21,201 nucleotides of DNA from a bacterium (lineage in GTDB: Bacteria > Sysuimicrobiota > Sysuimicrobiia > Sysuimicrobiales > Humicultoraceae), in NCBI GenBank assembly GCA_041497675.1, contig JBGQGY010000061.1, forward strand, positions 1-21,201, read 5' to 3'. This document shows positions 1-21,201 of this stretch, piece after piece. The notes beneath the pieces are model-generated. The model was given only the letters and a program-made list of their open reading frames with translations, was not told where the DNA came from and did no database searches. Both the position numbers and the translations under genes were made by a program. How positions within the stretch are numbered: the first letter of the stretch is position 1; every line of letters starts with the position of its first letter.

Positions 1-50
1 CGCCCGCGGGGACACAGTCGCGCGAGCATTGGGCGTGGAGGATCGAGGAG

Positions 51-1238
51 ATGACCGCGGAACCGCCGCGGGTGCGCGTCGGCGTTTTCTCCGATTCATA
101 CTTGCCGCGGATCAGCGGCGTCGTACGCTCGATCGTCTCGTTCGTCACGGAACTGCGGCGGCAGGGGCACCACGCGTCGATCTTCGCGCCGGCGTACCGC
201 GGGTACCGCGACAGTGACCCGGACGTGGCTCGGTTCCCGTCGGTGCGGCCGCCGGGACATCCCGACTTCCCTCTGGCGATTCCGATCGATCGCGGGTTCC
301 TGGCGAAACTGCGGCGCCGGCGTCTCACCGTAATCCACACGCACACGCCGTTTCTGATGGGTGCGGCGGCCCGCTACGCGTCCCGCCGTCTGGGTCTCCC
401 TCTGATCTTTACGCATCACACGATGTACGGCGAGTATGTGCACTATGTCCCGTTGGTATCAGAGCGGTTCTCGCGTAGGGTGGTGAACCGGCACACGGCA
501 CGGTACTGCAACCATTGCACCGCGGTGATCGCACCGTCGAACGCCGTGAAGACCATGCTGCAGTCGATCGGCGTGACGAGTCCGATCGAGGTGCTCGCCA
601 CCGCCGGGTTCGAGCTCGAACGGTTCGACCGCCTGGATCCTTCGTGGGTGCGGCCGCGGTTTGGCATCCCGCCCGATGTGCCGCTGGTGATCACGGTCGG
701 ACGGCTGGCGCCCGAGAAGCGGTTCGACATCTTGCTGGCCGCGTTTGCGGAGGCCGCCCGGGGTACGCCCGCGCGGTTGTTGGTGGTCGGCGGGGGACCC
801 GAAGCGCGAGAACTGCACGCGCGGACCGGCCGGCTCGGACTGAGGACGCAGGTGGTGTTCAGCGGCCCCTTGGAGCACGAACGCGTGCTGGATTGCTATG
901 CGGCCGCCGACGTGTTCGCCTTTGCCTCGCCGACCGAGACCCAGGGGCTCGTCGTGGTCGAGGCGATGGCCGCCGGGTTGCCGGTGGCCGCGGTGCGAGC
1001 GGGCGGCGTGCCTGAGGTGGTAGGGGAAGGCGAAACCGGCCTGCTGGCCGAACTCGATCCTCATGCTCTGGCCGGCGTCATCCGCCAGCTGCTCGACGAT
1101 GCAACGCTTCGGCGGGATCTGGCCGCACGCGGCCGGGTGGCCGCGCGCGCGTATGCGGTCGAAGAACTGACGCAGCGGCTCGTCACGTTGTATCAGGACG
1201 TGGCCACTGACGCACGTGTTATCGCAGCGCCCGACTAG
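51..1238 (+). CDS. Glycosyltransferase family 4 (GT-B), 1,2-diacylglycerol glucosyltransferase-like
   Basis: 395 aa; N-terminal FSDSYLPRISGV, HTHTPF, THHTMYGEYVHY, and the C-terminal E-x7-E motif ETQGLVVVEAMAAG; GGAGG upstream. Confidence 0.85.
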   Translation: MTAEPPRVRVGVFSDSYLPRISGVVRSIVSFVTELRRQGHHASIFAPAYRGYRDSDPDVARFPSVRPPGHPDFPLAIPIDRGFLAKLRRRRLTVIHTHTPFLMGAAARYASRRLGLPLIFTHHTMYGEYVHYVPLVSERFSRRVVNRHTARYCNHCTAVIAPSNAVKTMLQSIGVTSPIEVLATAGFELERFDRLDPSWVRPRFGIPPDVPLVITVGRLAPEKRFDILLAAFAEAARGTPARLLVVGGGPEARELHARTGRLGLRTQVVFSGPLEHERVLDCYAAADVFAFASPTETQGLVVVEAMAAGLPVAAVRAGGVPEVVGEGETGLLAELDPHALAGVIRQLLDDATLRRDLAARGRVAARAYAVEELTQRLVTLYQDVATDARVIAAPD

Positions 1239-1333
1239 ACCTGCGCCGCCGCTCGGGCGGCCATCACACCACGGGCGATCCGGCGGAGAGACGTACTCCT
1301 CACCGCCGGATCGAGTTGAGGAGGAGAGGACGC

Positions 1334-4300
1334 GTGCAGCTCAGGCGCCTGGACCTGATCGGCTTCAAGACGTTCGTCAACCGCACCGAACTGGAATTCC
1401 ACCCCGGGGTGACCGCCATTGTCGGCCCGAACGGCAGCGGGAAGAGCAACATCATGGACGCCATCCGCTGGGCGCTGGGTGAGACGAACGTGCGCATGCT
1501 GCGGGGCGCGCGGATGGAGGACATCATCTTCTCCGGCAGCGCATCGCGGCGGCCGCACAGCCTGGCGCGGGTCGCGCTGACCCTCGACAACTCGTCCGGG
1601 CTGCTGCCGCTCGAATACAGCGAGATCGCCGTGTCCCGTGGCGTGACCCGCGGTGGCGACGGCGAGTTTGGGATCAACGGTACGGACTGTCGTCTCCGTG
1701 ATATCCAGATGCTGTTCCTCGGCACCGGCCTTGGGGGCCGGTCTTATGCGCTGATCGGCCAGGGTGAGGTCGACGCTGTGCTGCGGGCCACGCCGGTTGA
1801 GCGCCGTCAGTGGCTCGAGGAGGCGGCGGGTCTGGCCCGCCACAAGCGGCAGCGCCTGGAGGCCGAACGGCGGCTCGGGCACGCGCAGGGTCATCTCGAC
1901 CGGCTCTCCGACGTCGCCGCGGAGTTGGAGACGCAGCAGCAGTCGCTTTCCGCACAGGCCGAGGCGGCTGCACGACACCGGCAGTACACCGATGACGTGA
2001 GGGATCTTGAGCTGGCGCTGTTCGCCGACGAGGCGCGGCGGTTGTTGGCTGTCGTCCGCCGGCTGAGCGCTCAGGTGCAGAGCGACCGCGACGCGCTGTC
2101 CGCCGCTGCGGCGAGAGTCGTAGCGGCGGCCGCGGCGATCGCGGCGGTCGACGCCGATCTGGCCGCGGCGAACACGGCATTCGAACGGGGCCAGCAGGCC
2201 CTGCTCGAAGGGGCGGAGCGGGCGAGCGCGCTTGCGGCCGAGGCGCAGGCCCTGGGGGCACAGGCCGAAGGAGTGCGTGCGAGGCGTGAAGACGTTGCGG
2301 TCGATGGGCGACGCTTGACGGACTCCGTCGAGCGACTGCAGCTCGAGACCGCCGCGCTCAAGCAGGAAGCCGATGTGGCCGATCGAGAGCGCGGGATCCT
2401 ATCCGCCGCGGTGGTCGAGGCCGAGTTGCGCCTCACCAGCGCGGCAGACGAGGAACGCCAATCGCAGGGCCGGCTCCAGCAATCGCGCGCAGACGCGACG
2501 GAAGCGGCGCGGGCCATGGGCCAGATCCGCAACGATCTCGCGGGGTTGCGCGCGCGGGCAGAGATGCTCAGCCAGACGGTGGACGCCCTGGCCGAGAAGG
2601 CCTCGGCGGTGGATCGTGCCGCAGCGCGCCTGGGCGAGGAACACCGCTCGGCAGACGCGGCGGTCAACGAAGCCCGGCGTGCCGTGCAGGCGGCTGAAAC
2701 CGTCATCGCGGAGCATGGGCGCGCGATCGAATCGCGCCGCGCTGAACTGGCGGCGCTGGTCGAAGACTCTCACGCCGTCGACGTGGAGGAAGAGCGTCTG
2801 CGCGCGCGTCTGGCGTCCCTGGAGGAAGCGCACCAGCAATTCTTGGGATTCGAGGAGGGCGTCCGCGCGGTCTTGCTCGAGTCGCGGGCCGCGCCGGAAC
2901 GCTTCCCCGGGTTGCGTGGGGCCGTGGCCGATGCGCTAGAAGTGGCGGACGTCCACCGGGCCGCGATCGCCGCGGCGCTCGGGCGCCGGCTCCATTGTCT
3001 GGTGGTGGAACGCCGCGCGCAGATCGGTGCGGTCGTTGAATTCCTCAGTAGCGATGCGCGCGGCGCGGCCACCGTCCTGGCCCTCGATACCGTGCGGCCC
3101 AGACACACCGACGCGTCGCCCGGCGACGGGGCGATCGTCGCGCGCGCGGCCGACGTCGTCCGTATCGCCGGCGGCTTCGAGTCAAACGGCGACGGTCAAC
3201 GGCTGGTCGAGTCATTGCTTGGTGACGTCGCCATTGTGAGCGATCTGGAGGCGGCGTGGACAGTGCGCGCCTCGGGGTATTCCGGTCGCGCCGTGACGCG
3301 AGACGGCGTCCTGCTGTCACCGGATGGGATCGTGTCGATTCGAGGATGGACCGCCGCGGAAGCGGGACCGTTGGGGCGTGGGCAGGCGATCGCGAATCTG
3401 CGCGAGGCGCTTGGGCGCGTCGCGCAGCGCCGGGCCGGGGTCGCCGAGCAACGCGCCGCTGCGGCCGCCCGCCTGCGCGCCGCCGAAGAGGGACTCGCTG
3501 AGGCGCGGGGCGGAGCGGATCGCGCCGCGGGTGTCCTCAACGAGCGCCTCCAGCATCTCCACCGGTTGGACGTCGAAGTGCGCCGGCTCGCCGATGACCG
3601 ACAGACGCTTGCGGCTGAGGACCGCCCGCGCACGGAGGAGTTGCGCAGGCTCACCGATGAGGTGTCCCGGCTCGACGCGCAGGCACGGGAACTCGAGGGT
3701 GAACACAGGCGGCTCGAAGACGATATGCTCGCGCGCCAGGCGGACGCCGCGCGTCTTGCCGCGGCACGCGAGTCGACGGCCGCGGAGGTTGCCGCCCGGC
3801 AGATGGCCCTCGTGACGCTGGACGGCCGGCGCGACACATTGCAGCGATTCGTGGAAGACCGCGAGGTATCCATCACCGACCTCGGGCGCCGCCTGGACGA
3901 GCTTCGGGTCGCAACCGCCCGGCTCGCCATCGAGGTATCAGCCGTCGAGGCGCGCCGCGTGCGGGCGACAGATGCACACCACGCGTTGCTCGCGGCACAG
4001 GCGTCAGGCAAGGCCGAACTTGAGATTATCAACAGCCGCCGCGCCGAGCTGCGGGAAGCTGCAGCCGTGCGCCAGGCCGACCATCTGGCGGCACAAACCG
4101 CGCAGCACGACGCTGAGGCCGCGCTCCATCGCACCGAGGTGCGGCACGCGCAGGCCGAGGCCGAACTGGGTGCGGCAGCGGGGCGCCTGCAGCAGGAGTT
4201 CGGCGTGACGCTCGATGTTGCGGCGGCGCGTCGCCTCGACACGAGCCGGGACGAAGCCCAGCGGCAGCTGGAGACGCTGCGGACAGCCTTGGGGGATCTG

Positions 4301-4966
4301 GGCCCGGTCAACCTCCGGGCGATCGACGAGTACGCCGCCATCACCGGACGGCTTGAGGCGCTGCGCGCACAGACGACCGATCTTCACCAGTCCAGCGCGG
4401 CCTTGCGCGAGGCGATTGCCCTCATCAACGCCGGACTGCGCGTGCGCTTCCGGCAGACGTTTGAAGAAGTCGACCAGGAGTTCAGCCGGCTCTTCCAGCG
4501 CCTGTTCGAGGGCGGGGAGGGTCATCTCGAGCTCGTGGAAACGGAGGACGGAGCCGAGCCCGGTCTGGAGGTCATTGCGCAGCTACCCGGCAAGGCACGC
4601 CGGGCGCTCGTTGCGCTGTCCGGCGGTGAGCGCGTGCTCGTGGCGCTGGCGCTCGTCTTTGCGATGCTCCGCGTCCATCCAAGCCCGTTCTGCATCTTCG
4701 ACGAGGTCGAGGCCGCCCTCGACGACGCCAACACGCGCCGCTTCACCACGCTCTTGCGAGATCTGGCGCAGCAGACACAGGTGTTGATCATCACGCACAA
4801 CAAGGGGACGATGGCGGCGGCCGACGTGCTGTACGGTGTCACGATGCAGGAGCCGGGGGTGTCGTCCCTCGTCTCGGTCCGGCTGGTCGCGTCTGCGGAC
4901 GTCAATGGGTCCACCACCGTCGCCGAGGATCATCAGCGCGAAACGGTGGCCCTCCCGGCCGAATAG
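1334..4966 (+). CDS. smc: Chromosome segregation protein SMC
   Basis: GFKTF start, Walker A GPNGSGKS, long coiled coils around a hinge (GLRGAVAD...ALG...RAVTRDG), LGPVNLRAI, signature LSGGE, Walker B/D-loop CIFDEVEAALD; GTG at 1334 follows a GAGGAGAGG SD. Confidence 0.97.
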   Translation: MQLRRLDLIGFKTFVNRTELEFHPGVTAIVGPNGSGKSNIMDAIRWALGETNVRMLRGARMEDIIFSGSASRRPHSLARVALTLDNSSGLLPLEYSEIAVSRGVTRGGDGEFGINGTDCRLRDIQMLFLGTGLGGRSYALIGQGEVDAVLRATPVERRQWLEEAAGLARHKRQRLEAERRLGHAQGHLDRLSDVAAELETQQQSLSAQAEAAARHRQYTDDVRDLELALFADEARRLLAVVRRLSAQVQSDRDALSAAAARVVAAAAAIAAVDADLAAANTAFERGQQALLEGAERASALAAEAQALGAQAEGVRARREDVAVDGRRLTDSVERLQLETAALKQEADVADRERGILSAAVVEAELRLTSAADEERQSQGRLQQSRADATEAARAMGQIRNDLAGLRARAEMLSQTVDALAEKASAVDRAAARLGEEHRSADAAVNEARRAVQAAETVIAEHGRAIESRRAELAALVEDSHAVDVEEERLRARLASLEEAHQQFLGFEEGVRAVLLESRAAPERFPGLRGAVADALEVADVHRAAIAAALGRRLHCLVVERRAQIGAVVEFLSSDARGAATVLALDTVRPRHTDASPGDGAIVARAADVVRIAGGFESNGDGQRLVESLLGDVAIVSDLEAAWTVRASGYSGRAVTRDGVLLSPDGIVSIRGWTAAEAGPLGRGQAIANLREALGRVAQRRAGVAEQRAAAAARLRAAEEGLAEARGGADRAAGVLNERLQHLHRLDVEVRRLADDRQTLAAEDRPRTEELRRLTDEVSRLDAQARELEGEHRRLEDDMLARQADAARLAAARESTAAEVAARQMALVTLDGRRDTLQRFVEDREVSITDLGRRLDELRVATARLAIEVSAVEARRVRATDAHHALLAAQASGKAELEIINSRRAELREAAAVRQADHLAAQTAQHDAEAALHRTEVRHAQAEAELGAAAGRLQQEFGVTLDVAAARRLDTSRDEAQRQLETLRTALGDLGPVNLRAIDEYAAITGRLEALRAQTTDLHQSSAALREAIALINAGLRVRFRQTFEEVDQEFSRLFQRLFEGGEGHLELVETEDGAEPGLEVIAQLPGKARRALVALSGGERVLVALALVFAMLRVHPSPFCIFDEVEAALDDANTRRFTTLLRDLAQQTQVLIITHNKGTMAAADVLYGVTMQEPGVSSLVSVRLVASADVNGSTTVAEDHQRETVALPAE

Positions 4967-4990
4967 CGCGCCGGGTGCGGCTGGAAGCGG

Positions 4991-5899
4991 ATGGCGGAAC
5001 GTCCCGGTTTTCTGGGCCGGCTGCGCGCGACGCTGGCCCGCACGCGCGAGGCGCTGGGCGCCCGTGTCGACGCCCTGCTCGCGGGTCCGCTCGATGAGCG
5101 CTTTTTCACCGAGCTCGAAGAGGCGCTGATCCAGGGCGACGTTGGCGCCACGTTGTCCGCCGAGATCGCCGAACGATTGCGCCAGCAGACCTCGGGTGCG
5201 CGTACGTCCGAGGAACTACGCGCGCGGCTGGTGGCCATTATCACCGAGCTCCTGGGGACCCCGCACGTCCTTCGCCTCGACCCCCCGCCGGCCGTTGTGC
5301 TGATCCTGGGTGTCAACGGGTCGGGCAAGACGACCACGATCGGCAAACTGGCGCACCGCTTGCGCGGCGAGGGCCGGCGGGTGCTGCTGGCCGCCGGCGA
5401 CACGTTTCGGGCCGCGGCCATCGAGCAACTGGAAGTCTGGGGCGAGCGGGCCGGTGCGGCGGTGATCCGTCACCAGGAAGGGGCCGATCCTGCGGCGGTG
5501 GTCTTCGATGCCGCACAGGCGGCGCAGGCGCGCCGGGCCGATGTCTTGATCGTCGATACGGCGGGCCGGCTGCACACGAAGGTGAATCTCATGGAGGAAC
5601 TCAAAAAGGTGGACCGGGTGATTGGTCGCGCGCTGCCCGGCGCACCGGTCGAGCGGTTACTCGTGATCGACGCGACGACAGGCCAGAACGGGTTGGCCCA
5701 GGCCCGGCATTTTCATCGGGCCGTGGGGTTGACGGGCCTGGCGCTCACGAAGCTCGACGGCACTGCCAAGGGCGGCATCGCCGTGGCCGTTGTACGCGAG
5801 TTGAACGTCCCGATCGCGTTTGTCGGTACGGGTGAGGGTCTGGACGATCTTGACCCCTTCGATCCGGCGGTGTTCGCCGCCGCCCTGCTCGCCTCGTAG
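4991..5899 (+). CDS. ftsY: SRP receptor FtsY (short NG-only form, no acidic A domain)
   Basis: GVNGSGKTTT, DTFRAAA, DTAGRLH, TKLDGTAKGG; follows smc. Confidence 0.97.
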   Translation: MAERPGFLGRLRATLARTREALGARVDALLAGPLDERFFTELEEALIQGDVGATLSAEIAERLRQQTSGARTSEELRARLVAIITELLGTPHVLRLDPPPAVVLILGVNGSGKTTTIGKLAHRLRGEGRRVLLAAGDTFRAAAIEQLEVWGERAGAAVIRHQEGADPAAVVFDAAQAAQARRADVLIVDTAGRLHTKVNLMEELKKVDRVIGRALPGAPVERLLVIDATTGQNGLAQARHFHRAVGLTGLALTKLDGTAKGGIAVAVVRELNVPIAFVGTGEGLDDLDPFDPAVFAAALLAS

Positions 5900-5926
5900 C
5901 ACCGTCCCGCGATCGACCCTGCCGTC

Positions 5927-5955
5927 TTGACCACGTGTGTCCGGTGCGGTATCGT
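5927..5955 (+). promoter_or_regulatory. Putative sigma70/sigmaA promoter for the ylxM-ffh-rpsP operon
   Basis: TTGACC (5927-5932), 17 nt spacer, TATCGT (5950-5955) in the ftsY-ylxM gap. Confidence 0.65.
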
Positions 5956-5969
5956 ACCGGAGGATCACC

Positions 5970-5993
5970 CTGTCAAGGAGAGGACCTTTACAG
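5970..5993. promoter_or_regulatory. Imperfect palindrome (candidate operator or SD-masking hairpin) over the ylxM-fusion RBS
   Basis: CTGTCAAGG-agagga-CCTTTACAG, 8/9 complementary, ending immediately before ATG 5994. Confidence 0.55.
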
Positions 5994-6860
5994 ATGCAGT
6001 CCGGTGACCGCGCCCTTCTCGGACGCGACCGCGCGAACCAGATGCTCGATGCCTACGGCGCACTGCTGACAGCGCGCCAGCGAGAGCTGCTGCGCCGCTA
6101 CTATCAGGACGATCTCTCGCTGGGAGAAATCGCCGAACAGGCACGGGTCTCGCGTCAGGCTGTGCACGATACGCTGCGTCGGGCCACGGCCTCCCTCGAC
6201 CGTTTCGAGTCTGCGCTGGGGCTGGTGGGGGGCGCGCGCCGAGCCGACCACTACTTCACGCGTACGCCACGCTCGCCGGAGCGGTTCAGGATCATCCGCG
6301 ATACCTTGCGCGGGCGTCCATGGGCGTTTCGCGTAGCGTCCGGGGTATTTGCCGGGCGCGGCATCGATCCCGGGACGCGGCTATTGATTGAGGCGATGCA
6401 GATTGGTCCGGGCGACCGGGTCCTCGACTTGGGGTGCGGGTACGGGGCGGTCGGTTTGACCGCGGCCGCGCTGGCCGCAAAGGGCGAGGCATGGCTGATC
6501 GACATCAATGAACGCGCGGCGATGCTGGCCCAGATGAATGCGGCAGACCACGGCGTATCGAACGTGCACGTGATGATCGGTAACGGAGCCGCCGCGATTA
6601 GGTCGGAGTGTATGGATGTCGTCGTGACGAACCCACCGATCCGGGCCGGGCGGCGTGCGGTGACGGCCTTTATCGATGACGGCTGGCGCGCGCTGCGGCC
6701 CGGCGGGCGCTTCTACCTGGTCGCCCGTACAGCGCAGGGCGCACAGACCATCGCGAAGCTGATGGCCGCGCGGTTTGGGACGGTCACGCAGGTGCGCGCC
6801 GAGTCCGGCTACCGCGTCTACGAGGCGCGGCGCGTGGCCGCGCCCCGGGAGACACGCTGA
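5994..6860 (+). CDS. Fusion of a YlxM/UPF0122 HTH domain and an RsmC/YbxB-like class I SAM-dependent methyltransferase
   Basis: N-term YGALLTARQRELL..YYQDDLSLGEIAE...VSRQAVHD..RR...L..FE..LGL (YlxM); C-term DHYFT..P, GVF..ID.GTRLLI, VLDLGCGYG, VVTNPPIRAG; sits in the usual ylxM slot; stop overlaps the ffh start (TGATG). Confidence 0.88.
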   Translation: MQSGDRALLGRDRANQMLDAYGALLTARQRELLRRYYQDDLSLGEIAEQARVSRQAVHDTLRRATASLDRFESALGLVGGARRADHYFTRTPRSPERFRIIRDTLRGRPWAFRVASGVFAGRGIDPGTRLLIEAMQIGPGDRVLDLGCGYGAVGLTAAALAAKGEAWLIDINERAAMLAQMNAADHGVSNVHVMIGNGAAAIRSECMDVVVTNPPIRAGRRAVTAFIDDGWRALRPGGRFYLVARTAQGAQTIAKLMAARFGTVTQVRAESGYRVYEARRVAAPRETR

Positions 6861-8188
6861 TGTTCGAAAGCCTACAAGCCCGCCTCGGCGAGATCTTCAA
6901 GAAGGTCACCGGTCGGGGGGTGCTGCGTCCCGAGGACGTCGATGCCATCCTGCGCGAGGTACGTCTGGCCTTGCTGGAGGCCGACGTCAACTTCAAGGTC
7001 GCGCGCGACTTCGTCGAGCGCATTCGCCAGGCGGCGACGGGGCAGGAGGTGTGGAAACACCTCAGCCCGGGACAGCAGGTGGTCAAGATCGTCCACGAGG
7101 AACTCACGGCGCTGCTGGGTGGGCAGCCGCGGCAACTGCGTACCGCGCCGCATCCGCCGACGATCTACTTACTGGTCGGGTTGAACGGTGTCGGCAAGAC
7201 CACGACGGCGGGAAAGCTGGCCGGCTGGCTGCGCAAACGCGGCAAGGCCCCGCTGCTGGTGGCAACAGATCTTCAGCGGCCCGCGGCCGTCCAGCAGTTG
7301 CAGATCGTCGGCAAACAGGTCGGCGTGCCGGTTTTCGCGCTCGCCGGCGCCAAAGCCCCGCTCGCCGTGGCGCGCGCGGCGGTCGACCGGGCGACGGCCG
7401 ACGGTCACGATGTGGTCATCATCGATTCGGCGGGCCGGCAGCACATCGATGACGCGTTGATGGCCGAACTCAGCCAGATGCACGAGGCGCTGCAACCCCA
7501 CGAGACGATCCTGGTGCTGGATGCGATGGCGGGTCAAGACGCGGTCAAGAGCGCGGAGCAATTTTCGGCCCGCCTACCGATCGATGGTCTCATTCTCACC
7601 AAGATGGACGGCGACGCCCGGGGCGGCGCGGCGCTGTCGGTGGTGGCGACGATCGGGAAGCCCATCATGTTCGTCGGTGTCGGCGAGCGTACCGACGCGT
7701 TGGAGGCATTTCATCCTGACCGGATGGCGTCGCGGATCCTGGGCATGGGCGACGTCCTCACCCTGATCGAGCGCGCCGAGCAGACGATGTCGGCTCAGGC
7801 CGCAGCCGAGATCGAGCGCAAGCTGCGTAAACACCAGTTTACGTTTGAAGACTTCCTGAGCCAGCTGCAACAGGTCCGGCAAATGGGGCCGCTGGATCAG
7901 CTCCTGGAGATGATCCCCGGTTTCTCTCGGGCGAAGGCCGCCGGTCTCACGGTGGACGAGAAGCAACTGGGCCGGATCGAGGCCATGATCCGATCGATGA
8001 CGCCGCAGGAACGATCGAACCCCGTCATGATCGACGGCAGCCGCCGCCGCCGAATTGCGACCGGCAGTGGTGTCACCGTGCAAGATGTAAACCGATTGCT
8101 GAAACAGTTCGACGAAACCAAGCGGTTGATGCGGCACATGGAGGAGCGACAACGAGCTGGGCGAGGGTTGCCGTTCCCGCCGCGGTGA
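6860..8188 (+). CDS. ffh: Signal recognition particle protein Ffh
   Basis: MFESL start, ALLEADVN, GLNGVGKTTT, DSAGR, TKMDGDARGG, RILGMGD, M domain with SMT..ER and SRRRRIA.GSG. Confidence 0.98.
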   Translation: MFESLQARLGEIFKKVTGRGVLRPEDVDAILREVRLALLEADVNFKVARDFVERIRQAATGQEVWKHLSPGQQVVKIVHEELTALLGGQPRQLRTAPHPPTIYLLVGLNGVGKTTTAGKLAGWLRKRGKAPLLVATDLQRPAAVQQLQIVGKQVGVPVFALAGAKAPLAVARAAVDRATADGHDVVIIDSAGRQHIDDALMAELSQMHEALQPHETILVLDAMAGQDAVKSAEQFSARLPIDGLILTKMDGDARGGAALSVVATIGKPIMFVGVGERTDALEAFHPDRMASRILGMGDVLTLIERAEQTMSAQAAAEIERKLRKHQFTFEDFLSQLQQVRQMGPLDQLLEMIPGFSRAKAAGLTVDEKQLGRIEAMIRSMTPQERSNPVMIDGSRRRRIATGSGVTVQDVNRLLKQFDETKRLMRHMEERQRAGRGLPFPPR

Positions 8189-8304
8189 GGCGCAGAAGCG
8201 CCAGAATGCGCGCGAGCACAGTGAGCCGATTGCTGAGGAGGCCGAGGGGCTAATCCCGAGGCCGGTTGAGCATATGTCGTGTTGTTTTATGAGGAGGTAA
8301 CGGC

Positions 8305-8577
8305 ATGGTCAAGATTCGGTTGATGCGCGTCGGGGCAAAACATCAGCCTTCGTACCGGGTGGTCGTCGCCGATTCCAAGTCCCCCCGAGGCGGCAAATAC
8401 ATCATGCTGCTCGGCTTCTACAATCCTCGGACTGAGCCGTCGGTCATCAAGATTGACGAAGCCAAGGCGCATACGTGGCTCGACCGCGGCGCCCGGCCGT
8501 CCGATTCGGCGCGAGTGTTGCTCCAGAAGACCGGCATCCTGCAACGGTGGGAAGCCGGTCGGACCAAGGCGACGTAG
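8305..8577 (+). CDS. rpsP: 30S ribosomal protein S16
   Basis: MVKIRLMRVGAKHQPSYRVVVADSKSPRGG...LGFYNP; strong GAGGAGGT SD. Confidence 0.98.
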   Translation: MVKIRLMRVGAKHQPSYRVVVADSKSPRGGKYIMLLGFYNPRTEPSVIKIDEAKAHTWLDRGARPSDSARVLLQKTGILQRWEAGRTKAT

Positions 8578-8589
8578 AGATCACCCGCT

Positions 8590-8835
8590 ATGCCCCAGAC
8601 AGATCTGCGGGCACTGGTAGAGTTCCTCACGCGCGGCTTTGTCGAGCGCCCGGAGGCGGTCATCGTTCGATTGTCCGAGCGCGGCCAAGTCGTGTCTATC
8701 GAGATCCGCGTGGCACCCGAAGACGTCGGGAAGGTCATCGGTCGGCGGGGACGGGTGATCGGCGCGATTCGCACGCTGGTCAAGGCGGCGGCCCTGCGAT
8801 CTGGTCGCCGAGTCGTGGTGGAGGTCGTCCATTAA
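8590..8835 (+). CDS. khpA: KH-domain RNA-binding protein KhpA (YlqC)
   Basis: 81 aa; DVGKVIGRRGRVI.AIRT GxxG loop; directly after rpsP. Confidence 0.93.
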   Translation: MPQTDLRALVEFLTRGFVERPEAVIVRLSERGQVVSIEIRVAPEDVGKVIGRRGRVIGAIRTLVKAAALRSGRRVVVEVVH

Positions 8836-8865
8836 CGCGCAGCCGAGGCGCTCACGGAGGGCGGT

Positions 8866-9270
8866 ATGGGGATCACAGTTGTTCGGCCGGTGATGGTGAA
8901 GGCCATCGTGACGGAGACCTTCAAGAGGCAGTACCTGGCCGAACTGGAGGATACCGCGAAGAGGCTGGAATTACTCATCGGCCAAATCGACACGCAGATC
9001 AGGCGGACCGAACTGGAACGGCAGATCACGCCTCAGTCCCGAGCGGTCCGGCAGCAATTGGAGATCGAGCGGTCGCGTCAGGAGGCCGCCCACATGGAGT
9101 TGGCGGCGCGGGTCAAAGAGGCGGAGGCCCTCGAGTTGCAGTCGGAGTTCTCCCAGGGGACCGTCGAGAGCATGGTGGAACTGAGCCTCGGCGACAACTT
9201 CTTTACGCGGCTGGCTCGCGCTGAGATCATCCTTAAGGATGGAATCGTCATCGAGATCCGAGAGAGATAG
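8866..9270 (+). CDS. ylqD: YlqD family protein
   Basis: ITVVRPVMVKAIVTE, central coiled coil, QGTVES.VE...GD and EIILKDGIVIEIR; lies between khpA and rimM; GGAGG SD. Confidence 0.85.
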   Translation: MGITVVRPVMVKAIVTETFKRQYLAELEDTAKRLELLIGQIDTQIRRTELERQITPQSRAVRQQLEIERSRQEAAHMELAARVKEAEALELQSEFSQGTVESMVELSLGDNFFTRLARAEIILKDGIVIEIRER

Positions 9271-9823
9271 ACCGGCGCCCGATCGCGGGGCCTCGGTCCC
9301 CCGGCGCAGCACGGACGCCGCCGACCTGATCACCATCGGTCGGATCGTGGCGCCCCATGGCATTCGAGGGGAACTCCGTGTGCGTCCCGAGACCGATTTT
9401 CCGGAGCGATTTGTCCAGCTGCGGCGCGCGTTCCTGGTGCGAGATGGGCGCACGGAGGAAGTGGAAATCAGCGCAGTGCGTCCGCACCGGGATGGCCTGC
9501 TCGTCGTCCTGGGCGGTGTCGGCGACCGCACCACCGCGGAGCACCTGCGCGGCGCGCAGATCGCCGTGCCGCGGGCCGATCTCGTGCCGCTGGCCGCCGA
9601 TACCTTCTATGTGTTTGAGATCATCGGCATGCGCGTGCGGACCGATGATGGCCGGGACCTCGGCATCGTCGATGAGGTGATGCGCGGACCTGCCAATGAC
9701 GTGTATGTCGTGCGGAGCGAAGGGCGCGAGACCCTGGTGCCTGCCGTCCGCCAGTTCGTACGGGCCATCAACCGGGATGCGCGTGAGATCACCGTCGTGC
9801 TGCCCGCGGGGCTCGAGGAGTAG
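9239..9823 (+). CDS. rimM: Ribosome maturation factor RimM (start uncertain)
   Basis: IGRIVAPHGIRGEL, FYVFEIIG, ANDVYVV, LVPAV PRC-barrel features; precedes trmD. Confidence 0.93.
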   Translation: MESSSRSERDRPAPDRGASVPRRSTDAADLITIGRIVAPHGIRGELRVRPETDFPERFVQLRRAFLVRDGRTEEVEISAVRPHRDGLLVVLGGVGDRTTAEHLRGAQIAVPRADLVPLAADTFYVFEIIGMRVRTDDGRDLGIVDEVMRGPANDVYVVRSEGRETLVPAVRQFVRAINRDAREITVVLPAGLEE

Positions 9824-9826
9824 TCG

Positions 9827-10546
9827 GTGCGCATCGACATTGTGACGATCTTCCCCGAAGCCTTCGCCGCGCTCGACATGTCGATCATCGGTCGTGCGCG
9901 CGAGCGGGGTCTGCTCGACATTCAGGTGCGCGATCTGCGCGACTACACGACAGACCGGCACCGCCAGGTCGACGACATGCCCTACGGCGGCGGGCCGGGG
10001 ATGGTGATGAAACCAGATCCGTTCTTCGCGGCGACCGACGCGCTGAGGGCGCCCGGCGCGCCCTCCCGCCTGCTGCTGACGTCGCCCCAAGGGCGGCGTT
10101 TCGATCAGCGGGTCGCGGAAGAACTCGCCCGTGAGTCCCACCTGATCGTCCTCTGCGGCCGGTATGAGGGTGTGGACGAGCGGGTCGTCACCGGGTTGGG
10201 CGCGGAGGAAATCTCGATCGGTGACTTTGTCTTGACCGGCGGCGAGCTGGCTGCGATGGTGATCGTCGACGCGACGGTGCGGCTGGTCGAGGGCGTCGTG
10301 GGCGACCAGGCGTCGGTCGCGGCCGAGTCGTTCGCCGGCGGCCTCCTCGACTACCCGCACTACACCCGGCCCGCCGAGTTCCGCGGGCAGCGCGTCCCAG
10401 ACGTGCTGCTCACCGGACACCACGAGCAGATCAGACGGTGGCGGAGGCGCGAGCAGCTGCGCCGGACACTTGAGCGCCGGCCCGACCTGTTATCTCTTGA
10501 TCTCCTGACCGAGGAAGACCGGGCGCTGCTGCGGGACAACAGCTAA
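9827..10546 (+). CDS. trmD: tRNA (guanine37-N1)-methyltransferase
   Basis: [45 protein letters not shown]. Confidence 0.98.
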
Positions 10547-10555
10547 CGGCTTCGC

Positions 10556-10581
10556 CAACCGGTGTTGGCAACCGGTGTTGG
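10556..10581. repeat. Perfect 13-bp tandem duplication CAACCGGTGTTGG x2
   Basis: 10556-10568 and 10569-10581 are identical; GCCAAC/GTTGGC gives hairpin potential. Confidence 0.8.
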
Positions 10582-10607
10582 CCCGTCGAAGCGGGCTGTG
10601 CTACAAT
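10578..10607 (+). promoter_or_regulatory. Putative extended -10 promoter for rplS-lepB-rnhB-yraN
   Basis: TG-c-TACAAT (10599-10607) with TTGGCC (10578-10583), 18 nt spacer. Confidence 0.6.
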
Positions 10608-10656
10608 TCAAGATTGTGCTGCGACGTCGTTGCGACGTCGCCTGCGGGAGGCGGCG

Positions 10657-11001
10657 ATGACAGAGAAACTCAGAGCCATCGAGGCGGCGCAACTGAAGAA
10701 GAAGGTCGGAGAGTTCCTACCGGGTGATACCGTGCGCGTCCATGTGAAAATCACCGAGGGAGGGCGCGACCGTCTGCAGGTCTTCGAGGGCACCGTGATC
10801 GGCCGGCGGGGCGCGGGCATCGGCGAATCCTTTACCGTCAGGCGCGTCAGTCACGGGGTCGGCGTCGAACGCGTTTTCCCCCTGCACTCGCCGCGGGTCG
10901 AGAAGGTCGACGTCGTGCGCAAGGGCCGCGTCCGGCGCGCCAAGCTGCACTATCTCCGCAGCAAGATCGGGAAGGAGACGCGCGTCAAGGAACAGCGCTA
11001 G
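10657..11001 (+). CDS. rplS: 50S ribosomal protein L19
   Basis: [57 protein letters not shown] before ATG 10657. Confidence 0.98.
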
Positions 11002-11013
11002 CCTGCTTCGCTG

Positions 11014-11667
11014 ATGGCCCGCAACCTGATTGCACTGGCAGAACGTCTGCCGCTCGGGATTCCAACACTGATCCTGACGCTGGCATTTATTCTTTTCGTC
11101 GTTCGGATGATGGTGCGCCGATCGTATCGACTGCCGCCGGCGGTGCGCCTCTCAATTGTCGAGACACTCGACGCCACGATCTTCGCGGCGCTCCTCAGTC
11201 TGGTCATCATCCTCTTCGTCGTGCAGGCGTTTTTCATTCCCTCTGGATCGATGGAGCCGACGCTGCGTGTCGGAGACCGGATCCTGGTCGGCAAGTTCGC
11301 CTATCGCATCGGCGAAATTCGCCGCGGTGACATCATCGTCTTCCGCTACCCATTGAACCCCAACAAGGATTTTGTCAAACGCGTCATCGGTTTGCCGGGC
11401 GAACGCATCACCATCAAGGACGGGCTGGTGCAGATCAACGCGCGGCCGCTGAAGGAAGTGTATCCGACGGCCCTGCCCGGTGAGGATCGGGCTTGCTCGA
11501 GCAACTACGGTCCCGAGACCGTGCCCGTCGTCTCGCTCTTCGTGCTCGGCGACAATCGGTGCAACAGCGAGGACAGCCGGTTCTTTGGATTTGTGCCGGT
11601 GAAGAATGTCATTGGCCGCGCGCTCGTGGTCTACTGGCCGGTCGATCGCGTCGGGCTGGTGCGGTGA
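11014..11667 (+). CDS. lepB: Signal peptidase I
   Basis: Two N-terminal hydrophobic segments, catalytic Ser box IPSGSMEPTL, Lys box DFVKRVIGLPG, GDNR.NS.DSR.FG. Confidence 0.96.
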   Translation: MARNLIALAERLPLGIPTLILTLAFILFVVRMMVRRSYRLPPAVRLSIVETLDATIFAALLSLVIILFVVQAFFIPSGSMEPTLRVGDRILVGKFAYRIGEIRRGDIIVFRYPLNPNKDFVKRVIGLPGERITIKDGLVQINARPLKEVYPTALPGEDRACSSNYGPETVPVVSLFVLGDNRCNSEDSRFFGFVPVKNVIGRALVVYWPVDRVGLVR

Positions 11668-12455
11668 CGCGCGGAACCCGCCGGCTCACGCTCGACGCAC
11701 TGGCGGCATCGCTCGCCGAAGGACACCTCGATCCTAAGACGCTGCGCAGAGATCCGCGCGCGGGCGCGCGCGCACTGGCGTCGCGATGGGCCAGACACCA
11801 TGCGCGGGAGGCGGCCGAACGGAGCCGGCTGACGGAACTGTTCGCGTTCGAACGCGACGCGTGGGCCGCCGGGCTCGCGCCGGTCGCGGGTGTGGACGAG
11901 GCTGGGCGCGGGCCGCTGGCGGGACCCGTCGTCGCGGCGGCGGTCGTGTTCCCCGACGAGCGGCTGATTCCGAAACTCAACGATTCGAAGAAGTTGTTAC
12001 GCGAGGAGCGAGAGGTCGTCTACCGGGCGATCCTGGACTCTGGTTTGCCGATCGGCATCGGCGTCGCCGACGTGGATGAGATCGACCGGCTCAACATTCT
12101 GTGGGCGACGAGGCTGGCGTGGCGGCGGGCTCTGGAGGCGCTACCGGCGCGTCCGGCGTTGGTGCTCATCGACGGCAACCTCCGCGCGCCGCTCTTCATC
12201 CCGCAAAAGACGTTGGTCGGCGGCGACGCGCGCTGCGCATCGATCGCGGCGGCCTCGGTAGTCGCGAAGGTGACCCGCGATCGATTGATGCTCGAACTCG
12301 ATCGGCAGCATCCTCAATACGGGTTCGCGAGGCATAAGGGCTACGCGACGGCGGATCATCTCGACGCGCTGCGCCGGTGGGGTCCGTCTCCGGTCCACCG
12401 CCAGGTGTTCCTCCCCGCCGATCTCCTGCAGGTGCAACTACCGCTGAACGGCTGA
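11664..12455 (+). CDS. rnhB: Ribonuclease HII with N-terminal extension
   Basis: AGVDEAGRGPLAGPV, LNDSKKL, LIDG, SIAAASVVAKVTRD, HKGY.T; GTG at 11664 overlaps the lepB stop (GTGA). Confidence 0.95.
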   Translation: MTRGTRRLTLDALAASLAEGHLDPKTLRRDPRAGARALASRWARHHAREAAERSRLTELFAFERDAWAAGLAPVAGVDEAGRGPLAGPVVAAAVVFPDERLIPKLNDSKKLLREEREVVYRAILDSGLPIGIGVADVDEIDRLNILWATRLAWRRALEALPARPALVLIDGNLRAPLFIPQKTLVGGDARCASIAAASVVAKVTRDRLMLELDRQHPQYGFARHKGYATADHLDALRRWGPSPVHRQVFLPADLLQVQLPLNG

Positions 12456-12502
12456 GAGTCTCCCGCACGGCCGGGCTGTGACGGACGATACATCCACTTG
12501 GA

Positions 12503-12880
12503 ATGGCCGCGCCAACGCGTCGAGTCCTTGGTGCAAGTGGTGAGACTGCAGCCGCAGCCTGGCTGGAGACCCGCGGCTACAAGATCATCGCCCGCAACGT
12601 CAGGACGCGGTACGGCGAGATTGATCTGGTCTTACGGCGTGGCGCGCTCGTCGTCTTCGTTGAGGTCAAGAGCCGCACCAGCGACCGCTTCGGGCATCCG
12701 GCCGATGCGATCGTGTGGCGCAAGCGCCGGCGGCTAGTCCAGTTGGCCGAAATGTGCCTGCAGCGGCTGGGGCTGGAACACTGCGCCGTGCGGTTCGATG
12801 TGATCGCCGTTCACCTGAGCACCGACGGCCGGGTGAGGGAGGTGGAGCACATTCCCGACGCATTCAGCGCCGATCCCTAA
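12503..12880 (+). CDS. yraN: YraN family (UPF0102) PD-(D/E)XK nuclease
   Basis: G..GE..AA.WL...GY.IIARN, GEIDLV, FVEVKSR, RFDVIAV, HIPDAF. Confidence 0.95.
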   Translation: MAAPTRRVLGASGETAAAAWLETRGYKIIARNVRTRYGEIDLVLRRGALVVFVEVKSRTSDRFGHPADAIVWRKRRRLVQLAEMCLQRLGLEHCAVRFDVIAVHLSTDGRVREVEHIPDAFSADP

Positions 12881-14316
12881 CGCAGCACCGCCTCGCGGTG
12901 CGCGGGGTCCAGCGCGCCGGCCAGTCGCTGCGCGGCGTCCGTGCCTTGCCGGATGCAATCAGGGATGCCGACGCCGCGGTAGCCGGCGCCCGCCACCGCG
13001 ATGCCGGGGAGCGATCGCAGGCCCGCCTCGATCGCCTCGAGCCGGTCGAGATGCCCCGGCAGATACTGCGGCATGGCCTGCGGCCAGCGCGCGATGTGGG
13101 TGAACACCGGGGTCGCGTCGATCCCCATGAGGCGCGCGAGGTCCGCTTGGGCGGCCGCAGCCAGACGCGCGTCGTCCTCAGCCACGATCGCATCGCGGCC
13201 GGCGCTGCCCAGATAACATCTCAGCAGGGCCAGACCGCTGGGGGCTCGGTCCGGCCACTTGGACGAGACCCAGGTACATGCGGTGATCTGCATCGGCTCG
13301 CGGCGCGCGACGACGAAGCCGTGACCCTTGAGCGGGTGCGCGATCTCCCCGCGCCTGTAGGCCAGCGTCACCGCTGCGGTCGACGCGTACGGGATAGTGC
13401 GAAGCAGGGCGGCCACGCTCGGGGCCAGCGGTTCGAGGAGATCGGCGGTGTTGAAGGCCGGCGCGGCCAGGAGCACGCCGTCTGCGTCGAGCGTCCGACC
13501 ATCGCCCAGGTGCACCGTGTATGGCGCTGCGGTTGTGGCGCGGTCGATGCGAACCACCGGCTGCCCCGTCACGACCTCCGTGCCTGTGAGTGCCTTCTGC
13601 AGCGCGTCGATCATGCCGCCCAGGCCGCCGGCGAGCCCGAGGAACATCGGGCGCCCGCCGCTGCCGGCCTTTGGCGCGCGGCGCCGCTGCGTCACCGCGG
13701 CCAGGATCAGGCTGCGATGGTCTGTTTCCCATTGCTGCAGTTGAGGAAACGTGGCGCGGAGGCTGAGCGCATCGGCATCACCGGCGTAGATGCCGGCCAG
13801 CAGCGGTCCGACGAGGCGGTCGACGGCGGCGCGACCAAGCCTCCGGGCGATGAATGATCCGACGGTCTCGTCGCCGTCCGGCGCGCGTCTCGGCAGCACG
13901 AGATCCCAGGCCATTCGCGCTTTGGCCGCCGGCGACAGCAGGCTCGTGCGAACCATAGGCCACACTTGCGTCGGGATGCCGAGCGCCAGACCCGGAGGGA
14001 GAGGGTGGAGCCGGCCTCGCGCGGCGACGTAGACGGTACGGCCGGGGAGCGTGCCGATCAGTCGATCATTCAGTCCAAGCGCGCGGCAGAGTTCCACCGC
14101 CGCGGGCTTGGAGGCCAGGAATGAGTCTGGCCCGGTTTCGACGACGCAATCCTGGATGCGTTCGGTCCGCACCTTGCCTCCAAGGCGTGCGTCGCGCTCC
14201 ACCAGGGTGCAGGCCAGCGGGAGATCGTGTGGCGTGGGACGCGCCATCAGGGCGTAGGCGGCGGCCAGACCCGTGATGCCGCCCCCGACGATGACGACGT
14301 GGGCGGGCCGACTCAC
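12877..14316 (-). CDS. hemY: HemY-type coproporphyrinogen III / protoporphyrinogen oxidase (CgoX)
   Basis: FAD motif VVIVGGGITGLAAAY, RLGGK, ETGPDSF, GIYAGD...LS, AMPQY..GH, GVGIPDCI.QG. Confidence 0.95.
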   Translation of the reverse strand: MSRPAHVVIVGGGITGLAAAYALMARPTPHDLPLACTLVERDARLGGKVRTERIQDCVVETGPDSFLASKPAAVELCRALGLNDRLIGTLPGRTVYVAARGRLHPLPPGLALGIPTQVWPMVRTSLLSPAAKARMAWDLVLPRRAPDGDETVGSFIARRLGRAAVDRLVGPLLAGIYAGDADALSLRATFPQLQQWETDHRSLILAAVTQRRRAPKAGSGGRPMFLGLAGGLGGMIDALQKALTGTEVVTGQPVVRIDRATTAAPYTVHLGDGRTLDADGVLLAAPAFNTADLLEPLAPSVAALLRTIPYASTAAVTLAYRRGEIAHPLKGHGFVVARREPMQITACTWVSSKWPDRAPSGLALLRCYLGSAGRDAIVAEDDARLAAAAQADLARLMGIDATPVFTHIARWPQAMPQYLPGHLDRLEAIEAGLRSLPGIAVAGAGYRGVGIPDCIRQGTDAAQRLAGALDPAHREAVLR

Positions 14317-15359
14317 GACGCGGAGTGCGCCGGTGAGGTGCGGCGCTCGGCGGCCTCGTGGACCGCGTCGACGACCCGGCGCAGGTGATCGACGGGGGTC
14401 GCGGGGAGGACGCCGTGACCCAGGTTGAAGATGTGCCCCGGCCGGCCGTTGGCCTCGGCGAGCACGTCCCGGGTCGCGGCTTCGACGACCTCAGGTGGCG
14501 CCAGAAGGACCGCGGGATCGAGATTCCCCTGGATGCTGCGACCCCCGATCTGCGCCCACGCCTCCCCAAGCCGTACGCGCCAGTCGACACCGATGACATC
14601 ACCACCCGCGGACGCCATCAGTCGAAGCAATCCCGCCGTCCCCGTGCCGAAGTGGATCGTCGGGACCCCGGCGATCTTCAGCCCGTCGAATAGACGCCGC
14701 ACGTAGGGCAGCACCGACGTCTCGTAGTCTCGCGGGGCGAGCGCGCCGACCCACGAGTCGAAGACCTGTACGACCTGCGCGCCGGCGGCGATCTGCGCCC
14801 GTAGGTATGCCAGCGTCGCGTCGGTGAGCGTATCCATCAGTCGCGCCCACAGATGCGGCGCTCCGAGCAACATTCGTCTGGTCTCAGGCACGTCCCGCGA
14901 GCCCCTCCCCTCGATGAGGTAGCTCCCGAGGGTGAAGGGTCCGGCCGCAAAACCAATCAGCGGAACCGGCGCGGCCCGGCGGATCAGTCGAATGGCCTCG
15001 AGGACGAACGGGACGTCTCGCTCGGGTTCGAAGGGGCGCAGCCGGTTGATGTCTGCCTCCGTGCGCAGCGGGGCGTGGATCACCGGGCCGACGCCTTCCA
15101 CGATCTCGAACTCGACCCCCAAACCCAGCAGCGGCAGCGTAATGTCCGAGAAGAGGATGGCCGCGTCGACACCGAGTTGCTCGACGGGGTGCAGCGTGAC
15201 CTGGGCGCACAGCTCCGGCACGCGGCAGAGGTCGAGCAGCGCGTAGCGCTGTCGCAACGCGCGGTATTCCGGCTGGTAGCGGCCCGCCTGGCGCATGAAC
15301 CAGACCGGTGTGCGGTCCACCGGTTCGCCGCGGCAGGCGCGCAGCAACCGGTCGTTCAC
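14313..15359 (-). CDS. hemE: Uroporphyrinogen decarboxylase
   Basis: PVWFMRQAGRY.PEY, DAAILFSDI, QVFDSW, QGNLDP, HIFNLGHGV. Confidence 0.97.
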   Translation of the reverse strand: MNDRLLRACRGEPVDRTPVWFMRQAGRYQPEYRALRQRYALLDLCRVPELCAQVTLHPVEQLGVDAAILFSDITLPLLGLGVEFEIVEGVGPVIHAPLRTEADINRLRPFEPERDVPFVLEAIRLIRRAAPVPLIGFAAGPFTLGSYLIEGRGSRDVPETRRMLLGAPHLWARLMDTLTDATLAYLRAQIAAGAQVVQVFDSWVGALAPRDYETSVLPYVRRLFDGLKIAGVPTIHFGTGTAGLLRLMASAGGDVIGVDWRVRLGEAWAQIGGRSIQGNLDPAVLLAPPEVVEAATRDVLAEANGRPGHIFNLGHGVLPATPVDHLRRVVDAVHEAAERRTSPAHSAS

Positions 15360-16060
15360 GGAGCGACCCTCGCCGTCACGGGCATGCCGAGCAGCCCGAG
15401 CACCTCGGGGAGCGGACGGTGAATCCCCACCAGGATCGGCGTATCACGCACCGTGTACTTCCGGCCTTCAGTGGCGCGCAACGCCTGGACCAGATCCTGG
15501 AACGCCGTCAGGTCATCGGTCTCGTACGCGACGATGAACTCCTGATCGTCCACGCCAAACGAGTACGCCAGCAACTGCTGCACCATGGGATACTGGTGTC
15601 CGATGCGAATGTGCTCGTTCATCATGCGCTGGCGGTCGTCGCGCGTGCTCAGATACCAGTCGGTCGACTTGACGAAGGGATAGACGATCAGATAGGCGGC
15701 CCGCGTGCCGCTGAACATCGCCTGTTCCTGTACGGTGGGAGTCTTGACGTACTGGGAGTGGCGCACCAGCCCGAGCATCGAGTATGAGACGCTCAGATAC
15801 CGGCCCAGACCCGCCTGCAGCAGACTTGCCGTGGTCTCTTCCATCGCCTGAACCGACGGGCCCAGCCGCCACAACAACACATCGACATCCGCGCGCAGAC
15901 CCACCATCGAGTAGGTGAACGTGCGTACCCGCTCGGCGGCGGTGTCGGCCGCGCCGATGAATGTCGCGCCGTCGCGCTGCCGCACGTCATCGGAGAGCCG
16001 GCGCCAGGACGGGTCGAGTTTCAACGCCAGCACGTGGACAACGTTCCACGGCTCGGTCAT
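15356..16060 (-). CDS. hemQ: Coproheme decarboxylase ChdC/HemQ (chlorite dismutase-like family)
   Basis: YS..GLRADVD.LLW, YPFVK..DWY, RQRMM.EH...G, SFGVDDQEF; located inside the heme operon; ATG 16060 has a GGAGG SD and overlaps the hemB stop. Confidence 0.85.
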   Translation of the reverse strand: MTEPWNVVHVLALKLDPSWRRLSDDVRQRDGATFIGAADTAAERVRTFTYSMVGLRADVDVLLWRLGPSVQAMEETTASLLQAGLGRYLSVSYSMLGLVRHSQYVKTPTVQEQAMFSGTRAAYLIVYPFVKSTDWYLSTRDDRQRMMNEHIRIGHQYPMVQQLLAYSFGVDDQEFIVAYETDDLTAFQDLVQALRATEGRKYTVRDTPILVGIHRPLPEVLGLLGMPVTARVAP

Positions 16061-17058
16061 GCTCGTTCCTCCCGCAGCCACTGCGCCGCGTCGGCCGCCG
16101 CGTACGTGATCACGATATCCGCGCCAGCGCGGCGGATCGCGCTCAGGATCTCCATGACGGCGCGGCGCTCCTCGAGCCAGCCCTGGGCGACCGCGGCCTT
16201 CACCATGGCGTATTCACCGCTGACCCAATAGGCCGCGAGGGGCAGCGTCGTGGCTTCACGGGCGGCGCGGATGACGTCGAGATACGTCAGCGCCGGTTTG
16301 ACCATGACGATGTCTGCGCCTTGCTCGGCGTCGAGCGCGATCTCGCGCAGCGCCTCCCGCACGTTTGGTGGATCCATCTGGTACGAGCGCCGGTCGCCAA
16401 ACTGCGGGGCCGACCCGGATGCGTCGCGGAAGGGTCCGTAGAATCCCGATGCGTACTTGGCGGCATAGGCCATGATCGCGACGTCGGCAAGACCGGCGTC
16501 GTCCAGACTGCCGCGGATCGCGCCGACCTGCCCATCCATCATCGCGCTGGGCGCGACGACGTCGGCCCCGGCCGCTGCGTGCGAGACCGCGGTGCGCGCC
16601 AGGAGGTCCAGCGTGGCGTCGTTGTCAATCTCGTGACCGCGCGCGACCCCGCAGTGACCGTGATCGGTATAGGCGCACAGACACACGTCGGTCATCACGG
16701 CCAGGGTCGGGTGGCTTCGTTTGAGCAGCCGGATGGCGCTTTGCACGATACCGTCATCGGCGTAGGCCTCCCGCGCCTCTGGATCTTTCGTCTCTGGAAC
16801 GCCGAAGAGCAGGACCGCAAGGATCCCCAGGTCCCGCAGACGTCCGGCCTCGCGGACAAGTTCGTCCGGCGAGAAGCGCATCTGACCCGGCAGCGACTGG
16901 ATCGGCTCGCGGACACGTTGGCCCGTGCGAACGAATAATGGGGCGACAAAGCGCGAGGGATCGACGCGCGCCTCGCGGGCCAGCGTGCGCAGCGCGCTCG
17001 TACGTCGCAGCCGCCGGGGACGCTGGGTCAGGCTAGCGAGCAAGGCGGTTCTTGCCAC
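16057..17058 (-). CDS. hemB: Porphobilinogen synthase (Zn/Cys type)
   Basis: RPRRLR, DVCLCAYTDHGHCG, SAMMDG, KYAS.FYGPFRDA, MVKPA, VSGEYAM. Confidence 0.97.
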   Translation of the reverse strand: MARTALLASLTQRPRRLRRTSALRTLAREARVDPSRFVAPLFVRTGQRVREPIQSLPGQMRFSPDELVREAGRLRDLGILAVLLFGVPETKDPEAREAYADDGIVQSAIRLLKRSHPTLAVMTDVCLCAYTDHGHCGVARGHEIDNDATLDLLARTAVSHAAAGADVVAPSAMMDGQVGAIRGSLDDAGLADVAIMAYAAKYASGFYGPFRDASGSAPQFGDRRSYQMDPPNVREALREIALDAEQGADIVMVKPALTYLDVIRAAREATTLPLAAYWVSGEYAMVKAAVAQGWLEERRAVMEILSAIRRAGADIVITYAAADAAQWLREERA

Positions 17059-17812
17059 GATCAGACACCTCCAACAGCGCCTTGATCAATCCGTTAATGG
17101 TATATTCCCTCGCGACGACTCCGGGACGCAGCCCGGCTTCCGTGACGGCGCCCGCCGTGACCGGGCCGATGCAGGCGATCGTGACACGCTCGAGCTCCTG
17201 CCGCGCCGCGCCGAGAAGACGCACGAGCCCACGAACCGTCGATGGGCTCGTAAACACGACGACGTCGACGCCCTGGGCCTCGAACAACCGTCTGATCCGC
17301 GGCCCCGCCCGACGCGGTCCGATCACCGTTCGGTAGGCGGTGACCACCTCGACGGTTGCGCCACGGTGCCGCAGGGCGTCCACCAGCGCCGGTGACGCCG
17401 CATCGGTACGAGGGAGCAGGATACGGCGCCGGTTCACGTCCGGCATCTCGACGGCGATGGCCTCGGTCAGATAGCGTGAGGGGATCATGGCCACGCGGAT
17501 GCGGGCCCGGCGCAGCACGGCCGCGGTTGCGGGGCCAACGGCGGCCCACAACGGACGGGGCGTCGATCTCAAGTTGACACCCAACGCCGCAGCCCGCGCG
17601 ATGCAGGCGCGGGCGCCATTGACGCTCGTGACAATGACCCAGTCATACCTCTTGAGATCGTGCAGGGCCCGATCCAATCGCCCGCCCGGCGCCGGCGGCT
17701 CGACGGCGATCATGGGAACGGCCACGACCCGCGCGCCCAATTTCCGGAGACGGTCGCAGAGCGGGCGGCTCTGCGCGCGCGGTCGCGTGACCAAGACCGA
17801 TCGTCCGGCCAA
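17033..17812 (-). CDS. hemD: Uroporphyrinogen-III synthase (stand-alone; start may be CTG 17836)
   Basis: LAGRSVLVTRP, DWVIVTSVNG, AVGPATA, AYRT, FTSPSTV, CIGPVT. Confidence 0.93.
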   Translation of the reverse strand: MAGRSVLVTRPRAQSRPLCDRLRKLGARVVAVPMIAVEPPAPGGRLDRALHDLKRYDWVIVTSVNGARACIARAAALGVNLRSTPRPLWAAVGPATAAVLRRARIRVAMIPSRYLTEAIAVEMPDVNRRRILLPRTDAASPALVDALRHRGATVEVVTAYRTVIGPRRAGPRIRRLFEAQGVDVVVFTSPSTVRGLVRLLGAARQELERVTIACIGPVTAGAVTEAGLRPGVVAREYTINGLIKALLEVSDRGKNRLAR

Positions 17813-17832
17813 CGGACGCCGTTGACCCGCGC

Positions 17833-18741
17833 TCAGCTCGCCACCTCGGTCATCAGGTTTCGTGCACCTCGTTCGATCAGCTGCCGGCCGAGCTGCTCGC
17901 CGACCCGCCCGGCATCGCGGACCGCGCCGGTGATGCGGTCACGTATGATGCGCGAGCCGTCGGGATCGAGCACCGCCCCATCGAGCAGGAGCGTCTCGCC
18001 GTCACAGACGGCGTGCGCGGCGATCGGGGTGTCGCAGGTGCCTCCCAGCGCGGCCACCATTGCTCGCTCCGCCTCCACGGCGGCGCGCGTCGGAGGGTCA
18101 TCGAGACCCTTGAGGGCGCGGAGAAGATCACCGGCGTCGGCTCGCGCCTGCAGGGCCATCGCGCCCTGCCCGGCTTCGGGCAACATCACCCGGGGATCGA
18201 ATCGCTCGGTGACGCGGTCGGTCAGTCCCAGCCGCGCCAGACCCGCGGCAGCCAGCACGATGGCATCGACCCCACCGGCTTCGAGTTTGCGCAGGCGTGT
18301 GTCGACGTTGCCGCGCATGCCCTGAATCGACAGATCGGGCCGCGCGGCGAGGAGGAAGGCGCGGCGCCTCGGGCTCTCGGTCCCCACGGCGGCTCCGACC
18401 GAGAGCGACCGCAGACCGCGCCCGTCGCGGGAGACCAGCACATCCAAGGGGTCGGCGCGAGGCGGAAACGCCGCGAACACCAGCCCGGCCGTGGGCTCGC
18501 CGTGCAGGTCCTTGGCGCTGTGCACAGCCAGGTCCACGCGCCCCTCGGCAAGCGAGACCTCGAGGTCCTTGACGAACACCCCCGACCCGAGCGTGCGGGT
18601 CGGCGCGTCGGGATGTCGATCGCCCTGCGTCCGGATCGTCACGATCTCGCAGCGGATGCCGCGTTGCGCGAGCGCGTCGGCCACCGATCCCGTCATGGCG
18701 AGCGCGAGCCGGCTCCCGCGCGTCCCGATCCTGATGATCAC
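17833..18741 (-). CDS. hemC: Hydroxymethylbilane synthase (porphobilinogen deaminase)
   Basis: IRIGTRGSRLA, T.GD, DLAVHSAKD, RGNVDTRLRKL, AGQG, cofactor Cys in GGTCDTPI. Confidence 0.96.
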   Translation of the reverse strand: MIIRIGTRGSRLALAMTGSVADALAQRGIRCEIVTIRTQGDRHPDAPTRTLGSGVFVKDLEVSLAEGRVDLAVHSAKDLHGEPTAGLVFAAFPPRADPLDVLVSRDGRGLRSLSVGAAVGTESPRRRAFLLAARPDLSIQGMRGNVDTRLRKLEAGGVDAIVLAAAGLARLGLTDRVTERFDPRVMLPEAGQGAMALQARADAGDLLRALKGLDDPPTRAAVEAERAMVAALGGTCDTPIAAHAVCDGETLLLDGAVLDPDGSRIIRDRITGAVRDAGRVGEQLGRQLIERGARNLMTEVAS

Positions 18742-19391
18742 TGCAGCGCCGCCCGCCGGGCGCCCTCGGGCACAGACCGGTCCCAGGCGCGCAACATCGT
18801 GAGGAAGATCTCGTCCATCACGTCGCTCGTCTCGATCAACGTCTTGACCTGCGCTTCGTCGAGCAGACCGCCCCGACCGCGCGGGTCGGTCACCATCTTC
18901 AACACGAGGTGGCGGAAGAAACCGAATGCCTCGGCGGCCTCCGCGGGGCTGACGTGCGCCTGGTGGAGTTCTTCACCGTACGCTTTGGCCCGGCCAAGCA
19001 GCTCGGTGCGGACAGTTCGCCGCGACGAGGGGTCGGTGACGTAGCGCACGACGGCCTCGAACAACGGCCGTCCATGATCGCGCGCCTTGGTGCGCACATC
19101 CTCATCGAGTGTCGAGAACCAGGCCCGTTTCCGCAGGGGTTTGGCGGGGGCTCCGGCCAGGAGTTTGGCGCTTCGGCGCGCGACGAGCTGACCGAGGTCT
19201 TCCACGCGGGGGACGTCGCGCTGGATCAAGGCCTCAAGATCGTCGCCCAGGAATCGCCGGTGCCCACCGGGTGTCCTAAATGTTCGCACGCGGCCCGTGT
19301 CGGCCCAATGCCGCAGCGTCGCTTCGTCGACGCCCAACAGCGACGCAGCTTCACCCAGCGGCAGCCATCGTCCAGAACGCGTTTTCGTCAT
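18738..19391 (-). CDS. BldC/excisionase-like (MerR-type winged HTH) DNA-binding protein with an uncharacterised helical C-terminal domain
   Basis: WLPLGEAASLLGVDEATLRHWADTGRVRTFRTPGGHRRF at the N-terminus; stop overlaps the hemC start (GTGA); ATG 19391 preferred because TTG 19418 lies within the predicted promoter. Confidence 0.85.
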   Translation of the reverse strand: MTKTRSGRWLPLGEAASLLGVDEATLRHWADTGRVRTFRTPGGHRRFLGDDLEALIQRDVPRVEDLGQLVARRSAKLLAGAPAKPLRKRAWFSTLDEDVRTKARDHGRPLFEAVVRYVTDPSSRRTVRTELLGRAKAYGEELHQAHVSPAEAAEAFGFFRHLVLKMVTDPRGRGGLLDEAQVKTLIETSDVMDEIFLTMLRAWDRSVPEGARRAALQ

Positions 19392-19408
19392 AAACGGATG
19401 TAGCCCAT

Positions 19409-19437
19409 ATTCTATCAAAATCTACGCAATCCTCCAA
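19409..19437 (-). promoter_or_regulatory. Putative sigma70 promoter of the HTH-hem operon
   Basis: On the - strand: TTGGAG (19437-19432), 17 nt spacer, extended TG-a-TAGAAT (19417-19409), in an AT-rich island. Confidence 0.7.
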
Positions 19438-19513
19438 TAACTCCCCAATTCAACATTAGCCCCGTAACCCCCGACCGAGGCGCCGATGAAACGGGTGGGA
19501 GAGGTCCCTCGAG

Positions 19514-21040
19514 ATGCTGGCCACGGTACCAAGCGCGACGATCGTCGGCCTTGACGCGATGCCCGTTTCAGTCGAGGCGGACGTCGGATCCGGGTTGCCT
19601 TCCTTCTCTATTGTCGGCCTGCCGGATGCGGCGGTCCAGGAGGCGAGGGAGCGCGTCCGTGCCGCTATCCGGAACTCCGGATACGACCTTCCCCCGCGAC
19701 GGATCGTCGTCAACCTGGCACCTGGGGATCGGCGCAAGGAAGGGCCGGCGTTTGATCTCCCCATTGCGTTAGCCATCCTGATCGCCACCGGACAGTTGCG
19801 GCAGGAACCCGCGCGGCACTATCTCGCGGTAGGCGAACTTGCGCTCGATGGTTCGCTCCGGCCCGTACCGGGAGTCTTGGCCATCGCGGAAGTGGCGAAG
19901 GCCGGAGATGCGCGGTGCCTGTTCGTGCCCGAAGCCAACGCCGCCGAAGCGGCGGTGATCGACGAGGTGACCGTGTATGCGCTCCCAGCCCTGCGCGCGG
20001 CCGTCGAGCATCTTGAAGGGCGGCGACCGCTCACTCGTGCGACCCGCTCGATGCCCGAGGGAGCCCTCGAGGCATCGTCATCGGTCGACCTGGCCGACGT
20101 CCGGGGTCAGGCAGTCGCGCGCCGAGCCCTGGAGATCTCGGCCGCCGGCGACCTCAACCTCCTCCTCATCGGTCCGCCCGGCGTGGGTAAGACGATGCTG
20201 GCGCACCGGCTGCGGACGGTGTTGCCGCCGCTGTCCCGACAAGAGGCGATCGAGGTGACAAAGATCCACAGCGTCGCGGGCCTGTTGCCGCCCCGCTCCG
20301 GGCTGATGTGGTCGCGCCCCTTTCGGGCGCCCCACCACACGGCCAGCGCGTCCTCGATCATTGGCGGCGGATCGCACCCGCGACCGGGCGAAGTGACGCT
20401 CGCGCACCACGGCGTGCTCTTCCTCGACGAACTGACGCTGTTTCATCTCGACGTGCTCCAGGTGCTGCGCCAGCCTCTTGAAGATGGCTGTGCGGTCGTC
20501 GCGCGCGCCGGCGGCGTCGTGCGTCTCCCCTCGCGGTTCGCACTGGTGGGCGCCATGAACCCCTGTCCGTGCGGATATCGCGGCGATCCGGGGAGGGAGT
20601 GCACCTGCACGCCCGGACAGATCCAACGATACTTGGCGCGTGTCTCAGGGCCGCTGCTCGACCGCATCGATCTCCATGTTGAGGTCCCACGGCCTCCAAC
20701 CGCCGAGGTCCTTGATGGTCACGGGGCTGAGTCATCGCGCATCGTTCGCGAACGGGTCACAGCCGCCCGCGAACGGGCGGCGCGTCGGGCAACCGTGACG
20801 GCGCAGGTCGGCGGTCCACCCCGGGGCATCCTGCGGTGGGGGCCGGTCGAAGGCGCCGCGCTGGCGCTGCTCCGCACTGCAGCGGAGCGGCTGCTGCTTG
20901 GCGCCCGCGCAACGCACCGCGTGGTGCGCGTCGCGCGGGCGATCGCCGACCTCGACGGGTCTGACCTGGTCATGACGTCGCACGTCGCGGAAGCCCTCCA
21001 ATATCGGGTCCTTGACCGCCACGCGCCCCTGCCGCCTTGA
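19514..21040 (+). CDS. comM: YifB/ComM family Mg-chelatase-like AAA+ ATPase (competence helicase ComM)
   Basis: GLPDAAVQEARERV, VNLAP.D..K.G..FDLPIA, Walker A GPPGVGKT, PFRAPHH, LFLDE, NPCPCG..C.C, SGPLLDRID, EALQYR. Confidence 0.93.
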   Translation: MLATVPSATIVGLDAMPVSVEADVGSGLPSFSIVGLPDAAVQEARERVRAAIRNSGYDLPPRRIVVNLAPGDRRKEGPAFDLPIALAILIATGQLRQEPARHYLAVGELALDGSLRPVPGVLAIAEVAKAGDARCLFVPEANAAEAAVIDEVTVYALPALRAAVEHLEGRRPLTRATRSMPEGALEASSSVDLADVRGQAVARRALEISAAGDLNLLLIGPPGVGKTMLAHRLRTVLPPLSRQEAIEVTKIHSVAGLLPPRSGLMWSRPFRAPHHTASASSIIGGGSHPRPGEVTLAHHGVLFLDELTLFHLDVLQVLRQPLEDGCAVVARAGGVVRLPSRFALVGAMNPCPCGYRGDPGRECTCTPGQIQRYLARVSGPLLDRIDLHVEVPRPPTAEVLDGHGAESSRIVRERVTAARERAARRATVTAQVGGPPRGILRWGPVEGAALALLRTAAERLLLGARATHRVVRVARAIADLDGSDLVMTSHVAEALQYRVLDRHAPLPP

Positions 21041-21061
21041 CACGTCGTGCTACCTTATAGG

Positions 21062-21201
21062 TTGAACTTCGGGACCTCCCCGCCGGGGTCCGCCGGGCCG
21101 CCTGGGGACGAGGAAGTGGCGGCCTGGATGGGGTTGACTATGCTGCCCGGCATTGGTCCCCGGACGATTGCGCGCTGGGTCGATCGAACCGGCTCGGCTA
21201 C
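21062..21201 (+). CDS. dprA: Probable DNA-processing protein DprA, 5' end (truncated by window; start may be GTG 21047)
   Basis: Own translation: LNFGTSPPGSAGPPGDEEVAAWMGLTMLPGIGPRTIARWVDRTGSA, resembling the W..L....GIG.....GS N-terminus of DprA; comM-dprA synteny. Confidence 0.65.
   Translation, partial: MNFGTSPPGSAGPPGDEEVAAWMGLTMLPGIGPRTIARWVDRTGSA

Follow-up and report, generated by a model that had tools for sequence, protein, structure and literature searches.

A YlxM–methyltransferase gene fusion of single origin in the SRP operon of Candidatus Sysuimicrobiota

The window analysed here, the whole 21,201-nucleotide stretch of contig JBGQGY010000061.1 (assembly GCA_041497675.1), carries in order a GT4 glycosyltransferase gene, smc, ftsY, a fused ylxM::MTS gene, ffh, rpsP, khpA, ylqD, rimM, trmD and rplS, then genes for a signal peptidase, rnhB and a UPF0102 protein, and finally a heme-biosynthesis cluster on the opposite strand (Table 1). 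Between 1316 and 12880 on the plus strand the order smc-ftsY-ylxM-ffh-rpsP-khpA-ylqD-rimM-trmD-rplS-lepB-rnhB-UPF0102 is strikingly Bacillus-like and includes the little-studied ylqD, in a phylum that NCBI often labels Armatimonadota. With the methyltransferase part left aside, we take this to be the gene order of B. subtilis. The heme cluster (12877–18741, minus strand) comprises genes for an amine-oxidase-type oxidase, hemE, a chlorite-dismutase-like (HemQ-type) gene, hemB, hemD and hemC, a set that points to the coproporphyrin-dependent route; a MerR/HTH gene follows at 18738–19418.

Table 1. Coordinates of the fused gene, its parts and its operon neighbours in the window.
Feature	Position	Strand	Remarks and basis
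ftsY (SRP receptor), upstream neighbour	4991..5899	+	Pfam SRP54, SRP54_N
Promoter-like TTGACC-17-TATCGT in the 94-nt ftsY–ylxM gap	5927..5955	+	Consensus scan; pattern match only
Shine-Dalgarno-like AAGGAGAGG	5975..5983	+	10 nt upstream of ATG 5994; sequence reading
Fusion gene ylxM::MTS (P0001)	5994..6860	+	288 aa; ORF list, translation, Pfam, NCBIfam
YlxM/UPF0122 core, helix-turn-helix module without C-terminal tail	6027..6230	+	Residues 12-79; PF04297, NF045758, sequence matches to PDB 1S7O and 1XSV
Linker GGARRADH	6231..6254	+	Residues 80-87; alignment A1, pLDDT
MJ0882/YbxB-type single-domain RNA (guanine-N2)-methyltransferase-like domain	6255..6833	+	Residues 88-280; 1DUS by sequence and Foldseek, Pfam MTS
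SAM-binding motif I DLGCGYG	6426..6446	+	Sequence reading; columns invariant in A1
Catalytic motif IV NPPI	6630..6641	+	Sequence reading; N213, P214 and P215 invariant in A1
TGATG, fusion stop/ffh start, 1-nt overlap	6858..6862	+	TGA 6858-6860 shares its A with ATG 6860-6862
ffh (SRP54 homologue)	6860..8188	+	Pfam SRP54_N, SRP54, SRP_SPB
rpsP, khpA, ylqD, rimM, trmD, rplS (ribosome-biogenesis genes)	8305..11001	+	Pfam

A single frame (5937/5994–6860, plus strand) without any internal stop joins a YlxM core to a complete methyltransferase. An initial annotation of this DNA had singled out this uninterrupted frame, the intact DLGCGYG and NPP motifs and the stop that overlaps the ATG of ffh. The open reading frame, the sequence itself and the Pfam and NCBIfam matches bear out all of these. 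In an alignment of 29 fusions (A1) homologues begin near residue 4 counted from ATG 5994. Both domains are strongly conserved in A1 and both motifs are invariant; the linker ranges from 0 to about 40 residues among the aligned homologues, and the C-terminal tail varies in length within the family. The AF2 model has a mean pLDDT of 85.9, with weak spots at residues 1–6 and in the stretch between helix 54–75 and the first methyltransferase strand, where linker residues 80–83 fall below 50. The YlxM module is modelled as helices 3–24, 27–38, 43–50 and 54–75, and strands 98–105 and 108–115 form an N-terminal beta-hairpin as in the 1DUS fold. A complex prediction for the YlxM module (residues 1–82) and the methyltransferase (85–288), both taken from A1, scored 0.00, a value that carries no weight either way.

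The N-terminal module belongs to the YlxM/UPF0122 family. Pfam PF04297 matches residues 12–79 (E 6.8e-21, profile positions 5–72 of 101) with 74.9 bits against a cut-off of 22.7, and the NCBIfam model for YlxM, NF045758, is passed with 82.8 bits against 80. The module shares with YlxM of B. subtilis and S. mutans a helix-turn-helix core that scores above both cut-offs, and it is likewise encoded between ftsY and ffh in a Bacillus-like synteny. It thus keeps the position of ylxM upstream of ffh in the SRP operon, with the methyltransferase part inserted between the core and ffh. It differs from these proteins in the loss of the C-terminal 30–50 residues and in its covalent junction to an enzyme, and so is no full-length stand-alone YlxM of about 110 amino acids with C-terminal helices. 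Solved YlxM chains align to it just to about residue 75–80 of their 113, and split relatives in the same phylum carry 35–59 more residues; the absence of the C-terminal helices, perceived initially from the sequence, is therefore upheld. YlxM is called specific to Firmicutes and Tenericutes in the literature consulted, whereas here it is present outside Bacillota and Tenericutes. PMC8546722, citing Williams 2014, describes S. mutans YlxM as binding Ffh and SRP RNA, not FtsY, and as modulating GTP hydrolysis. Binding to Ffh or SRP RNA has been described for Streptococcus only, and the tail absent from the fusion may be needed for it. For B. subtilis, ylxM is reported to share a transcript with ffh, and its product to interact with YneF.

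The C-terminal module is a complete MTS-type methyltransferase: Pfam PF05175 covers residues 112–277 (E 2.3e-37, profile positions 4–170 of 170). Its best solved relative by sequence is MJ0882 (PDB 1DUS, E 2.5e-34 over residues 88–280), and Foldseek also ranks 1dus at the top (E 1e-19, target TM 0.90, rmsd 2.0 over 193 columns), followed by RsmC of T. thermophilus and E. coli and then by RlmG. The nearest cultured homologues are genes of about 200 amino acids in Paenibacillus, Cohnella and Brevibacillus, with 41–45% identity. One of these, from Paenibacillus (L022), lies between rplL and rpoB, presumably the slot that ybxB occupies in B. subtilis. Domain length, fold and the GCGYG and NPPIRAG motifs are those of the MJ0882/YbxB type; the proteins of that type stand alone, whereas the fusion sits in the SRP operon behind an N-terminal YlxM module. 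With RsmC (E. coli, T. thermophilus) and RlmG it shares a homologous catalytic domain (2PJD, 3DMF, 2ZUL, 4DCM), and with RsmC also a two-module layout, non-catalytic at the N-terminus and catalytic at the C-terminus. In RsmC, however, the N-terminal part is derived from the methyltransferase fold itself as a degenerate copy, according to PMC1934991, whereas that of the fusion is an unrelated helix-turn-helix. The NCBIfam model for RsmC (NF007023) gives 51 bits against a cut-off of 295, and the N-terminus is YlxM, not MTS_N. PMC1934991 further presents RsmC as the product of a duplication of an MJ0882-like fold, in which the N-terminal copy binds RNA and the C-terminal one is catalytic, and MJ0882-type proteins as its single-domain ancestor. 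The next-best relatives (P0088, P0122 and others, 360–420 amino acids) in many cases hold two tandem MTS domains in an RsmC/RlmG-like manner; in P0088 both copies score strongly.

As to substrate, a preprint (bioRxiv 10.64898/2026.05.25.727669) credits B. subtilis YbxB with the addition of about one m2G to 16S rRNA; in its discussion this m2G is assigned to helix 34. The ybxB deletion strain is described there as growing poorly at 25 °C and resisting streptomycin, and as showing a drop in 23S m2A that the preprint leaves unexplained. An equation of YbxB with RlmQ (m7G2574) was considered and dropped, RlmQ being YwbD. With 33–45% identity to the YbxB-type genes of Bacillota, the fusion is probably a methyltransferase of the same specificity. 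It is the sole YlxM and the sole full-length PF05175 match in the 98.6%-complete source genome. The initial annotation had proposed looking for a separate ybxB or rsmC; no other full-length match to PF05175 occurs there. The source genome also encodes a long Alu-type SRP RNA (G000:C102:12984-13250; RF01854, 176 bits, full model), whose S domain is matched by RF00169 too. This genome thus has YlxM together with the long SRP RNA. The long SRP RNA with an Alu domain is the form found in Bacillus.

The junction between the two modules is a true fusion and no artefact of assembly. Contigs from three other sediment-metagenome DNA runs (X1, X2, X5) span it with no indels across 6090–6730, and their only differences from the window are a 1-nt deletion in the ftsY–ylxM spacer and, for related strains in two of the runs, 15 nt inserted in frame at window position 6830, within the fusion's C-terminal tail. 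Nor is the architecture peculiar to one genome, the other way in which it might have been discounted at the outset: both domains are present in 87 of the 120 listed homologue clusters (54–93% identity), and 23 loci of the phylum survey described below are fused. The fused homologues come from NCBI, JGI, ENA and Logan assemblies. A match with 71% identity from Candidatus Fervidifonticultor secundus helps to place the family in Candidatus Sysuimicrobiota. In a search for fusions that arose independently elsewhere, a profile run against 1.84 billion representatives found one protein, P0076, with both domains covered among the best 150 matches; none of the 148 newly listed representatives had both, in a list below which matches of weaker methyltransferase similarity fall. 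Searching with the YlxM part among proteins of 158–504 amino acids gave 81 matches, 79 of them in the same fused family, by a word-limited method that reaches close relatives only. Several longer methyltransferase matches considered as possible fusions (P0151, P0215, P0254, P0164, P0139, P0223 and P0260) were rejected, since they have no YlxM domain. The initial annotation knew of no described example. This holds for the literature searched on YlxM, on this type of methyltransferase and on the phylum, in which no published description of the architecture was found, and the words ‘YlxM’, ‘signal recognition’ and ‘methyltransferase’ are absent from the main text of the phylum paper. It does not hold for databases, where entries with the architecture exist under the automatic names ‘methyltransferase’, ‘16S rRNA (guanine1207-N2)-methyltransferase’ and ‘YlxM family DNA-binding protein’.

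At the RNA level, one metatranscriptome contains two 151-nt contigs over the junction (6090–6240 and 6226–6376, depth 2), a weak hint of transcription that might stem from carried-over DNA. Uncovered bins in RNA run X19, and two RNA runs of small share, carry no information on expression level. From the continuous frame we infer translation as a single polypeptide. The alternative that two proteins are made, by internal initiation or by cleavage of the linker, is very improbable in our judgement. It could draw on the disorder of the linker in terms of pLDDT and on an in-frame GTG at 6225, 21 nt ahead of the methyltransferase domain, which the initial annotation had named as a possible separate start. 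This codon, however, specifies Val, the conserved last residue of LGLV, and as a start it is not conserved, even in a relative with 93% identity. The nearest in-frame start lies 21 nt upstream of the methyltransferase domain in five of the 23 fused loci and 27–129 nt upstream in the other 18; the distance is 84 nt in a locus from the same genus (L091) and 111–129 nt in L103, L108 and L111. The unbroken frame, by contrast, is retained through linkers of many lengths.

How widespread is this arrangement among the relatives of the source organism? The survey covered 94 genomes of Candidatus Sysuimicrobiota (CSP1-3), all from one order, and yielded one locus from each of 90. In the remaining four (G006, G017, G050, G084), ylxM, the methyltransferase gene and a true ffh are all missing; the locus is probably absent from these drafts, which were counted as uninformative. 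Twenty-three loci are fused, 64 are split into two genes and three are cut by a contig end. One fused locus (L111, genome G024) comes from a genome flagged as unpublished; leaving it out gives 22 fused loci among 89. The methyltransferase gene or part follows ylxM in each of the 87 loci that show both, ffh comes after it in the surveyed loci listed, and on every contig that extends far enough ftsY is found upstream of ylxM. In 46 of the 64 split pairs the ylxM stop overlaps a GTG or ATG of the methyltransferase frame as (G/A)TGA and in a further four the overlap is 1 nt, so that stop and start codons overlap in 50 of 64 altogether; the genes lie within 25 nt of each other in 11 pairs and further apart in three. 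At the other junction, 73 of the 90 loci have an 8-nt overlap between the end of the methyltransferase gene and the start of ffh, which accounts for the Val with which most members of the family terminate; the window's own gene has changed to the 1-nt TGATG overlap. Throughout the phylum the genes keep the order ylxM–methyltransferase–ffh and are translationally coupled. Among 74 loci from outside the phylum with the closest stand-alone methyltransferase homologues, not one contains ylxM, ffh or ftsY at a distance of about 4 kb or less.

The fusion arose once and was kept. On an Ffh tree of 83 rows, from which seven of the 90 loci were dropped with ffh cut or matched over fewer than 380 residues, a single branch (SH-aLRT 99) separates all fused loci from the rest, and one change suffices. 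One change to the fused state, with a support of 100, is also what FastTree gives for the methyltransferase domain (161 rows, 74 of them outsiders), in a tree where long branches blur the separation of the phylum from the outsiders. The fused clade spans eight genera, and all 23 of its sampled members retain the fusion. The residues that follow the YlxM core number 8–15 in the sister genera g5, g6 and g8, which belong to the same family as the fused clade, 35–59 in families f3–f7, where they form a helical tail, and 78 in genus g4. Since the short tail is already present in the split sister group, loss of the tail probably preceded the fusion. Members of the fused clade share, as a pairwise mean, an identity of 0.77 in the YlxM core, 0.67 in the methyltransferase and 0.78 in Ffh. 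Split clades give much the same values, so that both modules look functional and little changed. Fused-versus-split identities are just 2–4 points under split-versus-split ones, a difference too small to interpret, and there is no marked acceleration after the fusion. We envisage a likely path in which the starting state would be a coupled three-gene cassette of ylxM, the methyltransferase gene and ffh, present throughout the phylum. The C-terminal helical tail of YlxM would then have been lost in one family. In one clade a change of frame would have removed the stop/start overlap and created a single frame, and the floppy linker between the modules would afterwards have been free to vary.

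What might the joined protein do? The reading that we favour, and hold to be rather probable, is that a true fusion of single origin gave rise to a bifunctional protein in which both modules keep their ancestral activities. The C-terminal domain would make m2G in helix 34 of 16S rRNA (G1207 in E. coli), the activity reported for YbxB of B. subtilis. The role of YlxM, whose streptococcal counterpart binds Ffh and SRP RNA, would remain with the N-terminal module. The covalent link would fix a 1:1 ratio and hold the two modules together, and may reflect a long-standing co-translation with ffh. Two of the neighbouring genes, rpsP and rimM, are tied to the 30S subunit, and helix 34 is part of the 30S head. 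Given these neighbours and this target, a ribosome-biogenesis setting would suffice to explain the position of the gene.

The coupling seen across the phylum exceeds usual operon membership, and for this reason the modules may act as one unit rather than independently. In such a scheme YlxM and the methyltransferase would form one functional unit throughout the phylum, with the YlxM helix-turn-helix as the accessory for docking on RNA or the 30S subunit that a single-domain enzyme lacks, in the role of the non-catalytic N-terminal domain of E. coli RsmC, and the fusion would make a pre-existing complex permanent. We consider this unlikely, yet worth keeping in view. It is consistent with the adjacency of the two parts at all 87 informative loci, with the overlapping stop and start codons in 50 of 64 split pairs and with a fusion that none of the 23 sampled clade members in eight genera has lost. 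It also has a precedent in E. coli RsmC, whose N-terminal domain is described as RNA-binding and whose single-domain ancestor would be of the MJ0882 type (PMC1934991), and the reported binding of SRP RNA suggests that YlxM can bind RNA (PMC8546722). These points have to be set against the 74 outside loci, none of which pairs this methyltransferase with ylxM, ffh or ftsY within about 4 kb, and against the Paenibacillus copy (L022) between rplL and rpoB. The variable and disordered linker, in addition, gives no suggestion of a fixed interface between the domains. In the initial annotation a functional link had been proposed in a different form, with the YlxM module carrying the methyltransferase to the SRP, where SRP RNA, Ffh or SRP-bound ribosomes would be methylated instead of, or besides, the 16S site. 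The tie between YlxM and the methyltransferase is supported by the conserved and coupled gene order, but the proposed targets find no support, the enzyme being an ordinary one with unchanged motifs, and we regard this retargeting as improbable. In its favour are the direct binding of Ffh and SRP RNA reported for YlxM (PMC8546722, citing Williams 2014), the translational coupling of the fusion gene to ffh and the long Alu-bearing SRP RNA of the genome (RF01854, 176 bits). However, the catalytic motifs and the fold are like those of stand-alone family members, and the methyltransferase domain shows no marked change after the fusion. No second full-length MTS-type gene is present in the source genome to take on m2G1207, which implies that it needs the fusion for the canonical job. 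Furthermore, the SRP docks at the exit tunnel of the 50S subunit, far from helix 34 in the 30S head, and tethering to the SRP would thus be no help in reaching the canonical site.

Control of the operon by SAM status was a further proposal made at the outset, and it is unsupported by the analysis: the catalytic domain is an ordinary enzyme of the MJ0882/YbxB type. On this account the fusion would be a SAM-sensing, DNA-binding regulator of the ylxM-ffh operon, with a helix-turn-helix resembling sigma-70 region 4 on the promoter and a methyltransferase fold that serves as a ligand sensor only. Weak Pfam Sigma70_r4 matches inside the YlxM core (E 2.5e-7), the NCBI family name ‘DNA-binding protein’ and the promoter-like site just upstream could be read along these lines. 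Yet the catalytic NPP is invariant in 29 of 29 aligned fusions and would be superfluous for a mere sensor, and the enzyme is a separate protein in the split relatives. DNA binding by YlxM is named in NCBIfam but not reported as shown in the papers found. We find this explanation hardly credible. The bifunctional protein with two ancestral activities is retained as the preferred reading; the data show its anatomy, its conservation, its single origin and its place in the gene order, while its substrate and a persisting YlxM activity are inferred.

What are the implications for YlxM? Its mechanism is barely understood despite its conservation and its reported essentiality in the minimal cell JCVI-syn3A. 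The present data place YlxM in a further phylum, where it is locked to a 16S rRNA m2G-type methyltransferase and to ffh by coupling and, in one clade, by fusion. Among the genomic signs that two proteins serve a common process, fusions of the Rosetta-stone type rank with the stronger ones. If the modules are independent, the locus is a clean example of overlapping genes that fused after the loss of a tail. We also entertain, as an unlikely idea, that YlxM is not purely an SRP accessory and that in this phylum the methyltransferase for helix-34 m2G has it as an obligate partner for docking on RNA or the 30S subunit. If this were true, the cassette and the fusion would expose a physical connection of the SRP machinery with the late steps of 30S-head maturation, and, if the link is ancestral, YlxM would have an unrecognised ribosome-related role in Bacillota too.

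A few loci and proteins depart from the common layouts. In nine of the 64 split loci (L115, L116, L118–L122, L152 and L155, from families f3 and f4) ylxM and the methyltransferase gene are in the same frame with one stop between them, which is TGA, TAG or TAA. Read-through of this stop could give a fusion-like product, and in GC-rich DNA the shared frame is possibly a matter of chance. P0272 (281 amino acids, on a 1142-nt contig) combines a YlxM domain with matches to the GTPase families PF01926, PF02421 and PF03193, and could represent a further fusion of YlxM or, given so short a contig, an error of gene calling. P0093 (231 amino acids, 45% identical to the query) is fused and lacks the linker and the first ~45 methyltransferase residues, including the N-terminal beta-hairpin.

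Follow-up and report, generated by a model that had tools for sequence, protein, structure and literature searches.

A BldC-type DNA-binding protein with a predicted globin-fold domain at the head of a hem operon, probably an undescribed regulator of heme synthesis

What might a small DNA-binding protein do at the head of a heme-synthesis operon? The question is raised by the window analysed here, a stretch of 21,201 nucleotides of bacterial DNA, in which seven genes on one strand form an operon that is headed by a putative regulator and continues with hemC-hemD-hemB-hemQ-hemE-hemY (Table 1). The genes of the operon either overlap by up to 26 nt (as the ORFs were called) or are separated by gaps of at most 20 nt, and no terminator was found within the operon by a generic promoter/terminator scan. 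The stop codon TGA of the regulator and the start codon GTG of hemC overlap in the sequence GTGA. An earlier annotation, referred to below as the sequence-only reading, had noted this coupling to hemC together with a set of motif strings, and all of them were recovered in the 217-aa ORF: W29...G33.....R39TPGGHRRF47 and W91FSTLDE..R100...R104DHGR108.LF, followed by A135KAYGEELHQAHVS..EAAEAFGFFRHLV and D193EIFL.ML.AW. Four histidines (H106, H143, H146 and H161) lie in the C-terminal part, and cysteine is absent from the protein. An alternative TTG start at 19418 was considered and rejected; it lies inside a conserved upstream element, and the N-termini of the homologues give no support to it. 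Four RNA runs cover small shares (0.06-0.21) of the stretch, as contigs, from which a transcript start is not readable. The full-length architecture, HTH plus C-terminal domain, is repeated in 206 of the 268 homologous proteins retrieved, and 437 representative clusters match at E≤1e-10 in the homologue search. Therefore, the architecture is not due to chance.

Table 1. Positions in the window of the regulator, its two domains, the genes that follow it and the candidate operator.
Feature	Positions	Strand	Basis and remarks
Candidate operator at the promoter, three direct repeats, 10-bp period	19408..19433	-	AGGATT 19433-19428, AGATTT 19423-19418, AGAAT 19413-19409
Regulator gene	18738..19391	-	ORF with ATG start, 217 aa; stop codon 18738-18740 overlaps hemC start
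BldC/HTH_17-type winged helix-turn-helix, residues 9-59	19215..19367	-	wing T40-P-G-G-H-R-R-F47; Pfam, BldC profile, fold match
Predicted globin-fold sensor domain, RsbRD_N/non-heme type, residues 63-207	18771..19205	-	AF2, fold match, hhalign
hemC (hydroxymethylbilane synthase)	17833..18741	-	TIGR00212 304.5 bits; translationally coupled to regulator via GTGA overlap
hemD (uroporphyrinogen-III synthase)	17033..17812	-	PF02602 E 3.8e-60
hemB (porphobilinogen synthase)	16057..17058	-	NF006762 483 bits
hemQ/chdC-like (Chlor_dismutase family)	15356..16081	-	PF06778 E 2e-54; NF042928 125.6 bits, below cut-off 235
hemE (uroporphyrinogen decarboxylase)	14313..15359	-	TIGR01464 406.3 bits
hemY/cgoX (proto/coproporphyrinogen oxidase family), last operon gene	12877..14316	-	TIGR00562 310 bits

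The N-terminal domain was analysed with family profiles and with solved structures. In Pfam, HTH_17 (PF12728) matches residues 12-58 at E 4.4e-10 (40.1 bits vs a gathering threshold of 27), MerR and MerR_1 fall on the same residues, and HTH_17 is matched by all 149 aligned homologues. A profile search against solved structures returned BldC of Streptomyces (6amk and 6ama) at E 1e-14, and the HTH of the AF2 model superimposes on 6amk with Z 8.8 and an rmsd of 1.1 Å over 52 residues. Both results bear out the earlier proposal of a BldC-like N-terminus. The protein's score of 49.8 bits against the NCBIfam profile of BldC (NF033787) falls short of the cut-off of 77, and its score against the excisionase domain TIGR01764, whose model spans only the shared HTH, is 31.8 bits, above the cut-off of 28.8. 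A match to the CarH equivalog NF052513 (E 2.6e-4, 20.4 bits vs 400) was rejected as an effect of the shared HTH. In the homologue alignment R27, W29, T40, G42 and R45 are invariant, W29, H44, R45 and R46 are invariant or near-invariant, and the GGHRR wing as a whole is near-invariant. The protein thus has the two sequence marks of the BldC family (Schumacher et al. 2018), namely the basic His-Arg-Arg wing and the Trp of the recognition helix. The protein also resembles BldC in its MerR-like winged HTH as a whole. It differs in the recognition helix, where the invariant R27 stands one position before Arg30 of BldC, and above all in length: BldC is a 68-residue, HTH-only protein that has no effector domain and controls development, whereas here about 150 extra residues with a predicted globin fold follow. 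The coiled-coil dimerisation helix of classical MerR proteins is absent from the model, which has only a short helix (49-59) after the wing and then the globin domain.

A conserved repeat element was found directly upstream of the gene. The candidate operator ends 16 nt before the ATG, and its third repeat coincides with a -10-like TAGAAT (19414-19409); no sigma-70-type promoter was called at the element by the generic promoter scan. All 20 of the close loci have the element (AGGATT/AGAYTT/AGAAT), always equally far from the start codon, and the 3.97-Mb genome contains it only once (45.5 bits, next best 14.0, in a PWM scan), so that a PWM of the three-repeat model detects no further operator sites or wider regulon above 14 bits. 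Of 77 loci of distant homologues, 24 have the strict pattern AG..TT....AG..TT within 150 nt upstream on the gene's strand, and none has it on the opposite strand. Elsewhere in these loci it turned up in 3 of 4296 windows, and 200 dinucleotide shuffles gave 0.18 +/- 0.41 (maximum 2). The repeats of the element are direct and all point the same way, whereas classical MerR regulators have a palindromic operator in a long promoter spacer. The element resembles the sites of BldC: according to the available part of the BldC paper, protomers bind direct repeats AATTXXXX(C) head-to-tail via His46, Arg47 and Arg48 of the wing (PMC5859096), and the direct repeats upstream here likewise have an ATT core and a period of 9-10 bp.

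To see how far the link to heme genes extends, the neighbourhoods of homologues were inspected. In 16 of 19 genome loci the regulator is followed by hemC; of the other three, two break off within the gene and one has just 385 nt left. The distant set comprised 78 metagenome loci (28-43% identity), 55 of them with a testable downstream ORF on the same strand, and in 26 of these 55 the downstream genes belong to tetrapyrrole synthesis (hemA, sirC, hemC/D/B, ahbAB). The linkage of homologues to hem genes, which had been named as a point on which the proposal could fail, therefore holds far beyond the close clade. Of the 94 genomes in the window's GTDB phylum, 78 have a match to the profile at E≤1e-15. 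In 16 genomes of the phylum hemA starts within about 150 nt downstream, and in 11 more 2.8-3.4 kb downstream, distances for which the match coordinates of regulator and hemA were crossed by hand. Across this phylum the close relatives stand in front of hemC or hemA. A FastTree topology of 97 homologues spreads the hem-linked members over at least 5 deep branches. The loci are interrelated and include a few near-duplicates, so these counts overstate independence. The other 29 of the 55 distant loci have different downstream genes (HAD hydrolase-dnaN in 8, and cyclases, Fe-ADH, Mo-oxidoreductases and others), so that the association with hem genes does not hold for the entire family. Upstream of the distant homologues, no conserved function was found (ABC1 kinases, DinB, riboflavin genes and others). 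The tie that the sequence-only reading drew to the coproporphyrin-dependent pathway proved too narrow, for relatives also head operons of hemA/sirC and of siroheme decarboxylase (ahbAB).

A simple possibility is that the gene is an unrelated neighbour, excisionase-like or nucleoid-associated, with no part in the expression of the hem genes. Its database name, 'excisionase family DNA binding protein', and the TIGR01764 score above the cut-off would be in line with this. Against it, no integrase or mobile-element context is present in the window, where the neighbours are housekeeping genes, yifB and the hem genes; translational coupling ties the gene to hemC, its synteny with hem genes is deeply conserved, and a conserved repeat element stands at its own promoter. 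It seems highly improbable, then, that the protein is a mere bystander.

The C-terminal part escaped the usual searches. Pfam gave no match to residues 60-217 of the 217-aa protein even at E≤10, a profile of the C-domain alone found nothing meaningful among solved structures (the best hit, at E 0.024, was a designed binder), and Foldseek against the PDB returned nothing at E≤1e-3, only HTH and weak globin/phycocyanin rows. An atlas search for look-alikes gave nothing but the same architecture, at scores of 0.81-0.86 that count as leads. It was a wide search with VIA-align that revealed the globin fold. The AF2 model has a pLDDT of 90.8 and a pTM of 0.74, and its best fold match is pXO2-61 (3pmc_B; Z 13.3, rmsd 2.4 Å, 131 of 132 residues aligned). 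Lower scores in the same search were obtained with the sensor globins DosC, BpeGReg, AfGcHK and GsGCS (Z 10.3-10.8), MtR (3zta, Z 10.3), RsbR-N (2bnl, Z 9.8), the N-domain of MabR (9fb1, Z 9.4) and the globin domains of photocobilins (8j2w, Z 8.8; 8j2y, Z 7.8). RsbRD_N (PF14361) is the only recurring non-HTH Pfam family among the homologues (15 of 149, best E 3.8e-4); one orthologue of the same phylum (G066) exceeds its cut-off (27.1 vs 24.3 bits), and another (G068) reaches 23.9 bits. Furthermore, hhalign of the C-domain profile with 11 real RsbRD_N domains from the same phylum gave a probability of 88% and E 3e-6 over 103 columns. Taken together, the model and the alignments predict with high confidence that residues 63-207 adopt a globin fold whose nearest match is the non-heme sensor pXO2-61 and which shares homology with RsbRD_N, as the earlier guess of a globin-like or RsbR-N fold had anticipated.

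The conservation pattern of this predicted domain bears on its ligand. The conserved residues are W91, R104, G107, R108, R124, Y138, G139, F156, F159, R160 and D193, and six of these (R104, R108, R124, Y138, R160 and D193) are near-invariant even across homologues of less than 30% identity. No conserved His or Cys was found in the sensor domain in the homologue alignments. The four histidines to which the sequence-only reading had drawn attention are not conserved among homologues: H106, H143 and H146 are variable, and H161, 75% conserved in the close clade only, is mostly Arg (50%) in distant hem-linked homologues. In the hhalign register the FFR160 motif is aligned with the conserved basic residue of the RsbRD_N domains; from this register and the order of the helices we infer that R160 occupies the position of the proximal His. 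No residues peculiar to the hem-linked members were found. Because the sensor domain has no conserved His or Cys, classical His-ligated heme binding appears unlikely from the sequence. The domain shares with the heme globin-coupled sensors (DosC 4zva, BpeGReg 4uiq, AfGcHK 5ohe, GsGCS 2w31, HemAT 1or4) the fold (Z 8.6-10.8) and the fusion of sensor to output, but those proteins hold heme b via a conserved proximal His (F8) in an N-terminal globin, whereas here that histidine is lacking, the output is an HTH and the order of the domains is reversed (HTH 9-59, globin 63-207). The RsbR-type domains (RsbRD_N PF14361, Rsbr_N, 3pmc, 2bnl, MtR 3zta) have the same fold and, likewise, a conserved basic residue in the equivalent of the globin F-helix. 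They lie, in contrast, at the N-terminus of proteins with STAS, GGDEF or kinase outputs, or occur by themselves, while the domain here is C-terminal to a DNA-binding domain. A transcription factor with a non-heme globin sensor domain is already on record in MabR (Rv2242) of Mycobacterium tuberculosis; in MabR, unlike here, the globin is N-terminal and followed by a GGDEF-like and a C-terminal PucR-type HTH domain, and the accessible text describes a protein of Actinomycetes only that acts on mycolic-acid genes (PMC11617747).

The best explanation of these data, to which we assign a probability of about 0.6, is that the protein is a one-component transcription factor whose dedicated task is the control of tetrapyrrole (heme) biosynthesis, and which binds the repeats and senses a ligand. 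Its HTH domains would bind the 10-bp-phased repeats head-to-tail in the fashion of BldC. Since the repeats span the -35 to -10 region, the protein would most likely repress its own operon; we infer repression over activation from the position of the repeats alone. The globin domain may bind a small molecule whose occupancy alters oligomerisation or DNA affinity, and R100, R104, R108, R124, R160, Tyr138, Trp91 and Phe156/159 are candidates for the lining of its pocket. A pocket with conserved Arg, Tyr, Trp and Phe and no conserved His or Cys would suit a ligand with carboxylate groups, and a carboxylate-bearing tetrapyrrole is plausible. Feedback might come from heme or a porphyrin(ogen) intermediate held by contacts between propionates and Arg, perhaps also by Tyr, and not by a proximal His. 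Tetrapyrrole feedback is the best guess because the regulated genes share only the common trunk of tetrapyrrole synthesis.

Against a tetrapyrrole it must be said that the closest fold relatives are non-heme globins, for which another ligand is the default of the fold class. The hem operon could thus be regulated while the globin domain senses a non-tetrapyrrole, either a fatty acid or acyl compound, as in the pXO2-61 type, or another anionic metabolite, and heme synthesis would then be coupled to the membrane or metabolic state rather than to its end product. Besides the match to pXO2-61, the homology to RsbRD_N and the lack of a conserved His or Cys, this alternative draws on the paralogous subfamilies that adjoin unrelated genes, and on the proposal, in the part of the paper available, that RsbR-type globins potentially bind fatty acid through a conserved Arg (PMC8717448). 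However, the recurrent partners over three pathway variants have only tetrapyrrole chemistry in common, and five conserved Arg together with the aromatics exceed the needs of one fatty-acid carboxylate. Moreover, a His ligand is not needed for tetrapyrrole binding in other branches of the globin fold, namely in phycobiliproteins and in the photocobilins, which, as the accessible text reports, include a biliverdin-binding globin domain (PMC10979010). We therefore regard a non-tetrapyrrole ligand as rather unlikely, though still to be reckoned with. The fullest form of the tetrapyrrole reading, in which the protein would be the founding member of a widespread group of globin-coupled transcription factors, each a BldC-type DNA-binding head on a globin of the non-heme class, that take heme or a porphyrin(ogen) intermediate directly into an Arg/Tyr pocket with no His ligand, polymerise on 10-bp direct repeats and shut off tetrapyrrole synthesis, is put forward here as a tentative proposal.

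It could also be argued that the globin fold takes no ligand at all and serves as an oligomerisation module for cooperative, BldC-like binding; the protein would then autoregulate the hem operon constitutively or act as a factor of its promoter architecture. To our knowledge, the ligands of the N-domains of B. subtilis RsbR are still undefined. BldC itself, as described in the part of the paper available, works without an effector domain (PMC5859096). The near-invariant polar and charged residues R104, R108, R124, Y138, R160 and D193 nevertheless fit a binding site better than a packing interface, and a costly, phototoxic pathway under a regulator without feedback would be unusual. A module of this kind is accordingly rated as improbable.

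Light is a further conceivable signal: with a linear tetrapyrrole (bilin) in its globin domain, as in the photoglobins of photocobilins, the protein might adjust porphyrin synthesis to light so as to avoid photodamage. Photocobilin globins do match the model, a 327-aa 'putative cobalamin binding protein' (8jbs) has the same TPGGHRRF-type HTH (E 1.1e-10), and photoglobins have been reported, in the available part of the source, as fused to HTH_17 and MerR domains (PMC8717448). In the photocobilin SasPcob, an Asp and a Trp are key to the binding of the bilin (PMC10979010). CarH/LitR and the photocobilins (5c8d, 8j2w, 8j2y, 8jbs) also resemble the present protein in their order, a MerR/HTH_17-type domain and then a tetrapyrrole-binding sensor. 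These light-responsive proteins need, however, a B12-binding Rossmann domain and a four-helix bundle, which are absent here; neither B12-binding nor B12-binding_2 of Pfam matched the protein or its aligned homologues. The photocobilin match is also weaker than those to the RsbR-type and sensor globins, and a light sensor is thus considered very unlikely.

Finally, the proposed factor was compared with known regulators of heme synthesis. Rex heads the rex-hemACD operon of Streptomyces, in a position comparable to that of the regulator here, and Irr is a known regulator of bacterial heme synthesis. HemX is another listed regulator of bacterial heme synthesis, in a source available in part. The heme-binding factor FG214 is also an HTH protein of the one-component type; it differs from the present protein in that its sensor is a PAS domain (heme-PAS), and the abstract that describes it defines no target genes (PMC13060918). 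A 2024 review of the coproporphyrin pathway names HrrSA/ChrSA, PerR, IdeR and SpxA1 besides several 'unknown' entries, and none of those named in the portion available is of the BldC-HTH plus globin kind (PMC10991733). HrrSA/ChrSA, PerR, IdeR, SpxA1, HemX, Rex and Irr have in common with the proposed factor the transcriptional control of hem genes, but a BldC-type HTH or a globin sensor is present neither in these nor in FG214. In the literature searched, no regulator with such an architecture has been characterised, in agreement with what the sequence-only reading had supposed, and the protein is probably a regulator of heme synthesis undescribed so far.

According to the available part of the same review, transcriptional control of heme synthesis has been worked out in only a few model bacteria, and a unifying regulator is not known (PMC10991733). 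The family provides a concrete, testable candidate heme regulator for several poorly studied phyla, and as a small soluble protein with a defined 26-bp candidate target and few candidate ligands it lends itself to experiment. It would add a DNA-binding output to the globin-coupled sensors and would put head-to-tail DNA binding of the BldC type under the control of a small molecule. If the ligand is a tetrapyrrole, the protein might also find use as a compact heme or porphyrin biosensor. Should the proposal be true, the protein would be the hitherto missing regulator for end-product feedback on heme biosynthesis in this Armatimonadota-labelled phylum, Chloroflexota and other lineages, and its globin domain would read tetrapyrroles in a way new to the fold.

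The motif strings quoted in the sequence-only reading were all found in the translation of P0001, the product of the first gene of the hem operon. Residues 12-58 matched the Pfam families HTH_17 (E 4.4e-10), MerR and MerR_1, and the remaining 160 residues gave zero Pfam matches, even at E<=10. P0001 scored under the cut-off of the NCBIfam BldC model (49.8 vs 77 bits) and over that of the excisionase HTH domain model (31.8 vs 28.8 bits). The proposed BldC-like character of the N-terminal HTH was borne out: profile A1, built from 149 full-length homologues, matched the BldC-DNA crystal structures 6amk and 6ama with E 1e-14 over the HTH part only, and W29 and the wing T-x-G-G-H-R-R-F/Y were invariant or near-invariant in the homologues. 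The equivalent wing residues of BldC, His46/Arg47/Arg48, insert into an AT-rich minor groove, as described in passages of PMC5859096.

The regulator stop and the GTG start of hemC share a GTGA overlap, so that the two genes are translationally coupled, as had been claimed. On the same strand hemC is followed by hemD, hemB, a hemQ-like Chlor_dismutase gene, hemE and hemY, with overlaps up to 26 nt (ORF calls as predicted) or gaps of at most 20 nt. The other genes of the window are housekeeping genes on the opposite strand (smc, ftsY, ffh, rimM, trmD, lepB, rnhB). Two further ORFs are listed in the table; YlxM/p13-like proteins are usually small and stand-alone (about 110 aa), and the order expected between ffh and rimM is rpsP plus a KH-domain gene. 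The yifB gene lies about 100-300 nt from the regulator gene in eight close loci with upstream DNA and at least 3 kb away in the others; its pairing with the regulator is therefore not conserved.

Coordinates of the features discussed (window positions unless a locus or a contig of the source genome G000 is named)
Feature	Position	Strand	Remark
Regulator P0001	18738-19391	minus	ORF, ATG start, 217 residues
Candidate operator	19408-19433	minus	conserved three-repeat element
YifB-family Mg-chelatase-like AAA ATPase gene	19514-21040	plus	upstream of regulator, divergent, 122 nt apart
Single 307-aa ORF	5937-6860	plus	between ftsY and ffh; YlxM/p13-like HTH (UPF0122) and MTS-type methyltransferase domain
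249-aa ORF	8475-9224	plus	between ffh and rimM; no Pfam match at E<=1e-5
Two radical-SAM genes	L048:5621-7760		between regulator homologue and hemA
G000, places noted for 5-aminolevulinate supply, first group	C9:46525-47793, C163:3677-4930, C104:10377-11633, C116:2015-3193, C37:25089-26183		
Same observation, further places	C76:6076-7146; C12:11114-11986		

AlphaFold2 on the A1 alignment (pLDDT 90.8, pTM 0.74) placed a winged HTH at residues 9-59 and six helices after it. Foldseek with this model returned no match at E<=1e-3; an exhaustive VIA-align search recovered globins for residues 63-207. These were 3pmc_B (pXO2-61, a non-heme sensor globin; Z 13.3, rmsd 2.4 A, 131/132 residues aligned), the heme sensor globins DosC, BpeGReg, AfGcHK and GsGCS (Z 10.3-10.8), MtR (Z 10.3), RsbR-N (Z 9.8), the N-domain of the M. 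tuberculosis transcription factor MabR (Z 9.4) and photocobilins (Z 8.8 and 7.8). A caution applies to these scores, since the arrangement of helices by itself can yield values of about Z 13. For this reason sequence evidence was sought. RsbRD_N was the sole recurring non-HTH Pfam family among the homologues (15/149, best E 3.8e-4), Rsbr_N was matched in 5/149, and one orthologue, in phylum genome G066, passed the RsbRD_N cut-off (27.1 vs 24.3 bits). When A2, a C-domain-only profile of 95 sequences, was aligned by hhalign with A3, made from 11 real RsbRD_N domains of same-phylum STAS, GGDEF and kinase proteins, the result was 88% probability and E 3e-6 over 103 columns. Taken together, the structural and RsbRD_N evidence bears out the globin-like/RsbR-N sensor fold suggested by the sequence-only reading.

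Linkage of the homologues to hem genes was also found. Among close relatives (61-77% identity) hemC directly follows the regulator in 16/19 genome loci; two of the remaining contigs stop within the regulator gene, and 385 nt remain on the third. A search of metagenomes with the family profile confirmed 570 relatives, of which the best 80 were returned; 78 of these were only 28-43% identical, and 55 of these 78 distant loci had at least one same-strand ORF of at least 100 aa starting within 3.3 kb downstream. Tetrapyrrole genes lay downstream in 26 of the 55, the loci being related, a few of them near-duplicates, and the counts thus not independent. The arrangements were hemA alone or hemA-hemC-hemD-hemB (L023 adds hemQ after hemB), sirC-hemA with or without hemC-cobA/hemD-hemB, siroheme-decarboxylase-like ahbAB-sirC-hemA-hemC and, in one locus, hemC directly. 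Therefore, the linkage spans the common tetrapyrrole trunk and no fewer than two distinct terminal branches, and it is not specific to the coproporphyrin pathway, as distant homologues also head sirC-hemA and ahbAB loci. The radical-SAM genes of L048 may encode AhbC/AhbD-type enzymes of the route to heme via siroheme.

Within the phylum the profile matched at E<=1e-15 in 78/94 genomes. When match and hemA coordinates were crossed by hand, hemA was found on the same strand, starting within about 150 nt downstream, in 16 genomes (the unpublished G017 included), 2.8-3.4 kb downstream in 11 more, and on the same contig 8-11 kb off for 7 more regulator copies (two in G042). A midpoint-rooted FastTree of 97 homologues placed the hem-linked members in at least five deep branches. 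Non-hem genes were downstream in 29/55 distant loci, which counts against a purely heme-specific family. Eight of these (L032, L047, L060, L067, L072, L075, L078, L095) carry a HAD hydrolase gene and then dnaN, only the HAD gene being identified in L095, and sit inside a hem-linked clade; riboflavin genes (ribBA, ribH, ribE) lie upstream in L032, L047, L060, L067 and L078. The others, among them loci with cyclases, Fe-ADH, molybdenum oxidoreductases or HTH-cupin genes, mostly lie in separate clades. A DinB-type polymerase gene is immediately upstream of the homologue in L060 and L075.

Across the 20 close loci the intergenic DNA has diverged, and a single element, whose distance from the start codon is fixed, has been kept. 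Relative to the conserved Trp9 codon it starts 53-87 nt upstream; in seven loci (the window, L003, L004, L005, L006, L011, L017) its distance to the ATG was counted as 42-46 nt. Three direct repeats, AGGATT, AGAYTT and AGAAT, follow an exact 10-bp period, and G5, A6, T7, T8, A13, G14, T17, A23, G24, A25 and A26 are invariant in 20/20 sites. In the window the third repeat coincides with a -10-like TAGAAT, with a weak -35-like hexamer 17 nt upstream; a generic promoter scan of the window called no promoter at the element. A weight matrix from the 20 sites found one place in the whole G000 genome (45.5 bits; next best 14.0). The strict pattern AG..TT....AG..TT occurred on the gene's strand within 150 nt upstream of 24/77 distant homologues, against 0/77 on the opposite strand of the same regions, 0.18 +/- 0.41 (maximum 2) in 200 dinucleotide shuffles and 3/4296 in other windows of the same loci; the three-repeat version occurred in 10/77 and in none of the controls. 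The phased-repeat trait thus extends family-wide. The strict pattern was present in 3/8 HAD-dnaN loci. Each BldC protomer binds one direct repeat AATTXXXX(C) and polymerises head-to-tail, according to passages of PMC5859096. The L003 and L008 sites, for example, are near-perfect tandem CAGGATT copies 10 bp apart. In eight loci (L027, L028, L044, L056, L066, L068, L077, L088) an extra AT-rich inverted copy (AAAATCT-type) was seen 60-120 nt upstream of the homologue, about 40-60 nt beyond the gene-proximal repeats, an arrangement suggestive of an additional site or of DNA looping.

The architecture, the hemC coupling, the tetrapyrrole synteny and the conserved phased promoter repeats are best explained by a dedicated one-component regulator of tetrapyrrole (heme) synthesis, with a probability of roughly 0.62. 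Several protomers would bind head-to-tail over the -35 to -10 region and repress the regulator-hem operon. Sensor globins dimerise, and ligand binding by the globin domain, which perhaps dimerises too, would alter cooperativity, a scheme reminiscent of response regulators, whose flexibly linked domains contact direct repeats. The end product may serve as co-repressor, as is typical of biosynthetic operons. DNA distortion of the MerR kind could instead bring about activation.

As to the ligand, W91, R104, G107, R108, R124, Y138, G139, F156, F159, R160 and D193 are conserved in all context groups, and R100 also in the hem and HAD groups. No conserved His was found in the sensor domain across the compared homologue groups: H161 is kept in 75% of the close clade, Arg being the commonest residue at that position (50%) in distant hem-linked homologues; H106 occurs in the close clade alone, at 65%; and R and G are commonest in that clade at positions 143 and 146. 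P0001 contains no Cys. A classical His-ligated heme site and a Cys-Pro heme-regulatory motif are therefore both unsupported. Of the interpretation offered by the sequence-only reading, the fold, the regulatory role and the hem linkage were supported, and the rationale based on H106, H143, H146 and H161 was weakened. FFR160, which is invariant, belongs to the fourth helix of the core and is paired by hhalign with a conserved basic residue of RsbRD_N domains. RsbR-type globins potentially bind a fatty acid via a conserved Arg, the structural analogue of the proximal His (PMC8717448, in part), and we infer that R160 may be this Arg. The putative pocket, Arg-rich and aromatic, would fit a carboxylate-bearing ligand; every tetrapyrrole of the pathway has between two and eight carboxylates. 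Elsewhere in the globin fold, proteins such as phycobiliproteins and photocobilins hold tetrapyrroles without His (passages of PMC10979010). Genomic context points to a pathway product, and a tetrapyrrole is tentatively proposed as the ligand. Another anionic metabolite seems rather unlikely, and a sensor domain with no ligand at all very improbable.

G000, the source genome, measures 3.97 Mb and is 98.6% complete. Its GTDB phylum is small, with 94 species, whose NCBI records read Armatimonadota or 'Candidatus Fervidifonticultor'. G000 has hemB, C, D, E, Y, Q and ferrochelatase; no match to glutamyl-tRNA reductase (PF05201) was found in the whole genome, and GlutR_N was absent from all genomes of genera g1, g2, g21 and g26. 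Its best ALA-synthase-like genes belong to the BioF/Kbl family, and its five hemL-like paralogues (285-399 bits) all fall below the hemL equivalog cut-off, two examined further passing that of a GSA-aminomutase subfamily model. No clear source of 5-aminolevulinate emerged from these matches for G000 and these genera. In family f5 (G085, G089, G090, G091 and others) hemA is present in 12/12 genomes and matches to the regulator profile are HTH-only (query positions 13 to 65-92). The globin-coupled form is apparently missing from them.

P0001 resembles BldC at the DNA end but is not HTH-only and scores below its cut-off. At the sensor end it resembles RsbR-type and globin-coupled sensors, but its domain order is reversed and a proximal His is absent. 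It differs from B12-binding-domain regulators in having no such domain, and its candidate operator consists of direct repeats, not a palindrome. MabR is a transcription factor with a non-heme globin, but with other modules and targets (PMC11617747, in part); FG214, a heme-binding one-component HTH protein of one Armatimonadetes species, has a PAS domain instead (PMC13060918, in part). The openly accessible full texts searched described no HTH_17-globin regulator of hem genes, in line with the claim that no regulator of this architecture is known to have been characterised. Passages of a 2024 review of coproporphyrin-pathway regulation, which name HrrSA, PerR, IdeR, SpxA1 and several 'unknown' entries, likewise contained none (PMC10991733). 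The putative one-component regulator is a new combination of two known modules in a conserved, specific biological context.
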